Shown in pieces: positions 1 through 64,000 of a DNA stretch of 64,000 nucleotides. This DNA is from an uncultured Thermoplasmata archaeon (GTDB lineage: Archaea; Thermoplasmatota; Thermoplasmata; UBA10834). The notes under the pieces are model-generated. The model was given only the letters and a program-made list of their open reading frames with translations, did not search any database and was not told where the DNA came from. Each line of letters starts with the position of its first letter. Within the stretch, counting starts at the first letter, position 1. The translations under genes were made by a program, and so were the position numbers. Location: the NCBI GenBank assembly GCA_963719945.1, contig CAVRDX010000001.1, forward strand, positions 352,001 to 416,000, written 5' to 3'.

Positions 1-175
1 TCATCTTTTCGACAACCTTCTTCTCTCTGGGGATATCTCTTATCTTCAGCCCGTCCCTCTTCTTGATGAGGCCGATCTCGTTTGAGACATCCTCTCTCCT
101 GACGATGAGTGACATGATCTCAGAATCTATCCTCTCGATCTCTTTTCTGAGGGATCCGAGTTCATCCTTGCTCAG
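1..175 (-). CDS. Chorismate mutase (AroQ-type) domain protein, N-terminal part; runs off the window edge
   Basis: Manual translation LSKDELGSLRKEIERIDSEIMSLIVRREDVSNEIGLIKKRDGLKIRDIPREKKVVEKM matches the CM type II pattern (LRxxIDxID...R...IGxxK...D..RE). Probable CTG start overlaps the aroC stop (CTGA). Not in the ORF track. Confidence 0.85.
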   Translation of the reverse strand, partial: MSKDELGSLRKEIERIDSEIMSLIVRREDVSNEIGLIKKRDGLKIRDIPREKKVVEKM

Positions 176-1248
176 ATGAATCCCCCCTGAAGCATCAGGT
201 CCAATATCACGGACGCTGCTGAATTCTCCACTACCGGGACCGCTCTCGGCACTATGCACGGGTCGTGTCGTCCCTTCACTTCCAGTTCCACGGGTGTCTT
301 TTTCTGGATGTCCACACTCATCTGGGATGCTGCGATCGAAGATGTCGGTTTGAATGCCACTCTGAATTCTATAGGCATTCCATTCGACAGTCCACCCAGT
401 ATGCCGCCAGCATTGTTCGTCTTGGTCAAGATCTTGCCGTTTCTGACGATGAATGGGTCGTTGTGCTCGCTCCCGGTCATGGACGCAGCCCTGAACCCTG
501 ATCCGAACTCGACACCCTTGACTCCGGGTATGGAGAACATCATCGCGGACATGGAGCTCTCTATTGAATTGAAGAATGGTTCGCCGATCCCGACAGGGAC
601 GCCGCGCACAGTGCACTTGACGATTCCGCCCACGCTGTCCTTGTTCTCATGGGCGCGGACGATTTCATCCATCATCTCCTTGGCGACATTCCTGTCCGCA
701 CACCCGACAGCGTTGGCCCTTGCGACCTTCTCCACAACGCTGGAAGGCAACTCTTTGTCCAACTTCACGCTTCCTATCTGGACAGTCTGCGCGACGATCC
801 CTACTCCCTTCTTCCCGATTACCTGTCTCGCTATCGCACCTGCGATCACGAGGCCCGCCGTCATCCTGCCTGAGAATTGGCCTCCGCCTCTGTGGTCGTG
901 ATGTCCATGGTATTTCACCATAGCTGGGTAATCAGCGTGCCCTGGCCGTGGGACGCGCCTGAATGAATCATAGGCCGATGAATCCTTATCGATGTTTCTG
1001 ACGAGGCCGACTATCGTGGTTCCAGTGGCCTTTCCATCCACGATTCCTGATATGAGTTCGAGCCTGTCTCGCTCCTTCCTGGGCGTGGTATGCACACCCT
1101 TTCCAGGGGATCGTCTGTCCAGCTCCACCTGGATCACGGCTTCTGAGATCTTTGAACCCGGAGGGCATCCCTCTATCTTGGCTCCGACGCAAGGGCCATG
1201 GCTGGACCCGAAGATGCCCACTCTGTATCTCCTTCCGAACTCGTTCAT
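172..1248 (-). CDS. aroC: Chorismate synthase
   Basis: GSSHG, PRPGHADY, RGGGQFSGR, FKPTSSI and GRHDPCIVPRAVPVVE motifs. ATG at 1248 overlaps the aroA stop (ATGA). Confidence 0.97.
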   Translation of the reverse strand: MNEFGRRYRVGIFGSSHGPCVGAKIEGCPPGSKISEAVIQVELDRRSPGKGVHTTPRKERDRLELISGIVDGKATGTTIVGLVRNIDKDSSAYDSFRRVPRPGHADYPAMVKYHGHHDHRGGGQFSGRMTAGLVIAGAIARQVIGKKGVGIVAQTVQIGSVKLDKELPSSVVEKVARANAVGCADRNVAKEMMDEIVRAHENKDSVGGIVKCTVRGVPVGIGEPFFNSIESSMSAMMFSIPGVKGVEFGSGFRAASMTGSEHNDPFIVRNGKILTKTNNAGGILGGLSNGMPIEFRVAFKPTSSIAASQMSVDIQKKTPVELEVKGRHDPCIVPRAVPVVENSAASVILDLMLQGGFI

Positions 1249-2507
1249 CTTCTCACCTCGAGACGACATCCAAGTTGATGCATGTCTCTCAGGAATCCGG
1301 GATAGGATACCTTGTAAGATTCGTCGTCCTCAATCGTCGTCCCTGATGTCGATACCAGAGCTGCAAGTACTGCGGCCATAAGAATCCTGTGGTCTCCATG
1401 AGTCTGGATGCTGGCACCATGGAGTTTCTCCCCTCCAAGTATCTCGCAGCCATCTTCAGTTGGTTTGACCCTTGCGCCCATGTCTCTCAGGAAGTCGGTC
1501 GTGGTCAAAATCCTGTCGCTTTCCTTCTGTTTCAGGTTCCGTCCGCCCTTGAGTACTGTCTTACCATCAGCGATCGCCCCGACAACTGCTAGCACGGGGA
1601 ACAGGTCGGGCGTATCTCTCACGTCTATCTCGATCCCTTCGAGTCTTCCTCCCTGGACACGCGCGGAATCGTTGGATACGGTCACATCGGCGCCGAAACT
1701 CTTCAGGTGGTCCAGGATGGCCTTGTCTCCCTGGGGGGACCTAGCATCCAGATTCTTGACGGTCACATCTCCATCCGTGACTGCTCCAGCTGCGAACAGG
1801 AATGCCGCTGAGGAATAATCTCCAGGGACTGTATAGCTGTCGCGGACCAATCTCTGATTCCCAGGCACATGATACGCGTTCTCGGAGGCATCCACACACG
1901 CCCCGAACTCGCCTAGCATATCAAGCGTGATATCGACATATGGCCTTGAGACGAGGTTTCCTGTGATTTGGATGTCGGTATCGGTCTGCTTCTGCGTGCA
2001 CGCTATGATCAATGATGATATGAATTGGGAACTGACCCCTCCAGATATGGTGGATCTGTCTTTCGTGATCGGCCCTGTCACTGTCAAGGGTGGGTTGCCA
2101 GGCACTCCTTTGTACTCACACCTAGCGCCAAGCTGGGTGAGCGCATCGATGAGTGGTGCCATTGGCCTCTTGATGAGGCTCGCATCTCCTGTGAGTGTTG
2201 TTTTGGTGGGTAGCAACGAAGCAAGACCAGTGATAAGTCTCATGGTCGTTCCAGAGTTCTTCGCATCTATGATGCCGGCCGCTTGCGACAGTGTGTCACA
2301 TATGATGTTTACATCTGCTTGAGTCCCTGTGACGGATGCCCCCAGCAAGTGCAAAGCATCCAGTGTCGCTCGCGTGTCCTCCGAGATGAGTGGATGCTTC
2401 AATGTGAATGTGGAATGGGTGAGCGCACCGAGTACCATCGCTCTGTGCGTGTATGATTTTGACGGTGGCGCCAGCGCGGTGCCTCTGGCGGTGGACGATT
2501 TGATCAC
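1245..2507 (-). CDS. aroA: 3-phosphoshikimate 1-carboxyvinyltransferase (EPSP synthase)
   Basis: PPSKSYTHRA, NSGTTMR, SSQFISS, KESDRI and DHRILM motifs. Confidence 0.97.
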   Translation of the reverse strand: MIKSSTARGTALAPPSKSYTHRAMVLGALTHSTFTLKHPLISEDTRATLDALHLLGASVTGTQADVNIICDTLSQAAGIIDAKNSGTTMRLITGLASLLPTKTTLTGDASLIKRPMAPLIDALTQLGARCEYKGVPGNPPLTVTGPITKDRSTISGGVSSQFISSLIIACTQKQTDTDIQITGNLVSRPYVDITLDMLGEFGACVDASENAYHVPGNQRLVRDSYTVPGDYSSAAFLFAAGAVTDGDVTVKNLDARSPQGDKAILDHLKSFGADVTVSNDSARVQGGRLEGIEIDVRDTPDLFPVLAVVGAIADGKTVLKGGRNLKQKESDRILTTTDFLRDMGARVKPTEDGCEILGGEKLHGASIQTHGDHRILMAAVLAALVSTSGTTIEDDESYKVSYPGFLRDMHQLGCRLEVRR

Positions 2508-3370
2508 GATTGCCGTGGAACCACCTCCCTCGCTGGGATATCGTTGAGTTCGGCTGAGATGATTGTTCCTTCGAACGATCCCAGAATTTCCTTGATGCGA
2601 TCTCTATCCGCATGACGTACGAGCACGGCGGTGGCCGGTCCGGTTCCTGAAATTCCAGCGGCTACGGCGCCAGCCCCCCTGGCCGCCTCTGCGACTTCCT
2701 CCGATACATCGAGGACTTTCGAGCAGGCCTTTGAATTCAGCTCCATCGCTCTGGCGTAGTCTCCCTTGAGTGCGCTTCCGATGGCTTCCTCTACCTGGGA
2801 TTTGACAGGGCTGAAGTCCATGTTCTTGACATCCTCTTTTCGGATTCTCCTCTCTGGGACATGCAGCAGCACTGTGATAGGATCCTGGACATACCATCTC
2901 TTCAATATCCGCCTCGCCTTATTGTCCGTTATCACTGCGCCTCCATGGAAACATGCGGACGCGTCGTCGAACGCGCCAGTTACCGTCACACCCGCTTTTA
3001 TGGATTCATCGATGGCCAGGCCGACGAGGTCGTCATCGTACAGATTGACGTTCAGCGCCCTTGATGCTGCGAGAACGATTGCGTTCGATGCTGCGCTGCT
3101 GCTTTTCAGTCCTCTTGAGATCGGTATGTCTGATCGTATGATTACGGCACCACCTATATCGCGCATACCTGCGCGTTGACCGACACATTGGATGCATCCT
3201 CTGACGAGGTCGGTTCCCTCATCGGCTCCTTCGAGTCGAATCGATCTATCCCCTTGAGACAATCTCACCTCTGCATCTATCTGCAGCGAGATGCCGATCG
3301 CCGAGCCGATCCCTGTTGGAATGGCATTGACTATCGTCACAGCCCCCCTGCAGGACGCCCTCCCGATCAT
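2504..3370 (-). CDS. aroK: Archaeal shikimate kinase (GHMP family)
   Basis: GAVTIVNAIPTG, PISRGLKSSSA, TGAFDDASA, SGTGPA. ATG at 3370 overlaps the upstream stop. Confidence 0.95.
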   Translation of the reverse strand: MIGRASCRGAVTIVNAIPTGIGSAIGISLQIDAEVRLSQGDRSIRLEGADEGTDLVRGCIQCVGQRAGMRDIGGAVIIRSDIPISRGLKSSSAASNAIVLAASRALNVNLYDDDLVGLAIDESIKAGVTVTGAFDDASACFHGGAVITDNKARRILKRWYVQDPITVLLHVPERRIRKEDVKNMDFSPVKSQVEEAIGSALKGDYARAMELNSKACSKVLDVSEEVAEAARGAGAVAAGISGTGPATAVLVRHADRDRIKEILGSFEGTIISAELNDIPAREVVPRQS

Positions 3371-4854
3371 CGTAATGCCTCCTTTGCAGCCCTGGACATG
3401 GCCTTTATGTCCGGCTCTCTGGAGGTCCATATTCTGAATGATTGTGCACCTTGATGGACCAGCATGTCGAGTCCGTTGACTGCCTTTGCCTCCCTAGACA
3501 TGGCAATCTTCATGGACTTCGTGATGGGCGGATTGTACACTAGATCGAAGAGTATGGTCCCCTTATTGAATACTCGCGCGGGAATGGGTATCTTCCCTCT
3601 AGAGCTAGTCGCCCCCATGGGAGTGCAGTTCACCACTATGTCGTATGAATGACCTCTTCCTTCGAGGGGTAGAGATATTGCGTCACCTTCGACCATGACG
3701 GCGACCTCTTTGGCTTTCTTTAGGTTCCGTGCAGCAACGGTGACATCCGCCCCGAGATGGGAGAGCACATAGGCCGCCGATCTTGCGGCTCCCCCCGCGC
3801 CTACGATGAGTGCGGATGTATCGGGTGAGATGCGTATTTTTCCTTCAATCATCCGAGTTAATCCTATTACATCGGTGTTTTCTCCGTAAATTCTTGAACC
3901 CTCGAATCTCACCGTGTTTACCGCCCTTGTCGCGAGGGCTGAAGGCCCCAATCTATCACATAGCGAGTGCACCGTCTTCTTGTGCGGTATGGTCACATTG
4001 AGACCTTTGAAGCCGAGGTCCCTGATGCGCTCGAGAGTCTCTCGATCGAGGTTCTTCGGAGGGATATCTAGCCGAAGGTATGCTCCCGTCAACCCCGATC
4101 TCGCAAGAGCAGCTTCCTGCATCGGTTGGGACACCGAATGGGAAACAGGGTGTCCTATCAATCCAAGGACTATCTTATCCCGTTTGTACAGGCTCAACTG
4201 AGTTCTCAGATCCAATTGACCCGGTGCTGCAGGCTTGCCTGGCATGCAGCAATAAACCATTGATGAGCCCATCTGACGGACGCACACTCGTGTCAACTGT
4301 CCTTGCTCCCCCATGCCTATTAACGTGAATCGTTCGCCATCCATGGAGAACTTCATGGATATGGTTGAGAGCATCAATGCCTGACCCGCATCCTCACACG
4401 GCATGGCGACCTTGCCAATATCCCCCGCTTTGCATGCCCTTCTGAGCCTTGTCTCTATCTCCCTAGCCTTCACGGGTTTGGTGAAGTGACTCGATGCGAT
4501 GATCTCCGGCCTGGTCCGTGCCTTCTTCATCTCCTTGAGAAGATCTGCATCTGGTTCCAGCTCCAGGTCGACGTATTCAAACCCTGCCTCAAAAACCGCT
4601 CTCAGCGCCTTTCTTCTGGCAGCTTTCGTCAACCGGGACGCCCCTCCTTCCCTATATGATCTCAAGGTTGCGATAGCGGGTCCCTTGACCGCCCTCCTGA
4701 TCCTTGCCAGAAAAGCAGCGTCGACTCGGTCGATTTCCATCAAGTCCAATCTGATCTCAACAAGGTCTGCGCCAAGGCTGAATGCCTTCTTTGACGAGCT
4801 CGAAACTCCGGAGATGCTTCTCTCTACGATAGAAGCGACAATGAATGTCATCAC
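3367..4854 (-). CDS. aroDE: Bifunctional type I 3-dehydroquinate dehydratase / shikimate dehydrogenase
   Basis: N-terminal ADLVEIRLD...APGQL (DHQase I). C-terminal GHPVSHSVS, NVTIPHK, NTD, GAGGAAR and DLVYNP (SDH). Confidence 0.93.
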   Translation of the reverse strand: MMTFIVASIVERSISGVSSSSKKAFSLGADLVEIRLDLMEIDRVDAAFLARIRRAVKGPAIATLRSYREGGASRLTKAARRKALRAVFEAGFEYVDLELEPDADLLKEMKKARTRPEIIASSHFTKPVKAREIETRLRRACKAGDIGKVAMPCEDAGQALMLSTISMKFSMDGERFTLIGMGEQGQLTRVCVRQMGSSMVYCCMPGKPAAPGQLDLRTQLSLYKRDKIVLGLIGHPVSHSVSQPMQEAALARSGLTGAYLRLDIPPKNLDRETLERIRDLGFKGLNVTIPHKKTVHSLCDRLGPSALATRAVNTVRFEGSRIYGENTDVIGLTRMIEGKIRISPDTSALIVGAGGAARSAAYVLSHLGADVTVAARNLKKAKEVAVMVEGDAISLPLEGRGHSYDIVVNCTPMGATSSRGKIPIPARVFNKGTILFDLVYNPPITKSMKIAMSREAKAVNGLDMLVHQGAQSFRIWTSREPDIKAMSRAAKEALR

Positions 4855-5886
4855 TCACTTCTCCCGGATTGTCTCCTCGATGCGCATGCCGAAGTGCCTT
4901 CCGCCACGCTCGAGTCTCAATAGTATGGAGTCACCCAGCTTCAGGTTTGATACGGATACGACCTTCCCCTTTGAGAAGACGCGGATCGTCTCTGCATTCT
5001 GGACGATGGTCGAATGTCGTTCCCCGTCCACCTCAGCCTCGATCAGCAGGAGCGGCCGTCTCTCGACTTTCGTTCGGCCCACGACGACCTTTCTGGTATG
5101 TCCATCTGCGCCTACAACCAACGCCTCGTCTCCGCCTCTCAGTTCTGAGAGATATTTCGTAGTGCCATCTGGCATCAGTATGTATGCATGCACGGGCCCA
5201 GCGTTCACCCTGAACGGCCTCGATGCTGCGTACTCGGATTCGAGCGATTCGGAATGGATCAGGAACAAGGATGACGAGGTATTGCCGATGAGCATCCCTT
5301 CACCGATACCCATCATCGAACAGGTGTCTATGCATACCCTGTCCCCGAGACCCAATTGCCTGAGAACGGTTATCTTCCCCTCTCGCAGGGCGAGTTTGGG
5401 TGCACCCTCATCCAGCAATTTTCGGAGCTTGGCAAGCTCATCCAATTTCTCTGGGACGAACAAGACTCCATCGGCCCCTCTCTCCATGGTCTCAAAGAAG
5501 AGTCTGGCCTCCTCGGCAGTCCTTGCGAGCATTATCAACCTCGCTCCAGTGCCCTGAAAGTGGACGATCAGGTTCTCGAGTGGAATGATCTTCCAATCCT
5601 TCGCCGATATCACGATGTTCTGTATCTTCTCGGCCGCCTTCTTGGCGGACAGCTCGTCCGATTTCTTAACGATATCAACTAGTTGGCCGATCTTTTCACC
5701 GTTCTCGATGAAGTCTCTGCCATCAAGTGTGATTTCTCTGAACCTTCCAAGGCTGACGAGCTTCTGGTCTTTCTTCTCAAGGACAACAGTATCGAATCCG
5801 TTCTCCAGAGCTGCTAACACAATCCTCTTACTAGTATCACTATTGGGCTGGTGGATAGCCCCGATCCACACCTGACGGTTGATCAG
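4855..5886 (-). CDS. aroB': 3-dehydroquinate synthase II (archaeal alternative pathway)
   Basis: DWKIIPLENL, GDRVCIDTCS, RPFRVNAGPVHAY, QNAETIR and RHFG motifs. Probable CTG start at 5886 after a GGTGA SD. Confidence 0.93.
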   Translation of the reverse strand: MINRQVWIGAIHQPNSDTSKRIVLAALENGFDTVVLEKKDQKLVSLGRFREITLDGRDFIENGEKIGQLVDIVKKSDELSAKKAAEKIQNIVISAKDWKIIPLENLIVHFQGTGARLIMLARTAEEARLFFETMERGADGVLFVPEKLDELAKLRKLLDEGAPKLALREGKITVLRQLGLGDRVCIDTCSMMGIGEGMLIGNTSSSLFLIHSESLESEYAASRPFRVNAGPVHAYILMPDGTTKYLSELRGGDEALVVGADGHTRKVVVGRTKVERRPLLLIEAEVDGERHSTIVQNAETIRVFSKGKVVSVSNLKLGDSILLRLERGGRHFGMRIEETIREK

Positions 5887-5890
5887 AGGC

Positions 5891-6676
5891 TCACCGCCTA
5901 TAAGCATCCTTAGGGGACATGCCCTCGAAAACAACACGTCCCATGGCTCTTGTGATGCCTGTGACGTCATCGTGCTGGAAGACGTTCCTTCCTATCGATA
6001 CACCCTTCCCTCCAGCCTGAATCGAATCGTGGACCATCTGGAGCAGAGCTTCGTCGGAATCCATCTTCGGTCCGCCTGCGATGACGACCGGTATCGGCGT
6101 TCCTCTGACGACTTCCTTGAAAGTATCTATCGATCCCGTGTAGCTCGTCTTGACGATGTCGGCACCCAGCTCAGCTGACATTCTGGCACACTGCTTGATC
6201 GCGTCCACATCGAACGCGCTCTTGACGTTCTTGCCTCGTGGGTAGCACATCGCGAGCAATGGCATGCCTAGCTCGCGACATCTATCGGCAACTGTTCCGA
6301 AATCTGCAACCATCTTGTCTTCGTTGTCGCCACCGACGTTGCAGTGTATTGAGACCGCATCAGCACCGATGTTTGCAGCTGCATCCGCGCTCGCGACCAG
6401 GACTTTGAAATTCGGGTCCGGGGAGAGTGATGTGCTGGCTGATATGTGGACAATCAATCCAAGTTTGGCGCCGACCGACGGTCCGAGAAACGGAACAAGG
6501 CCCTTGTGTACGACTATCGCGGAGGCTCCGCCTTCCGCGAGCTTGTCAACAGTGGACCCGATATTCTCTATTCCCTTCACTGGACCTAGGGATATCCCGT
6601 GGTCCATGGGAACTATGACGGTCCTTCCACTCGCGTGGTCGAAGATCCGTCTCAGTCTTATTGCCTTGCCCGTCAT
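5891..6676 (-). CDS. aroA': 2-amino-3,7-dideoxy-D-threo-hept-6-ulosonate synthase (DhnA-type class I aldolase)
   Basis: GKAIRLRRI, PMDHGISLGP, ELGADIVKTSYTG, GRNVFQH. Lies directly upstream of aroB'. Confidence 0.92.
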   Translation of the reverse strand: MTGKAIRLRRIFDHASGRTVIVPMDHGISLGPVKGIENIGSTVDKLAEGGASAIVVHKGLVPFLGPSVGAKLGLIVHISASTSLSPDPNFKVLVASADAAANIGADAVSIHCNVGGDNEDKMVADFGTVADRCRELGMPLLAMCYPRGKNVKSAFDVDAIKQCARMSAELGADIVKTSYTGSIDTFKEVVRGTPIPVVIAGGPKMDSDEALLQMVHDSIQAGGKGVSIGRNVFQHDDVTGITRAMGRVVFEGMSPKDAYRR

Positions 6677-6773
6677 TTTTCTCACCGATTCTTGCGTGCT
6701 ATTCCTTGTCACTGCCGGCTTCCATGTTACTGGACCTATATGACCCTTGCTACTCTTTAGCAGTCCGAAGGCG

Positions 6774-6798
6774 TACATTATGTCGCAATATTAATGTA
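6774..6798. promoter_or_regulatory. Candidate operator TACATTA-N11-TAATGTA in the divergent aro/ACT-regulator promoter
   Basis: Perfect 7-bp inverted repeat in an AT-rich intergenic region. Confidence 0.35.
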
Positions 6799-6827
6799 TT
6801 ATTGTACACATGTAGTCATCGATTGGT

Positions 6828-7328
6828 ATGTGGGACAAGATAGCAAACTACTTCGAGAAATTCCCTTCGCAGGCGAAGGTTGCTAGGTATCTTTTGAAGT
6901 ACGGTTTGAGGATTGACAGGGACCATGTCTACTGCGGTGAAGTGCAGATCGCAGATTCATCCCTTGCAAGGGCCGCAGGTGTGGACAGGCGTGTTGTGAA
7001 GTCGACGATCGAGACCATAAAGGCTGACCCAACACTGCTGAAGTTCTTTTCACAGCTGCAGCCTACGAACCATCTGAAGAATGCGGCGTCCGCGATGGGC
7101 TGGAGCGCGATCGAGATCGTGCCAACGGATGCTCACGAGCCTGGGATCATTTCGTCGGTCGCTGAGATTCTGGCGAGGTCCCAGATAAGCATCCGACAGG
7201 CGATCGTGGACGATCCGATGACTTCAGAGGAACCCAAACTGTTCATCGTGACCGAGAGTCAGGTACCCTCTGAACTGATACCATTGATCCGTCAGGCGCG
7301 CGGGGTCAAGGGCGTAACGATCTACTGA
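6828..7328 (+). CDS. ACT-domain regulator of amino-acid metabolism (COG2150-like)
   Basis: FPSQAKVA..L..GL, HTH-like LARAAGVDRRVV, and C-terminal ACT-like PGIISSV...ISIRQAIVDDP. Confidence 0.8.
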   Translation: MWDKIANYFEKFPSQAKVARYLLKYGLRIDRDHVYCGEVQIADSSLARAAGVDRRVVKSTIETIKADPTLLKFFSQLQPTNHLKNAASAMGWSAIEIVPTDAHEPGIISSVAEILARSQISIRQAIVDDPMTSEEPKLFIVTESQVPSELIPLIRQARGVKGVTIY

Positions 7329-7360
7329 TCTGGATGCTACAACTGAGGGGAGGGAGACAT

Positions 7361-8290
7361 GTGCGTTCCTCGGGCGAGTTCTCGAAGGCATACCTCGCCA
7401 TTGGTGTGGCGATGGTCTCCATCTCTTTCGCCTCCATTCTCATCAAATGGAGCGAGAGCCCTCCGTTCGTAATCGCATATTATCGGCTAGGGTTCACGTG
7501 CCTCATTCTGCTTCCGTTTCTGATCTGGTACGGAGGATTATCCGAGATACGTAGTTTCTCCCGTCGGGATTGGCTACTGGTTATCCTGAGTGGCGTTGCT
7601 CTATCATTCCATTTTGGCCTATGGATAGTATCGTTGAGCCTAACTCTCGTATCCACATCTGTTATACTGGTGACTTCGCATCCGATCTTCGTCGCTGCCA
7701 TATCCCATTTCCTGATGAACGAGAAGGTGAAGAAGGTCGCAGCAATCGGCATAGTCGTGGCGTTCTCCGGGGTCGTAACTATCTCCCTAAGTGATTACTC
7801 AGAAGGCGGAAACAATCTGATTGGGGACCTCTTGGCCTTCCTGGGTGGCATATGTGCTGGGATATACTTCCTCTCCGGACGGGTCGCGAGGCAGAGAATT
7901 TCCGTTCTTCCCTACGCATTCACAGTCTATGGATTGTCTGCCGCGATCCTGATGGGTTCTGCAGCCATCGTCGGCGACGGACTAATAGTGACCGAGGACC
8001 GAGAAATCATTCTATTTCTGCTCATGGCCATAGTGCCGACGATATTCGGCCACACGATGTTCAACTACGCCCTCAAAAAGGTCCCAGCTCACATAATCTC
8101 CACGAGCGTACTGGGAGAACCAGTAGGGGCTTCCATCCTCGCATATCTCCTGCTCCCGGGAGAAATCCCTGGAATACTCATAATCGCAGGTGGCTGTCTC
8201 GTGGTTCTCGGACTCTACATTGTCCTGGCCGGTCGTGATAAGGGCGAACCTAGGCTATCAGAAACACCTCCTCAATCAGAGATGCTGTGA
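7361..8290 (+). CDS. EamA/DMT family transporter
   Basis: About 10 hydrophobic segments in two EamA repeats (HFGLW..SL; LGEPVGAS). GTG start after GGAGG. Confidence 0.88.
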   Translation: MRSSGEFSKAYLAIGVAMVSISFASILIKWSESPPFVIAYYRLGFTCLILLPFLIWYGGLSEIRSFSRRDWLLVILSGVALSFHFGLWIVSLSLTLVSTSVILVTSHPIFVAAISHFLMNEKVKKVAAIGIVVAFSGVVTISLSDYSEGGNNLIGDLLAFLGGICAGIYFLSGRVARQRISVLPYAFTVYGLSAAILMGSAAIVGDGLIVTEDREIILFLLMAIVPTIFGHTMFNYALKKVPAHIISTSVLGEPVGASILAYLLLPGEIPGILIIAGGCLVVLGLYIVLAGRDKGEPRLSETPPQSEML

Positions 8291-8314
8291 TATTCATCGG
8301 GCGAATACAAGATA

Positions 8315-8599
8315 CTACTTGACTTTGCATTCCGGTCTCGATTTGACATCGGCCATTATCGTCTTGAGTGTGACCACATCGCCGACCTTGCTCACGAAAT
8401 CTATTGGCAGACAGATCTTGACGCTTCCAAGGAATGGCTTCTTGAATGCAAGTTCCCTGGCGGCATCGTCCGTGAGTTCTATATTCAGATGTGTGACCTT
8501 CCAATTATTCGTATCCACATTCGTTCCATCGATCTGACCCAATACGAAAGCATCCGATGTCACGACTTCCAAACCCACCAGTTTCACTGCTGTTACCAT
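8315..8599 (-). CDS. PRC-barrel domain protein
   Basis: LVGLEVVTSDAFVLGQIDG..VD...WKV...VSKVGDVVTL pattern. Confidence 0.75.
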   Translation of the reverse strand: MVTAVKLVGLEVVTSDAFVLGQIDGTNVDTNNWKVTHLNIELTDDAARELAFKKPFLGSVKICLPIDFVSKVGDVVTLKTIMADVKSRPECKVK

Positions 8600-8895
8600 A
8601 TCCTCCACCTGTTCTACGAAACCACCTTCGCCCGTATGTAGATTGTCCCATTGTCTTCAAGAAGCGTGCGATTCATTGAAAATCATGATTTTTCGGTCGG
8701 GAACAAGTCTTATGCTGCAATCATGACAGCGATACGCTCCAAATGTGCTACTTGCTAATTGGCCAGGTACTCAATGATAGTGTGCGCTATTGAGCGTTTT
8801 TCTCCACGGTTGACCTCAATTTACGATTGTACTGGATATATGTACCGTACCTTTCAAGCGGAAGGTCTATTAGGCTGCAAATCAACACTGTTATT

Positions 8896-9501
8896 ATGAA
8901 CCCAAACCTGGATGATGTCGATAGGAAGATCCTGCGGGAGCTGCAAAAGGATGGTCGAGCATCTTTCAGGGACATCTCTTCTCGCATAGGTGTCAGCACT
9001 CCCACGGTGAGCGCGAGAGTACAAGCTATGACTGACATGGGTCTGATAAAAGGGTATTCGACACTTCTCGATGCGGACATGCTGGGACAGGTGTCCGTGA
9101 TGCTGACGATCAATGCGAAGCCATCCCACCTCGAGGATATCTATGAGCGACTCATGGAAGATGAGATGGTCAGACAGATCTTCATTCTCTCTGACTCAAG
9201 ATTGTTGTGCATGCTGTCCTTCTACAATCAGGTGAAGTATAAGCTGTTCATCGAAACAATATCCAAGATACCTGAGATTCTCTCGATGGATGCATCGATG
9301 ATACTGAAGGCTCCAAAGGAGAATCAGAGAGCCGCGCTCACCGACGAGGCTGGATTGCTCATCCGATGTTATTATTGCGGGCATATGATACATGACGAGG
9401 GTGTTAAGATCAAAATGGATGGGAAGTATCACTATCTCTGCTGCAGCGTATGCTCCAAACTCTACAAGGAGAAATACGAAAAGTTGAGGAAATCAGCTTA
9501 A
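8896..9501 (+). CDS. Lrp/AsnC-type HTH regulator with C-terminal TRASH metal-binding domain (CopR/CopT-like)
   Basis: LDDVDRKILRELQKDGRASFRDI HTH and C-terminal CYYCG...YHYLCCSVC. Confidence 0.85.
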   Translation: MNPNLDDVDRKILRELQKDGRASFRDISSRIGVSTPTVSARVQAMTDMGLIKGYSTLLDADMLGQVSVMLTINAKPSHLEDIYERLMEDEMVRQIFILSDSRLLCMLSFYNQVKYKLFIETISKIPEILSMDASMILKAPKENQRAALTDEAGLLIRCYYCGHMIHDEGVKIKMDGKYHYLCCSVCSKLYKEKYEKLRKSA

Positions 9502-9546
9502 TGTGGATTATCCTCAGTCTCTGAGATTATTTTCAATTGTTCATGA

Positions 9547-9687
9547 TCAGGCGTATTTCTCAGGATTCTTATCAAACGCCTTCTTGCATCCAGGTGCGCA
9601 GAAGAAGAAATCCTTTCCATTGTAAGTCGATTTCCATTTGGCGGTCTTAGGGTCCACTTCCATCTTGCATATCGGGTCTATTGCCAT
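9547..9687 (-). CDS. Small YHS/TRASH domain protein (46 aa), putative metallochaperone
   Basis: Manual translation MAIDPICKMEVDPKTAKWKSTYNGKDFFFCAPGCKKAFDKNPEKYA, with a GAGGAG SD. Below the ORF-track length cutoff. Confidence 0.9.
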   Translation of the reverse strand: MAIDPICKMEVDPKTAKWKSTYNGKDFFFCAPGCKKAFDKNPEKYA

Positions 9688-9713
9688 TTCCATCTCCTCA
9701 CGATCGTAATTGG

Positions 9714-9768
9714 GGAGCGGAGCCAGGTTCTCAGTTGCGGGGCATAGAGTGGGGTCTAGCTCCGCTCC
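9714..9768 (-). other. GC-rich hairpin upstream of the YHS gene
   Basis: Minus-strand GGAGCGGAGCUAG / CUGGCUCCGCUCC, a 13-bp stem with one GU pair. Confidence 0.5.
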
Positions 9769-9909
9769 TAGACATTACTATTGCCTCTTCGTCGGGATAT
9801 CTCTTGTCCCTTACGGCACTGCCAATCAATTTACACCAGTCTTACGGTGAAATAACAACGCTTATATCAAGTACCATTTATGAGGAACTCCGGAATCTGG
9901 TGAATAAAG

Positions 9910-10695
9910 ATGCCGATATTCGAAAAGTCATCCGAAAAGGCCGTGACACGCGCGATTCTGTCCGAATTTTCGAAGGACATGGAGCGATTCTCCGAGGCAG
10001 AAGTCATCATCGTTGGCGGTGGTCCGAGCGGACTCATAGCTGCAAGGGATTTGGCTCTTAAAGGCGTAAATGTCTTGATTCTTGAGAAGAACAACTACCT
10101 GGGCGGCGGCTTCTGGGTCGGCGGATTCTTCATGAATACGATAACAATCAGAGCTCCGGCACATAAGTTGCTCGACGAGATTGGCGTAAGATACCGCGAA
10201 TTCGAGAAAGGGCTCTATGTGACACCCGGTCCATATGCCTGTGGGAAGCTTATTGCAGCTGCAAGCGAAGCTGGTGCTGGCATACTCAACATGACCATGT
10301 TCGATGATGTTGTGCTCCGCGAGAACAACCGGGTCGCTGGTGCAGTCATAAACTGGTCTCCTGTCACCTTCCTTCCGAAGGCGGTCAATTGCGTGGACCC
10401 CATTGCTATCGAATCCAAAGTCGTGATCGATGCAACTGGTCATGACGCGACTGTAGTGCGGAAGCTGGAAGAGCGTGGTCTGATCAAGACCCCTGGCTTC
10501 GGCGCGATGTGGATCGAAAAGAGCGAGGACGCGGTCGTCGAGAAGAGCGGTATAGCTCATCCTGGTCTGGTTGTCATTGGAATGGCCGTTTCCACGACAT
10601 TCGGATTGCCAAGGATGGGTCCGACTTTCGGGTCGATGCTGCTATCTGGAAGAAGGGGTGCCGAAGTTGCTCTTGAGATGCTCAAGAGCGATTAG
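9910..10695 (+). CDS. thi4: Thiazole synthase Thi4 (Cys-type)
   Basis: GGGPSGL, LGGGFWVGG, NCVDP, DATGHDA and GLPRMGPTFGSMLLSG motifs. Confidence 0.95.
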   Translation: MPIFEKSSEKAVTRAILSEFSKDMERFSEAEVIIVGGGPSGLIAARDLALKGVNVLILEKNNYLGGGFWVGGFFMNTITIRAPAHKLLDEIGVRYREFEKGLYVTPGPYACGKLIAAASEAGAGILNMTMFDDVVLRENNRVAGAVINWSPVTFLPKAVNCVDPIAIESKVVIDATGHDATVVRKLEERGLIKTPGFGAMWIEKSEDAVVEKSGIAHPGLVVIGMAVSTTFGLPRMGPTFGSMLLSGRRGAEVALEMLKSD

Positions 10696-10711
10696 TACTC
10701 CTGCGAAACTT

Positions 10712-10737
10712 GTGAACTGAGGGGAATCATCCCCCTC
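10712..10737. terminator. Hairpin between convergent thi4 and carB
   Basis: GAGGGG-N7-CCCCTC stem, 20/26 identical to 28651-28676. Confidence 0.45.
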
Positions 10738-10756
10738 TAGATGCTCATGAAGAAGC

Positions 10757-13700
10757 TCAGGTCTTCCTGTGGAAATGGGATAGGTCGTTGACCGAAAGGC
10801 CTCTCGTCGCCACATACTCCATTGCGAGCACGGCGGCGCTGGCCCCTTTTATCGTTGTGAACATCGGTATCTCGAGTTCGACTGCTAGTCTTCTCATCAT
10901 GTAACCGTCCCTCCTTGCGCCCGATGCTTCGGTGGGTGTTGTGATTATCATCTGGACCTGTCCTTTCCTCATCAGGGACAGGGCATCTGGGGAGTTCTTT
11001 TCTGAGATCAAGTATACCGTTGTAGCGTCGATTCCCCTGGATCTCAGCATGCTCGCAGTTCCTTTTGTGGCGACTATGCCGAATCCGAGCTTGCTCAGAC
11101 GCCGCGCGAGTTCGATGGCATCTTCTTTATCGTTATCCGCAACACTGACATATACCGTGCCAGACTTGGGCAGCTTCTGCCCTGCACCGGCAAGGGCTTT
11201 GTAGACGGCAGCTGGATAGTCGGAATCTATACCCATGACCTCTCCGGTCGACTTCATTTCGGGTCCGAGTATGCTATCGACGCCGACGAGCTTGAGGAAT
11301 GGGAAGACCGATGCTTTGACTGCATAGTGGTGTATCTCCGTATCCTTGGTCAATCCCAGTTCTTCGAGGGTCTTTCCAAGCATCACCTTCGTCGCAACCT
11401 TGGCTAGAGGAACACCTGTCGCCTTCGAGATTATCGGAACCGTCCGACTAGCCCTCGGGTTCGCCTCGAGCATGTAAAGTATGCCCTCCTTGTATGCCAG
11501 TTGGAGGTTCATCAATCCGATTGTCCCTAGGCTCACTGCGACCTTCCTGGTTATCGATCTGATCTCTTCAATGACCTCGCTCGAGAGCGTGATTGGCGGG
11601 AGAACCATTGTCGCATCCCCGGAATGCACACCAGCTTCTTCGATGTGCTCGAGGATGCCTCCTATGAATACACTCTTTCCATCGCTCACAGCGTCCACAT
11701 CTATTTCGATCGCATGGCTGAGATACTTGTCGACAAGTATCGGGTGCTTCTTCGACACCTTCGCGGCGCTGCGCATGTATGTCTCCAATTCCGATTCATT
11801 GTAGACGATCTCCATTGCGCGTCCGCCAAGCACATAACTCGGTCGGATCAGGACCGGATATCCTATATCATCGGCGAGATTCTTCACCTCGTCGAATGAG
11901 AATCCTGTGCCGGACTTGGGCTGATGTATCCCGAGTTCTTGCATGAGCTTCGAGAACTTCTTCCTGTCTTCCGCAAGGTCGATGGCCTCGGGCGAAGTCC
12001 CCAATATCTTGGTCTTCTTCCCCTTGAGCGCATTTTCGAGCGGAATGGCCAGGTTTATTGCGGTCTGTCCCCCGAACTGCAGGATTATGCCGTCTGCATC
12101 CTCCTTCTCGATGATATTGAGGACATCTTCTGTGGTGATTGGCTCGAAGTAGAGCCTTGTGGAGATATCGAAATCGGTAGAGACGGTCTCTGGATTATTG
12201 TTTACTATTACTGCGTCTATGGATTCTCCCTTCAGCGCAAGCGCTCCATGCACACAACAATAATCGAACTCAATGCCTTGCCCGATACGGATCGGACCGC
12301 TGCCTACTATGATCACAGTCTTGTTGACCGAAGGCCTGGCTTCACACTCACGTTCGTATGTTGAATAGAAGTATGGAGTCTCCGCCTCGAATTCTGCAGC
12401 GCAGGTATCAACCATCTTGTAGGTGGGGTGCAGATCATTCTTCCTTCTTGCCTCCCTCACTACATGTTCGTCCTTTCTCACAAGTGAAGCGATGTGCTCA
12501 TCACTGAATCCAAGTCTCTTTGCATTCAGCATCGTGGTTGCATCCAGTCCATTGGATTTGAGCTCGTTCTCCATATCGATGATGTTCTGGATCTTCCTGA
12601 CGAAGAATTGGTCCCACTTCGACATCTTGCATACGCGATCCACACTGAATCCTCTTCTCAGTGCTTCGGCGATCACATAGAGCCGAAGGTCCGTGGCTAT
12701 GGCAAGCTCCTTTTCGATATCCTCATCTGTCCAGGACTCCGGTTCCAGGGCAATCCTGTCGATTTCGAGTGACCTCACAGCTTTTAGGATGGATTCCTCA
12801 GCGCATCTGCCGATCGCCATGACCTCCCCAGTGCTCTTCATCTGGGTCCCAAGTCTCCGGTCGACAGTCCGGAACTTGTCAAAGGGCCATCTCGGTATCT
12901 TCATCACGACGTAATCGATGGATGGCTCGAAGGCTGCGCAGGTTTTCTTGGTAATGGCATTTGGAATTTCGTCTAGAGTCTTCCCAATGGCAATCTTTGC
13001 CGCAACTCGAGCAATCGGATAACCCGTGGCCTTCGATGCGAGTGCAGAACTCCTGGAAACTCTCGGATTAACCTCGATCACCCGATATTCTCCAGTGTCG
13101 TGATTGAATGCGAATTGGACATTCGCCCCTCCCTCGATCCCCAATGCCCTTATGATGTTGAGCGATGCGGAGCGCAATCTCTGATGGTCGTCGTCGCTGA
13201 GCGTCTGGGCGGGCGCGACGACAATGCTCTCGCCCGTATGGATACCCATCGGGTCCAGGTTCTCCATGCTGCAGATGATTATGCAGTTATCGTTCCCATC
13301 GCGCATGACTTCATACTCAAATTCTTTCCAACCAATCACGCTTTCCTCGATCAGGACCTGCTTGATCCTGGAATATGCCAAGCCCCTTCCAGCGATGTCT
13401 TCTAGCTCTTTTTCGTCATATGCGATTCCGCCACCAGTCCCTCCGAGTGTGAATGCTGGCCGGACCAGTACCGGATATTGTCCAATCTCCTCCACTGCCT
13501 TCTTGGCCTCATCTATCGAGTGCACCGTCTTGCTCTTTGGAATGGGCTCGCCGAGGCCGAGCATCGTCTTTCTGAACAATTCTCGGTCCTCAGAAAGGGC
13601 TATCGCCTCTGGCTGACTGCCGAGGAGTTCTACGTCAAGTCGTTCCAGGTACCCTTTCTCAGCAAGTTCCGAACACAAGTTCAGCGCAGTCTGTCCACCC

Positions 13701-13969
13701 ATTCCTGAGAGAATCCCGTCAATCTTCTCCTTCTGGATTATGGCTGCAACGGTTTCGATGTCCAGCGGCTCTATGTAGACGATGTCTGCCATCTCCAGGT
13801 CTGTCTGGATCGTCGCTGGATTGGAGTTGACGAGGACTGTCGTGTATCCCTCCTCTCTGAGTGATTTGCATGCTTGTGATCCCGAGAAATCAAACTCTGC
13901 TGCTTGCCCTATGATTATGGGTCCAGAGCCGATGACCATCAGTTTCTTGAGATCATCCCTTCTCGGCAT
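10757..13969 (-). CDS. carB: Carbamoyl-phosphate synthase large subunit
   Basis: GSGPIIIGQAAEFDFSG, two ATP-grasp repeats (EVNPRVSRSS, EANPRASRT) and an MGS domain. Confidence 0.98.
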   Translation of the reverse strand: MPRRDDLKKLMVIGSGPIIIGQAAEFDFSGSQACKSLREEGYTTVLVNSNPATIQTDLEMADIVYIEPLDIETVAAIIQKEKIDGILSGMGGQTALNLCSELAEKGYLERLDVELLGSQPEAIALSEDRELFRKTMLGLGEPIPKSKTVHSIDEAKKAVEEIGQYPVLVRPAFTLGGTGGGIAYDEKELEDIAGRGLAYSRIKQVLIEESVIGWKEFEYEVMRDGNDNCIIICSMENLDPMGIHTGESIVVAPAQTLSDDDHQRLRSASLNIIRALGIEGGANVQFAFNHDTGEYRVIEVNPRVSRSSALASKATGYPIARVAAKIAIGKTLDEIPNAITKKTCAAFEPSIDYVVMKIPRWPFDKFRTVDRRLGTQMKSTGEVMAIGRCAEESILKAVRSLEIDRIALEPESWTDEDIEKELAIATDLRLYVIAEALRRGFSVDRVCKMSKWDQFFVRKIQNIIDMENELKSNGLDATTMLNAKRLGFSDEHIASLVRKDEHVVREARRKNDLHPTYKMVDTCAAEFEAETPYFYSTYERECEARPSVNKTVIIVGSGPIRIGQGIEFDYCCVHGALALKGESIDAVIVNNNPETVSTDFDISTRLYFEPITTEDVLNIIEKEDADGIILQFGGQTAINLAIPLENALKGKKTKILGTSPEAIDLAEDRKKFSKLMQELGIHQPKSGTGFSFDEVKNLADDIGYPVLIRPSYVLGGRAMEIVYNESELETYMRSAAKVSKKHPILVDKYLSHAIEIDVDAVSDGKSVFIGGILEHIEEAGVHSGDATMVLPPITLSSEVIEEIRSITRKVAVSLGTIGLMNLQLAYKEGILYMLEANPRASRTVPIISKATGVPLAKVATKVMLGKTLEELGLTKDTEIHHYAVKASVFPFLKLVGVDSILGPEMKSTGEVMGIDSDYPAAVYKALAGAGQKLPKSGTVYVSVADNDKEDAIELARRLSKLGFGIVATKGTASMLRSRGIDATTVYLISEKNSPDALSLMRKGQVQMIITTPTEASGARRDGYMMRRLAVELEIPMFTTIKGASAAVLAMEYVATRGLSVNDLSHFHRKT

Positions 13970-15039
13970 CAATCTCCCTCCAGCATAGTCTTCAATCGGT
14001 CAAAGAGGAATCTCGAATCGCTTGGTCCGGCATGCGCTTCCGGATGGAACTGTACCGAGAATATCGGGAGTTCCTTGTGCCGGACGCCTTCGACGGTCCA
14101 ATCATTCAGATTGACGAAACAGACATCTAGCCCTGCATCTTCTGCAGATTCGCGGTCAACTGCGAACCCATGGTTCTGTGATGTGATCAGGACCCTGCCT
14201 TCGAACTTCACTGGCTGATTGATGCCTCTGTGGCCGAATTTGAGCTTGTAGGTCTTCGCCCCAAACATGAGTGAGAGAAGCTGGTTACCGAGACATATGC
14301 CCATCATCGGATATTCTTCTTTGAGTTTGGCTAGGGTGGATACCGTAGCGGAAAGCATCTCAGGATGCGCTGGATTGCCGGGACCATTGGTGATGAATAT
14401 CCCATCTGGCTCGAAGCTTCTCACGGTCTCAGGCGTTGCATCATATGGGAGCTGGATCACATTGAACCGCTTCCTCAGCTCAATCAAGATGTTCTCTTTC
14501 ACTCCACAATCAAATACTGCGACGGTCTTCGATTTCTTCTCATCGAATCTTATCGGTATGCCCGTGCTCACACTTGCCACTAGATTGGTTTGATCTGGGT
14601 TTTTTGAAATCTTCACCTTCTCGAGCATAGCAGCAGGGTCTCCCGCAGTGATTCCTCCCATCATCGTCCCCACATCCCTAATCTTTCGGATGAGAGCTCG
14701 CGTGTCTATGCCACTTATGCCCGGAACCTTCGATGCTCTGAGAAATTCGTCAATAGTCTGCACGCAATCTCTGTGGCTCGGAAACCTCGAATGTTCCCTG
14801 ACCACATATCCCCAGACCTGGACTGCCTTTGACTGATTATCATGGGAATTAGTCCCATAATTTCCGATGAGTGGATATGATGATACAAGGATCTGGCCAC
14901 AGTACGACGGGTCTGTCAGAGATTCCTGATATCCCGTCATTCCGGTGGAGAAGACGACTTCTCCGATTCTATCTTCGAGAAAGCCGAAGAGCACCCCATC
15001 ATAGACCGTCCCATCTTCGAGGACAAGGTAACCCTTCAT
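13969..15039 (-). CDS. carA: Carbamoyl-phosphate synthase small subunit
   Basis: LVLEDG, GYQESLTDPSY, GICLGNQ, SQNHGFAV, VQFHPE. Confidence 0.97.
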   Translation of the reverse strand: MKGYLVLEDGTVYDGVLFGFLEDRIGEVVFSTGMTGYQESLTDPSYCGQILVSSYPLIGNYGTNSHDNQSKAVQVWGYVVREHSRFPSHRDCVQTIDEFLRASKVPGISGIDTRALIRKIRDVGTMMGGITAGDPAAMLEKVKISKNPDQTNLVASVSTGIPIRFDEKKSKTVAVFDCGVKENILIELRKRFNVIQLPYDATPETVRSFEPDGIFITNGPGNPAHPEMLSATVSTLAKLKEEYPMMGICLGNQLLSLMFGAKTYKLKFGHRGINQPVKFEGRVLITSQNHGFAVDRESAEDAGLDVCFVNLNDWTVEGVRHKELPIFSVQFHPEAHAGPSDSRFLFDRLKTMLEGD

Positions 15040-15168
15040 TCGCACGACCTGTCGTGTATTCCAAGAAGGGTTAAAGAAGCTTATTGTGTGGAGTCGGACT
15101 CAATTCGTTTCGATTATCCAGTTCTGGACATTGAATCCTTGCATCAGCTGGATTCTCGACAAATGGAA

Positions 15169-15738
15169 TCATTTCTTGGATGACTCCCAATCCCTTCGTA
15201 GCAGAGCGAACAGGTACTCATCGACATACTCACCATTCCATTTGGAGTAGTCTCGAAGAATCCCCTCCTGCACGAACCCTAGCTTCTTGATCAGGGACCT
15301 CGAGCGTGGATTGGTTGCCATGATTGTAACCGCTATCCGGTTCAACCCCATTTCCTCGAAGCCATATCGAATGGCTTCATTCATGGCTTCGACCATGATT
15401 CCCTGTCCCCAGTGCGCTGGCTGCAGATCATATCCCATATCGGCCTTCTTGAAATCCTTGTTCCAGGCGTAGAATCCGCAGCTACCTATTATCTCGTCAG
15501 AATCCTTAAACCGAATTCCCCATCTGATGCCTCTGGCTTCCTCGAAGAGGCCGACGATGTAGAGGTTCAGCTCCTCTTTGGCAGTCTCGATATCCTTCGG
15601 GCCTTCGAAACCCTGTCCTTCGATTATCTCCTTAGTGGAGAAATGATTGAAATACCATTGATAGTGGTCCTTGGAAATCTTGCCCAGTATGAGTCTTTCT
15701 GTTTCTATGACCGGGAACTCAACTTGCTGTGCTGGCAT
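15169..15738 (-). CDS. RimJ/RimL family GNAT acetyltransferase
   Basis: IETERLIL, HWGQGIM, NPRSRSLIKKLGFVQEGILR. Confidence 0.88.
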   Translation of the reverse strand: MPAQQVEFPVIETERLILGKISKDHYQWYFNHFSTKEIIEGQGFEGPKDIETAKEELNLYIVGLFEEARGIRWGIRFKDSDEIIGSCGFYAWNKDFKKADMGYDLQPAHWGQGIMVEAMNEAIRYGFEEMGLNRIAVTIMATNPRSRSLIKKLGFVQEGILRDYSKWNGEYVDEYLFALLRRDWESSKK

Positions 15739-15826
15739 GTGCTTCAGTGATTGACGCGATTTGACATAAAGATTGCCTGCCCATTTCCCATGTCAATCCA
15801 TCATCGTATCGAAACGCAGATGGGCA

Positions 15827-16405
15827 TCACAACGCTGCGGTCACATCAGAGATCGAGTATGTCAGTGTGCAGTCTATGTCCTCGAATCCGTCATCGCTTC
15901 CATCCGAGGTCCAAGAATCCTCAAATGGTGATGTGAGTGTATGAGAGATGAAATACCCAGTTCCAGATTCACAATCGATCATGTGATTCCCTGCAGGATC
16001 CCCGTCATACACCTTTATCGTGAAGCTGAGGCTGATTACGTTCTCAGGCAATTCGACCGTAGCTTCGAACGGGAACTCAAGCACCATTGAGTCATTGAAC
16101 ACTTCGCTTGTGAAACTCTCATTGGTCGGAACCATATCGTTTCCAATGTATGCTATCCATATCACAAAGCATGGGTCACCAGCGAAGGTGCCATCCTCTT
16201 GATAATAGTCTATCGAGACAATGACCTCCCTGAGTGCTGAATCATCCGCACCGATGATTGTCAGGACCGCTCCTGCTATCAGAACGACGGCGATACAGAA
16301 TGATATGATGGAATACAACCTCTCCTTCTTCATGATGAAAAAGGTCCCAAGGATGGCAAACAACACTCCAAGAGCAATGATCGGCCCGATTATGATCAGT
16401 TCCAT
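15827..16405 (-). CDS. Hypothetical membrane-anchored protein (2 TM plus acidic extracellular domain)
   Basis: Two N-terminal hydrophobic helices and an Asp/Glu-rich beta-type C-terminus. ATG follows GAGGA. Confidence 0.65.
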   Translation of the reverse strand: MELIIIGPIIALGVLFAILGTFFIMKKERLYSIISFCIAVVLIAGAVLTIIGADDSALREVIVSIDYYQEDGTFAGDPCFVIWIAYIGNDMVPTNESFTSEVFNDSMVLEFPFEATVELPENVISLSFTIKVYDGDPAGNHMIDCESGTGYFISHTLTSPFEDSWTSDGSDDGFEDIDCTLTYSISDVTAAL

Positions 16406-16464
16406 GTGGTCCTCGGTGCGAGTAATGCGTTCTTTCCCTATGACCCTTTCTCGCGAGCGGCGGA

Positions 16465-17223
16465 TCATTCAAATAGGACCCTGAGAGTGGTCGCTATGGC
16501 CTGGGCCGCAAATACCTCAACCTCTGGCTGAACTTCCTTTCCTCTCATCGTGATCCTCATTGAGCTGGGGATGCTATGGATGTGCTTGGCATTCTGGAGC
16601 ATTATCAGCATATGGTCTTCAGGTCCATGGATGTCGAAATCATGTTTCAGTTGGCTCTCGTTCCCTACACGGACTTTTCCATCCATGGTCATCGTGAGGG
16701 TGACATTCTCGTTTTCGGTGCTGAAACCTATTGTGGAGCCTTTCTTTCCTATGATCCGCGCGAATCTCCCAGGGGGTGTAGAATTCATCTTCTTCCACCA
16801 GTTGCTTTCCATTCGTACATTGCTTCGGTTCAGAAACGATATTATCGGAAGATTCTCTCTGTTGCTCGATGATGTTGCGGAGTCACTCCTGATGCGAACA
16901 TCCTCTAAGTGTCTCTTGTGCGAGACGATTACAAATAGGGTTATGGATAGTGCGAAAATCCCGAGGATGATTGCAGCATCGGCAACATCCCGCTCGTGGA
17001 TTAGGAGTCTCACCGTTACAAGCGCTGGTATAAGGAACAGATATCGTAATCTCTTCTGGATGTAGCGGTTGACATTCGAGTCTTCTTTTTGAGTGTACAC
17101 GTATGAAGCATGTTTCTTATTCTCTGAAATCGAAGCAAGTTCATTGCCACACATAGAACAGTAGATCGTATGCTCTCGGTTCTCATGGCCGCATTTCGGA
17201 CAATCCACAGCGCGCTCCTCCAC
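16465..17223 (-). CDS. Zinc-ribbon membrane protein
   Basis: CPKCG..N.....YCSMCG, two TM segments and a soluble C-terminal domain. Confidence 0.7.
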   Translation of the reverse strand: MEERAVDCPKCGHENREHTIYCSMCGNELASISENKKHASYVYTQKEDSNVNRYIQKRLRYLFLIPALVTVRLLIHERDVADAAIILGIFALSITLFVIVSHKRHLEDVRIRSDSATSSSNRENLPIISFLNRSNVRMESNWWKKMNSTPPGRFARIIGKKGSTIGFSTENENVTLTMTMDGKVRVGNESQLKHDFDIHGPEDHMLIMLQNAKHIHSIPSSMRITMRGKEVQPEVEVFAAQAIATTLRVLFE

Positions 17224-17397
17224 TTGTTCTGTGAACCTCTGGGCGTGTTATTATACTTGGGGTGGATCAGAGCGCTCATATCAATCGTGGAACGTGCTGT
17301 TGGTTCATTCGGAACAGGCAATGAAATGAGTTCAGCTGGCTCTTCACCATTCAATCTCTTTATAATACCTCGAAAACAATAGTCCGTCGAGCAGAAG

Positions 17398-18255
17398 ATG
17401 TTTCCAGAGCATTGCAAGGAAGTCAGCGTAAGGTCTGTGGATTTCCAGTTGACTGAGGAGAACATACTCAGGTTCCTTGGCGGTAAAAATGCATACATCC
17501 GGACGAAGTACTTCGTCTTGAACTCCGGTGATTCCTGGGCTGTAGCTGCTATAACGAAGCGAAGCGCCAACTCTGTGCTTCATCCGATAGAGTCCGTTCG
17601 AATACTGGCGCTGCCCAGTGAAACGCGATTCATCTACGATCCCTTGCTGGAGGTATTGTCCGCCACTAAGATGGGGATGATTCGTGAACAGACTGGTTCG
17701 CGTTGCGTGGTCGTGAAGGGTCGGTCCGAACACATATCCTTCTTCGTGGAAGAAGCCGCAGAACGGTTGACCGTCTTCGATGTGGTGCCGCCAGCGCCAT
17801 CGAAGCTGGTGAGCATGGTCGATCAAGTCCTTGAGTCTGAGCTCCAGGACAGGTTCGTCAAACGCGAGGTCATCGAGCTAAACCTCAACGATGTCGCTGC
17901 TGGAATCGATACTCCAATCATAATGTATCCCTGCAGGGCGTCCGGTCTCAGTTCAGATAAGGTGGTCATGTATCTCGATGAAACGCGGGAGCTGGATCGT
18001 TCAAAATTAGATGGTGTGACGCTGGTTGGGTGCAGTCTATCTGCTCGCATCTTCAAAGCCATCTATGGCAGAGAACCGAAGCTGGTCAATATCTGTCCTC
18101 GTGACCTCGCCAGACAGAGGAACATCCAGGGTCCGATGCTCGTCAAATGTTGCAAGGTCAAGGAAGGGTTCGAACGAGATGGCGATATGGTCATCGTCCC
18201 ATGGGGTACCAGGATGTCCGAGGTTGCAGACGCGCTGAGATCCGTCCTGGGTTAG
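17398..18255 (+). CDS. Hypothetical Cys-rich protein
   Basis: 285-aa ORF with PCRASG, VGCSLS, NICP and KCCK; fills the gap between flanking genes. Confidence 0.75.
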   Translation: MFPEHCKEVSVRSVDFQLTEENILRFLGGKNAYIRTKYFVLNSGDSWAVAAITKRSANSVLHPIESVRILALPSETRFIYDPLLEVLSATKMGMIREQTGSRCVVVKGRSEHISFFVEEAAERLTVFDVVPPAPSKLVSMVDQVLESELQDRFVKREVIELNLNDVAAGIDTPIIMYPCRASGLSSDKVVMYLDETRELDRSKLDGVTLVGCSLSARIFKAIYGREPKLVNICPRDLARQRNIQGPMLVKCCKVKEGFERDGDMVIVPWGTRMSEVADALRSVLG

Positions 18256-20168
18256 ATGTCCAGCTCTTCTTCTCTGAACGCGACAACTGGGCACGGGCCC
18301 AGGCATTTGCTGCAATGGGTGCACTTCTCGGCATCGATGATCGCTCTACCATCCAGGTGCAGGGCACCGAACTCGCATCTTCCGATACATATCCCGCAGC
18401 CAGTGCAATTCATCGCCTTGAACACAATCTCTTTGGTGATCAAAGCTCTTCGATCGAGTTCCTCTTCCGTTTTGCCTCTTATCATGACTGGTCCTTCACC
18501 GAATACCGTCAGGCCGCGCACCTCTACGATCTCTCCATCTGGTGATGTCGTAACTGTGCCTATCGCATTCATGAGGTTGGCGACCCTATCCATGTCTAGT
18601 CGTTTTGTGAATACACCTTCCATGCTCAATCCTTCGACACATGGGCTGTAACCTTTCGTGCTTCTGAACTCGAGGGGTGTTTCGCTCTCCTGGGTTGATT
18701 CATTCGCCTTCAGGTCGATGCCTTTCATGGACAATTCGCTCAAAATCGATTCCGGCACCTTTCGCCATCTCCATAGGTCGTATTCTCTCCATGCGTCGGG
18801 CATGCCTTTCCTCTTAGAGTATTCGTCGAGCAGCGCGTCCCATCTCCCATATTCCTTGCTTATATCCCTGACCTTCTTCAACTCGGCGAGATCCGTCGCT
18901 GGACACAAGAAACAACCTATTCTTTCCAACCCCTGGCGGTACAGGGGATTGTAGTTCGCCTTCCTCGAAAAGAGATAGATCCAGACATGGAGGGCGGTCC
19001 ATTTCTGAATCGGTGATGCGCCAAGCTGGTTCGGGGTCCAAGGATTCCTCCATATGCGTCCCTTGCCCGCCCTGAGTTCTGATTCGTAAGCACGTTGTCC
19101 TATGAATGAAAGAACACCCTTCGGGAAATTCTTCTGGATTATCCTCGTGGCCGGCCCCAGCTTGCATGTCTTGCAGCACCATCTGTAATCCTTTGCCGGA
19201 GGGCCGAAGAGCGAGACATTCCTCCAAAAAGCGTCCCCTGCTTCTTCCTTGACTATTTCCAGAGAATATTCCTCAGCGACCTCCTCGACGTTCCTCCTGG
19301 TCTCCTGGAACTCGAGTCCCGTGTCTATGAACATGAGCTTTGGTCTGATTCCAGCCTCGAGGACCAACAACAATGTCGCGAGACTATCTTTTCCGCCGCT
19401 GTAGGAAACTGCGATGGGCAGGGGATTCTCGCTCACCACCCTGCTGATGAAAGTCTTGGCCTCGCTCACTCTACGTTCCAAGACCTCTTGATTGGCAACA
19501 AGCACATCATCCCAAGTAACCTCAGCGCCTCGTGGTTCATGGGCTTCATTCGACACGACCCACCTTGTCTTGACCGCGGTTCCCTTCGTGCCTGGTCTGA
19601 GCATCTCCTCTGCAGACATCTTCGCGACGCCTACTGAGACCGGTTGTCTTCCCTTGTCCAGAACCAATACGTCGTCTCCCTGCCTGATCCCTGGGTCGCA
19701 TTCGAGAACCCCAACCGCCAATGTGCTCGCCTTTCTATTCCTGATGGGATCGAGAGCTCCGTCATCGACGATGACCCAGCTCTTTGAGATCAGTGGTGCG
19801 AGGAGTTTGGCGCTGAGCGGCTTGAGCAGGAATCTGTTCCCGTGCACTATGTCGAACCTGATTGCGCCCGCGACCTCCCCGTCAAGGATTATCTCATCCA
19901 TGCGGTCCAGGTCTGGCGCTTTGTTCAAAAGAACGATCTTTTCAGACGGTATCAGGGCATCTCCGGTTCCGGGGCCGAACTGTCGGTTCACGATCTCTCG
20001 GATGTACTGAATATCTGATTCGAAAGCGGGCCTCGCATCTCCCGGAGGAGTGATCTGGAGCCCTCTCGTATCCGAGCCGCATCTCCCACAAGACCTCTCC
20101 TCGAGTACCGGAAGGTTGCAGGCATCGCACCAGCGAAGGTGGATCTTGCCAAGTCGTATCTCTGCCAC
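18252..20168 (-). CDS. PAPS-reductase-family protein with Zn-ribbon, PUA and 2x[4Fe-4S] ferredoxin domains
   Basis: WCDACN...CGRCG, PUA region (VDDGA...LAVGV), PP-loop SYSGGKDS, RWCCKTCK, RIGCFLCP, and two C-terminal CxxCxxCxxxC motifs. Confidence 0.88.
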   Translation of the reverse strand: MAEIRLGKIHLRWCDACNLPVLEERSCGRCGSDTRGLQITPPGDARPAFESDIQYIREIVNRQFGPGTGDALIPSEKIVLLNKAPDLDRMDEIILDGEVAGAIRFDIVHGNRFLLKPLSAKLLAPLISKSWVIVDDGALDPIRNRKASTLAVGVLECDPGIRQGDDVLVLDKGRQPVSVGVAKMSAEEMLRPGTKGTAVKTRWVVSNEAHEPRGAEVTWDDVLVANQEVLERRVSEAKTFISRVVSENPLPIAVSYSGGKDSLATLLLVLEAGIRPKLMFIDTGLEFQETRRNVEEVAEEYSLEIVKEEAGDAFWRNVSLFGPPAKDYRWCCKTCKLGPATRIIQKNFPKGVLSFIGQRAYESELRAGKGRIWRNPWTPNQLGASPIQKWTALHVWIYLFSRKANYNPLYRQGLERIGCFLCPATDLAELKKVRDISKEYGRWDALLDEYSKRKGMPDAWREYDLWRWRKVPESILSELSMKGIDLKANESTQESETPLEFRSTKGYSPCVEGLSMEGVFTKRLDMDRVANLMNAIGTVTTSPDGEIVEVRGLTVFGEGPVMIRGKTEEELDRRALITKEIVFKAMNCTGCGICIGRCEFGALHLDGRAIIDAEKCTHCSKCLGPCPVVAFREEELDI

Positions 20169-20203
20169 AAGCTTCTGGAAAGTGCCTACGTATTATAGAC
20201 TTT

Positions 20204-20212
20204 CCACTCAGA
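20204..20212. repeat. Target-site duplication, left copy (CCACTCAGA)
   Basis: Identical to 21587-21595 and abuts the left TIR. Confidence 0.9.
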
Positions 20213-20236
20213 GGTTCTGTCAATCTTCGGATGGTG
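20213..20236 (+). repeat. Left terminal inverted repeat GGTTCTGTCAATCTTCGGATGGTG
   Basis: The reverse complement of 21563-21586 reads GGTTCTGTCAATAATCGGGTGGTG; the outer 12 bp are perfect. Confidence 0.9.
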
Positions 20237-20340
20237 TTGTCGATGGTGCCTTTCCAGATGACATGAATATCTCGTCGATCGCACGAGTAGCATGCATGTA
20301 GCCAGGTAGCGGATATGTTCCTATCCAGATGCTTTCTTCG

Positions 20341-21558
20341 ATGCTCCACAGAGCAGTCGTGTTCCACATTCAGGGTGAGCTACCATCTGAGGTTAGGGCG
20401 CTCATGGTAGGTTTTCGCCTGGCAGTCAACTCCGCGATCAGAGCCGGTTTGCATGCGAGAGTGACCTCCAGGAACGCCCTGGCGAAGCTGGCGTACAAAG
20501 ACTTCAGGAAGGAGCATCCGAACATGTATGCCCAGCATCTGGTATCCTCGTTCGAAGTCGCGGGTTCGATACTCAAGAACCTCCGAAGGCGTTGGGGGAA
20601 GGGTCCAATTCATCGCATTCCATATGTGCGGCGACTGATGATGAAGGCGGAGAACCAGGCATACAAGCTCGATCGAGAGAATGGCGTGGTCGACCTTCCG
20701 ATACGAGCAGGATGTCATGTGAAGCTGAGGCTCGTCCTGAGCGATTACCATCGCGTCTTTCTGAACGACAGAACTCTCTCCCTTGGTTCACTGACACTCC
20801 TATCTGACAGGGTCATAATAGTCTTCAGGAAGAGTCCACCTAAATCATACATTCCAGAGATGGCCCTGTCTCTGGATACCAATGAGCGGAGCTTGGACGG
20901 CGTGTTCCTGAGCAAAGGGGAAAGTGCGCCAGTTCAAGCAGCATATCCCGATGTCGCGATAATCCAGGCACGGCATCACGATCGACGTAAGCGTCTTCAG
21001 AAGAGGAAGGCGCACGATCGACGGACATCTAGACGGTTGTGCAACAAAGAGGGGAGGAGGGAACGCCATCGGATCGAGTACCGCATGCACCAGGTGGCCA
21101 ACGCAGTGCTCGGCTTCGCGGAGGAGCATAAATCGACGATTGTGCTCGAGGATCTGAATGGTATGATCGGGCGTAAGCGTGGCAAGTCGCTCAACAGACG
21201 TTTGAGTTCGTGGCCTCGGAGGAAGCTGCACAACATCATCGAGTACAAGGCAGCCTGGAAAGGCGTGCCAATCATCAAGGTCGATCCATACAACAGCAGC
21301 AGGAGGTGCCCGATATGTGGGAGATTGAATCATTCCCGAATGGGCGCCGAGTTCGAGTGTGAGTGCGGTTGGCGTGCGGACAGGCATGTCAACGCCGGCA
21401 TAAACCTGCTGCAGACAGCCTTCCCGGATGGGATGGCAGGGGGCTTACGGTTCAGCCCCGGCGCGTTCCAGCATGACGTGGTGATGACCCTCTACGACCC
21501 ATTCATGGGCGCACGGTCGGAGCCGAATGGGACGAGTCGATCGGTGGGGCGGTCATGA
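20341..21558 (+). CDS. tnpB: TnpB family RNA-guided endonuclease homolog (RuvC D-E-H variant)
   Basis: RuvC-I SLDTNE, RuvC-II IVLEDL, IIEYKAAWKGVPIIKVDPYNSSRRCPICG...CECG zinc finger, RuvC-III DRHVNAGINL. Start is ATG 20341 or 20329. Confidence 0.93.
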   Translation: MLHRAVVFHIQGELPSEVRALMVGFRLAVNSAIRAGLHARVTSRNALAKLAYKDFRKEHPNMYAQHLVSSFEVAGSILKNLRRRWGKGPIHRIPYVRRLMMKAENQAYKLDRENGVVDLPIRAGCHVKLRLVLSDYHRVFLNDRTLSLGSLTLLSDRVIIVFRKSPPKSYIPEMALSLDTNERSLDGVFLSKGESAPVQAAYPDVAIIQARHHDRRKRLQKRKAHDRRTSRRLCNKEGRRERHRIEYRMHQVANAVLGFAEEHKSTIVLEDLNGMIGRKRGKSLNRRLSSWPRRKLHNIIEYKAAWKGVPIIKVDPYNSSRRCPICGRLNHSRMGAEFECECGWRADRHVNAGINLLQTAFPDGMAGGLRFSPGAFQHDVVMTLYDPFMGARSEPNGTSRSVGRS

Positions 21559-21562
21559 TGAC

Positions 21563-21586
21563 CACCACCCGATTATTGACAGAACC
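21563..21586 (-). repeat. Right terminal inverted repeat
   Basis: CACCACCCGATTATTGACAGAACC, inverted copy of 20213-20236. Confidence 0.9.
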
Positions 21587-21595
21587 CCACTCAGA
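21587..21595. repeat. Target-site duplication, right copy (CCACTCAGA)
   Basis: Identical to 20204-20212. Confidence 0.9.
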
Positions 21596-21596
21596 C

Positions 21597-22010
21597 CTAC
21601 TTGAGCGCCTTGAGCTGCTTTACGACAGATTCGACGGCGTCCTTCGCCCTCTCTATCCTGTCCTCTGCCTGGAGCCTGCTCATGCCTGGGCCCGTGATGC
21701 CGAGGCCGACGGGTTTCTCGAACTCGACCGCGAGATCGGTGATTTTCCTCGCTGCTTGGCCTATGACGATCTGGTCATGTGCAGTCTCACCCTCTATGAC
21801 CGCGCCAATCGTCACGACGCCATCAATCGATTTATCCTTCAGAAGCGTCTTGATCGCCAGAGGCATATCGAAGACGCCCGGGACCATCATGATTCTGGAT
21901 ACATCTACATCCAGGAATTTCGCATGCTCCTTCGCCCTTTCAAGCATCATCTGTGTCAGGTCGAAATTGAATTCGCTGCACACGATGCCAATCTTGTACT
22001 TGCTTGCCAT
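21597..22010 (-). CDS. ribH: 6,7-dimethyl-8-ribityllumazine synthase
   Basis: IGIVCSEFN, VPGVFDMP, GAVIEGETAHD. Confidence 0.95.
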   Translation of the reverse strand: MASKYKIGIVCSEFNFDLTQMMLERAKEHAKFLDVDVSRIMMVPGVFDMPLAIKTLLKDKSIDGVVTIGAVIEGETAHDQIVIGQAARKITDLAVEFEKPVGLGITGPGMSRLQAEDRIERAKDAVESVVKQLKALK

Positions 22011-22034
22011 TTCAGAACCTCCTTCTTTCAATCG

Positions 22035-22951
<917 letters not shown>

Positions 22952-22957
22952 GGGAGT

Positions 22958-23665
22958 CTACCTCTTCCTGAACTCCTTCCACGCATCGATCACGTCTTTC
23001 CCCTCGATGAAGACCAGATCGTGTTTCTCAGCATATGTTCTTGCCGCTTCCTTCGAGAGAGCCCTGCCATCGTCTCCCATCATCTCACAGATGGTTGCTG
23101 ATGGCACGAGTCCCGTCATTATGACGAGGGCGGTGGTGAGTTCGGTGTGGCCGAACCTGGTCTCGAGTATCTGATCCGATGTGTTTAGAAGATGAACATG
23201 TCCGGGGGCCCTGAAGTTATTACCCAGTTCTCTCTTGCCCCAACCGTCTCCCTGTGCGACAGCTGTCCTTGCGAGTTTTGCGAACTCTGTGATCGTCAGG
23301 GCTCTATCGTCATCGGTTATGCCTGTGAATGTCTTCCGATGGTTTATCGTGATCCCGAAAGCGGATTTGACGTCGTATGGGATATCATTGGGCGTAAGCC
23401 CCTTCATTACGGGGTACTCTTCAGACATCCCCGCGAACACTTCTGTAAGGAATGGCAATCCGAGGCTTCTCCTTATGGCCGGGTCTGCAGTTGTGCAAAT
23501 CAACCCTCCAGCATTCTTCCTCAGAGTCCTTATCGCTGAAGATGTGACGAACTCAGATGCGATGACCATGTCCGTCTCCTCCTCACGACCGTCGGCGTCG
23601 TACACGAGGACGAACCGTCCTTCCCTGAGCTCATTGAGCGCTCGCAACACGGTATCTGAAGCCAT
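22958..23665 (-). CDS. ribB: 3,4-dihydroxy-2-butanone-4-phosphate synthase
   Basis: YDADGREEETD, TFTGITDDDRA, FRAPGH, GHTE, ICEMMGDDG. Confidence 0.95.
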   Translation of the reverse strand: MASDTVLRALNELREGRFVLVYDADGREEETDMVIASEFVTSSAIRTLRKNAGGLICTTADPAIRRSLGLPFLTEVFAGMSEEYPVMKGLTPNDIPYDVKSAFGITINHRKTFTGITDDDRALTITEFAKLARTAVAQGDGWGKRELGNNFRAPGHVHLLNTSDQILETRFGHTELTTALVIMTGLVPSATICEMMGDDGRALSKEAARTYAEKHDLVFIEGKDVIDAWKEFRKR

Positions 23666-23724
23666 CTGAGTCGTTCATTCGGTGGGAACATATTATGGAT
23701 GTTGTAGTTACCATTCCGAAAGTA

Positions 23725-26628
23725 TCAGTCTACCCTTCTTAAAGCCTCAGCGGGGGCCAGTCTGGCTGCCTTCCTAGACGGTGACAGAGTCGATGCGAGT
23801 GTCATCGCGAAAGCGATGATCGTTATCATGAGGATCTCGGACCATGGTATCACAAAGTGCGAGAACTCATCGAACCCTCCCCATGCGAACAACCTCCACG
23901 AGAGGCCCAGCCCGAGCAATATGCCCAGCGTTATCCCCAGCAGCGACACGAACGATGTCTCCAGGAGGAAAGTCTTCAGAATCATGTCCCTCTGAAAACC
24001 TATCGCCCTCATGACGCCTATCTCCTGCCTCCTCTCTGCGATGTTCCTTATGGTTATGATGCCGAGTCCTGTGATGCCAACGATGAGGCCAACGCCCAGG
24101 AAGATCTCCATGAGTTGCATGGTCGATGACGACATCTTCATGAATTCTTCGATGAGATCCTTCACGACGACTGCCATCAGGCCATACTCGGCGAAGGTCT
24201 TCTCCATCTCAGCCCTTATCTGCTCGTCAGTGAACCCTGTGCCACCGATTGTATCTATGTAGAACAGGTTCTGTTGATAGGTCGGAGCATTCGTCTCTAC
24301 GAACTCTACAGATGTGAATACACCATTCAGGAGCAATTGGTCCATGATGCCTATCACAGTCATGTTCTTCGTCATGCCGGTGGAGAATGTCACAGTGAAT
24401 GTGTCGTCAACACCGAGTGGCAAACCGCCAGAAGTGAACGAGAACATGCTCTGGGAATAGCTGCCATCGAGTATTGCGAGACTCGAGTTGCTGGCTATCG
24501 CATTCCAAGCGTCCTCATCCGAGGAGAAATTCTCTGATCTCGATGCCAGTGAGAAATCTCCATCAGATAGCATTCGGTCATTGAATCCTATCAGATTCGC
24601 TGTGGGTGTGAGGTTGGAACTATCGGTATGCAAGGACACGAGCGCCGATCTGGCCGATTCGACCCGCATTATCACGTCTGTCCCAAGCGAAGCATTTACC
24701 TCATCCATTCCATCGACCATGTCCTCGTCAGTGATGTCGTGGAGCGAGAAGGCGATTATCTCAAATCCTCCAGAGAACTTCTCGGACATCGTGTCCACGC
24801 TTTCCCTCTGGAAGGACGCGATCATCGCTATGACGATCACTGTGAACATTATCAATGCGAATATGAAGAGTGTCAGCCCTGTCCTGAACTTCTTGTTCAA
24901 GGGATAACTGATGGCGATCTTCAATATCGGCAGCATGGTCTTCCCGCGTCCGAACAGTCTCATGAGTCCGGCCAAGAGCAGGTCGCTATTGAACATGGCC
25001 AGGATCACGCCACCCGTGACCAGTAGGACTCCGGATAAAATGAACATCTCCATGTCTCCTCCCAGCGCTCCGAATATCTGGTCTACAATATCGAGTGGGT
25101 CCAGCATCCAGAATATCATGAAGATGCCTGCAAGGGAGAATGGCACACGCGGACCGACGAACCTGATAGCTATCATGGCCGCTCCCAATGCGATAAGACA
25201 TGGGCCACTCACGATGCCTGCGGCTTGCTCCGCGGAAGCGCTCACTATGATCATCAGAATGCCAAACAGAATAGCCAGTGCGCCTGTGATGATGTATCTT
25301 CTCTCCGATTTCACAAGCATCGGTTCAGGTATGTCCCTGATCGCTCTCACTATGTTGAGCTTGCTCACGCGCCATGATGCGATGATCACTGTCAACGCTG
25401 TGAGCAGGAATCCGGAAGTGGCAGCGATTCCAAGGCTCTCCCATTGGAAGTGAAGAGACCAGCTCATGCCAGCGCCTCCGAAGATCATCGAGAAGGCTTC
25501 CAGCATCACGAAGGCTATTAGCAGCCCTGCAAATGCGCCGACGATCGAAGCCGCAATCGCATATACGATGCCTTCGAACATGAATGTCTGGGTAAGATCT
25601 CCTCTCTGCATGCCGATGGCTCTGGAAATGCCCATCTCGGGCTTCCTCTCCTCGGCCAGCATGACAAATATATTGATGATGAGCGCGATGCCGGCGATTA
25701 TTGCGAAAGAGCTCATCACTATGAATATCTGAGATATCTGATCCGCAGCCGTCTCCGCTGATTCTACACCGTCTCTCTTGACCTCAGATATCTCGTAGTC
25801 ATATGCGGGGTCCAGGTTCTGCTCTAGCTCGACGACCGCCTGCTCGGATACTCTGTATCCTTCTTCGATGCTTCCAAGGCACGAGACGTCGATTGCGTTG
25901 ATCATACCCGGTCTTGCGAATATGGAGTCCTGAGCAAATTGCAGATCAATGAATAGAATGTCCGAGAATCGCCAGATCCCCATGCCCTCCTCCACAGCCA
26001 CACCAGCTACTTCTAGATAGACCGGCATGCCGTCTTTAGAGAGGACGAAGAGCTGGTCTCCAATCGACGCATCTATTTCATCGGCGAGACCCGCATTCAA
26101 AACGACCTTTCCAGAGGTAATGTCCTCCGCTCCGAAGTCGTTCCCATCGGAATCCATCAGTCCTCCTATGGCGTTATTGGGGTCGTAGGCGAATATTAGT
26201 GCGGAAGGAATTGAAAGGTTATTATTCACATTGATTATCGTCGCAGCTCTCCTTATGGCCGGCGTGACCATATCGATGTGTGGCATCGATCCAGATTCCT
26301 GACTGCCGATCAGGTCATCTGCAATGGTTTGGTTGAAGAACACCGACGCTCCGGATTCATCCTCGACGGTCACGAGTATGTCTGCGTTGCCAGAGCTCTC
26401 GAACACATCGCCCTTGATGATATAGTCTAGGGTGTCCCCGACTACGAGTGATCCTGATATCATCGCCGTGGCTACGAGCAGGCCACTGACCACTATGACC
26501 GCATACCTTGTCCTCCTGGTGACGTTCCTGATGGCCATCCGTGCGAACATCCTGCGTCTCATTGCCAGGAGTCCTACAGCAACCAAAACGATGGCGACGA
26601 TGACGACAAGCTGAACAAGTGCACTCAT
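23725..26628 (-). CDS. FtsX/MacB-like ABC transporter permease (two FtsX repeats)
   Basis: ERKPEMGISRAIG and ERRQEIGVMRAIG motifs, multiple TM segments, C-terminal PAEALR. Confidence 0.9.
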   Translation of the reverse strand: MSALVQLVVIVAIVLVAVGLLAMRRRMFARMAIRNVTRRTRYAVIVVSGLLVATAMISGSLVVGDTLDYIIKGDVFESSGNADILVTVEDESGASVFFNQTIADDLIGSQESGSMPHIDMVTPAIRRAATIINVNNNLSIPSALIFAYDPNNAIGGLMDSDGNDFGAEDITSGKVVLNAGLADEIDASIGDQLFVLSKDGMPVYLEVAGVAVEEGMGIWRFSDILFIDLQFAQDSIFARPGMINAIDVSCLGSIEEGYRVSEQAVVELEQNLDPAYDYEISEVKRDGVESAETAADQISQIFIVMSSFAIIAGIALIINIFVMLAEERKPEMGISRAIGMQRGDLTQTFMFEGIVYAIAASIVGAFAGLLIAFVMLEAFSMIFGGAGMSWSLHFQWESLGIAATSGFLLTALTVIIASWRVSKLNIVRAIRDIPEPMLVKSERRYIITGALAILFGILMIIVSASAEQAAGIVSGPCLIALGAAMIAIRFVGPRVPFSLAGIFMIFWMLDPLDIVDQIFGALGGDMEMFILSGVLLVTGGVILAMFNSDLLLAGLMRLFGRGKTMLPILKIAISYPLNKKFRTGLTLFIFALIMFTVIVIAMIASFQRESVDTMSEKFSGGFEIIAFSLHDITDEDMVDGMDEVNASLGTDVIMRVESARSALVSLHTDSSNLTPTANLIGFNDRMLSDGDFSLASRSENFSSDEDAWNAIASNSSLAILDGSYSQSMFSFTSGGLPLGVDDTFTVTFSTGMTKNMTVIGIMDQLLLNGVFTSVEFVETNAPTYQQNLFYIDTIGGTGFTDEQIRAEMEKTFAEYGLMAVVVKDLIEEFMKMSSSTMQLMEIFLGVGLIVGITGLGIITIRNIAERRQEIGVMRAIGFQRDMILKTFLLETSFVSLLGITLGILLGLGLSWRLFAWGGFDEFSHFVIPWSEILMITIIAFAMTLASTLSPSRKAARLAPAEALRRVD

Positions 26629-26640
26629 GTCAATCCTCCT

Positions 26641-27390
26641 TCAGAATGGCGTCGGTGCGAATTCTTTTTCGATTCTGCCGTCCCGCATGGTCACTATCCT
26701 GTCAGCGATCTTCCCCACATTGTAGTCGTGGGTCACGATGATGAATGTCTGCGCATTCTCCTTGTTGAGATGCTTCAGGAGGTCCATTATCTCCTTGGAG
26801 TACTCGCTGTCGAGATTGCCTGTGGGCTCGTCACCGAAGACGATCTCAGGTTTGTTTACAAGTGATCGTGCTATCGTGACCCTCTGCTGTTGCCCGCCAG
26901 AGAGCTCCGCAGGCTTATGGTTCTTCCATTCCAGCAGGTCTACGGACTTGAGAGCTTCGGTTGCCCGTTCCCTCGCGAGTCGCGGATTAGTTCCTGAGAG
27001 TAACAGCGGAAGCTCCACGTTCTCTGCAGAGGTCAACACTGGCAGGAGGTTGTAAGCTTGGAATATGAAACCGATCTTCTCCGCCCGATAGCGAGTCCTC
27101 TCGCGATCGGACATGTCGGATAGCGGTCTCCCGCGTATGAACACCTCTCCCGAGGTTATGTCATCAAGACCAGACATGCAGTTGAGCAGTGTGGTTTTTC
27201 CGCAGCCAGAAGGTCCCATGACCGCTATCATCTCCCCTTCCTTTGCATGGAAATCGACACCTCTGAGAGCATCAACCTTGACTTTTCCGGAATCGTAGGT
27301 CTTGAAGATTCCTTTGGCTACGACTATTCCTTCGTCTGCGGGTGAGCTATCTTCCTTCTGCCTGACCCGTCTCGTTTTTTCATTCTTCAT
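26641..27390 (-). CDS. ABC transporter ATP-binding protein (LolD/MacB type)
   Basis: GPSGCGKT, LSGGQQQR, DEPTGNLD. Confidence 0.95.
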   Translation of the reverse strand: MKNEKTRRVRQKEDSSPADEGIVVAKGIFKTYDSGKVKVDALRGVDFHAKEGEMIAVMGPSGCGKTTLLNCMSGLDDITSGEVFIRGRPLSDMSDRERTRYRAEKIGFIFQAYNLLPVLTSAENVELPLLLSGTNPRLARERATEALKSVDLLEWKNHKPAELSGGQQQRVTIARSLVNKPEIVFGDEPTGNLDSEYSKEIMDLLKHLNKENAQTFIIVTHDYNVGKIADRIVTMRDGRIEKEFAPTPF

Positions 27391-27559
27391 GCTCGTCCCC
27401 TCATCTGTGCCGAATTGCCATGGTAAATAACGGCCTTAACTCTGCGAAACCAGGAAGCATATTTAGGCTTTGTTGCGGGATTCCTTGGGTCACAGATTCA
27501 ATCAAGTAATCGCAACCTCATTTATACTCCGACGTACATTTGAGTATGGTTTTAGGCAT

Positions 27560-28600
27560 ATGCTCGATTCCGTCAAGAATATCCGCGCTATCGATCGAAA
27601 GGGCATGGCGTCCCTGATCGAAAAGATGCCTGACCATCTTTCCGAAGGTTTGAGGCGCGGGCGCAGGACAGGGCTTTCCAAATTCACTCCCAAGAACATA
27701 TTGATCTGTGGTATGGGTGGTTCAGCAATAGGTGGTGACCTTCTAAAGGCGTGGCTTATCGATTCGTGTGCGATTCCATGCGATGTAATCAGGTCCTATG
27801 CAGTTCCGAGCTACATCAGCAAGGATTCGCTTGTGATCACTGCAAGCTACTCGGGTAACACGGAGGAGACTCTGTCCATGCTCGAAGATGCGAGGAGGAG
27901 GAGAGCCAAGATAGTCTCCATCTCTTCTGGCGGCAAATTGGCTGAGGTCTCATCTACCTCTTCGATACCGCACGCGAGGATACCCACTGGCCTGCCTCCG
28001 AGAGCGACCATCGGGTTCATGTTCGGAGCGATGGTCGGCGTTGTTGAGCGGGTAGGGGCGGCAAAACCGGATAAGCAGGTCGAAGAGTCGCTTCGCGTCC
28101 TTGCCAAGATCAATGAGCTGTGTGGTCCCGCGGTGTCCACTCTTGATAACCCTGCCAAGAAGCTTGCACATGAGATGTTTGGCCGAGTACCCGTCATTGT
28201 AGGACAGGGCGTCGCTGCTCCGGTCGCCAAGAGGTGGGCCAACCAGCTCAATGAGAACGCAAAGTGTCTCGCATTCTCATCAGAATTGCCTGAAATGGAC
28301 CACAACGAGATCGTTGGGTACTCATCTGACCCTCGAGGAAAGGGTTTCTCAATCGTATTCTTGGATAAGAGCGCCAACGAAGAGCGGATGGCCGACAGGA
28401 TCGAGGCGACGATAGACATCGTGCGTTGCCATGCGCAGGTTCATTCCGTCGAGAGCTTGGGAAACAGTCCGATGGCAAAGATGCTCTCTCTTGTCATGCT
28501 CGGGGATTATGTGAGTGTGTACACGGCGATCCTCAACAAGGTCGACCCTTCCACCACTGAACCTATAGAACGCCTCAAATCGATTCTATCAAAAAAGTGA
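27560..28600 (+). CDS. Bifunctional phosphoglucose/phosphomannose isomerase
   Basis: GMGGSAIGG, SYSGNTEET, QLNENAK, PEMDHNEI. Confidence 0.93.
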   Translation: MLDSVKNIRAIDRKGMASLIEKMPDHLSEGLRRGRRTGLSKFTPKNILICGMGGSAIGGDLLKAWLIDSCAIPCDVIRSYAVPSYISKDSLVITASYSGNTEETLSMLEDARRRRAKIVSISSGGKLAEVSSTSSIPHARIPTGLPPRATIGFMFGAMVGVVERVGAAKPDKQVEESLRVLAKINELCGPAVSTLDNPAKKLAHEMFGRVPVIVGQGVAAPVAKRWANQLNENAKCLAFSSELPEMDHNEIVGYSSDPRGKGFSIVFLDKSANEERMADRIEATIDIVRCHAQVHSVESLGNSPMAKMLSLVMLGDYVSVYTAILNKVDPSTTEPIERLKSILSKK

Positions 28601-28644
28601 GCATGATGGCTCTGCAGTTGTTCATATTCTCTGCTTGTTGTTTT

Positions 28645-28788
28645 AAAAAAGTGATGTGAGGGGACTGTCCCCCCTCAAGGTGCCCATGCATGCCTTCCGA
28701 AGGCAAGCCCTTCCTTTCCCTCTTTCTGAAGTGTGAGGCCTCAGGATATTCCCTGCCTCTTTCCAAGGCTTCCGTTCCCCACTTGGAA
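28645..28788 (-). other. Structured 3' UTR or candidate ncRNA ending in a hairpin plus U-tract
   Basis: Stems TTCCAAG/CTTGGAA, TGCCTT/AAGGCA and TGAGGGG/CCCCTCA, followed by T6. Confidence 0.4.
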
Positions 28789-28790
28789 CA

Positions 28791-29192
28791 TTATCGATTA
28801 CGCATCTTGTCTGCAGTACGACCCATCCCTTTTTTCGTACTGCGTTCGTCCATCGCCTCTGTGATCTTCTGGCGTAGGCGTTCCCTGCCCTCGAGATAGT
28901 ATTGCTTCCTATCATCGACCCATCCGGCAAGGGCGGTCGTGACTGCCTGCGATATGTCAGTCGCATCCCCACTGGCAATGAACATCTCGACGTCCTCGGC
29001 GAGTGCCGAAGGGACAATCGCAGTGACCTTCTCGGAGTTCCATGTAACTGCTTCGTCGTGAAGGTATGCTGAGATTGCCTCTCTAACTACATCTGAGACG
29101 CTCTGCAGGCCCGTCCGCTCTCTGATTGCCTCTAGTTCCCTAAGATCATCATCGGGCACTCGGACATTGATGCGCGCAGTCTTCGTAGTCAT
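28791..29192 (-). CDS. Ribbon-helix-helix (CopG family) protein, apparently with tandem RHH
   Basis: RINVRVP...SVSDVVREAI and a second KVTAIVP...DISQAVTTAL repeat. Confidence 0.8.
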   Translation of the reverse strand: MTTKTARINVRVPDDDLRELEAIRERTGLQSVSDVVREAISAYLHDEAVTWNSEKVTAIVPSALAEDVEMFIASGDATDISQAVTTALAGWVDDRKQYYLEGRERLRQKITEAMDERSTKKGMGRTADKMRNR

Positions 29193-29207
29193 TGTAACTC
29201 GGAGCCT

Positions 29208-29237
29208 TGTACGACAGATTGTCGCACAGTATATAAA
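29208..29237 (-). promoter_or_regulatory. TATA box (TTTATATA) with adjacent palindromic operator upstream of the RHH gene
   Basis: TGTACGACA-GAT-TGTCGCACA (8/9 inverted repeat, 29208-29228) directly downstream of the TATA at 29230-29237. Confidence 0.6.
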
Positions 29238-29430
29238 TACATATCTGGTAAAAATGGTACCTTCGTTTCCACTGTTTCGAGTGGAACTTCAAGAACCTGC
29301 AAAGATCAATCCGATTTGCCAACGTCAGAATGTTTGATAGCGCTCTTGCCGAGTTTGACAACATTTCCGTAGGAACTAGTCTATTTTCTGGGTGCATAAT
29401 TTTTTAATCTACGATTGTTTCCCTGACTTC

Positions 29431-30726
29431 GTGCCTTCACCAAGAGAGATTGCGCAGTCGATAAGGGTCATCACTCGCAAACACAATCAATGGTTCAAAG
29501 ATTCGATCCCGCTGATCGCGTCCGAGAATGTTATGAGTCCAGCCGCAAGGGAAGTAATGAATTCTGACCTGCACAATAGATATGCGGAAGGACTGCCAGG
29601 GAAGCGATACTATCAGGGCAACATATTCGTGGACGAGATAGAGGTGATCTGCGAGGACCTCGCCAAGGAGGTCTTCGGATGCAGGTTCGCGGATGTCCGG
29701 CCCACATCCGGCACCGTATCGAACCTCGCCGTCCTCATGGCCATTGCCAAGCCCCGTGACAAGATGACGACTGTGGCCCTCTCCGATGGGGGTCATATCT
29801 CACATGCCAAGATCGGTGCGACTGGTCTTCGTGGCGTTAAGACATTCAACTATCCGTTCGATGAAAAGTCGATGAACATCGATGTTGCAGGGGCCAAGAA
29901 GCTCATACGTGAGGTCAAACCGAGGGTGGCTCTATTCGGCCAGTCCGTCTACCTTTTCCCGACACCCCTTGATGATCTGAGAGATGTCATCGAGGAGGTT
30001 GGCTGCACTACATGGTACGATGCTGCCCACGTTCTCGGTCTCATAGCCTCCAAGAGGTTCCAGGACCCGATGAGGCAAGGAATCGATGTCGTGTCTGGAA
30101 GCACTCACAAGACACTCCCTGGCCCACAGCATGGGATGATACTATCCGATTCAGGAAAGGCTGGGTTGGAATCATCCCTCAGACGGGGCGTTTTTCCTGG
30201 GGTGACCAGCAACCACCACTTGCAGTCAGTCGCAGCTCTTGCAATCACTCTTGCGGAGACCAAGGAGTTCGGCGAAGCATACGCGGATCAGACGATACGT
30301 AACGCGAAAGCTCTTGCGCAATCGCTACACACCCGTGGAATGGATGTGCTCTGCGAGCACCTGGGATTCACGGAATCGCACACATTAGTGCTAGATGTTG
30401 AGGAGTTCCATGGCGGTGCAAAGGTCGCGAAAGCATTGGAGCAGGCCAACATCATAGCCAATAAGAATCTCCTGCCCTGGGATTCCGATCCTGTGAGGCC
30501 ATCTGGCATTCGTCTGGGATCACAGGAGGTCACCCGAATCGGCATGAAGGAGAAGGATATGGATATCATCGCAGAGCTGATACACAAAATTGCGGCAAAA
30601 GGCGCTGATCCAGGATCCGTCCGGAATGAAGTTGTCGAATTCAAGAAGGATTTCACCAAGGTCCACTACTGCTACTTCGAGGGGGAAGAGGCATATGACT
30701 ATCCCTCATATGACGGGGACCTCTGA
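29431..30726 (+). CDS. glyA: Serine hydroxymethyltransferase
   Basis: LIASEN, RYAEGLPGKRYYQG, GGHISH, STHKTLPGP, SGIRLG; GTG start inferred. Confidence 0.96.
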   Translation: MPSPREIAQSIRVITRKHNQWFKDSIPLIASENVMSPAAREVMNSDLHNRYAEGLPGKRYYQGNIFVDEIEVICEDLAKEVFGCRFADVRPTSGTVSNLAVLMAIAKPRDKMTTVALSDGGHISHAKIGATGLRGVKTFNYPFDEKSMNIDVAGAKKLIREVKPRVALFGQSVYLFPTPLDDLRDVIEEVGCTTWYDAAHVLGLIASKRFQDPMRQGIDVVSGSTHKTLPGPQHGMILSDSGKAGLESSLRRGVFPGVTSNHHLQSVAALAITLAETKEFGEAYADQTIRNAKALAQSLHTRGMDVLCEHLGFTESHTLVLDVEEFHGGAKVAKALEQANIIANKNLLPWDSDPVRPSGIRLGSQEVTRIGMKEKDMDIIAELIHKIAAKGADPGSVRNEVVEFKKDFTKVHYCYFEGEEAYDYPSYDGDL

Positions 30727-30799
30727 TCAGGCCCCATTTCCGATAAGGATGACTCTAAGTTTATTATCGCTCAGCTGTATCACTGAACTCTGATTAGGG

Positions 30800-31585
30800 A
30801 TGGCAACTAGAATTCGCGTGATACAAGTGGCCATCGCGGCCGTCAACATTCTGATATTCGCATTAGCGTTCACCAGCATATGGCCTTTTCCGAGTGGGGA
30901 TTTCAAGCTCAACCTGCCAGAGTCAGAGGATGTTGAATGGTCCATCGAAGATGGGTTCGTCTACGTATCGGCGCCATATTCCATAGACAACGGTGGGTTC
31001 TATGATGTGAGCGACCTTCAGATTTCGTATGAGGTGACCAACTATACCTCCGCCCTGGTTCATTCTGACACCATCAACATCGGGACGATCTCCGCAGGGG
31101 CCGTGACTTCTGATACGATCGAGTTCTCTTTTCCGCTCAATGATTTCCATAATGCGAGTGTTGTATGGCTGATCTTCAATGACGATTTCCTCAACTTCGC
31201 ACTCGAAGTGTCCTGTTATTACACGATGAAGCTGGTCCATTTCTATGCTGAGTACTCGGTGAGCGTTCCATGGGATGCGCTGATACAGGACATCGGAATT
31301 GACGAGGTCTGGACCGACGGTGCACAGCTCCAAGTGGCCTACCATGCGACCACATCTATGATATTGCATACGCTGGGAAGTACCACTATCATAGCCACCT
31401 TTTACAATGGTAGCTCGTTCCTGGCGCAAGACTCGGATATATTGGTCCTTGGAGAGGCCTATACGGGAACGTTCTCATTCGACCTTCCGTTCAGCTCCAT
31501 CCCAGACCGTATTGTGCTCGAAACCACAATTGTAGGATACCATTTCGTGGAGACAGTTCCATTCGATTCGGGGTGGTTGACTTGA
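30800..31585 (+). CDS. Hypothetical membrane-anchored protein
   Basis: N-terminal hydrophobic helix and a beta-rich acidic domain. Confidence 0.7.
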   Translation: MATRIRVIQVAIAAVNILIFALAFTSIWPFPSGDFKLNLPESEDVEWSIEDGFVYVSAPYSIDNGGFYDVSDLQISYEVTNYTSALVHSDTINIGTISAGAVTSDTIEFSFPLNDFHNASVVWLIFNDDFLNFALEVSCYYTMKLVHFYAEYSVSVPWDALIQDIGIDEVWTDGAQLQVAYHATTSMILHTLGSTTIIATFYNGSSFLAQDSDILVLGEAYTGTFSFDLPFSSIPDRIVLETTIVGYHFVETVPFDSGWLT

Positions 31586-31598
31586 CGGGGGTATCTCC

Positions 31599-32321
31599 AT
31601 GACCCGCAAGAACAGGGTCTCCGATGCAGTGTGGACTGCATTCACAGAGGCGCTCAGATTCGTCATCGTACCCCTCATCCTGGTGGACCTGGTGACGAGC
31701 AATTATCCTCAATTGACCACCGTATTCATGGCGGACATTGAGATGTTGGTCGTGTTCTTCGGCGGGATGATTGTCGCATCGAGCACCCTTGAAGCGGTCC
31801 ATCGCCCTGGTACTTACAAGCGCATGCTGTTCGGCATCACCGCGTTGGTCTTTGTGGGTCTATGGCTATTCATGATCTTCGGTGGCGGCATCGCGCAGTT
31901 CTATTTCGGTCCTTACTTCGTCGAGTTCGATATGACGAAGATTGTGTACATCGTACTCTTCGGTCTATCGTTGAAGAGCCTGCTGATAGTGATGACGTTT
32001 ACCTCCAGCAGGAAGTCGGAGATCGAACGCTCCAGGAAGCAGAGAGTCGAACGGGCGAAGAAACGGCAGGATGAGATGGCGACGCATGCCCGTGCGGTCA
32101 AGAAGGCTACCGTGGCACCGCAACATGGACCTTTCGAAAGCCTCATTCGGGAGGAGTTCGATGTCACTGCAGATGATGAGGTCGGTTACACGTCCGCTCC
32201 GCATCTCAAAGACTTGCCAAAGGGGATGAAGATGTGCGAGATATGTGGTGCACAGGCACCGGATAAGGATTATGTCTGCAAGAACTGTGGCGCCTGGTTC
32301 CCCAGAGAAACGGTTACATAG
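31599..32321 (+). CDS. Hypothetical membrane protein with C-terminal zinc ribbon
   Basis: Four TM helices, charged linker, CEICG...CKNCG. Confidence 0.72.
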   Translation: MTRKNRVSDAVWTAFTEALRFVIVPLILVDLVTSNYPQLTTVFMADIEMLVVFFGGMIVASSTLEAVHRPGTYKRMLFGITALVFVGLWLFMIFGGGIAQFYFGPYFVEFDMTKIVYIVLFGLSLKSLLIVMTFTSSRKSEIERSRKQRVERAKKRQDEMATHARAVKKATVAPQHGPFESLIREEFDVTADDEVGYTSAPHLKDLPKGMKMCEICGAQAPDKDYVCKNCGAWFPRETVT

Positions 32322-33234
32322 TCGCGTGCTTCATCTTCTCGATGAGATCGCACGCCTTACATCTTTCAGCGATCGTCGGTTCACCGCACGCACACATCTT
32401 CAGCGTGGCGGGCCCAAACGCCGTTTCCAGAGCAGGGATTATCTGTTCATAACTTTTCAATATCGAATGCCTCGTCCCTGGGAACTGGTCTTCCAGCTCG
32501 CCTACGACCGTTCGATAGGAGTTGCGAAGCGCTTCGGGAGCATATGGGCACTCCAGATCGTGAAATTCTATCTCATTTATCATTGCATACAGCATCGACT
32601 CATTCTCGGGTATTGTGCGCAATGGTTGAATGCGAGGAACGAGCCCCGTCTGCTTTCTTTTATGTGGGCCGAGCCTAGCTAATCTCTCCACATCTCCTCT
32701 TGAGAAATTCATCAGAATTGATTGGGCTGTATCATCTAGGTTGAGTCCAGTCGCGAGATGGGTCGCCATCCATCCGCGCGCAGCTCGATTCATCGCGTTC
32801 CTCCTGAGAACCCCGCAGTAGCTGCATGCTGAGAGTCTGCGATCACGGCATGCGATGTCGTCCATTGTGATTCCGAATAGCTCCTCGAATGAAACCACTA
32901 TGTGCTCTACTCCAAGATCATCACATTGTCTCTTCACGATTGGGATCGATGAATCACGATACCCTCGTATTCCCTCATCGATCGTTATCGCCGCGATATC
33001 CAGGTCCTTTCTCACTCCCAATATCTTGGATATCATGTGCAGGGCCAAGCTGCTGTCCTTTCCCCCTGAGACTGCAACTGCAATCCTCTCTCCTCCTCTA
33101 ATGTGGAGCTGTTGTCTTATCTCATGTTTGACTCGCTTGTCCACGAACTCGCAAAAGTGATTCTTGCAGAGATGCGCGCCGCTGTATCTGATCAATATTG
33201 CTGCCCTCTTCCGGCACTTGTCGCAATCGGTCAC
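32314..33234 (-). CDS. ttuA: tRNA 2-thiolation enzyme TtuA/NcsA (TIGR00269 family)
   Basis: CDKC...HLCKNHF, SGGKDS, CSYCGVLRR, TGLNLDD, ECPY, C-terminal Zn finger; GTG start inferred. Confidence 0.88.
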   Translation of the reverse strand: MTDCDKCRKRAAILIRYSGAHLCKNHFCEFVDKRVKHEIRQQLHIRGGERIAVAVSGGKDSSLALHMISKILGVRKDLDIAAITIDEGIRGYRDSSIPIVKRQCDDLGVEHIVVSFEELFGITMDDIACRDRRLSACSYCGVLRRNAMNRAARGWMATHLATGLNLDDTAQSILMNFSRGDVERLARLGPHKRKQTGLVPRIQPLRTIPENESMLYAMINEIEFHDLECPYAPEALRNSYRTVVGELEDQFPGTRHSILKSYEQIIPALETAFGPATLKMCACGEPTIAERCKACDLIEKMKHATM

Positions 33235-33329
33235 TGGCTTCTGATTCGGGAGCCTACTATTTATTGGTTGTTTCTCCATCCTCTGCATAGTTATTAGTAA
33301 GGTAATCGCATACGAGAGTGAGAGCGAAT

Positions 33330-34292
33330 ATGCAGGACGTCTGGGTAGAGAAGTACAGGCCAAAGAAACTCGCCGACGTGATCGGTCAGAAGATCATCGT
33401 CGAACGACTCTCTGCGTACGTGAAGACTGTCAGCATGCCACACATGCTTTTCGCTGGTCCTGCGGGTTGTGGGAAGACTACCTGTTCGATTGCTCTCGCT
33501 CGAGAACTGTATGGCGACCAATGGAAAGGCAATTTCCTCGAACTCAACGCCTCTGATGAACGAGGCATCGATATCGTCCGAGGTAAGATCAAGGACTTTG
33601 CCAGGGCTGCTTCGATGGGGCAGAATGATTTCAAAATCATCTTCCTGGATGAGGCTGATTCTCTCACTGGTGATGCCCAGGCTGCTCTCAGGCGTACGAT
33701 GGAGCGCTATACTCAGACCTGCAGATTCATTCTGTCATGCAACTACTCCTCCAAGATTATTGAGCCGATCCAATCGAGATGCGCCGTCTTCAGATTCAGA
33801 CCTCTCAGCGAATCGGATGTGAGGACGTGTGTGGAGAGGATATCGAAGGTCGAGGGTATCGAGGTCTCGGAGGAAGGCTTCCTCGCGATTGCCCAGCTTG
33901 CAGCGGGGGATCTGCGTAAGGCTACCAACATCCTGCAGGTCGCATCATCAATGGGCGGCAAGGTGGATGCGGAAACGGTTTTCGAATCGACTGAAAACAT
34001 ACGACCTTCGGAGATCCAGGAGCTTCTGACGACAGCTCTCAAGGGAAACTTCATGGCCGCGAGGACCAAGCTCGATGACATGATTGTCATTCATGGTCTC
34101 TCCGGAGAGGACATCGTGAAGGCAATTCACAGGGCGGTTCTCGATTTACCAGTAAACGAGGATGTGAAGATACGATTGATCGACCGGGTCGGCGAGGCGG
34201 AGTTCAGAATGGTTTCCGGGTCCAGCGAGAGGATACAGCTGGAGGCGCTGCTTGCGCATTTCGCCTACGAAGGCAAGAATGGCAAACCATGA
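33330..34292 (+). CDS. rfcS: Replication factor C small subunit
   Basis: WVEKYRP, GPAGCGKT, ELNASDERG, DEAD, IQSRC. Confidence 0.97.
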   Translation: MQDVWVEKYRPKKLADVIGQKIIVERLSAYVKTVSMPHMLFAGPAGCGKTTCSIALARELYGDQWKGNFLELNASDERGIDIVRGKIKDFARAASMGQNDFKIIFLDEADSLTGDAQAALRRTMERYTQTCRFILSCNYSSKIIEPIQSRCAVFRFRPLSESDVRTCVERISKVEGIEVSEEGFLAIAQLAAGDLRKATNILQVASSMGGKVDAETVFESTENIRPSEIQELLTTALKGNFMAARTKLDDMIVIHGLSGEDIVKAIHRAVLDLPVNEDVKIRLIDRVGEAEFRMVSGSSERIQLEALLAHFAYEGKNGKP

Positions 34293-34361
34293 TGACCTGG
34301 CATTGACGCTGCTGCACAAGAGTTATATACAGTCTGCATGTTTGAGGCCGAGAGGGCTGTC

Positions 34362-34511
34362 ATGGCAAGATTCCCTGAAGCAGAGGCGAGGAACCTCGTT
34401 AAGAAGATCTGCATGAATTGCAACGCAAGGAACGCAATACGTGCAACAAGATGCAGAAAGTGTAAATACACTGGTCTGAGAATCAAGACCAGGGAAGCAA
34501 AGAAGGCCTAG
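34362..34511 (+). CDS. rpl40e: 50S ribosomal protein L40e
   Basis: Manual translation [49 protein letters not shown]; not in the ORF track. Confidence 0.95.
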
Positions 34512-34609
34512 GCCCTGGGAAATCATTTCTTGTTTTCGTTCTTCTATCTCATACTGGATAGGCTATTCCTTTTTTAGCAATCAATAGCATCTCTGCCATC
34601 AGTAGAGAG

Positions 34610-34697
34610 AAAAAAGGGTGGAGGGGACTCCACCGCAGTTGGGCATCACCCCTTGGTTACACCTCTCCTCTTCCTCAAAAGAGCGAACCAATAGGCT
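34610..34697 (-). ncRNA. Candidate small RNA (about 90 nt)
   Basis: Minus-strand GATAAAGGTTATA promoter-like box (~34723-34735), stem TTGGTT/AACCAA, terminal hairpin GGTGGAG/CTCCACC plus T6; no credible ORF. Confidence 0.4.
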
Positions 34698-34838
34698 GAG
34701 TACTGTATGCTCATTAATGGTCTATAACCTTTATCCTTGGCTGAAAAATATGTTTCACCTTTATGCCATGATTGTCGCATCAACCGTAGCAATTGTATCA
34801 TTAGAATCTTTTTATTTGAATTATGCCAATCTAGGTCT

Positions 34839-35900
34839 ATGTGGCGTTTCCTCCAATCCGAGATGTTGGTCATTCTGGGTATGACCGAGGATGCGTGCAG
34901 GACCGATTCTGAGATTGCAGACCTGTACGGCATGAATAAGGGCACTGTCGCATCCGTTCGCAGGCGGATGCTCGATGCTGGCGCCATCTATTACGCTAAC
35001 GTGCCCGCCTTCAACAAACTCGGATGTGAGATGGTATGCTTTCACATGGGCGCCACGGATCCCGGCGTGCCTTCTGACCTTAAAGCCGGTCATTATATGG
35101 ACTTCTGCGAGTCAGCCCCTCAGACGTTCTTCTCCATGATCGGAGGGGGGAATGTAGTATTCTACACCGCTCTATGCGACGCGACTGAATTGGAGGGGTT
35201 CATCCAAGAACACAACAGCTTCTTCACCGGTCAACGTAGGTCGTCCAAGGCGAAGCTTGACACAGTGATGTTTCCGTATCGCATGTCGCGAGGGACCTAT
35301 ACGACCAACTTCGCTCCGACCGTCCACCGCTTCTTCCAGCTGGAAGTGCCTCCGCCGAAGTCTGAGGTTGCGAAGCATCACGATGTGACATCTCCCGATC
35401 TTTCGGATACTGAGAAGAGGACTCTAATCGCGATGGTGGAGAATCCCAATGCTTCGGACAGAGAAATGGCAGGGAAGGTCAAGCTGTCTCGGCAGGCGGT
35501 CACACGGATAAGGAACAAGCTATACGATGAAGGATATGTAACGAAAGTCTGCGTGCCCCGCTTGTACAAGTGGGGTTTCGAAATCTATGCCGTGACCTTT
35601 TCCAAATTCTCGATGGAGGTCACGTGGGATTCTCGGGTAAAGGCCCAACCCAAAGAGCCAATCGACTTGTCCTTCTTCACATTATCCAAGGCTGATGAGA
35701 GCGTCACCAACCATATGATTTCTAGATATCAGGAATATGCGGAGAATCTGGAGGATATACTAGCATGGTACCACAAATCTCGGATCTTCGACGAGAGCCC
35801 GCGAATCAATGTCTTTTCTCTCGAGCGCTGCACCGAGCTCAGAACATTTGATTTTGCCCCCGCGGTCAAACACCTCCTGAGCACAAAGCAAAAACGCTGA
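34839..35900 (+). CDS. Transcriptional regulator with two AsnC-like HTH domains
   Basis: TDSEIADLYGMNKGTVASVRRRM and SDREMAGKVKLSRQAVTRIRNKL. TTTTTATT box about 23 nt upstream suggests a leaderless mRNA. Confidence 0.78.
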   Translation: MWRFLQSEMLVILGMTEDACRTDSEIADLYGMNKGTVASVRRRMLDAGAIYYANVPAFNKLGCEMVCFHMGATDPGVPSDLKAGHYMDFCESAPQTFFSMIGGGNVVFYTALCDATELEGFIQEHNSFFTGQRRSSKAKLDTVMFPYRMSRGTYTTNFAPTVHRFFQLEVPPPKSEVAKHHDVTSPDLSDTEKRTLIAMVENPNASDREMAGKVKLSRQAVTRIRNKLYDEGYVTKVCVPRLYKWGFEIYAVTFSKFSMEVTWDSRVKAQPKEPIDLSFFTLSKADESVTNHMISRYQEYAENLEDILAWYHKSRIFDESPRINVFSLERCTELRTFDFAPAVKHLLSTKQKR

Positions 35901-35956
35901 CCTCCTGAACAATTTGTAAATATGCGACCTGACCATTCATTCCTTGGTGGTATCCT

Positions 35957-36346
35957 TTGAAAACAACTCCTCAGATGACTGCCAAGTGGGCAAAAGGCGC
36001 GTTCCTGGCATTCTTGGGAATCATACTGTTGCTCTACTCGAGCAATTTCGTAAAGGAACTGGAAGCTAATGCGTCTGATGAATGGAACCTTTCGTTCGAT
36101 TGGACTTGGGATCTCCTCAGCTGGATTCTCTGGATACTAGTCGCCTGGCTGTTCGTAGATGCAGCGTTGACGATTGCCCTCAGCTTCAAGATGGACTATC
36201 ATACGATCAGTGATGTCATGGCACGGCTCGATAAGATCGAGGAACAGATCTCACAGATCGATCGTCCGGATTCATCGGGATCTTCGAATCTGGACGATTC
36301 TAATCCGCAGAAGGACCATGAAGACGAGCCTCCTCCCCCGATATGA
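35957..36346 (+). CDS. Hypothetical membrane protein
   Basis: Two TM helices and an acidic/Pro tail; GGTGG SD. Confidence 0.65.
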   Translation: MKTTPQMTAKWAKGAFLAFLGIILLLYSSNFVKELEANASDEWNLSFDWTWDLLSWILWILVAWLFVDAALTIALSFKMDYHTISDVMARLDKIEEQISQIDRPDSSGSSNLDDSNPQKDHEDEPPPPI

Positions 36347-36355
36347 ATCGGGGTA

Positions 36356-38662
36356 TCAGCTCTTCTTTTCGGCCTTCTTCTTCTCTTTCTTGGGGCACTC
36401 CATGTTTATGCATAGAACCCATGGCGGTTTGCCCTTCTGGTTCCAGACCTTGATGATCGGCGAGCCACAAGCATCGCACGGTTCATCGGTCGGGACGATC
36501 TTCCCCATCTGTGGGAGTGGGTAGACTTTCGTGCACTTCGGGTAATTCGAGCATCCAGCGAACCTCTTCCCTTTCTTCGACTGGATCGCCATGAGGTCGC
36601 TTCCACAATCGGGACACTTGCCTACATACCTCTCTTTCTTGGCGCTTGTACACGCAGGGTCTACGCAGACGATCATCGGCGGCTGGCCTTTGGTTACGTA
36701 CTTCATCTTCGGCGCTCCGCAGACATCACACTTCTGGTCTGTGGCAAGCACGAGCATGCCTCTCGGGAGCGGATATGTCCTCTTGCATTCCGGGTATTTG
36801 GAGCATCCGATGAAGCTGCGACCATCCCGCATTCTGATCTCCAATAGCTGGCCCTGGCCGCACTCGGGGCAATCTCCCAGGTTGTGCTGCGCCCTCAAGG
36901 CCTTTCGGATATCGTCCCCGATCTCCTTCTTGTTCTTCTCCAGCACGGTCATGATGTCATCGAGCATGTCTTGGCTCTCTTCAAGGACATCCGCTTGGAC
37001 CCTATCGCCCTGGGCTATCAGGTCCATCTCGTTCTCAAGATGTGAGGTCATCTTCACATCTGTAATCTTATACTCGTCATGCAACCTTGCGTGATCTTCG
37101 AGTGCAGCCACCACGGCTATGCCGCTTTCGGTGGGCTCGATCTTGACTCCCTTGGCGAATCGCCTGTCGTACAGTTTCTGAATCGTCTCATGACGAGTAC
37201 TCTTCGTGCCCAATCCTCGCCTCTCCATATCTTGGATCAACGTGCCTTGCGTATACCTCGCAGGAGGCTGCGTGTTCTTCTCGGTAACCACGATCTTCTG
37301 CACTTCTGCCTGGTCTCCAGCAAGGAGCGTCGGGAGTTTGACTTCGTTGACCTTGAAGAACGGGTAGTACTTTCTCCATCCGGGCGATATGATCTCATAA
37401 CCTTCGCTGGTGAATGGCTCCCCTCCTATGTCCAGGTTCACGATGGTCTTCTTCGACATGCATGGTGGGGCAACTGTCGCCAGGAATCTTCGGGTCACTA
37501 GTTCATACACATCCCATCGATGGCCCTTCAAATCCTGCTTCTTGGCCGCATCCACTGGATGGATCGGAGGATGATCGGTCGTGCTCTTCTTCCCTCTGGA
37601 GGGTCTTATGCTTTCCTGGGCTAGAATCTCCTCTGCCTCCGCGGCAAACTCTGACTTCTTGAGCTTCTCAAGTATGCTCTTCAGACCAAGTGAAGTTGGA
37701 TAGACCGTGTTGTCGGTTCTGGGATAGGAAATGTACCCATCAGTGTACAGGTCCTCTGCGATCTTCATCGCCTGCGAGGCGCTCAATCCGCGCTTGGTTG
37801 CCTCTGCAAGGAATGCTGTCGTGTTGAACGGAGCTGGCGGATACTCGGTATTCTCCTTTTCGTTGGCATCCTTGACATTTGCGATCTTTGCCTTCTTCGC
37901 GTTTGAGACAGCCGTCTGGGCCTTGTCCTTGTTGTCGAAACTCCCGTTCGAATGGGCTGCCCTGAACTCCTCGCCCTTCTTCAGGTTTGCAGAGACCGTC
38001 CAATATGGAATTGGGACAAATTCCCTAATCTCTTTTTCGCGTGCGACGACGAGAGCAAGTGTTGGACTCTGGACTCTGCCCACGGATAGGAAATCCTTGC
38101 CGAGCTGTCCTGATGCCAATGAGATGAACCTTGTCAATGCAGCTCCCCAGACAAGATCTATGAGTTGTCTCGTCTCAGCCGCTGAAGCGAGTTTGTAATC
38201 GATGTCTGTGAGCTCGGAGAACGCTCTCTCGATCTCTCCTTTGGTGAGCGCGCTGAACTTGGCGCGCCGACTGACCTTCTTGAATGATGTCTGTTCGAGG
38301 GCTTCCACCCCGATGAGCTCTCCCTCTCGGTCATAGTCCGTCGCAATGACGACCTCATCCATCGTTTTTGCAAGGTCCTTGAAGACATTCATTATCCTAG
38401 CCGCGGTCGCATCGACTTTCTTCTCTGGCTTGGCATAGATGAGGTCCTTTGGAGAGATCGAATCCCAGTCGTTGTACTTCTTCGGATAATCGAGAATTAC
38501 GATGTGCCCTCTGAGCCCGAGAACTGTGTATTCATCACCGTCTCTATTGAACTCATAAACGGGGACGCCCGATACCGAGCGTCTCTTCTGAGTATAGTTG
38601 GAGAGGATGAATGCAATCCTCTGCGCGGCGTGGTTCTTCTCGCAGATGATTAGCCTGCGCAT
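36356..38662 (-). CDS. topA: Type IA DNA topoisomerase with four C-terminal zinc ribbons
   Basis: LIICEK, ATDYDREGE, SVGRVQSPTL, ISYPRTD, LGTKSTR. Confidence 0.97.
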   Translation of the reverse strand: MRRLIICEKNHAAQRIAFILSNYTQKRRSVSGVPVYEFNRDGDEYTVLGLRGHIVILDYPKKYNDWDSISPKDLIYAKPEKKVDATAARIMNVFKDLAKTMDEVVIATDYDREGELIGVEALEQTSFKKVSRRAKFSALTKGEIERAFSELTDIDYKLASAAETRQLIDLVWGAALTRFISLASGQLGKDFLSVGRVQSPTLALVVAREKEIREFVPIPYWTVSANLKKGEEFRAAHSNGSFDNKDKAQTAVSNAKKAKIANVKDANEKENTEYPPAPFNTTAFLAEATKRGLSASQAMKIAEDLYTDGYISYPRTDNTVYPTSLGLKSILEKLKKSEFAAEAEEILAQESIRPSRGKKSTTDHPPIHPVDAAKKQDLKGHRWDVYELVTRRFLATVAPPCMSKKTIVNLDIGGEPFTSEGYEIISPGWRKYYPFFKVNEVKLPTLLAGDQAEVQKIVVTEKNTQPPARYTQGTLIQDMERRGLGTKSTRHETIQKLYDRRFAKGVKIEPTESGIAVVAALEDHARLHDEYKITDVKMTSHLENEMDLIAQGDRVQADVLEESQDMLDDIMTVLEKNKKEIGDDIRKALRAQHNLGDCPECGQGQLLEIRMRDGRSFIGCSKYPECKRTYPLPRGMLVLATDQKCDVCGAPKMKYVTKGQPPMIVCVDPACTSAKKERYVGKCPDCGSDLMAIQSKKGKRFAGCSNYPKCTKVYPLPQMGKIVPTDEPCDACGSPIIKVWNQKGKPPWVLCINMECPKKEKKKAEKKS

Positions 38663-38751
38663 CTGGGGTTGGATGCTTCGGCTCTTATATAATCATAATG
38701 GGTGATAACAGGAAACACTCCAGATTGTGTTCTGGCTAGAATTCCCTCGAT

Positions 38752-40065
38752 TCACTTGGCATTCCATTTCTTCCTTCTGAGATCCAGGAGTTCGTTCCTT
38801 CTCCGACCAAGCCCGAGAATGGAGACTGGCACACTCATGTCGTTCTCGACGAATCGTATGTATTCCTTCATGGTCTCCGGAAGCGCGCGGAATCCCTTCG
38901 CGAGGATGCTATCCAGCCGCTTCCCCTCGATCTCCTCCCAACCTCTGAGAGTCTTGTACACTGGTTCGCATCTCTGAAGCACCCGCAGGTCCGTCGGGAA
39001 TCTTGTCACTCTCTTGCCATCGAGTCTATAGTGTGTGCATATCTTGACCTTGTCGAAACCTCCGAGGACGTCTATCTTGGTCATCGCGATGCCCTTGAAA
39101 CCATTCAATGAGTGCGAATATCTGGTGACGACGAGGTCCAGCCATCCACACCGTCTGGATCTCCCTGTCGTTGTGCCGAACTCCCCACCCTTCTCCGCTA
39201 TGCTGCTTCCGATATCGTCGCAGAGCTCTGTCGGGAAAGGGCCTTCACCGACGCGTGTGGTATATGCTTTCATGACGCCGTAGACGTCACCAATCGCGGA
39301 GGGCGGGACGCCAGATCCAGATGCCGCATTAGATGCTGCCGTTATAGATGAGGTGACATATGGGTAAGTGCCATGGTCTATGTCCAGCATGGTGCCCTGT
39401 GCGCCCTCGAAGAGGACGTTCTTATTCTTGGCTAGTGCGCTGCCGATAAGTGCTCCTGTATCCATCACATGCGTACTGAGTCTCTTGCCATATTCTGAAT
39501 ATTCTCTGACTATCTTGTTCTTGTCGAGTTTTGTCGAATCGCCGTAGAATTCCAGAAGCCTCTGCTTAAGCGGAATCAGAAATGCCAGTTTTTCGGACAG
39601 CACCTCTTCTTCGACGAGGTCGCACATCCTCACACCGATTCTCGATGCCTTGTCCGAGTATGCTGGCCCTATCCCCCGGCCCGTTGTGCCCACTTTGGAG
39701 CCCATCTTGAGCCTCTCCTCGGCCCCATCCAAGAGCTTATGGTATGGCATGATGACATGGGCCCGTTCGCTGATTCTGAGGTTCTTAGTGCTGACACCTC
39801 TGGATTCGAGGCCGTCAAGTTCCTGGATGAGCACTCCTGGGTCGATGACCACACCGTTCCCTATCACAGAGAATTTGCCGCGCCTGAGAATCCCCGAAGG
39901 TAGGTGGTGCAGTTTGAACAGCTCCTCGCCGATCTTGACGCTATGTCCGGCATTGTTCCCTCCCTGGAATCTGACGACGAACTGCGCATCCTCTGCGAGG
40001 TAGTCCACTATCTTGCCCTTGCCTTCATCGCCCCATTGTGATCCTACGACAGTCAACGATGGCAT
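38752..40065 (-). CDS. purA: Adenylosuccinate synthetase
   Basis: QWGDEGKGK, GGNNAGH, EGAQG, GTTTGRSRRCGW; start taken at MPSLTVVG. Confidence 0.97.
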   Translation of the reverse strand: MPSLTVVGSQWGDEGKGKIVDYLAEDAQFVVRFQGGNNAGHSVKIGEELFKLHHLPSGILRRGKFSVIGNGVVIDPGVLIQELDGLESRGVSTKNLRISERAHVIMPYHKLLDGAEERLKMGSKVGTTGRGIGPAYSDKASRIGVRMCDLVEEEVLSEKLAFLIPLKQRLLEFYGDSTKLDKNKIVREYSEYGKRLSTHVMDTGALIGSALAKNKNVLFEGAQGTMLDIDHGTYPYVTSSITAASNAASGSGVPPSAIGDVYGVMKAYTTRVGEGPFPTELCDDIGSSIAEKGGEFGTTTGRSRRCGWLDLVVTRYSHSLNGFKGIAMTKIDVLGGFDKVKICTHYRLDGKRVTRFPTDLRVLQRCEPVYKTLRGWEEIEGKRLDSILAKGFRALPETMKEYIRFVENDMSVPVSILGLGRRRNELLDLRRKKWNAK

Positions 40066-40133
40066 CCTATCGATAAGTGCATCCTCGACCTCTGTATTTA
40101 AACATTGGATTCGGTCTGGAATATTGTACCTGA

Positions 40134-41237
40134 TCATCGTTTGAATATCTCGATCAGATCGTCTATCGGTGCATCTGTCTTGAATCCCTTGGGGTCGAAG
40201 TGAGTCCTCGAAGCGGTGAAGCCCGCATCCTCGAGTCTCTCGATGAAGATGACCAGCTTGGGTGGCGAGTGCTTGGTTCTCCGTGCTATTTCGTCGAGTT
40301 TGTAGAACAGCGGCGTAGACATGGCTTCCTCCCTCCAGACCGTCAGCATCTTCTCGCATCGCGATGAAGTCCCAAGATCCCCAGTCACGGACATCTTCCG
40401 CAACAATTCCTTTGAGAACAATTGTCCGGTCCAGAGGGGACCAGCATCCATCTTGCCGCATCTGCTGTCGGTGACTTCGCGGACAAGGGATTCCTTGTCA
40501 TATCTTGCGTATCCCAGACGTTTTATGGCGGCATCCGCCCTGTTGGCCCCGTTCACTATTCTTGCGTAGATCTTGAAGTAATGGTCCGCATGATAGCATA
40601 GCAATGGTTCGCAAGCCCTGTCATGCTTGGCTGCCTCACGCACAAGATATCCCAAGAGTATTCTCAACCCCGTTTCGTGCGCGAACGGAGACCTTGATGA
40701 GTGCGAGCCATACCGTCTGAGGCAAGTCTTGGGATATGTCCCGTACAGCGGCGCGGTGTCGGTAGCCGTTATTGCCACCACTCCCCTGTTCTTGCAGCTC
40801 TGGACGGCTGCGTCTATGAATCCGACTGGGGTCCCAAACGGGTCGACATCGATGTAGTCGAACGCCTCGTCTGCCAGTAGACTGTTAAGATCCCTGGACG
40901 TGACTGCCACATGCTCCAGACTGTTCATGGACGCGTTCTCTTTGATCAACACCGCCGCCATGAGATTCCTGTCGTTCAGTATGAAATCGGCTTTCACACC
41001 ACACTCATTCGCCAGCCGGAGTCCCCTGGCACCGGTTGCGGCCAGCCCATCGAGTATCTTCTGTCCTTCTTGAAAAATCTCACGCCCGAACATGACGGAG
41101 ATGTCTCGGCCGAATTCCATCTGCCTGTTGTAGAACAGATCGCCACGTTTCGTGCCAGGCCCCTTCCTGCAGAAATCATCGGGAACCAGAAGTTCCGTGG
41201 TGCCTTCAATGACCTTGGCAAGCCCAGGTCCGCTCAA
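40134..41237 (-). CDS. trm1: tRNA (guanine26-N2)-dimethyltransferase
   Basis: FYNRQMEFGRD, ATGARGLR, DVDPFGTP, TATDTAPL, GPLWTG. Confidence 0.95.
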   Translation of the reverse strand: MSGPGLAKVIEGTTELLVPDDFCRKGPGTKRGDLFYNRQMEFGRDISVMFGREIFQEGQKILDGLAATGARGLRLANECGVKADFILNDRNLMAAVLIKENASMNSLEHVAVTSRDLNSLLADEAFDYIDVDPFGTPVGFIDAAVQSCKNRGVVAITATDTAPLYGTYPKTCLRRYGSHSSRSPFAHETGLRILLGYLVREAAKHDRACEPLLCYHADHYFKIYARIVNGANRADAAIKRLGYARYDKESLVREVTDSRCGKMDAGPLWTGQLFSKELLRKMSVTGDLGTSSRCEKMLTVWREEAMSTPLFYKLDEIARRTKHSPPKLVIFIERLEDAGFTASRTHFDPKGFKTDAPIDDLIEIFKR

Positions 41238-41779
41238 ACGTACTCGCCCTTCATGAGTTTGATTATCTTGTATGGAAGCAGGTTCCTGTTGATTGGGGTG
41301 ACTTCAAGAATACGTACATCGTCCCTGCGCCTGATGTCTTGGAGGAGCGGATTCCTGGACTTCTTGTGCAGTGTTAGGATGATGGGCTTCTCTACTTCCA
41401 TGGCATCCTTCACTGCCTTGACGAACTTCTCAGATTCCACTTCCATCTTTCCAACTTCGTCGATCACTATCACATCGGCGTTCTTGCTTGCATCGACGAG
41501 TGCCTCGACCCCGACCGTGTCCAGGCTCTCCAGATTCACACCGTATTTTCCCACGCAGAACTTGGATTCAGTGTCCGTATGCGCGAATATGGCCTTTCTC
41601 TTCGTCTTCCAATCCATGACGTAGAATCCTACGCGCTTCCCATTCTCTATGATTGGTTCCGTGACCATTCCACCTACTACAAGCTCTTCTTCCTCCAGCA
41701 TCTCGATGACTTTGACGAGAGCCTGAGTCTTGCCTGCGCCAGGAAGACCTGTGATGCCTATCTTTATTCCTCTTGTCAT
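41234..41779 (-). CDS. Nucleoside-triphosphatase (THEP1 family)
   Basis: ITGLPGAGKT, RVGF, VGKYGV, IDEVGKME. Confidence 0.92.
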   Translation of the reverse strand: MTRGIKIGITGLPGAGKTQALVKVIEMLEEEELVVGGMVTEPIIENGKRVGFYVMDWKTKRKAIFAHTDTESKFCVGKYGVNLESLDTVGVEALVDASKNADVIVIDEVGKMEVESEKFVKAVKDAMEVEKPIILTLHKKSRNPLLQDIRRRDDVRILEVTPINRNLLPYKIIKLMKGEYV

Positions 41780-41873
41780 GGGGATCACCGATCATCCAGA
41801 TGGTCGAATCTCGTATGGTTTTTCAAATATATAATGTGTGTCATAAATCTTAACCGCCAGTTGGGAAAACGGG

Positions 41874-42281
41874 TCACGATTGAGCCGCGTCCATCCCATC
41901 CTTCACGACCCTGCTGACGAACATCAGAGGGTAGTTCATCTCCCTGACGAACTTCATGCCTGCTTCGACCAGGGTATTGTTGTATCTCACGGCTATCGAG
42001 ACATCAAGCATATCCCCTGTGAGGGAGACATACCCGAACTCGCTCACCTTCTCTCTCAGCTTGGTCCGGTCAATGCGGACCTTGACACTCTCGACGAATG
42101 GCTGGACCATGCTTCCTGATTCCATGGCCTTCTCCAGGGTTTCCACATTGTCTGCATTCACTGGGACACCGACGAACTGATGATATATCGTGCCGAGTTT
42201 GATGCCAGCCTCAAAAGTGGCTCTCTCCGAATCGGAGCACATGAAATGAGCGTCAGCTTTCCGCTCCCTTTCGTCTTTCAT
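41874..42281 (-). CDS. mptD: Archaeal dihydroneopterin aldolase
   Basis: ERATFEAGIKLGTIYHQFVGVPV, QPFV, YPLM. Confidence 0.85.
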   Translation of the reverse strand: MKDERERKADAHFMCSDSERATFEAGIKLGTIYHQFVGVPVNADNVETLEKAMESGSMVQPFVESVKVRIDRTKLREKVSEFGYVSLTGDMLDVSIAVRYNNTLVEAGMKFVREMNYPLMFVSRVVKDGMDAAQS

Positions 42282-43032
42282 ACAACGGCCCCCCTATGAT
42301 ATAGCAGATTGTAAGTGCCAGAGCGATGCCTGTGGCGGTACGTGAGAATGCCGTATATAATTGTTGGTCGTCGACAATGGCCAGTCCTGCGATGTACGGC
42401 ATGATTGCGGCGGCGATTCCCATGGCTGAAGCTTTGGCCATCCACCCCTTCACTTTGGGATAGGGTATCTGCGATGCCATGAGCACGCTCGCAGAGACTG
42501 CGCATAGAATGACGACCACTGGAGCCTCGTCGATTGCGAAATATAGGTTGCTAGACTCACTTCCGTCGGTCGCCCCAAACAGCATGCAGACGAGCAGAAT
42601 GAACAATGCCGCTGCAGGTGCGGGCAAGCCTGTGAAGTGTCCTAGTTGATAGCCACCGACGCTGAATCTCGCTAGTCTGAATAGGCCTGCTGCCATGAAT
42701 GCTGCAGCACAGACAAGGATCGCGAAATTCTCCAACGATCCTGTCGGCGATGCGACCAATGGGTCTCTCAGTTCAGCATATATGAGCAGTGCCGGTGCAA
42801 AGGCGAATGAGATGGAATCGGAAATGGAGTCCAGGACTTGTCCTCTAGTGTGCTTGCTCCCGAATCTCCTTGCCGAGTAACCATCCAGGCCATCCATGAC
42901 CATGGATATGAGCAAGAGCCCTGTCGCATACAGATAGCTCCCAGCGACGACATATGCGATTGCGACGAATCCAAGTACGCCATTGGCGAGCGTGAAAAGA
43001 TCCCCGAATGAGACCTTACCCAGTGCGCTCAT
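42253..43032 (-). CDS. pssA: Archaetidylserine synthase (CDP-alcohol phosphatidyltransferase)
   Basis: DGLDGYSARR...G..LDSISDSISF, RLARF, FTGLP. Confidence 0.88.
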   Translation of the reverse strand: MSALGKVSFGDLFTLANGVLGFVAIAYVVAGSYLYATGLLLISMVMDGLDGYSARRFGSKHTRGQVLDSISDSISFAFAPALLIYAELRDPLVASPTGSLENFAILVCAAAFMAAGLFRLARFSVGGYQLGHFTGLPAPAAALFILLVCMLFGATDGSESSNLYFAIDEAPVVVILCAVSASVLMASQIPYPKVKGWMAKASAMGIAAAIMPYIAGLAIVDDQQLYTAFSRTATGIALALTICYIIGGPLYERRKGAES

Positions 43033-43621
43033 CGAGCACCTCCGCGATGCAGGTCACTCCGGCCCTGACATTCTGACCCACATACGCTTTCAGGTCGACC
43101 TTGGTGGGTGGCAGGAATACATCTACCCTGGATCCGAACCTTATCAACGCCAATTTGCTTCCTTTCGAGACTGCGTGCCCCTTTTCTATATATGGCACAA
43201 TTCTCCGCGCAAGGATCCCGGACATATGCATGACAGACATTGGACCGATTCCTGTATCCATTTCCACTTCGATTCGCTCGTTGTTCGGTGATCGATGACT
43301 ATATGCCGGAAGGTGCTTGCCAGGATATCTGGTAACCTTCGTGATTGAACCAGAGGTCGGAGCCCTTGTGACATGGACATTGCTGAGTGAGAGATATATC
43401 GATACCAACCCTTTCGCAGGGTCTATCTCTCTTACCACTCCATCCGCAGGTGACACCACTCCGCTTCCTACAGTCCTCTCAGGGTCCCTGAAAACGAACA
43501 GGAAGAATCCCGTGAGCACCGCAAAACCGACGCAAAACGCTGCACTCACAGGGAGAAGTATGGCTGACGCTGCCGCACTCATTGCTACAAACAAACGCCC
43601 TCCCTTGGCGATCACCGACAT
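43016..43621 (-). CDS. psd: Phosphatidyl/archaetidylserine decarboxylase proenzyme
   Basis: FRDPER, SPADG, NVHVTRAP, and the FGSRVD pyruvoyl cleavage site. Confidence 0.92.
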   Translation of the reverse strand: MSVIAKGGRLFVAMSAAASAILLPVSAAFCVGFAVLTGFFLFVFRDPERTVGSGVVSPADGVVREIDPAKGLVSIYLSLSNVHVTRAPTSGSITKVTRYPGKHLPAYSHRSPNNERIEVEMDTGIGPMSVMHMSGILARRIVPYIEKGHAVSKGSKLALIRFGSRVDVFLPPTKVDLKAYVGQNVRAGVTCIAEVLDERTG

Positions 43622-43656
43622 ACCTCAGCTTCAGATATCCACTCAAGCACGATATC

Positions 43657-44310
43657 CTATTTAAGGAGCATCTTTGCGTCCACTACGACGACGCCCTTCG
43701 TCTTCACAAATACTGGGTTCAGATCCATCTGGTCCAGCTTGTCCATGTGTTTCTCGCCAAAGGCGGACACTGCAAGAAGAAGGTTGATTATCGCGTCTCG
43801 GTCCAGTTTTATCTTCCTGAAACCTTCGAGTATTGGCGCTGCCTTGATTTCCTTAAGCATCTCCTCTGCATCCTGTCTTCTGATCGGGACTACCCTGAAT
43901 GTCACATCCTTGTAGACTTCAGTATAGATCCCGCCTAGCCCGAACATTATGGTCAGCCCGAAAGTGCGGTCGTTGATGAGGCCAATGATGACCTCGACCT
44001 TCCTGTCCTGCATCGATTCGACCAATATGTTCTCTTTCGGGAACTTCTGACTCAGTTTGTTGAACTCCTGTTCGAACTGGTCCTTTGGTATGTCCAGAAC
44101 GACACCGCCGACATCCGTTTTGTGGAGGATATTCGGCGAACACACTTTCATAACAACTGGGAACTTGAGTTTCTTGGCATCGATCTGGTCGAAACGGTTC
44201 CCTACCTGAAAATCTGTGGTAGGTATCCCTGCCTCTCGAAGAGCTCCCTTGACCTCGTTCTCTGCCAGGGCTTTTCTGCCCTCCTTAAGCACGGAATCTA
44301 TTATTGACAC
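43657..44310 (-). CDS. acdB: ADP-forming acyl-CoA synthetase beta subunit
   Basis: FPVVMKV..P..HKTDVGGV, FGLGGIYTE, DLNPV. Confidence 0.88.
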   Translation of the reverse strand: MSIIDSVLKEGRKALAENEVKGALREAGIPTTDFQVGNRFDQIDAKKLKFPVVMKVCSPNILHKTDVGGVVLDIPKDQFEQEFNKLSQKFPKENILVESMQDRKVEVIIGLINDRTFGLTIMFGLGGIYTEVYKDVTFRVVPIRRQDAEEMLKEIKAAPILEGFRKIKLDRDAIINLLLAVSAFGEKHMDKLDQMDLNPVFVKTKGVVVVDAKMLLK

Positions 44311-44343
44311 GCTACCCCTATTTCCGGATGCGCGCTGGTCTCC

Positions 44344-44922
44344 TTAATCCTTGCCCTTGCCCTGGATGGCTTCCAACCCTAGCTTCTTGCCGAGAGCGAG
44401 CGCGGACTTGTTGAGTTCGTGGGTCGCCTTCGGGACTGATTCCAGCATGGCCTTCTCGAGGGCATTGTAAGAGACGATGTCCGAGATCTCTCTGAACGCT
44501 CCCAGCATAATCACATTGGCGACCACTCTGGTCCCCAACTCTTCCGAGACCTTGGTGACCGGTATGTAATATGCATGTCCTTGCGGCCTGCCCCTTACAA
44601 GGTCCGGGTCGATGATTATCTTGGTCTCTGGCTTGATTTCGTCTATATATTTTTCGTATGCCTGCTGGGACATAACGATAAGGTAATCTGGAATCTCGAC
44701 GAACGGGTAATGCATCTCCGTCGTGGATATCTTGACATCGCATTTGGAGTGCCCTCCCCTTGCAGAGGGACCATATGACTGGGTCTGGATCGCGCTCTTC
44801 CGCTGGGTCTTCCCATCCTTTCCGACAGGCCTGTCATAGAGTGCAGCTGCTCTGGCGGTGACTATCCCCATCAGGATGACGCCCTGTCCACCGAAGCCAG
44901 TGAACCTAATGCTTCTCTCCAT
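44344..44922 (-). CDS. korC: 2-oxoacid:ferredoxin oxidoreductase gamma subunit
   Basis: GFGGQGVIL, QTQSYGPSARGG. Confidence 0.9.
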   Translation of the reverse strand: MERSIRFTGFGGQGVILMGIVTARAAALYDRPVGKDGKTQRKSAIQTQSYGPSARGGHSKCDVKISTTEMHYPFVEIPDYLIVMSQQAYEKYIDEIKPETKIIIDPDLVRGRPQGHAYYIPVTKVSEELGTRVVANVIMLGAFREISDIVSYNALEKAMLESVPKATHELNKSALALGKKLGLEAIQGKGKD

Positions 44923-45724
44923 GCTTCTCAACTCCTATGCGCTCCTGATAGCATTCCCTGTCCCTGTTCACGAACTCTCCTATTGTTATCTGGCCTGCCA
45001 TGTTGAGATCAACATGGTCGACTGCGGCACTCCGAGCTTTCTCTCTTCGGACAGAATTCTCCTTGAACCATTCGAGCATACTGGATGTGTCCACCATCTT
45101 GTTCCTGCGGCCAAAATTGGTCGGACATTGGGAAACCACCTCGATGAGGTTGAATCCCTTCTTTTCCAATGCTATCTTGATTGATTTGGTCAGTTCGTGA
45201 ACGTGCCTGGTTGTCCATCTGGCAACATAATTGGCCCCAGCAGCGACCGCGATCTCCGAAAGGTCTAGTGGGTACTCCTTGTTACCGTATGGTGTGGTAG
45301 TCGACTGGAAATCGTGCGGAGTGGTGATCGAAGCTTGTCCTCCGGTCATTCCGTAGATGTTGTTGTTGATGCAGATCACATCCATATCGATGTTCCTCCT
45401 GCATCCGTTCATAAAATGGTTGCCTCCTATTGCGCCCAGGTCACCATCGCCTGTGAATACCACTATATCCAGCTCTGGTCTAGCGAGTTTCAATCCAGTT
45501 GCGAAAGCGACTGCCCTCCCATGTGTGGTGTGCAGAGCATCGGAGTTGATGTACAACGGTATCCTGGATGAGCAGCCGATGCCGCTGACGAAGACCGTGT
45601 TGTCGAGGCTCCAATCGAGTTCCTTGAATGCCCTATAAAAGCAGTTCATCACTGTCCCGTTGCCGCATCCTGGGCAGAAGACGTGTGGCCATCTGTCCTG
45701 ACGATAGAAATCGAATATCTCCAT
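44906..45724 (-). CDS. korB: 2-oxoacid:ferredoxin oxidoreductase beta subunit
   Basis: FCPGCG, SGIGCSSR, GDGD...IGGNH, NNNIYGMTGGQ. Confidence 0.93.
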   Translation of the reverse strand: MEIFDFYRQDRWPHVFCPGCGNGTVMNCFYRAFKELDWSLDNTVFVSGIGCSSRIPLYINSDALHTTHGRAVAFATGLKLARPELDIVVFTGDGDLGAIGGNHFMNGCRRNIDMDVICINNNIYGMTGGQASITTPHDFQSTTTPYGNKEYPLDLSEIAVAAGANYVARWTTRHVHELTKSIKIALEKKGFNLIEVVSQCPTNFGRRNKMVDTSSMLEWFKENSVRREKARSAAVDHVDLNMAGQITIGEFVNRDRECYQERIGVEKHGEKH

Positions 45725-46854
45725 CAAATCGCCCCCATCTCTCTGAGCTTGTGCCTGACCTCTCCCGGCGTTGGCGGTTCTCCTCCTATCTTTGGGAGCA
45801 GCTCGATCTTCTTGCAGCCTGCCTCGAGCGCAATTCTCTTGATATCGTGATACAGTTGACCCATGTTCATCTCGCAAACGAGGATGTGGTCCGCCTTTGA
45901 AGCGACCTCGCGGATGGGTTCTTCCGGGAGCGGCCATATGGTCTTCAATCGGAGTAGACCGATGCGGTCATCCCCGGCTGCGACTTCTCGTGCGCCGAAA
46001 GACGCTGAACCGTATGAGATTATCATGTGCTTTGAGTCCGGGCAGAACAAGTCCCATTTGTTGATATCCCTTCGGTTCTTGGTGATCTTGTCGTTGAGTC
46101 TGGAAACGAGTTCTTGATGGACCTTCGGGTCCTCGGGCTCTATCCTAGAATCAGGTCCGTGGGTCATGCCAGTGACTGCCGTCTTGTTTCCTTTGCCGAA
46201 TGTCGGGAATGGCGGGACGAGATCATCCGGGACATCATATGCTTCATCAGTTCTGCGCACGCCCTTCTCCTTCCTATTGACAATCTTGATATTGCTGGGT
46301 ACGCTCAGGAGACCTCTCATATGGCCTATCTCTGCATCCGATAGAACGAATGTGGGCACTCTGTATTTCTCAGCGTAATTGAATGCTTTGATTGTGAGGT
46401 CGAACATCTCCTGGACACTGGCAGGTGCGAACGCGATGACCTGGTAATCTCCGTGGGACCCCCACTTGGTGGCCATCACATCTCCTTGGGACGCTCTGGT
46501 AGGCTGGCCAGTAGAAGGTCCTCCCCTCATCACATTGACTATGACTGTTGGAGTCTCGGACATTGCAGCGTATCCAATGGCCTCTTGCATCAACGAAAAG
46601 CCGGGGCCAGACGTGGCGGTCATCGATTTCGCTCCGCCCCAGGAGGCACCTATGATTGCTGAAACGCAAGCGATCTCATCCTCCATCTGTAGGAATGCGC
46701 CTCCAACTTCTGGTAGCTTCCTCGCGAGCCCTTCGGCTATCTCCGTAGACGGTGTGATCGGATACCCTGCGAAGAAATTCAAACCCGAGACCAGTGCTGC
46801 TTCCACGCATGCTTCGTTCCCCTGGAGGAAATACTCTCCTGGTGTCAGGCTCAT
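45724..46854 (-). CDS. korA: 2-oxoacid:ferredoxin oxidoreductase alpha subunit
   Basis: GYPITPSTE, QMEDE, TATSGPGFSLMQE, RGGPSTG. Confidence 0.93.
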   Translation of the reverse strand: MSLTPGEYFLQGNEACVEAALVSGLNFFAGYPITPSTEIAEGLARKLPEVGGAFLQMEDEIACVSAIIGASWGGAKSMTATSGPGFSLMQEAIGYAAMSETPTVIVNVMRGGPSTGQPTRASQGDVMATKWGSHGDYQVIAFAPASVQEMFDLTIKAFNYAEKYRVPTFVLSDAEIGHMRGLLSVPSNIKIVNRKEKGVRRTDEAYDVPDDLVPPFPTFGKGNKTAVTGMTHGPDSRIEPEDPKVHQELVSRLNDKITKNRRDINKWDLFCPDSKHMIISYGSASFGAREVAAGDDRIGLLRLKTIWPLPEEPIREVASKADHILVCEMNMGQLYHDIKRIALEAGCKKIELLPKIGGEPPTPGEVRHKLREMGAI

Positions 46855-47093
46855 TTCTTCTCCTCCTCTTCTGGATGCCACGATATTGCCTGGTCTGGAC
46901 AGCTGAGGACGCAGAGTTCGCAAATGAGCTTTCCTTCTCTCTTGTGATTGTAGCAATTCTGCGGTTCACTCACGACCGCAGCGAAGTATCCACGAGGAGA
47001 GATATCTGCCCCCTTCGAGTAGCACTTTTTTGGGCACATATAGATGCAGATATTGCATGCCTTGCAGTACTTCAAATCAATGACGGGTTTCAT
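46851..47093 (-). CDS. korD: 2-oxoacid:ferredoxin oxidoreductase delta (ferredoxin) subunit
   Basis: CKACNICIYMCP and C...CELCVLSCPDQAI. Confidence 0.88.
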   Translation of the reverse strand: MKPVIDLKYCKACNICIYMCPKKCYSKGADISPRGYFAAVVSEPQNCYNHKREGKLICELCVLSCPDQAISWHPEEEEKK

Positions 47094-47310
47094 TTTGCTC
47101 TGCACGCGCGATTGGGCGTACGATATTTGAATGTTCGTGACATAAACGAATTCTCTAAAGCATCTACTGGCCTCTTTTCCAACTTGGTGGTCAAAATGTT
47201 GGTAAAACACGAGAAAATCATTCAATCAAACTGCTGTCGTGCTATTATGCAGTCGTGTGTTCCTAGCAAAGCATTATTACGAACCTCTTGCTAATGTCGA
47301 AACCGAGAAG

Positions 47311-48216
47311 ATGGACGCCCTTCAGAATCAGATACTGAGGCTGAAAGAAGAGAAGAACGCAGTGATACTGGGCCACAACTACCAGCGCAAAGAGGTCCAG
47401 GAGATATCGGACTTCCTCGGCGATTCGTTCGGTCTGTCTGTCCAGGCATCGAAGACGAAGGCTAGCATGATTGTCTTCTGCGGCGTGGACTTCATGGCCG
47501 AATCAGCGAAGATCCTGAATCCAGAGAAGATGGTGCTTCATCCGAACCTGAAATCGAAATGCCCTATGGCTGGTATGGTGGATGTAAAGTCACTCAGGGA
47601 GCTGAAGGCTGAGCACCCCGGGGCACCGGTCGTATCATACGTAAACACGAGCGCCGATGTCAAAGCCGAGACGGACATATGCTGCACATCCGCGAATGCT
47701 GTGAAGATTGTCCAGTCGTTGCCTGACAAGAAGATTATCTTCGTGCCGGACACAAACCTCGGCCTTTACGTTCAGCGGTTCGTCAAGGACAAGGAGATTA
47801 TCTTCTGGCCTGGATACTGTCCCACACACATGAATATCAAGAAAGACGACCTCGTCAAGCTAAGAGCCGAGCATCCTGGTGCAGAGATACTCGTCCATCC
47901 TGAGTGCACGCCGGAGATCATAGACTATGCAGACTACGCATTCTCGACTGAGGGCATCATCAAGCATATCCAGGCATCCGCAAAGAATGAATTCATAATC
48001 GGCACGGAGAGCAACATGTTGCACAGGCTCAGGCGCGAGGCTCCTGGCAAGGTCTTCTATGAGGTACCAAATGCCACCTGTCCGAACATGCGCGAGATAT
48101 CGCTCGAAGACGTTCGTGACTCACTCACTAAGATTCAATACAAGATCGAACTTCCAGCTGATATCATAAGGAAGGCGCGTGTCCCTCTGGAGCGTATGAT
48201 CAAGGCTGGCCGGTAA
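47311..48216 (+). CDS. nadA: Quinolinate synthase
   Basis: ILGHNYQ, FCGVDFMAE, YVNTSA, CPTH, VHPEC, CPNM. Confidence 0.96.
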   Translation: MDALQNQILRLKEEKNAVILGHNYQRKEVQEISDFLGDSFGLSVQASKTKASMIVFCGVDFMAESAKILNPEKMVLHPNLKSKCPMAGMVDVKSLRELKAEHPGAPVVSYVNTSADVKAETDICCTSANAVKIVQSLPDKKIIFVPDTNLGLYVQRFVKDKEIIFWPGYCPTHMNIKKDDLVKLRAEHPGAEILVHPECTPEIIDYADYAFSTEGIIKHIQASAKNEFIIGTESNMLHRLRREAPGKVFYEVPNATCPNMREISLEDVRDSLTKIQYKIELPADIIRKARVPLERMIKAGR

Positions 48217-48227
48217 GGGACCAACTC

Positions 48228-48863
48228 TTAGGTCGCATCCATTATCGGGCCCACCATGAAGTATACTCCGAATATGATCATCAGCGCCCCGCATGTGCCA
48301 AAGACCAATTCGTGGACGAGTGGAGTCCAGAGATGTTTGCTTCTGAAAACAGCGAATGATGTGAAGCTGTACCATGCGAGGTCGCAGCTCCAGTGTACTA
48401 TCGCGAATGCGAGGACCACAATCGGTCCGAACCATTGAGCCGAGAAGATCAGCAATGCGCCAACCGTTGCCCACCATAGAAAGAAGTATGGGTTCGCGGA
48501 GGTCGTTATGATCCCCGCCATGAAGGCGCCTCCAGGTATGGAATCCTTTCCAGATGTCACGATCTCCTTTCTGCGTCTCACCATCATTATACCCATGAAG
48601 GCAAGCAGGAAACCTCCCACTAGACCTATGCCCAGCATGATCATTGAATCCTCGAATACGTAGCCCATGCTGAGGACTATCAATGCCATCAGCGGGAATT
48701 CGATCAGCCCGTGACCAAGCGCTATCCGGATGCCCGCTTTCTCATCCCTATAGCCTTTCGCTATGGTGGCCGCTAGGACTGGACCTGGCATCATGACTCC
48801 CGAGAACGATATCACGATTGCCATCCCGAAGAATATCCAGATGTTCTCACTGACTGGGTCCAC
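48228..48863 (-). CDS. LysE family exporter
   Basis: SGVMMPGP, GHGLIE, NPYFFLWW; about 6 TM segments. Confidence 0.88.
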   Translation of the reverse strand: MDPVSENIWIFFGMAIVISFSGVMMPGPVLAATIAKGYRDEKAGIRIALGHGLIEFPLMALIVLSMGYVFEDSMIMLGIGLVGGFLLAFMGIMMVRRRKEIVTSGKDSIPGGAFMAGIITTSANPYFFLWWATVGALLIFSAQWFGPIVVLAFAIVHWSCDLAWYSFTSFAVFRSKHLWTPLVHELVFGTCGALMIIFGVYFMVGPIMDAT

Positions 48864-48953
48864 GATACCCAGACTGTCGGGCGTGTCTATATAACCGACG
48901 CGCCGGAACCCTTGGGCCGATGCTCAAATATCACGAGCGCATTAGCTCTGAAA

Positions 48954-49018
48954 GATGATGAGAACTGGGTCAGCTGAGGTCTCATGACCTGTGATGAACC
49001 CTATGAGTGCTGAACATC
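48954..49018 (+). ncRNA. Box C/D sRNA, probable guide for Cm34 of intron-containing pre-tRNA-Met (sR-tMet-like)
   Basis: C box ATGATGA 48955-61, D' CTGA 48974-77, C' GTGATGA 48991-97, D CTGA 49010-13, two 12-nt guides. D guide ACCCUAUGAGUG is complementary to CACUCAUAGGGU. Confidence 0.88.
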
Positions 49019-49036
49019 CTCGGAAAAGAATAACTC

Positions 49037-49065
49037 GGCGCACGGAACAGCGTGTCCGTGCCGCC
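49037..49065. terminator. Hairpin between the C/D sRNA and the convergent rubrerythrin gene
   Basis: GCACGGA/TCCGTGC stem with T-rich tracts on both strands. Confidence 0.5.
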
Positions 49066-49076
49066 ATTTAGTTTTT

Positions 49077-49616
49077 TTAGAGTTCGACCTTGCCGTAGTC
49101 TATCTCGCAGATCCGCTTGAAGTATCCTTTGGGGTGCTGGCAGTTGGGGCAACTTTCCGGCGCCTCATTCCCCTTATGGAGGTAGCCACAGTTGGTGCAG
49201 AACCATATCTCGCTCTTGTCTGACTTGTACAGGGAACCTGCCTTCAGTCTGTCCAAGAGCAGTCTGTATCTCTTTGCGTGGTGCTTCTCGATACTTATCA
49301 CGTGCTCGAAGAACTTGGCAGCAGCTTCATTGCCCTCTTCGCGCGCAACCTTGGCGAACTCAGGGTACATGCTGGTCCACTCATGGGTCTCGCCTTCGAA
49401 GGCCTTCTTGAGGTTCTCCTCCGTCGTTCCGACCATCTTGAGCAACTTGATGAGCATCGCTGCGTGCTCATACTCGTTCTCAGCGGTCTCCATGAAGATC
49501 TTCGCTATCGCTTGGTGACCTTCTTTGTTGGCCGCCCCGGCCCATTTGACGTACTTCGCCCTTGCCTCGCTCTCTCCTGCGAGGGCAGCTTTCAGGTTTT
49601 CTTCCGTCTTGCTCAG
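49077..49616 (-). CDS. rbr: Rubrerythrin
   Basis: KTEENLKAALAGES, ENEYEHA, EKHHAKR, and rubredoxin-like CTNCG...CPNC; probable CTG start. Confidence 0.95.
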   Translation of the reverse strand: MSKTEENLKAALAGESEARAKYVKWAGAANKEGHQAIAKIFMETAENEYEHAAMLIKLLKMVGTTEENLKKAFEGETHEWTSMYPEFAKVAREEGNEAAAKFFEHVISIEKHHAKRYRLLLDRLKAGSLYKSDKSEIWFCTNCGYLHKGNEAPESCPNCQHPKGYFKRICEIDYGKVEL

Positions 49617-49713
49617 AATATCTCCTCGCCCAGGCAATCATGTACTATCATATGAATTCAACCCAGAACCTGTTCGCCAAAAGGGCACTCTCAATTCCTG
49701 TTGCTAATGGAGA

Positions 49714-50229
49714 TTAAGACTGCAGCATGACGATGTACTCGATGAATCTGCTGAGCGGCATGCCTTCATTCCAGCGCATTATGAGATTTCCCTCTTTCGA
49801 AGGTGTTATCTTGGGGAGTCGCTGGTAGATGGGTTTAAGTCTTCCATTGATCGGTCCAATGTCAAGTGTGAATATTCGCCACGCGTCCCCTCTCTGCCGC
49901 TTGTACCTGAATGCGTATATAGGCATCAGTCCCACACGCCTGCAGTCATCCATCATCTCCTGCGCTTGGATCGCGAGCTTCTCGTTTCTGCTAAACCTAA
50001 GCACATCGCTGGTGGAGCTCTTTACCTCTATCGGCAGGGAGAGTTCCGAGCGTATTGCAACGAGGTCTATTCCGAGAGAGCCAGCTCCTCTGACGACCAT
50101 AAATGGTCTCTCTCGTATCTTGAGATATCCCGCCTTCTCCTGCTCGTCGCAAGTTTTGGTAATTCTGCTGAGGACGTCCTCGTTTGCAGCAAGAATGCCC
50201 TTGAGCTCACGCTCAAAAATCTTACCCAT
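49714..50229 (-). CDS. hjc: Holliday junction resolvase Hjc-like nuclease
   Basis: G..FEREL, VVRGAGSLGIDLVA, IEVKS. Confidence 0.8.
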   Translation of the reverse strand: MGKIFERELKGILAANEDVLSRITKTCDEQEKAGYLKIRERPFMVVRGAGSLGIDLVAIRSELSLPIEVKSSTSDVLRFSRNEKLAIQAQEMMDDCRRVGLMPIYAFRYKRQRGDAWRIFTLDIGPINGRLKPIYQRLPKITPSKEGNLIMRWNEGMPLSRFIEYIVMLQS

Positions 50230-50407
50230 CGCCTTCTGGTGCATATCCTGCTGAAGGATTAAATCCCTTTTGGGGGGTGATGCGAAAATGCATTCGCATG
50301 TCCAGGATTGATGTCTTCTCTCTGACAAACATGGAGAAACATTAATCAAGTGCTCGAATCAGTTACTTGGATGAATCGGTCATCTTGTTCAATGGAGCGA
50401 TTAGGCT

Positions 50408-50686
50408 ATGCCAAAATGTAATTGCTGGACCTTCATGAAGTGCGGAAGGGAACCTGGTGGATTCGCAACGGGTGATCTCGGGATATGCCCCGCTGCGATC
50501 GCAAACGAGCACGATGGTATCAATGATGGAAAGAATGCTGGACGGTTCTGCTGGACCGTGGCAGGAACATTATGCTCTGGGAAACCTTCTGGTAGATTCA
50601 TATCCAAGCTGTCGGTATGCATGAACTGCGAATTTTACCGTGCAGTCGTGAAGGAAGAAGGGCCGAACCTTACGGTCAAATCCTGA
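50408..50686 (+). CDS. Small Cys-rich two-CW-type domain protein
   Basis: NCWTFMKC...CPA...GRFCWTVAGTLC...CMNCEFY. Confidence 0.75.
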   Translation: MPKCNCWTFMKCGREPGGFATGDLGICPAAIANEHDGINDGKNAGRFCWTVAGTLCSGKPSGRFISKLSVCMNCEFYRAVVKEEGPNLTVKS

Positions 50687-50699
50687 TAGTGCATTCTCT

Positions 50700-51212
50700 T
50701 CATTTCTCTTCGCAATACTCTATGGCTGCGCGGTCCATCTCATCCAGCTCGAGGTCGTCTGGTATGTCTGTCATGAATTTGGCCCGTTCCGATCCGGTCA
50801 AGTTTGAATCGTCGGTGATGGCCGAGTAGACTATGTACAACCTCTTTATGGTGACTTCCTTGTAGTGCCGGACGACGTCAAACATGGCTATGAGTTGCCG
50901 GCTCCTCAGAGTGACTCCACAGGTCTCCTTGGCAATCCTCGTCACCGATTCTTCGACCTTCTCATAGGTGTTGATGAATCCCGAGGGAAGCGACCACTTG
51001 CCACTGGATTCTGGCTCGATAAGCACAGTGCCCTTCTCTCCCATGACTACAAGGATGACCCTGCCCTTGCAGGGAGTGTAATCCAGGTCCGCATTTGCCC
51101 CTTTCATGTCGTACTCGAACTTGCGAACCTTCAACTCTGGTGTGCTCATGGCGAGCTCATCGATCTCATCTGCCGCCGGCAGCTCTAGGAGCATTCGTGC
51201 TGGTTTGTTCAA
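50700..51212 (-). CDS. Nudix-fold protein with degenerate Nudix box
   Basis: WSLPSGFINTYEKVEESVTRIAKETCGV; TTG start overlaps the aspS stop. Confidence 0.7.
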   Translation of the reverse strand: MNKPARMLLELPAADEIDELAMSTPELKVRKFEYDMKGANADLDYTPCKGRVILVVMGEKGTVLIEPESSGKWSLPSGFINTYEKVEESVTRIAKETCGVTLRSRQLIAMFDVVRHYKEVTIKRLYIVYSAITDDSNLTGSERAKFMTDIPDDLELDEMDRAAIEYCEEK

Positions 51213-52537
51213 GGGGTCAACCTCAGCCTGTCTCTCGGATATAGAACGGTCTCTCTTATGTTGGGCAGGTTCAGCATCTTCTGAACGAATCGTTCAACGC
51301 CAAAGCCGAAGCCACCATGCGGGGGCATGCCGTATCTGAAGGCTTTCAAGTAGAATTCGAACGAGTCTAGGTTCAGGTTGTTCTCGCGCATCTGCTCCGT
51401 GAGGACATCATATCTGTGCTCCCTCTGCCCGCCGGAGACTATCTCCTGTCCTCTGTAATCCAGATCGAAGTACCCCGTCAGCTCCGGGTTGAGATCGTTC
51501 CGTTTGGCGTAGAAAGTGCTTCTCTTAAGGGATGTAGGGAACTCTGTGATGAAATAAAGTTCAATCCCTCTGTCCTTCATCATGATGTCTCCCAGGAGCT
51601 TTTCCCCCTCGGTTCCTAGGTCCTCCCCGTGCTCTATCTTCAGTCCATTCGAGGTGACCATTTCGATGGCTTCGTTGTATGTCACCTTTGGGAATGGGAT
51701 CGTTGGGTCCTTTACATCAATCTCGAGTATTTCCAGCTCCTTCTTGCATTTCTCGCGCACGTGCTTCAGGCTGCTGACAACGATGCCCTCAGCGACGTCC
51801 ATGACATCATCAGACGATTTGATGAATGCAAGCTCAACATCCAGCGAGGTGAATTCCGCTATGTGTCTTATAGTATCGGAAGCCTCCGCTCTGAACGCTG
51901 GAGCTATCTCGAATATCTTGTCGAGGCCTGACGCCATTAGGTTCTGCTTGTATAGCTGTGGGCTCTGGGCAAGGTATGCGTTCTTGTCGAAGTACTTGAT
52001 CGGGAATAATGTGGCACCGCCCTCCGCTCCTGCAGCCACAATCTTGGGTGTACTGACCTCGGTGAAACTCTGCGACGTGAGGTAGCTCCTTATGCCCTCC
52101 AACGTCCTCGCCTTTATCTTGAATATCGCCCGGATCTCCTCCTTCCTGAGATCCAGGAATCTGTTGTTCAGTCTAGTGTCCAGGTCTGCGCCGACCTTGT
52201 CCACGACCCCGAGCGGAAGAGGGGTCTCAGCAGCATTGACAACGGTAACGTTGTCCGGAAGTATCTCGTAACCCGCCTTCGCCTCCTTGCTCTCCTTCAC
52301 GATTCCGGTGACGATCACAACGGATTCACGCGGGATCGAGGCGACCTGCTCGAAAATCTCTTTGTTCCTCTTCTTGAGCATGGTCACTTGGATCACGCCG
52401 TATGCGTCCCTGAGCTGGAGGAATGATATGCCTCCGAGGTTCCTCAGGTCCTGGACCCATCCACCGACGGTCACCTGCTGGCCATAGTGTTCAGAAGATA
52501 TCTCTCTTGAATATGTTATGTGCTGCCATGAGGGCAA
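51209..52537 (-). CDS. aspS: Aspartate--tRNA ligase (archaeal type, probably non-discriminating)
   Basis: OB-fold GGWV..R.LG, YLAQSPQLYKQ, FRAE, GMPPHGGFGFGVER. Confidence 0.96.
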   Translation of the reverse strand: MPSWQHITYSREISSEHYGQQVTVGGWVQDLRNLGGISFLQLRDAYGVIQVTMLKKRNKEIFEQVASIPRESVVIVTGIVKESKEAKAGYEILPDNVTVVNAAETPLPLGVVDKVGADLDTRLNNRFLDLRKEEIRAIFKIKARTLEGIRSYLTSQSFTEVSTPKIVAAGAEGGATLFPIKYFDKNAYLAQSPQLYKQNLMASGLDKIFEIAPAFRAEASDTIRHIAEFTSLDVELAFIKSSDDVMDVAEGIVVSSLKHVREKCKKELEILEIDVKDPTIPFPKVTYNEAIEMVTSNGLKIEHGEDLGTEGEKLLGDIMMKDRGIELYFITEFPTSLKRSTFYAKRNDLNPELTGYFDLDYRGQEIVSGGQREHRYDVLTEQMRENNLNLDSFEFYLKAFRYGMPPHGGFGFGVERFVQKMLNLPNIRETVLYPRDRLRLTP

Positions 52538-52571
52538 TTGGATGCACCTTCTTCGCGTAACCGGGTCGGAC

Positions 52572-53486
52572 CTATTTACTACTTCCGTGAACCGTCTTTT
52601 GGCTTCTCTCCGCGATGATTATTCCTATCACGATGACAAACCCGCATAATGCGGTCCACATTGCAACACTCTCTCCCCTGATGATCCATGCGAAAACTGA
52701 TGCGAATACTGGCATGAGGTAGATGAAGAACGCCATCTTCGACACCTCCTCATGTTCCAAGGATCGGAGATACAGCAATGATGAGAGTCCCGCGCAGAAT
52801 ATCCCTAGGACCAAGAGGTTGCTTGTGGAGGATAGGGTGAATTCAGCCACGGGTGTCTGCTCGAAGGGCACTGCTACCGCGAGCATGACCGTTCCGAAGA
52901 CAAGAGCGAGTCCGATGATCAGGTCCGGTGGACTGCTGTTCATCATCTTCTTAGCGGAGACCCATGCGAGACCGTATGATGTAGCGGAGATGAATATGAG
53001 CAAGTTGCTCACGAAGCTCTCGTCCTCCAGGGATATGTTGCCATGGGCCACGAGAAGAATGGTTCCCGCCATGGCCACCACGCTGCCCATCGCCTTCATC
53101 GATGTCATCCGTTCCCTCAGCAGGAGGACCGCGAACAACAAGGTCATGACTGGTCCAGAGGACTGTATGACCGAAGCGACGGACGAAGTGCCGTGCATGA
53201 GCCCCATGTTCTGCGTGATGTTGGGGATAGTCACATAAAGCGCTCCCATGAGCACCAGGGACCAGCGCTCCTTCATGATGGTGGCCCGTATCTCCGATAG
53301 GCTGTATGTGAGGAGAATGAAGACACCGAAGATTGTGGAAGCGATCCCGAACCTTAGGAACCCGAGCATTATCGGTGAGAAGCTGGTGAGTGCATCTTGT
53401 GTAAGTGGAAACGCGAGTCCCCACAGCGCGACGGCAGAAATCGCAGAGCCAGATATGATCCACTGCTTCGGCTTGGGTGACGCCAT
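52572..53486 (-). CDS. EamA/DMT family transporter
   Basis: LWGLAFP and two EamA repeats. Confidence 0.88.
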   Translation of the reverse strand: MASPKPKQWIISGSAISAVALWGLAFPLTQDALTSFSPIMLGFLRFGIASTIFGVFILLTYSLSEIRATIMKERWSLVLMGALYVTIPNITQNMGLMHGTSSVASVIQSSGPVMTLLFAVLLLRERMTSMKAMGSVVAMAGTILLVAHGNISLEDESFVSNLLIFISATSYGLAWVSAKKMMNSSPPDLIIGLALVFGTVMLAVAVPFEQTPVAEFTLSSTSNLLVLGIFCAGLSSLLYLRSLEHEEVSKMAFFIYLMPVFASVFAWIIRGESVAMWTALCGFVIVIGIIIAERSQKTVHGSSK

Positions 53487-53586
53487 TACTCCTGGCATGG
53501 CGAACCCCCATTTTAGACTATTGATTCATCAGATGCCTTCATGGCTCATATTCCTAAAACGAGCATTAGGTAGGGGTCGTGCTGCA

Positions 53587-54999
53587 TCAGCTGGTTCCAG
53601 AGTTCTTGGCCGGCTTCTTATCGATCAGCTCCAGCCGCTTCCCCTCGTCGTAGAGACATCTGACGGCCTTCGCTGCTCGCATGGCTGATGGGTACACGGG
53701 TATGTTCTTGACACGCAGGTCCTGGACCACCTCGTTGATCTCGGGTCCACCCACCCAGCATGCGATGATTGGCTTCTTCAGATTCCTCTTCTCCTCGACC
53801 AGTTTGATGACCGCGCCGACGTACTCCCTCGGCCTCGCTATCCCTGCATGGACGCAGGTCATGATGAGCGCATCCACATTCGGGTCGTTCAGCATTATTG
53901 CGCCTGTTGCATGATATCTGTGGAACCTCGCGTCTCCAGTAACGTCCACAGGGTTCCTCGCGGTGGATATTGATGGCAGGTGTGGTCTAAGGGCTTCAGC
54001 GGTCTTCTTTGAGATGTTGGGTACCCTGAGCCCGAGAGACTCGCACCAATCAGCTATCATTATGCCCGCCCCTCCGCCGTTGGATATGATGCCGACTCGG
54101 TTCCCATGTATCGCGGGTTGGTATGCCAACGCCCTCGCCAAATCGAAGAGTTCGTCGACGTCGTATGCTCTTTGGATATGTACTTGTCTGAATGCGGAAT
54201 CGTAAACAGCATCTGACCCACTCAATGCGCCAGTGTGTGTCGATGCCGCCGCGGAGCCTGCGACGGTTCTCCCGGCTTTTATCGCCACTATCGGCTTGCT
54301 GCACCTTCTGGCTGCATCCAGGAACTTCTTGCCGTCCTTGATACCCTCTATGTACATCGCGATGACTTTCGTCTCTTTGTCTGCGTCCAGATAGTCTATC
54401 AGGTCCGCATCATCGATATCGGCCTTGTTGCCGACGCTGATCACTCTAGATAGGCCGATGTGCTCGCCGTTAGCGTAATAGATCATGCCGACGCAAAGCG
54501 CTCCGCTCTGACTTATGAGTGCGATCTCGCCCTTCTGGGGCATGCCGAAAACGAACGCGGCATCGAGGTTGTCTATCGGGTCCTTGTATCCGAGCGTGTT
54601 TGGTCCGACGAGCCTTATGCCTCCCTTGCGGGCGATATCCAGTATCTCTGCTTCCAGCTGCTTTCCCCGCTCGCCGGTCTCTCCGAACCCTGAGGATATG
54701 ACGACCACGCCCTTGACTTTCTTCCTGGCGCACTCCATCATGACCTTGGGCACGAACTCCGCAGGGACGGCCACTATCACGAGGTCTATGTCTTCCTTGA
54801 CTGCGAGGACGCTCGGCTGCGTCTTCAGTCCCATTATCTCGGGGGTCTCAGGGTTGATCGGATAGACCTTTCCCCGGTAGCCATGAACTAGGATGTTCTG
54901 CAGAATCTCATAACCGATCTTCATAGGGCTTCTCGAGGCACCTACGACTGCGATCGACTTTGGCGAGAAGATAGGTCTCAGGTCCTCAACGGTTCCCAT
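53587..54999 (-). CDS. acdA: ADP-forming acyl-CoA synthetase alpha subunit
   Basis: PKSIAVVGAS, GPNTLG, SQSGA, phospho-His STHTGAL, NPVD. Confidence 0.9.
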   Translation of the reverse strand: MGTVEDLRPIFSPKSIAVVGASRSPMKIGYEILQNILVHGYRGKVYPINPETPEIMGLKTQPSVLAVKEDIDLVIVAVPAEFVPKVMMECARKKVKGVVVISSGFGETGERGKQLEAEILDIARKGGIRLVGPNTLGYKDPIDNLDAAFVFGMPQKGEIALISQSGALCVGMIYYANGEHIGLSRVISVGNKADIDDADLIDYLDADKETKVIAMYIEGIKDGKKFLDAARRCSKPIVAIKAGRTVAGSAAASTHTGALSGSDAVYDSAFRQVHIQRAYDVDELFDLARALAYQPAIHGNRVGIISNGGGAGIMIADWCESLGLRVPNISKKTAEALRPHLPSISTARNPVDVTGDARFHRYHATGAIMLNDPNVDALIMTCVHAGIARPREYVGAVIKLVEEKRNLKKPIIACWVGGPEINEVVQDLRVKNIPVYPSAMRAAKAVRCLYDEGKRLELIDKKPAKNSGTS

Positions 55000-55119
55000 C
55001 AGTGACTCACTGTTGACGAATAGCGGACTATGTCAGTTTAAGCCTTTCTAATCGAATCCTACCATCGATGTGGTTGCATGATGATCGTCAGGGGACCCCG
55101 CTGGCACCGATGTTCAAGT

Positions 55120-57099
55120 CTAGTTCGCCTTGGGGAACTCTACTGAGAACACCGTGCCCTTGGCATGATCTCCTGAGACTCGGTCTTCCACTGCGACCCG
55201 CCCACCATAGGTCTCAGTCAGAGTCCGCACGATGGTCAGGCCTAGACCTAATCCTTTTAGTTGGCTGATGGTCGTGAGCCGCTCATATCTCTTGAAGAGG
55301 AACTCCTTCTTGTTCGGATGCACCCCTGTTCCCTCGTCGATCACGCACACTTTCCAAGACGGCGTCTTCTCATCCATGGCCGATTCCATGATCTTGACCG
55401 TCACGGGCTTACCATTCCCATACTTGACCGCGTTGGTGAGCAGGTTGATGAATATCTCATTGGCGAACTCCCCCGCTTCGATGATGAACGGTCCACCTGA
55501 GTAATCTCGTATGATCTTCACACCCATCCTGTCTGCCATAGTCTTCGTATCTGAGATGGTCGTATCCAGTATGTGAACAAGGTCTACTTTGACCATATTC
55601 TCTTTGCCCGTGGCCTTCGCCTTTGCGAGCTTGGCGATCCTATCGACAAGCAAATCCACCTTATTCATCTGTCCCAGGGCGGTCTTTGTCATCTCTCCTT
55701 TCTGTTCCTGAGACATCTTTTCATCGCCTATCAATTCCATGATACCCTTCGCAATGCTGGTGTGATTGCTGATGTCATGGACCAGGAGATCATTGTAGAG
55801 CTGCAGCATGGTTCTTATATCATCCAATTTCTCCTTGGCTTCCTCGAAATCAGTTATATCAAGCCCGATTTCAAGCCTCACCAGCCGCCCATCGGACCAT
55901 TCGATCGCCCTGTCGGATAGACGGTATTTGCGTCCCGTGTTGGTGTTCTGGAAATCCCATACATACGAACCGGTCGGGTTCCCGTCCTTCAGCAGGTACT
56001 TATTCGTGCAGAACGGGCATGGACCATCCATACCCGTCTGGATCACTTTGTAGCATATCTTCCCAACCAGATTATTTCCAAAAGCTTCTTTCATCGGCCT
56101 GTTCGTGGCAAGAATTTCGTAAGTATCCATGTCGGCGACGTATACGATCGCGCCGAGTTCGTTCAGTATCGTGAGTACTTCGTCATGTTCGCTCTTGAGA
56201 TACTCGGCTTTGCGGGAGAGCAGTCTTATCATGCGAGAATTATCATATGCGAGCCCTATCTGCGAGGTCACCGCTTCGAGCAATTTGATCTCGTGCGCGG
56301 ATATCTTCCTCTCGGAGTATGATCCTAGTATCAATGCCCCGAGGATTCTCCCCCGCGCCAGAATCGGTATGCCTATCGCGCACCTTATGGATGGGTTGTT
56401 CGGGACTAGATGTCGGTCGATGAATTCATCGAACTCGCCATGTCTCGTGACAGTCGCGATGTCACGAATGACCTTCGTGCCTATCTTGTCCAGAACCCTT
56501 CGAGCAAAATCATCGCTCCCAGGGATCTCGGCCTGGAATCCCTTGGCATCGATCATCATTACCGCACCGTGCGTGCACCCCAGCAGATTCTGGCATGTTT
56601 CGAGCAGCTTCATCAGCAATTCTCTTTCATCTACCGCTTCCTGAGCGGAGACGAGGCCGATCAGAGTGCCCGCCGAGAACTCTTTTCTCCTGGTATCCTC
56701 AAACGTCTCGCCAAAAGTAATAGTCACCCAGTTCATGACTTCGATGATCTTCTTGACGTCCCGATAGACTTCATCGGAAATATGCTCCTTGTTGGTCTCC
56801 AATACCGCGTCGACGACTATCTCTGTGGCCAGAGAAATGGACTTCATAACTTCGTTGAACCTGAACCCACCGGAACTCCTGGCAGGGGCAATACGCTGGC
56901 TGTACTCCATGAGCCCTGAGTAATCGCCTTCTGCGACCGCAAGATAGACACCATCGATCCAATCCTCAGCCGATTTCTGGAGTATTTCATCCGGCAGAAC
57001 CTGATATCTTGGAATCGATTCCCTGACTTCCTTTACCCAGCGGTCAAGCAAGTCTGCTTTTCTGGTCTTCAGTATACCTGAAAGACTGTTCTCAGGCAA
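55120..57099 (-). CDS. Cytoplasmic sensor histidine kinase (RsbRD_N-like, GAF, PAS, HisKA, HATPase)
   Basis: HDISNH, NLLTNAVKY, DEGTGV, GLGLGL; GAF IPILARGRILGAL; PAS CYKVI...PCPFC. TTG start after GGAGG. Confidence 0.9.
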   Translation of the reverse strand: MPENSLSGILKTRKADLLDRWVKEVRESIPRYQVLPDEILQKSAEDWIDGVYLAVAEGDYSGLMEYSQRIAPARSSGGFRFNEVMKSISLATEIVVDAVLETNKEHISDEVYRDVKKIIEVMNWVTITFGETFEDTRRKEFSAGTLIGLVSAQEAVDERELLMKLLETCQNLLGCTHGAVMMIDAKGFQAEIPGSDDFARRVLDKIGTKVIRDIATVTRHGEFDEFIDRHLVPNNPSIRCAIGIPILARGRILGALILGSYSERKISAHEIKLLEAVTSQIGLAYDNSRMIRLLSRKAEYLKSEHDEVLTILNELGAIVYVADMDTYEILATNRPMKEAFGNNLVGKICYKVIQTGMDGPCPFCTNKYLLKDGNPTGSYVWDFQNTNTGRKYRLSDRAIEWSDGRLVRLEIGLDITDFEEAKEKLDDIRTMLQLYNDLLVHDISNHTSIAKGIMELIGDEKMSQEQKGEMTKTALGQMNKVDLLVDRIAKLAKAKATGKENMVKVDLVHILDTTISDTKTMADRMGVKIIRDYSGGPFIIEAGEFANEIFINLLTNAVKYGNGKPVTVKIMESAMDEKTPSWKVCVIDEGTGVHPNKKEFLFKRYERLTTISQLKGLGLGLTIVRTLTETYGGRVAVEDRVSGDHAKGTVFSVEFPKAN

Positions 57100-57362
57100 G
57101 AATGACTCCCTCCAGTTCGAAGTTCCTCGCGATTCCACCCCACAGGCAAAGAACCACTGTTTCGAATAATGCACTAATGGTCTTCTTGATATTTATCCAT
57201 GCCTTCGAAAACCAGACACTGACGCACTGCAATGTCATCTTACCAGATGTCGGGATGTATGCGAATCTTCTGTGTGATACTTGGAAACGGTTAATATATG
57301 TCTAGCTTCTTATCCGCTGAATCTGTGCTAAATAGCAGAATTTGTGTGCGGAGGAAGAAGAT

Positions 57363-58499
57363 ATGTCCGAGAAGATCACGGTTTCGCTTATCAAGGCCGA
57401 TGTTGGATCGATAGCTGGACACTCGAGACCCCACCCGAAGATGATGGAAGTCGCTTCGCTGGCGCTGGCCAAGGGCGTCAAGGACGGCCTTCTGTTGGAT
57501 TATTACGTCACAAGGTGCGGCGATGATATGGAACTCCTCATGACCCATAGGAACGGGGAGAACCACAAGGGCGTTCACGAAGTGGCCTGGAATGCGTTCA
57601 TGGACGCTGCCCAGGAGGCTAAGAAGATGCATCTGTATGCTGCCGGCCAGGACCTGCTGTCCGATGCGTTCTCTGGCAACGTTAGAGGCCAGGGTCCGGG
57701 AGCTGCAGAGATGGAGTTCGTCGAAAGGCCGACGGAGCCAATGCTCATATTCATGGCAGACAAATGCGGCCCAGCAGCGTACTCATTGCCAATTGCCAAG
57801 ATATTCATGGACCCGTTCACCACGACGGGATTGGTGATCGATCCGAGGGCACACATTGGATACGACATCGAGGTGGTCGATGTGATAGACCACAAGAAGG
57901 TCATCATGAGTTCTCCCGCTGAGCTGTACGATATCCTCGCCCTGATAGGAGACACAACCAGATACGCAGTGAAGCGCGTCCTCCACAGAGACATCGGCAT
58001 CGCTGCCGTCGTCTCGACTGAGAAGTTGAACATATCCGCTGGCAAGTATGTCGGCAAGGACGACCCGGTCCTGATGGTCCGATGCCAATCCGGGCTTCCC
58101 GCAGTCGGTGAGGCGCTGCAGCCATTCGCGTTCCCACAGCTGGTGTCCGGTTGGATGAGGGGATCACACTACGGTGCATGGTTCCCCTGCGCGGTAGACG
58201 AGTCGGACCCAACCTATCATGACGGTCCTCCGCGGGTATGCTCGCTCGGGATCCAGATATCCAACGGCAGGATACAGGGGGTAGAGCCACCGAACTCTCC
58301 TCCAGGCAACCATAAGCCTCTTGATTACTTCGCAGGCAAGGAGTGGGACCCGGTCCGTAACAAGGCCATGGAGATATCCATGTACATGCGTGGCCACGGT
58401 CCTTTCATGCCTGGAATCGTCTCCCCCGAGGAGCTCGAGTACACAACCCGGCCGGATGTGCTGAAGAAGATCGAGTCCAGGATGGAGCCTCTCGAATGA
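57363..58499 (+). CDS. fbp: Fructose-1,6-bisphosphate aldolase/phosphatase (class V)
   Basis: IKADVG, CGDD, YAAGQDLLSDAFSGNVRG, GKYVGKDDP, GWMRGSH. Confidence 0.96.
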   Translation: MSEKITVSLIKADVGSIAGHSRPHPKMMEVASLALAKGVKDGLLLDYYVTRCGDDMELLMTHRNGENHKGVHEVAWNAFMDAAQEAKKMHLYAAGQDLLSDAFSGNVRGQGPGAAEMEFVERPTEPMLIFMADKCGPAAYSLPIAKIFMDPFTTTGLVIDPRAHIGYDIEVVDVIDHKKVIMSSPAELYDILALIGDTTRYAVKRVLHRDIGIAAVVSTEKLNISAGKYVGKDDPVLMVRCQSGLPAVGEALQPFAFPQLVSGWMRGSHYGAWFPCAVDESDPTYHDGPPRVCSLGIQISNGRIQGVEPPNSPPGNHKPLDYFAGKEWDPVRNKAMEISMYMRGHGPFMPGIVSPEELEYTTRPDVLKKIESRMEPLE

Positions 58500-58508
58500 G
58501 GTATCTGC

Positions 58509-59189
58509 GTGTCCTCTAGAAGACCTCTCATAGCCGTGAACTTCAAGACATACGTTGAGGCTAGTGGAGACGAGGCCGTATCGCTGGCAAAGATATGCGA
58601 TGACGTGGTCAATGAGACGGGCGCGTCGATAGTCGTCGCACCGCCCATGCCCGATATCTCGCGGATAGCATCTGTCGTGGACATCCCAGTCTTCGCCCAG
58701 CACGTGGACGATGTGAAGCCTGGAGGCACCACGGGATATGTGACTCTTGAGAATGTCAAAGCGTCGGGCGCTAAGGGCACATTGCTAAACCACTCAGAGC
58801 ACAGGATCAAGGTGGCCGAGATACATGACCTGATTGAGCGTGCCCACAAGCTCGGCCTTTCCACTATCGTTTGCACAAACAACATCGGCGTGAGCCGAGC
58901 GTGTGCGGCCATGGGTCCGAATTATGTCGCGATTGAGCCACCCGAATTGATAGGTGGTGACATCTCCGTCACGACGGCCAACCCGAAGATAGTGAGCGAC
59001 ACCGTGACGACCATCCGTGCCGTGAGCGACAAGGTATCTGTCCTCTGCGGTGCTGGTGTGAAGAACGGCGTGGATGTTCGAAAGGCGATAGAGCTGGGAG
59101 CCGAAGGCGTACTCCTCGCAAGCGGGGTCGTCAAGGCGAAGGATAAGCGCGCGGTCCTGCTCGATCTTGTGTCTGGCCTCGACGGATAG
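58509..59189 (+). CDS. tpiA: Triosephosphate isomerase (archaeal type)
   Basis: VNFKTY, LNHSE, AIEPPELIG, LLASGVVKA. Confidence 0.97.
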   Translation: MSSRRPLIAVNFKTYVEASGDEAVSLAKICDDVVNETGASIVVAPPMPDISRIASVVDIPVFAQHVDDVKPGGTTGYVTLENVKASGAKGTLLNHSEHRIKVAEIHDLIERAHKLGLSTIVCTNNIGVSRACAAMGPNYVAIEPPELIGGDISVTTANPKIVSDTVTTIRAVSDKVSVLCGAGVKNGVDVRKAIELGAEGVLLASGVVKAKDKRAVLLDLVSGLDG

Positions 59190-59244
59190 GAAGCATACCT
59201 GTAGTCATTCCTCATTATGCCTAGATGATCCCCTTTACTCTTCG

Positions 59245-61414
59245 ATGCGGAGGGACTTTCCAGTTGTGGCATCACTGGCCTTGCTACTGCTCCTTGTACC
59301 GGGAATGATTCTTCCGCATCCATCTCCTCCGAGCGCCGTGAGAGTGCATCCGTCGCTCTCCGTTGATGGTCCCATCGTGATCATTTCTGAATTCTATCCA
59401 TGCGGAGTCGATTACGATGAGTACATCGTGCTATGGAACGGTGGTTCGGACGAGGTCGTACTCACGGATTGGACCATCTCAGATGGCGAAGGCGTGTTGC
59501 TGTTCACAACGCCCATCCATATTCTCCCAGGCGATGAAGTCCACATATCCTCGAATGATGATTCATTCGTCGACGCATTTGGAGTCCCTCCTGAGGTTAC
59601 CGTGCAAGGATGGAATACGAACGAATCTGGTCACAGCCTCAGGTTCGTTCAGATTGGCAGACATCGGAGACTCCATTGTCCTCCAATCCCCAGATGGTCG
59701 AGTCGTCGATTCCGCGTGCTATGGAGATTCCGGTGTTCCGGATGGCTGGTTCGGGAGTCCGATGCCTGCCCTCAGACAAGGCGAGGTCGCAAAGCGAGTC
59801 CTGATGGACGGCATCCCTATCGATACTGATGTCTCTACCGATTGGATGCCTTTCAGGGAATACAGGTATGGCTATACCGAGCACACCGCAATCGTGGATG
59901 AGATCCCGGCTGGGGGAATAACGGCATTCGCCAGCCCTGATTGCTCCCTCGAAGTCGTCTTAGACGCGGTCCGGTCAGCATCGGCTTCTGTCCGTATATG
60001 CGCATATGAATTGTATTCGGTCCCATTCTGCGAGACTCTGGCCATCGTCAGCAGGTCTGGAGTGGATGTCTCGGTGCTGGTGGATATTGACCCTGCCGGG
60101 GGTATTTGCCAGATGGAGATCGACTGCCTTTCATTCCTCTCCAACTCTGGTTGCCTGGTCAATGGCATCCATGGCAACCTGGACGATGACATCGTGAGGC
60201 ATATGGGCCCGTTGCATCCAAAGTATATGGTGGTCGATGAGACCAGCATCTTGGTCATGTCCGAGAACTTCGTCCCTGATGGCATTCCTGAGGACCAAGT
60301 TCATGGGAATAGGGGATGGGGTGTCTGGGTCGAGAGCGAGAAGTTAGCTGGATTCCTAACCCATGTGTTCGATGAAGATGCTCGGCAATCCCGTGACGAT
60401 GTGATTGCTTGGACTAGCACCGAATGGTTCGATGTCGACGTAGGATCATTCGAGCAGTCCATGCCAATATACCTCTCAGGTGCCCTCCGACCACATCGTT
60501 CGACAGAGGCGTGCACCGTCCGGCTCCATGTCTCGCCGGATGCGTCGATTCAGAGCCCGTTCCTAACACCATTCCTCGAATCGTCCGGTAATATCATGTT
60601 CGAACAGTTCCAGTCGGATATCTACTGGAACACTAGATGGTCAAGCGAGGCGACCACGAACCCGCTTTTCACCTCCATAATCGATGCTTTGCGAAACGGC
60701 GGACAATCCAGAGGCATACTGGATTCGTCCTGGTTCAACCTGGATCGCAATAATGCTACGGTCTCCTATCTCTCTTCCATAGCTGTATCTGAGGGTCTGG
60801 ACGGTTCGTTCATTCTGATGGATGAACGAAGCCCCATCACAATCCTCCACAACAAAGGTCTCATCTTGGACGACCGAACGGTCGTGATCTCGAGCAACAA
60901 CTGGGTCTATTCGTCGTTCGCTCGGAACCGTGAGCTCGCCGCAATGGTGGATAGTGAAGAGCTGGCAGGCTATTTCACAGATGCCTTCCACATGGATTGG
61001 TTCCCTGATGATGTCCCTCCGATCGCCATCGCTGGTCAGGACATCAATGCCAGGGTGGGCGATGTTGTGCCATTGGATGCCGGCAAATCAAGTGATGACA
61101 GGGCGATTGCCCAGATATGGTGGGACTTCGATGGGGACGGATCGGCTGATTCGTACGGTCCGCGGATAGATTATGCCGTCACGGCTTCGGGGAAGCATCT
61201 TGTGACGGTCCATGTCGAGGATACATGGGGTAACGACGCAAGCGATACGCTGGTCCTGCTCGTTTCAGGATATGAGGACGGCCCTGCAATCCCTATCACG
61301 ACCGTCTACGCACGCCCTCCGACCTGGATACTGCCGCTCGCTCTGATACCTGTAATCTTGGTTCTCAGGCGACTGTCCGTTCGCAAACTTAATCTCGGAA
61401 AAGGCGGTTCATGA
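59245..61414 (+). pseudogene. Secreted lamin-tail + 2xHKD phospholipase D + PKD protein, frameshifted near 59620
   Basis: Signal peptide and LTD start (IISEFYP..DEYIVLWN) lie in one frame. The LTD end (FRLADIGDSIVL), HPKYMVVD, HNKGLILD, PKD and TM anchor lie in the +1 frame. ACGA is duplicated at 59617-59624. Confidence 0.75.
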
Positions 61415-61430
61415 GATTTGACGATTACAA

Positions 61431-61874
61431 ATGCTCGTTGTCAGAAACTTCTCACCCACGGATATCCCTGTCATCACCAAGGTCGTGAAGGATTCATTGG
61501 GGGAGACATACCCATCCTCTCTCTATCTGACCATACACAACCTCTGGCCCGAAGGCTTCCAGGTAGCCCTTAGTGATGGCAGAATCGTCGCATTCGTCGC
61601 GGCAGTGGTGTCGAGTCCTAAAGTGGCCCGAGTCTTGATGCTAGCGGTGAGACCAGAATGCCGCGGACAATTCATCGGGTCGACCCTGATGGATGAGCTC
61701 TATCGCCAATGTATCGGAAAGGGATTGGATTCCATAGTGCTCGAAGTCAGGATGAGCAATACCCGTGCAAGGGCCTTCTACGAGAAGCTCGGCTTCAAGG
61801 TATTCGACGAAATCAAAAAGTTCTACACGAACGGGGAGGCCGCCTTCAAGATGATGAAGGTGCTCCAGAGCTGA
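61431..61874 (+). CDS. rimI: RimI/Ard1-like N-terminal acetyltransferase
   Basis: LAVRPECRGQFIG, LEVRMSN, FYEKLGF, YTNGEAA. Confidence 0.85.
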   Translation: MLVVRNFSPTDIPVITKVVKDSLGETYPSSLYLTIHNLWPEGFQVALSDGRIVAFVAAVVSSPKVARVLMLAVRPECRGQFIGSTLMDELYRQCIGKGLDSIVLEVRMSNTRARAFYEKLGFKVFDEIKKFYTNGEAAFKMMKVLQS

Positions 61875-61889
61875 TCATTGGATTGCTTT

Positions 61890-63425
61890 TCAACGATATC
61901 CCTGTTTGTCATCGTGGACATGCTGGTTCCAGTAATGGTATGGTGATGAATCCCTCTCGGATCCGCTCATGTCCTTGGCCACTCCGCCGAGGAAGCTCCC
62001 GTACTTCTCCTTGATCTGCTCTTCAACCGGACGGGCGCGTTTAAGGGCCTCCTTAATGTGTTTCGCCTCAATGAGTGTGGCTCCTTCTACTATCGCCACA
62101 TCGCCAGCAGCTCGGATCAACCCACCAAGTTCCCTTAGCCTCAATGTCAGAGCTTTGTCTTTGTTGTCCATCAGCCTGGCCCTCTTGCGGGCCTCGTCGA
62201 TTATCATCTGGATTGCTTCCCTGGTCGCGTGTGGTATCTTGCCATCCATGACGATCTCCTGGGCCACGAACTGCGCGAGCTTCATGCAGTTCTCGTTCGT
62301 ATCGGGCATTGTGGTATCCACGAGGACCTCGTATCCGCCGCCATTCACTCTCGACCTCAATGGCGACATTATCTGCGGGAGGTCCTGTATGTTGCACGCT
62401 CCGACGAATATGAAATCACAGGGTACGCTATCGACTCTGACGCTTGCGCCTGCGCTCTGAGGGTTTCTGCCGGCGATGGGGAATCTCTTCTCTTGCATGG
62501 CTGTCAGTATGAATCTCTGAAGATGGCCCAGATGAGGCAATTCGTCTACGAAAAGCACTCCCTGATGGGCATTGTGTATGTCACCCGCGACGACTCTGTC
62601 GTAGGGTTGTGTCCCTAGCTGTGGATGTCCTCCGTACGGGTCGTGCCGAACATCTCCAAGTAGTTCTGTCTCGCTTGCGCCTGTTGCTAGGACGAACGGA
62701 TTCCTCCCAATGGGCACTATGACCTTTCTGGGGCTCTCCTTCTCCAACTCCCTCCGTTTCTCGAGGGCTGGCTGGTCGAGAACCTTGATCATATCGCCTG
62801 AACGTTCAAACACTACCACCTCTTCCTTTCCGAACCTCTTCCTGGTGGTAGTGACCCTGTCTCTCCCAGCCATCTGACCCATAGTGACTTCCATTAGCCC
62901 GCCTAGTATGTCCCCGAACGGGTTGTTCGATGTGGAACGTATCTGTTGTGCCACCTTCGCTCGCGCGCATTTGGGGCAGAAACTCTCCTTCGGGGAGGAA
63001 TAGGTCCCACAGCTGGTGCATCTGTATCCAAGTCTCTCAGCAACGTTCACAGGTGCTTCCTTGGGGTCGATGTACTCCCCCTCTGCGTAACCCTTGGATT
63101 CCAGCTCCTTCTCGACCTCATTCGAGTTCCTGACCTCGACCAGGGGTCGCTCTGGATTCTCTGGGTTATGGACCACCCTGATCTCTTCTGTCGGTCTCTT
63201 CAGGTGGAGCGCCAGAGCCTGTGCTATCATCGATTTACCAGTGCCTGGCGGGCCCACGAGCAGAAGATGCCTCATCTGTGAGGCGGCTATCCTCGCAAGT
63301 CGGACGGCCTCCTCTTGTCCGATGACTCTGTCGAGAGGGTCAGAGGCTATCCTGATGTCCTTTGAAGTCTCTATCTCGTCCAACGACTTGAGGACCTTTT
63401 GTCCACCGGAAGCCTCTTCGGTCAT
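61890..63425 (-). CDS. LonB-related AAA+ ATPase lacking a protease domain
   Basis: DRVIGQEEA, GPPGTGKS, LLGDVRHDP, LFVDE, PCDF, LRLRELGGL; ends after the AAA lid. Confidence 0.85.
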   Translation of the reverse strand: MTEEASGGQKVLKSLDEIETSKDIRIASDPLDRVIGQEEAVRLARIAASQMRHLLLVGPPGTGKSMIAQALALHLKRPTEEIRVVHNPENPERPLVEVRNSNEVEKELESKGYAEGEYIDPKEAPVNVAERLGYRCTSCGTYSSPKESFCPKCARAKVAQQIRSTSNNPFGDILGGLMEVTMGQMAGRDRVTTTRKRFGKEEVVVFERSGDMIKVLDQPALEKRRELEKESPRKVIVPIGRNPFVLATGASETELLGDVRHDPYGGHPQLGTQPYDRVVAGDIHNAHQGVLFVDELPHLGHLQRFILTAMQEKRFPIAGRNPQSAGASVRVDSVPCDFIFVGACNIQDLPQIMSPLRSRVNGGGYEVLVDTTMPDTNENCMKLAQFVAQEIVMDGKIPHATREAIQMIIDEARKRARLMDNKDKALTLRLRELGGLIRAAGDVAIVEGATLIEAKHIKEALKRARPVEEQIKEKYGSFLGGVAKDMSGSERDSSPYHYWNQHVHDDKQGYR

Positions 63426-63441
63426 GTGAAGTTCCCGCGTC

Positions 63442-64000
63442 CTAGCTCAGATCCTCCTTCGTGAGGATCTCCACATTCGTGGGGAGCTTGGCTACGTTTC
63501 CTACCTTGACACCGACTACGGATGAAATATTCTTTTCCACGGCCAAGTCCAGAACTCGCTGGGTTATTATGCCATCGAGCACCACTGCGCGCACGCCCGT
63601 ACCGGATTCCTTGAGCGTCTCAGCGAGCTTGCTCACATGCACTTCTTTCATCACATTGCCGTTCTCGTTGAGCAGCTTCGCCTTCGAGCTGTTGTTCAGC
63701 TCCGAGAGCACGTCCTTGAATCTGAGCTGTTCGGGGGACAACCTCGGGGTCGACGGCTGTGGCTGCGGCCGGTCCTCGTGTCTCGGTTGACGTGATTCTC
63801 TCGGCTCTCGCCTCCGGTCACGGTCGTCATCCCTTCTTCCGCGGTCTCCACGGCCTTCCTCGGACCTGCCCTGTTTTTCACCATTTCTGCCCGAAGAAGC
63901 TCCAAGATTGACCATTTCTGCAAACTGGTCGGCCGGAACCTTGTTCCTCAGGCACTTGACCATCTGCTTCTGTGTCAACTCCTCGACTTCCTGTCCGTTC
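63442..64000 (-). CDS. dnaG: Archaeal DnaG primase, C-terminal part (start outside window)
   Basis: EVEELTQKQMVKCLRNKVP and AVVLDGIITQRVLD motifs of the archaeal DnaG C-terminus. Confidence 0.85.
   Translation of the reverse strand, partial: NGQEVEELTQKQMVKCLRNKVPADQFAEMVNLGASSGRNGEKQGRSEEGRGDRGRRDDDRDRRREPRESRQPRHEDRPQPQPSTPRLSPEQLRFKDVLSELNNSSKAKLLNENGNVMKEVHVSKLAETLKESGTGVRAVVLDGIITQRVLDLAVEKNISSVVGVKVGNVAKLPTNVEILTKEDLS

What the first reader, a model, noticed from the sequence alone, without database searches (positions are those of the whole stretch)
20204..21595. TnpB carried in a TIR- and TSD-bounded (DDE-type) insertion element rather than IS200/IS605/IS607
Seen: CCACTCAGA | GGTTCTGTCAATCTTCGGATGGTG ... 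tnpB ... CACCACCCGATTATTGACAGAACC | CCACTCAGA. That is 24-bp TIRs (21/24, outer 12 perfect) and an exact 9-bp direct repeat around 1374 bp whose only gene is tnpB. Known: IS200/IS605 (HUH Y1) and IS607 (serine recombinase) elements have no TIRs and make no TSD. GG-starting TIRs with 8-9 bp TSDs belong to DDE families (GGTTCTGT starts several IS6 members; GGnnnTG is the IS1 consensus). Inference: this is a non-autonomous element mobilised in trans by a DDE transposase that has adopted an RNA-guided nuclease, a prokaryotic parallel to Fanzor capture by DDE transposons. The perfect TSD suggests a recent insertion. I cannot confirm novelty without a search.
Basis: partly seen in the sequence, partly recalled or inferred. 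Interest (0 to 1): 0.92.

Follow-up and report, generated by a model that had tools for sequence, protein, structure and literature searches.

The report
TnpB gene inside IS6-type transposon
A 1.4-kb jumping element in an uncultured Thermoplasmata archaeon carries only the RNA-guided protein TnpB and its guide-RNA scaffold, yet has the inverted-repeat ends and 9-bp target duplication of an archaeal IS6-type (DDE) transposon; this extends a TnpB-DDE partnership first reported in 2023 to a new transposon family.

Summary
Window 20213-21586 is a 1374-bp element with 24-nt terminal inverted repeats (21/24), an exact 9-bp duplication, and tnpB as its only gene. The genome holds four diverged copies with different 9-bp duplications. 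Related Thermoplasmata MAGs hold dozens more, including 165-410-bp miniature derivatives. Six congeners have the empty site with a single 9-mer.

The ends (GGTTCTGT, a spacer, then CGGGTG) match those of archaeal IS6-like DDE_Tnp_IS240 transposons of the same class, which also make 9-bp duplications. No intact matching transposase was found in this genome. Trans-mobilisation by an IS6-type DDE transposase is therefore well supported but still inferred.

The last ~170 nt, including the right repeat, form a covariation-supported RNA structure, a likely omega-RNA. Its guide would be the duplication plus the right flank.

Insertions are strikingly asymmetric: TT lies exactly 12-11 nt outside the left end in 46 of 47 cases, and never systematically at the right end. 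This is the position a TAM would occupy.

TnpB in DDE transposons with inverted repeats, and solo copies moved in trans, were published in 2023 (IS630, ISL2, IS1031). I found no report of an IS6-type partner. Two other follow-ups in this scan reached the same reading on other copies in this genome. Verdict: new variant of a known kind.

The parts
20191..20203 (.). Target-site motif outside the element: a TATA-box-like stretch (20191-20197) and TTT (20201-20203) immediately 5' of the left duplication. It is also the likely promoter of the divergent gene that starts at 20168.
   Evidence: Flank logo: T 97% at -12 and -11, A/T-rich at -21 to -16, over 38 left ends. Nine more left ends all fit. 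Right ends show no pattern. The TATA-like stretch lies 22 nt from the GTG start at 20168 on the minus strand.
20204..20212 (.). Left copy of the 9-bp target-site duplication
   Evidence: Empty alleles with one copy.
20213..20236 (+). Left terminal inverted repeat, IS6-type: GGTTCTGT, a spacer, then a CGG(G/A)TG block
20329..21558 (+). tnpB, 409 aa. RuvC-I Asp, RuvC-II Glu and the C4 zinc finger are intact. RuvC-III reads DRHVN, with His at the canonical Asp position.
   Evidence: dN/dS 0.11-0.25 between copies.
21420..21586 (+). Conserved structured RNA, a putative omega-RNA scaffold. It overlaps the tnpB 3' end and the right TIR.
   Evidence: RNAalifold on 44 copies. 96% of cells paired against 26-45% in slid controls; 18 pairs with compensatory changes against 2-6. 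The 345-411-bp miniature elements keep this region. No Rfam match.
21563..21586 (-). Right terminal inverted repeat. Positions 8-11 pair with an upstream segment of the RNA and covary with it.
   Evidence: helix 8
21587..21595 (.). Right copy of the 9-bp target-site duplication
21587..21606 (+). Predicted guide segment of the omega-RNA: the duplication plus the right flank. Inferred, not shown.
   Evidence: Inference from the scaffold ending at the transposon boundary, and from published TnpB biology (PMC10691335, PMC13565253).
18252..20168 (-). Left neighbour: PUA plus PAPS-reductase plus 4Fe-4S gene. It is not part of the element; the element sits just upstream of its promoter.
21597..22031 (-). 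Right neighbour: ribH (lumazine synthase). Its stop codon lies 1 nt beyond the right duplication. It is not part of the element.

Best explanation
This is a non-autonomous insertion element made of a tnpB gene and its omega-RNA scaffold packed between the terminal inverted repeats of an archaeal IS6-like (DDE_Tnp_IS240) transposon.

It does not move by the single-strand Y1 route or the serine-recombinase route of IS200/IS605/IS607. It is moved in trans by an IS6-type DDE transposase. That enzyme binds the GGTTCTGT...CGGGTG ends and makes 9-bp staggered cuts at the target, in a fixed orientation next to a TATA-like ... TTN motif.

Shown: the ends, the duplications, the empty sites, many independent insertions, miniature derivatives, shared end architecture with DDE elements, a conserved RNA structure that runs through the right repeat, and purifying selection on tnpB.

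Inferred: the identity of the mobilising enzyme. Also inferred is that the RNA reads out into the flank, so that each insertion acquires a guide (duplication plus right flank) against its own empty site. The flanking TTN would then serve as the TAM, allowing TnpB to promote retention or homing.
For: Structure and repeated transposition. At least 26 insertions have duplications matching 8/9 or 9/9: full elements of 1342-1376 bp and derivatives of 165, 345-350 and 368-411 bp.

Empty alleles in G005, G010, G003, G011, G001 and G004. An independent 345-bp derivative sits in the same site in G006, 1 nt offset and in the same orientation.

IS6 link. Remnant DDE_Tnp_IS240 genes in the same genus end in GGTTCTGTCTAGCCATCGGGTG-type repeats. 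An intact 2082-bp element in G137 has a 495-aa SWIM plus DDE_Tnp_IS240 ORF, similar repeats and a perfect 9-bp duplication. Four more IS6-type elements have 9/9 duplications. The end pattern is specific: 3-18 hits per genome against 0 for the control.

Omega-RNA.

Selection on tnpB: dN/dS 0.11-0.25. This includes an immobile copy that lacks its left repeat and is shared by two species.

The architecture is conserved in TnpBs only 32-35% identical, from Nitrososphaerota.

Flank asymmetry: 46 of 47 left ends have TT at -12/-11.

Precedent: DDE-associated TnpBs with inverted terminal repeats, and solo copies moved in trans (PMC10691335).
Against: No intact IS6-type transposase with matching ends was found in this genome (87% complete, 4 contigs), nor in the complete one-contig relative G018. 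Within the genus only 86-198-aa remnants were seen.

No element carrying both tnpB and the DDE gene was found in 34 IS6 loci.

Copies within a genome are 84-95% identical, so there is no sign of very recent activity.

The classical IS6 family makes 8-bp duplications (my own knowledge of ISfinder). Harmer and Hall argue that the archaeal members are not true IS6/IS26 (PMC6807381).

RuvC-III has His where the catalytic Asp is expected, so nuclease activity is not assured.

Expression of the RNA, the guide and the TAM are untested.
Confidence: 0.8

Rival explanations
1. The TTN flank motif reflects TnpB rather than the transposase. The DDE enzyme inserts with little specificity. Only insertions that happen to have a TAM (TTN) just 5' of the duplicated 9-mer, on the side opposite the guide, can be driven to fixation by RNA-guided cleavage of empty alleles.
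For: The motif sits exactly where a TAM should be if the guide starts at the first base after the right repeat. It is strictly one-sided, which is unusual for two-fold symmetric DDE transpososomes. The 345-411-bp miniature elements keep the RNA scaffold and could use TnpB in trans.
Against: Two 165-bp derivatives that lack most of the scaffold still have TTT. IS6-type elements without tnpB also show TATA-like ... TTN at one end. This includes genomes where no TnpB of this family was found, although only about six such cases were seen. 98% compliance is high for post-insertion selection alone. Two independent insertions hit the same site 1 nt apart, which points to target choice.
Confidence: 0.2
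2. TnpB here is no longer a homing nuclease. It is an exapted RNA-guided DNA binder or regulator, or an altered nuclease, kept by the host. The IS6-type shell is merely the fossil of how it arrived.
For: RuvC-III Asp is replaced by His across the Thermoplasmata clade, and by Gln in one lineage. An immobile copy without its left repeat keeps an intact ORF under purifying selection in two species. No active transposase was found.
Against: RuvC-I Asp, RuvC-II Glu and an Asp two residues before the His are conserved. Conserved RuvC-III Asp-to-His branches are regarded as probably active (PMC10691335). Copies are multi-copy, sit at unrelated sites and have decaying members (c2 frameshifted, c4 deleted), as selfish elements do. 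Nitrososphaerota relatives with the same shell have the canonical DRDVN.
Confidence: 0.12
3. TnpB itself, which has an RNase H-fold RuvC domain, is the transposase that recognises the inverted repeats and makes the 9-bp duplication. On this view the element is autonomous.
For: No DDE transposase was found in this genome or in the complete genome G018, although both carry elements with duplications. tnpB is under purifying selection.
Against: Derivatives without tnpB have transposed many times. The same ends, the same duplication length and a similar flank motif occur on elements whose only gene is a DDE_Tnp_IS240 transposase. This includes genomes with no TnpB of this family. I know of no experimental precedent for TnpB as a transposase, and TnpB is dispensable for transposition in IS605 and IS607 (PMC13565253).
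Confidence: 0.04
4. Chance nesting: an ordinary IS605/IS607-type tnpB unit inserted into an unrelated IS6-derived miniature element, so the repeats have nothing to do with tnpB.
For: Nested insertions and abutting ends do occur among these elements.
Against: The same tnpB-in-shell architecture recurs in dozens of copies, in subfamilies about 70% identical, and in another phylum. The stop codon lies 28 nt from the terminus. The RNA structure includes the right repeat and covaries with it. No second, inner set of ends or hairpins stands out.
Confidence: 0.03

Closest known systems
DDE-transposase-associated TnpB branches (DDE-1 to DDE-6) and solo TnpBs with the same ends (Altae-Tran et al. 2023, PNAS, PMC10691335)
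   Same: tnpB lies inside a transposon with inverted terminal repeats. Its 3' end is within 250 bp of the transposon end (here 28 bp). Solo copies are inferred to be moved in trans.
   Different: The partner families named so far are IS630, ISL2 and IS1031 (PMC13565253), and in those the DDE gene lies in cis. Here the ends are archaeal IS6-like, the duplication is 9 bp, and no cis tnpB-plus-DDE element was found. Many miniature derivatives keep the RNA scaffold.
IS1341 group of IS200/IS605 (tnpB-only elements)
   Same: The only gene is tnpB. The omega-RNA-like structure overlaps the 3' end of the gene. The element is non-autonomous.
   Different: IS200/IS605 elements have no terminal inverted repeats and make no target duplication. 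They have subterminal hairpins and insert 3' of a 4-6-nt motif (PMC13565253; PMC3119063). This element has 24-nt TIRs and a 9-bp TSD.
Archaeal IS6-like insertion sequences (DDE_Tnp_IS240; ISfinder IS6 family, archaeal clades of Harmer and Hall 2019, PMC6807381)
   Same: The repeats start GG and run beyond 18 bp with the same bipartite pattern. The Thermoplasmata members examined here have the same 9-bp duplication.
   Different: This element has no transposase gene; tnpB and its RNA stand in its place. Bacterial IS6/IS26 makes 8-bp duplications (own knowledge).
Fanzor (eukaryotic TnpB homologue) inside DDE transposons
   Same: An RNA-guided RuvC nuclease is carried as a passenger in TIR/TSD transposons of DDE type.
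   Different: This case is prokaryotic. In Fanzor elements the short, specific duplication (for example TA) is read as part of the TAM (PMC13565253). Here the TAM-like TTN lies outside a variable 9-bp duplication, and that duplication would form the first 9 nt of the guide.
MITEs and PATEs
   Same: Internally deleted derivatives of 165-411 bp keep both ends and are moved in trans.
   Different: Most derivatives keep the whole putative omega-RNA scaffold. They may therefore be guide-RNA-only elements rather than plain end pairs.

Membership tests
IS200/IS605 (IS1341 group) | No terminal inverted repeats; subterminal hairpins instead | tested here: not met
   24-nt TIR, 21/24, conserved in more than 80 ends
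IS200/IS605 (IS1341 group) | No target-site duplication | tested here: not met
   Exact 9-bp duplication; at least 26 further cases; empty sites with one copy
IS200/IS605 (IS1341 group) | tnpB as the only gene, with an omega-RNA overlapping its 3' end | tested here: met
IS607 | Serine-recombinase TnpA; no TIR, no TSD | tested here: not met
   No second ORF in the element; TIR and TSD present
Archaeal IS6-like IS (as a non-autonomous derivative) | Terminal inverted repeats of the family's type (GG start, conserved G7, more than 18 bp) | tested here: met
   Same GGTTCTGT-spacer-CGGGTG pattern on DDE_Tnp_IS240 elements of the same genus and class. Pattern specificity.
Archaeal IS6-like IS (as a non-autonomous derivative) | Same target duplication length as autonomous members | tested here: met
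   9/9 duplications around five DDE_Tnp_IS240 elements: L044 and L059-L062
Archaeal IS6-like IS (as a non-autonomous derivative) | DDE_Tnp_IS240 transposase encoded in the element | tested here: not met
   Only tnpB lies inside. No PF13610 hit anywhere in this genome.
Archaeal IS6-like IS (as a non-autonomous derivative) | Mobilisation by that transposase | not testable with these tools
   Needs a transposition assay
DDE-associated TnpB (Altae-Tran 2023) | Inverted terminal repeats, with the tnpB 3' end within about 250 bp of the transposon end | tested here: met
   The stop codon at 21556-21558 is 28 nt from the terminus at 21586
DDE-associated TnpB (Altae-Tran 2023) | DDE transposase in cis in at least some members of the branch | tested here: not met
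   No tnpB within 1.5 kb of 34 IS6-type loci. None of the tnpB loci examined holds a DDE gene.
TnpB / OMEGA effector | RuvC-I Asp, RuvC-II Glu, C4 zinc finger | tested here: met
   LDTN, LEDL, CPICG...CECG are conserved; PDB alignments
TnpB / OMEGA effector | RuvC-III catalytic Asp (DRDxN or NADxN) | tested here: not met
   DRHVN: the His aligns with the catalytic Asp of solved TnpB and Cas12f chains. A published kind of rearrangement.
TnpB / OMEGA effector | RNA-guided DNA cleavage with a TAM | not testable with these tools
   Needs biochemistry.

The most novel reading that the evidence does not exclude
The IS6-type transposase and TnpB form a matched two-part system. The transposase inserts in one orientation exactly 9 bp from a TTN motif. 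As a result, every new copy automatically acquires an omega-RNA guide (duplication plus right flank) whose target in the empty allele is preceded by TTN, the TnpB TAM. A DDE transposon would thereby gain RNA-guided homing or retention in archaea, with guide-RNA-only miniature elements as hitch-hikers. The architecture is old enough to be shared by Thermoplasmatota and Nitrososphaerota.
Probability: 0.3. Interest if true: 0.8.

Novelty: new variant of a known kind. Interest (0 to 1): 0.6.

Why it matters
TnpB is the ancestor of Cas12, and its natural role is tied to how its host transposon moves. Most work concerns IS605 and IS607, where scar-free excision and a fixed target motif explain the TAM and the guide.

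This element shows a whole archaeal lineage of TnpBs living in a DDE-type shell that makes a 9-bp duplication of variable sequence. It also suggests how the TAM and guide logic can still work there: a one-sided TTN just outside the duplication, with the duplication forming the first 9 guide bases.

The finding supplies a concrete, testable pair: IS6-like transposase plus TnpB and its RNA. It flags guide-RNA-bearing miniature elements. It also means that many 'solo IS1341-type' tnpB genes in archaeal genomes may be mis-assigned to IS200/IS605.

Tried and rejected
1. Autonomous partner in this genome. An end-motif scan, a self-BLAST, PF13610 and an IS6 protein query found nothing.

2. Full-length IS6 candidate in G004 (L047 1471-2824). 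It proved to be a C-terminal transposase remnant fused to unrelated sequence.

3. The intact IS6-like 436-aa ORF in G006 (L039). No matching repeats were found.

4. Whether the left-flank motif is always the promoter of a divergent gene. The ORF-orientation tests were inconclusive: 24 outward against 9 inward at left ends, and 24 against 16 at right ends.

5. The flank motif in TnpB-free lineages. Too few IS6 copies were available.

6. More scaffold-less 165-bp derivatives. Only two exist in the 41 genomes searched.

7. IS6-type ends around Nitrososphaerota DDE genes. No clear pairs were found with a simple finder.

8. Rfam gave no match.

10. Literature on TnpB with IS6: nothing found.

11. 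I considered that differing 9-mers next to the same RHH-gene flank meant the 9-mer travels with the IS. I rejected this. The alignment shows one old orthologous insertion with neutral decay of the 9-mer.

Full report
**What is in the window.** Bases 20213-21586 form a 1374-bp unit. It is bounded by 24-nt inverted repeats (20213-20236 and 21563-21586; 21 of 24 complementary), the best inverted repeat in the region by a wide margin. An exact 9-bp direct repeat flanks it at 20204-20212 and 21587-21595. The only long ORF is 20329-21558 on the plus strand, 409 aa. It matches Pfam PF07282 (Cas12f1-like TNB domain) and solved TnpB and Cas12f chains. The element sits in a roughly 40-nt spacer between the start of a PUA/PAPS-reductase gene (18252-20168, minus strand) and the stop of ribH (21597-22031, minus strand).

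**It has transposed repeatedly.** The window is G000:C1:352001-416000. The genome holds three more copies, 84-91% identical.
- One has the duplication TCTTGAGAC.
- One is internally deleted and has ACATTCGCC.
- One lacks the left repeat.

The third copy is explained by a deletion between its left duplication (CCATGGTGC) and an 8/9-identical stretch at element positions 33-41. It is orthologous in G005. A self-BLAST shows this is the only multi-copy insertion element in the assembly.

All 11 genomes of the same genus, and 24 of 36 of the same family, have DNA matches. Across these loci I counted at least 26 insertions whose 9-bp flanks match 8/9 or 9/9. They comprise full elements of 1342-1376 bp and internally deleted derivatives of 165, 345-350 and 368-411 bp.

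The site occupied in the window is empty in six congeners (G005, G010, G003, G011, G001, G004), where a single 9-mer joins the two flanks. In G006 the same site holds an independent 345-bp derivative. It is shifted by one base, in the same orientation, with its own perfect duplication.

**Whose ends are these?** The termini read GGTTCTGT, a 7-8-nt variable spacer, then CGGGTG(G). This bipartite pattern occurs 3-18 times per related genome, against 0 for the reversed control pattern.

PF13610 (DDE_Tnp_IS240, the IS6-type catalytic domain) is not found in G000. It does occur in sister genomes.
- In five genomes of the genus, a truncated transposase gene ends a few bases from a terminus of the same pattern. 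This is one old orthologous insertion next to an RHH gene.
- In another family of the class, an intact 2082-bp element (L044 599-2680) has similar repeats and a perfect 9-bp duplication. It carries one 495-aa ORF with a SWIM zinc finger and DDE_Tnp_IS240 at 81.6 bits.
- A motif-free search for GG...CC inverted repeats found four further IS6-type elements with 9/9 duplications.

So the ends, the duplication length and the lineage all point to an archaeal IS6-like DDE transposase acting in trans.

This step remains an inference.
- No intact matching transposase was found in G000 (87% complete), nor in the complete genome G018.
- No element with tnpB and the DDE gene together was seen.
- No near-identical copies indicate current activity.

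**The RNA.** I aligned the last 180 nt of 44 diverse copies. The consensus fold has eight helices, with 96% of cells paired against 26-45% when partners are slid by 1-3 columns. Eighteen pairs show compensatory changes, against 2-6 in the slid controls.

One helix pairs a segment just upstream with positions 8-11 of the right repeat. It covaries with the repeat subfamily, TGAC against GCAAC. The structure therefore runs to within six bases of the transposon boundary, as omega-RNA scaffolds do. The 345-411-bp derivatives keep this whole region. Rfam has no match.

If transcription continues into the flank, the guide would be the 9-bp duplication plus the right flank. Its target would be the empty site. 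This part is inferred.

**An asymmetric target motif.** Over 38 left ends (full elements and derivatives), T stands at -12 and at -11 in 97% of cases. Position -10 is T or G, -13 is often C, and -21 to -16 is A/T-rich. Nine further left ends all fit. Right ends show nothing.

Read outward, the motif looks like an archaeal BRE/TATA. In the window, its TATA-like part lies 22 nt from the GTG start of the divergent gene. A general test of gene orientation was inconclusive.

TTN lies exactly where a TAM would be for a guide that starts with the duplication. I nevertheless think the transposition machinery itself chooses these sites.
- The two scaffold-less 165-bp derivatives obey the rule.
- Two independent insertions hit the same site one base apart.
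- IS6-type elements without tnpB show TATA-like ... TTN on one side, including genomes where no TnpB of this family was found. Those cases are few.

A TnpB TAM adapted to this motif, as in IS605 and IS607, is an attractive but untested idea.

**The protein.** RuvC-I (LDTN), RuvC-II (LEDL) and the C4 zinc finger are conserved. RuvC-III reads DRH(V/I)N, and the His aligns with the catalytic Asp of solved relatives. One lineage has Gln at this position. Nitrososphaerota relatives have DRDVN. Conserved Asp-to-His rearrangements of RuvC-III are published and considered probably active.

dN/dS between copies is 0.11-0.25. For the immobile copy shared by G000 and G005 it is 0.23. The protein is therefore kept functional. 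Two of the four copies in G000 are decayed.

**Breadth.** All close relatives are from uncultured Thermoplasmata and Thermoplasmatota MAGs. TnpBs only 32-35% identical, from Nitrososphaerota, carry the same kind of repeats, up to about 60 nt long. Several of them have TATA-like ... TTN flanks. The architecture is therefore old and widespread in archaea.

**What is known.** IS200/IS605 and IS607 have no inverted repeats and make no duplications (PMC13565253). Haloarchaeal IS1341-type elements also have neither (PMC3119063).

Altae-Tran et al. 2023 (PMC10691335) described six DDE-associated TnpB branches, all with inverted terminal repeats. They also described solo TnpBs with the same ends, inferred to be moved in trans. 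A 2026 review names the DDE partners as ISL2, IS630 and IS1031. I found no report of an IS6-type partner. ISfinder and the 2023 supplement could not be consulted.

Two earlier follow-ups in this scan, on other copies in this genome, reached the same reading. I repeated the tests independently here.

**Verdict.** This is a new variant of a known kind: TnpB in a DDE-type shell, with a new partner family, many RNA-bearing miniature derivatives and a striking one-sided target motif.

Noticed in passing
window 21375-21395 (tnpB codons around RuvC-III): RuvC-III reads DRHVN. The His aligns with the catalytic Asp of solved TnpB and Cas12f chains. This is conserved across the Thermoplasmata clade (Gln in one lineage). 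Nitrososphaerota relatives with the same transposon shell keep DRDVN.
   Followed up: partly
G000:C1:171965-173317 (L008 3466-4818) and its orthologue L012 in G005: This copy lost its left repeat through a deletion between its left duplication and an 8/9-identical internal stretch. Although immobile, it keeps an intact 420-aa tnpB frame in two species, with dN/dS 0.23.
   Followed up: yes
L115 1146-1490 (G006:C9), orthologous to window 20204-21595: An independent 345-bp miniature derivative occupies the same intergenic site as the window's element. It is shifted by 1 nt, in the same orientation, with a perfect 9-bp duplication. The site is an insertion hot spot.
   Followed up: yes
L044 589/599; L046 1379/1389; L051 1772/1782; L071 1453/1463: In four places, two element termini face each other with exactly 9 bp between them. 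It looks as if a second element inserted into the duplication of the first, or as a relic of an end-to-end junction. In L051 an IS6 remnant end abuts a TnpB-element-type end.
   Followed up: no
L038, L040, L047, L049, L056 (G001, G002, G004, G010, G009): A truncated IS6-type transposase remnant sits upstream of the promoter of a small ribbon-helix-helix-like gene at an orthologous site in five congeners. In three different contexts, the 9-mer next to the same type of IS6 end is CTTGGTC plus two variable bases. This is unexplained.
   Followed up: partly
L178, L179, L180, L200-L203 (Nitrososphaerota MAGs): Multi-copy tnpB elements in another archaeal phylum have the same GGTTCTGT...CGGGT termini, with repeats up to about 60 nt. 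The tnpB stop codon lies about 10-20 nt from the end.
   Followed up: partly
L039 736-2046 (G006:C12): An intact 436-aa ORF with a zinc ribbon and DDE_Tnp_IS240, only 31% identical to the remnant type. No recognisable inverted repeats surround it. It lies about 2 kb from an IS6-type end.
   Followed up: partly
G000:C1:142210-144448 and 155626-157864 (L006), outside the window: A 2.24-kb segment is duplicated at 98.75% identity, 13 kb apart, covering two ORFs of 286 and 323 aa. It is the only other sizeable repeat in the genome.
   Followed up: no

Follow-up and report, generated by a model that had tools for sequence, protein, structure and literature searches.

A tnpB element in IS6-like inverted repeats of a Thermoplasmata archaeon: insertion beside host promoters and a predicted guide that begins with the target-site duplication

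Results

The locus and its element

The window, i.e. the whole stretch of 64,000 nt that was analysed, comes from an uncultured Thermoplasmata archaeon and contains a mobile element of 1374 bp (20213-21586), located between the promoter region of a host gene and the 3' end of ribH. Its sole gene is tnpB (Table 1). The terminal inverted repeats (TIRs) are perfect over 12 bp (20213-20224 versus 21575-21586) and imperfect out to about 24 bp, and the element is bounded by an exact target-site duplication (TSD) of 9 bp. An ACTTT motif (20199-20203) stands immediately 5' of the left TSD copy, which ends 117 nt before the ATG at 20329 and 129 nt before the conserved ATG.

Table 1. Features of the element and of its flanks (window coordinates)
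Feature	Position	Strand	Remarks
Host gene with PUA, PAPS-reductase and 4Fe-4S (ferredoxin) domains	18252..20168	-	GTG start at 20168, about 27 bp from the centre of the flank TATA
TATA-like box of the host promoter, aimed leftward off the element	20191..20197		Logo positions -22 to -16
TTT (invariant TT and one base), immediately 5' of the TSD	20201..20203	+	BRE of the host promoter on the opposite strand; best TAM candidate (inferred)
Left TSD copy, 9 bp	20204..20212		With 20201-20203, a partial self-target of motif plus 9 nt
Left TIR, IS6-family type	20213..20236	+	Perfect over the first 12 bp
Conserved palindrome, then internal TATA-like box about 26 nt 5' of the conserved ATG (20341)	20290..20319	+	Element's own promoter, leaderless tnpB mRNA (inferred)
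tnpB, 409 aa	20329..21558	+	Homologues align from the ATG at 20341; D183, E274, H353; profile matches
Predicted omegaRNA scaffold (about 270 nt); overlaps both the 3' end of tnpB and the right TIR	21316..21586	+	5' limit inferred from the part retained in MITEs
Right TIR	21563..21586	+	Last 8 nt invariant across the family
Right TSD copy, 9 bp	21587..21595		First 9 nt of the predicted guide
Predicted guide (TSD plus 11 nt of flank)	21587..21606	+	From geometry; 20-nt length assumed
ribH (DMRL synthase)	21597..22031	-	Stop codon 21597-21599 inside the predicted guide region

The genome to which the window belongs (G000; 1.78 Mb in 4 contigs, 87% complete) holds four copies of the element, which are 85-91% alike and among which homology breaks off exactly at the TIR tips. 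Two more of these copies are flanked by perfect 9-bp duplications of unrelated sequence. No further repeated IS-like elements were found in the genome besides the four copies, and near-matches to the TIR elsewhere in it were discarded as chance occurrences. The fourth copy (L003, G000:C1:171965-173320) lacks its first 34 bp, including the left TIR. The 9-mer that follows its right end is also present at its left junction, where it is similar to a 9-mer internal to the element; this suggests that a deletion at microhomology took off the left TIR and immobilised the copy. A different repeat of the same genome, a 2.24-kb duplication with 98.75% identity (L021, G000:C1:142210-144448 and 155626-157864), is not an IS; its genes are those for a nucleotidyltransferase-like protein (DUF6036) and for a regulator resembling TrmB/HVO_2833, and it gave no Rfam match.

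Of 36 genomes from the same taxonomic family, 24 contain members of this TnpB family, with as many as 29 matches in one genome.

Duplication, empty sites and repeated use of the ribH site

The 9-bp duplication is not a product of chance. The flanks match at 8 or 9 of 9 positions in 10 of the 22 relatives for which both ends were available, compared with 0.2% for shuffled pairings; at the other two-ended loci (12 of 22) the TSD is missing.

The ribH site is empty in two congeneric genomes (G005 and G010), where the ribH end is joined to the upstream region and a single 9-mer follows TATA..TTT. Seven further congeners have the same ribH join, with the 9-mer position diverged and TATA..TTT conserved. 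A second copy also has an empty counterpart of its site, both in G010 and in G006. As these are real empty sites, the 9-mer and the T-rich motif preceding it are host sequence. In contigs of one run (X1), related copies were found in other contexts, and no joint across the element was seen, so that these contigs do not bear on empty alleles in the sample. The ribH site of G006 is taken up by a derivative of about 350 bp (L114, G006:C9, approximately 2306-2664, minus strand), which belongs to another subfamily and whose duplication is shifted by +1. Both properties indicate that this filling was an independent hit on the ribH hotspot.

At three loci the insertions are in tandem (L125, G013:C15:139000-143400; L175; L201). 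There, the second element is placed exactly between the 9-mer and the BRE of the earlier one, and the same 9-mer is duplicated. A clostripain-family gene lies between the element ends of L125.

The left flank is a host promoter

A logo was made from 40 non-redundant left junctions aligned on the terminus and compared with 37 right flanks. Positions -22 to -16 read T-A-T-A-W-A-A; T is present at -12 in 38 of the 40 junctions and at -11 in all 40, G or T is present at -10 in 33, and positions -9 to -1, corresponding to the duplicated 9-mer, are variable. The whole logo is thus TATAWAA-N3-TT(K)-N9, and no motif emerged from the 37 right flanks. The first-pass annotation had made conservation of the bases 5' of the TSD among independent insertions a point to be checked; these bases are indeed conserved (TT in 38-40 of 40 junctions, with G/T as the next base in 33 of 40).

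The opposite strand reads MAA-N3-TTWTATA at this place, i.e. a BRE and then a TATA box of archaeal type, aimed away from the element and belonging to a divergent, often leaderless host gene. A divergent ORF (80 aa or longer) begins at a distance of 43-60 nt from the TIR in about 30 of the 38 loci. Its start is then 24-40 nt past the TATA centre, the distance at which leaderless and short-leader genes are expected to start. The start-proximal TATA boxes of G000 itself are preceded, at the same spacing, by an A-rich stretch with 45-50% A; at the insertion sites the value is 95-100% A.

Capture of the host promoter for expression of tnpB was considered and rejected, as the element has a TATA box of its own, 26 nt before the conserved ATG. 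This internal tnpB promoter is situated about 100 bp inside the element. Just 5' of the internal TATA box there is a conserved palindrome (window 20290-20302, and the same place in relatives) with the core TACATGTA, which may be a regulator-binding site for transcription of tnpB.

The inverted repeats and their transposase

The TIRs of the family follow the pattern GGTTCTGT..CGGGTG. The first 12 nt of the family-consensus TIR, starting with GGTTCTGTTGCA, are those of the published IS6 inverted repeat, and the window copy agrees with it at 9 of 12 positions. The element contains no transposase gene, and no intact transposase was found in G000 or in the 60 relatives searched, in which only C-terminal relics were present. 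Matches to the IS240-type DDE domain are generally rare in the taxonomic family (4 of 46 genomes). In two genomes (G001 and G002) a truncated remnant of a transposase is located directly inside a TIR of this type and beside the same flank signature.

A scan of metagenomes with this remnant yielded 51 loci. The intact transposases found there have 385-402 aa and combine an IS240-type DDE domain (PF13610, 2e-20) with an HTH and a SWIM zinc finger; the stop codon of the gene is 10-45 bp away from a terminus of this type. The complete transposons measure 3.5-5 kb, carry cargo and have the same TIRs, and two of them are flanked by perfect 9-bp TSDs. None of these complete transposons contains tnpB. 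At several distinct sites the transposase-proximal end abuts N9 and then (A/T)AA-N3-TATA. One of these elements, a 3.5-kb transposon (L179:1124-4622), has as its cargo genes for an SfiI-like restriction endonuclease and for a DNA methylase of the N6/N4 type; beside them are the gene of the SWIM-HTH-DDE transposase and a small divergent ORF with a zinc ribbon.

Since the same one-sided signature accompanies transposons that have the same TIRs and no tnpB, the motif reflects target choice by the transposase and does not speak independently for a TAM (the motif required next to a TnpB target). For the same reason, both the one-sided target and the fixed orientation are properties of the transposition system and not of TnpB, and the idea that the TT motif arose because TnpB filtered the surviving insertions was dropped. 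The fact that nothing but C-terminal relics is left in the representative genomes, G000 included, fits the age of the G000 copies, and the limited similarity of these four copies to each other suggests that the system may be inactive in this host. An attempt to assign the left and right ends of the TnpB elements to particular transposon ends by the length of the TIR spacer (8 or 9 nt) was abandoned, as neither spacer length goes consistently with one side.

A constrained RNA at the right end and elements reduced to it

The last ~280 nt of the element are conserved at the nucleotide level far above what would be expected from the 65-70% identity of the proteins, and dS falls 4-8-fold over tnpB codons 320-405. 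RNAalifold analysis of 33 sequences gave a structure with 57 pairs, 13 of which show compensatory changes; four of the latter are compensated in 10-16 of the 33 sequences. Pairing of the terminal GAAC with an upstream GUUC is invariant and hence uninformative. A search of window positions 20100-21700 against Rfam returned no match. The compensatory pairs and the drop in dS agree with a structured RNA under constraint that would overlap the 3' end of tnpB and reach the last base of the TIR, and they support a predicted omegaRNA scaffold ending at the last base of the terminus.

Derivatives of the MITE type, 350-410 bp long, consist of the left end and the last ~280 nt, that is the region of the predicted omegaRNA. 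They are multicopy with 92-96% identity, and two have perfect 9-bp TSDs. Multiplication of such elements devoid of tnpB indicates mobilisation in trans, with the RNA-coding part kept alone. The loci concerned (L126-L129 in G013, L130-L131 in G006 and L049 in G033) may be described as standalone omegaRNA elements without tnpB. Many genomes contain C-terminal fragments of tnpB with about 50% identity, which are probably derivatives of the same type.

The TnpB protein

The protein matches the Pfam profile PF07282 (zinc-ribbon/TNB, 8e-19) and, above the cut-off, TIGR01766; the match to NCBIfam guided_TnpB (NF040570, 1e-27) scores 97.5 bits, slightly below the cut-off of 100. Its best relatives of solved structure are TnpB and Cas12f chains, and the CxxC..CxC zinc finger is intact. 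In an alignment of 15 diverse members, Asp183 (20875-20877, RuvC-I) and Glu274 (21148-21150, RuvC-II) are invariant, and the aspartate of RuvC-III is replaced in all 15 by histidine (His353, 21385-21387), which aligns with Asp401 of AsCas12f and with the corresponding Asp of the solved TnpB 9nzp. As this replacement is family-wide, cleavage by TnpB is uncertain; branches with a conserved Asp-to-His change in RuvC-III have been described and deemed probably active (Altae-Tran et al. 2023, PMC10691335). TnpB is under purifying selection, with dN/dS of 0.10-0.16 over codons 1-290.

Discussion

We consider it probable that the element is a non-autonomous passenger of IS6-like transposons of Thermoplasmata, with an omegaRNA guide composed of the TSD and adjoining host bases and a TnpB aimed at empty alleles. 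According to such a mechanism, a SWIM-HTH-IS240 DDE transposase of the size found in the metagenomes would act in trans on the TIRs of the element and would place it, always in the same orientation, at the upstream edge of a BRE/TATA promoter, duplicating the 9 bp beside the BRE. The element would bring its own promoter, tnpB and the omegaRNA, the scaffold of which would end at the last base of the promoter-distal TIR, so that a transcript reading out of the element would gain the 9-bp TSD and the following host bases as its guide. The full target would then be present in the empty allele, directly 3' of TT(N), and the complex of TnpB and omegaRNA would be poised to recognise empty alleles of its own site, which would permit homing, or retention of the element in a polyploid cell or a population. 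Only the motif and 9 nt would be left in the occupied allele.

We infer the start of the guide from two features, namely a scaffold that would end at the TIR tip and a transcript that would read out into the flank; the guide would then begin with the 9-mer of the TSD. Since this 9-mer differs between copies, the TSD could only serve as guide. The first-pass annotation, in which this geometry was proposed, had predicted that the empty allele would be a full target and the left junction a partial one. The real empty sites bear out the former prediction, as they contain TATA..TTT, one 9-mer and the right flank, and a read-out guide would match them throughout; the latter holds by construction, with the motif and 9 matching nt at the left junction. 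The guide would also be antisense to the 3' end of ribH, as had been noted, with guide positions 11-20 in the overlap.

The proposal of a T-rich TAM survives in part. Conservation of the motif 5' of the TSD favours it; on the other hand, the motif is shared by the tnpB-less transposons, and hence it is the target of the transposase. We nevertheless regard TT(N) as the best candidate for the TAM, by analogy with IS605 elements, in which the TAM equals the target of the transposase. In the empty allele nothing else 5' of the target is constant. Orientation fits this assignment: tnpB is always directed away from the motif, and this is the one orientation that gives a fixed motif 5' of the target.

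A different reading holds that TnpB with the D-E-H active site is a non-cutting, RNA-guided binder of DNA, recognising the TT motif with matching bases either in empty alleles or at the left junction. At the junction it would lie over the BRE of the neighbouring gene, where it might alter the activity of that gene, act in competition with TFB/TBP, or label the site so as to favour or disfavour further insertion. The histidine at the position of the catalytic aspartate of AsCas12f and of solved TnpB, invariant in the members aligned, is in favour of this reading, and so is the fact that the motif at the left junction coincides with the host BRE. Moreover, published work indicates that TldR proteins bind and repress with guides of 9-11 nt (seed of about 6 nt) and that an active TnpB supplied with a 10-nt guide binds and does not cut. 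Binding of TnpB at the left junction is therefore plausible, and it would fall on the neighbour's BRE. However, neither Asp183 nor Glu274 varies, the protein is under strong selection, and the Asp-to-His branches were deemed probably active in the survey cited above. Exapted dead TnpBs are usually immobile, whereas the protein studied here belongs to a mobile, multicopy element, and the tandem insertions argue against strict target immunity. On balance we hold a non-cutting function to be unlikely, though it deserves consideration. An extended version of it is quite doubtful in our opinion: every insertion would plant TT with a 9-nt seed match on the neighbour's BRE, TnpB could compete with TFB/TBP under RNA guidance, in the manner of a TldR, without giving up recognition of the full target in empty alleles, and each transposition would rewire a host promoter. 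As for autoregulation through binding at the left junction, suggested by the first-pass annotation, we find it unlikely, because that site is the BRE of the neighbour and the tnpB promoter is internal to the element.

The arrangement of guide and TAM might also differ from the one that we propose. The TT motif could be a target of the transposase only, with the guide of TnpB starting after the 9-mer, the 3' TSD being part of the scaffold as a review places it in Fanzor1, or with some other TAM in use. The occurrence of the same motif beside tnpB-less transposons would agree with this arrangement, but the 9-mer varies from copy to copy, which would leave a guide starting behind it without any constant TAM, and tnpB is in every case directed away from the motif, the sole orientation with a fixed motif 5' of the target; we judge such an arrangement very improbable. 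It is hardly credible that TnpB itself, the fold of which is RNase-H-like, acts as transposase for these TIR elements. Although no transposase was found in G000, there is a DDE family that shares their TIRs, TSD length and target, and MITEs lacking tnpB have been amplified. The passenger reading, with TnpB aimed at empty alleles, thus remains the one that we prefer.

The element resembles the homing modules of the IS200/IS605 group, e.g. ISDra2, in its TnpB of about 400 aa, in a predicted omegaRNA overlapping the 3' end of tnpB, with a guide that would come from the right-end flank, and in a TAM candidate that equals the transposase target motif across the element. It differs from them in having TIRs, a 9-bp TSD, a DDE transposase acting in trans and His instead of Asp in RuvC-III; Y1 TnpA (PF01797) was absent from G000, G006, G013 and G019, and among the genomes searched it was found only in G012. 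A further difference is that the guide would begin here with duplicated bases, so that the occupied allele would keep the motif and 9 nt.

Solo TnpBs located within symmetric inverted repeats of DDE type, at most 250 bp from an end and mobilised in trans, have been described previously (Altae-Tran et al. 2023, PMC10691335); IS630 was given as the DDE partner for the DDE-6 branch (PMC10691335), and a later review (PMC13565253) adds ISL2 and IS1031. Our element is similar in that its tnpB lies in inverted repeats, near an end, and is moved in trans. It differs from these systems, as they are described, by its IS240/IS6-like SWIM-HTH-DDE partner, the 9-bp TSD and targeting of the promoter edge. 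The principle of a solo TnpB in DDE-type TIR elements is thus known already, and what is new is the IS6-like SWIM-HTH-DDE partner, the variable 9-bp TSD as the predicted guide start, the fixed target at the promoter edge and the mobile D-E-H clade.

Members of the IS6 family classically produce an 8-bp TSD, and their IS is about 0.8 kb long with one gene. The transposons described here share with IS6/IS26 the first 12 nt of the consensus TIR and the IS240-type DDE domain, but their TSD has 9 bp, their transposase is longer and contains the SWIM domain, they reach 3.5-5 kb with cargo, and insertion is oriented, at BRE/TATA.

Fanzor1 provides another case of a TnpB-family protein with an omegaRNA in a TSD-making DDE element. 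Its TSD, however, is short and fixed and belongs to both the TAM and the scaffold, according to the review literature, whereas here the 9 bases are variable and would belong to the guide only. As regards TldR, a TAM with a promoter match of 9-11 nt is enough for binding, and the left junction of our element offers such a match, on a BRE. TldRs are immobile, in contrast to our element, and have lost the RuvC residues more fully; binding at the left junction is suggested here by analogy.

If the inferred TAM and guide are true, the element would be a natural prokaryotic example in which the guide logic of TnpB is kept inside a TSD-making DDE transposon, with the TSD acting as the guide seed and the occupied allele staying a partial target. 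This would bear on the transfer of OMEGA modules between classes of transposons, and on the passage from seed-only binding to regulation. Archaeal transposons that insert in one orientation and at a fixed distance from BRE/TATA make targeting of the promoter complex a testable notion, and a mobile TnpB clade which is under purifying selection and has the Asp-to-His change in RuvC-III allows one to ask whether such rearranged active sites cut.

A separate problem is that of other mobile elements and transposase genes in these genomes, several of which were considered as possible movers and rejected. No matching TIR accompanies the DDE gene of G006 (436 aa). The 2-kb TIR pair of L125 in G013 is not a transposase unit, as the clostripain gene lies between tandem element ends. 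In L136 a DDE gene is surrounded by a GGTTCTG..CAGAACC pair, which is coding sequence and due to chance. In searches of G000, G006, G012, G013 and G019, PF00872, PF12762 and PF13586 had no match and PF13358 had one, in G013. PF01609 was matched only in G012 and G013 of this set, by an IS5-like IS whose TIRs differ and whose TSD has 6 bp. This element is about 1.14 kb long (L133 and L134, in G013 and G012), and the 6-bp duplication was seen at the one copy with matching flanks (L134). The PF00665 matches, seen in G006 and G013, stem from an IS21-like element (L140 and L141, about 2.2 kb), the TIRs of which are 50 bp long and unrelated to those of the tnpB element.
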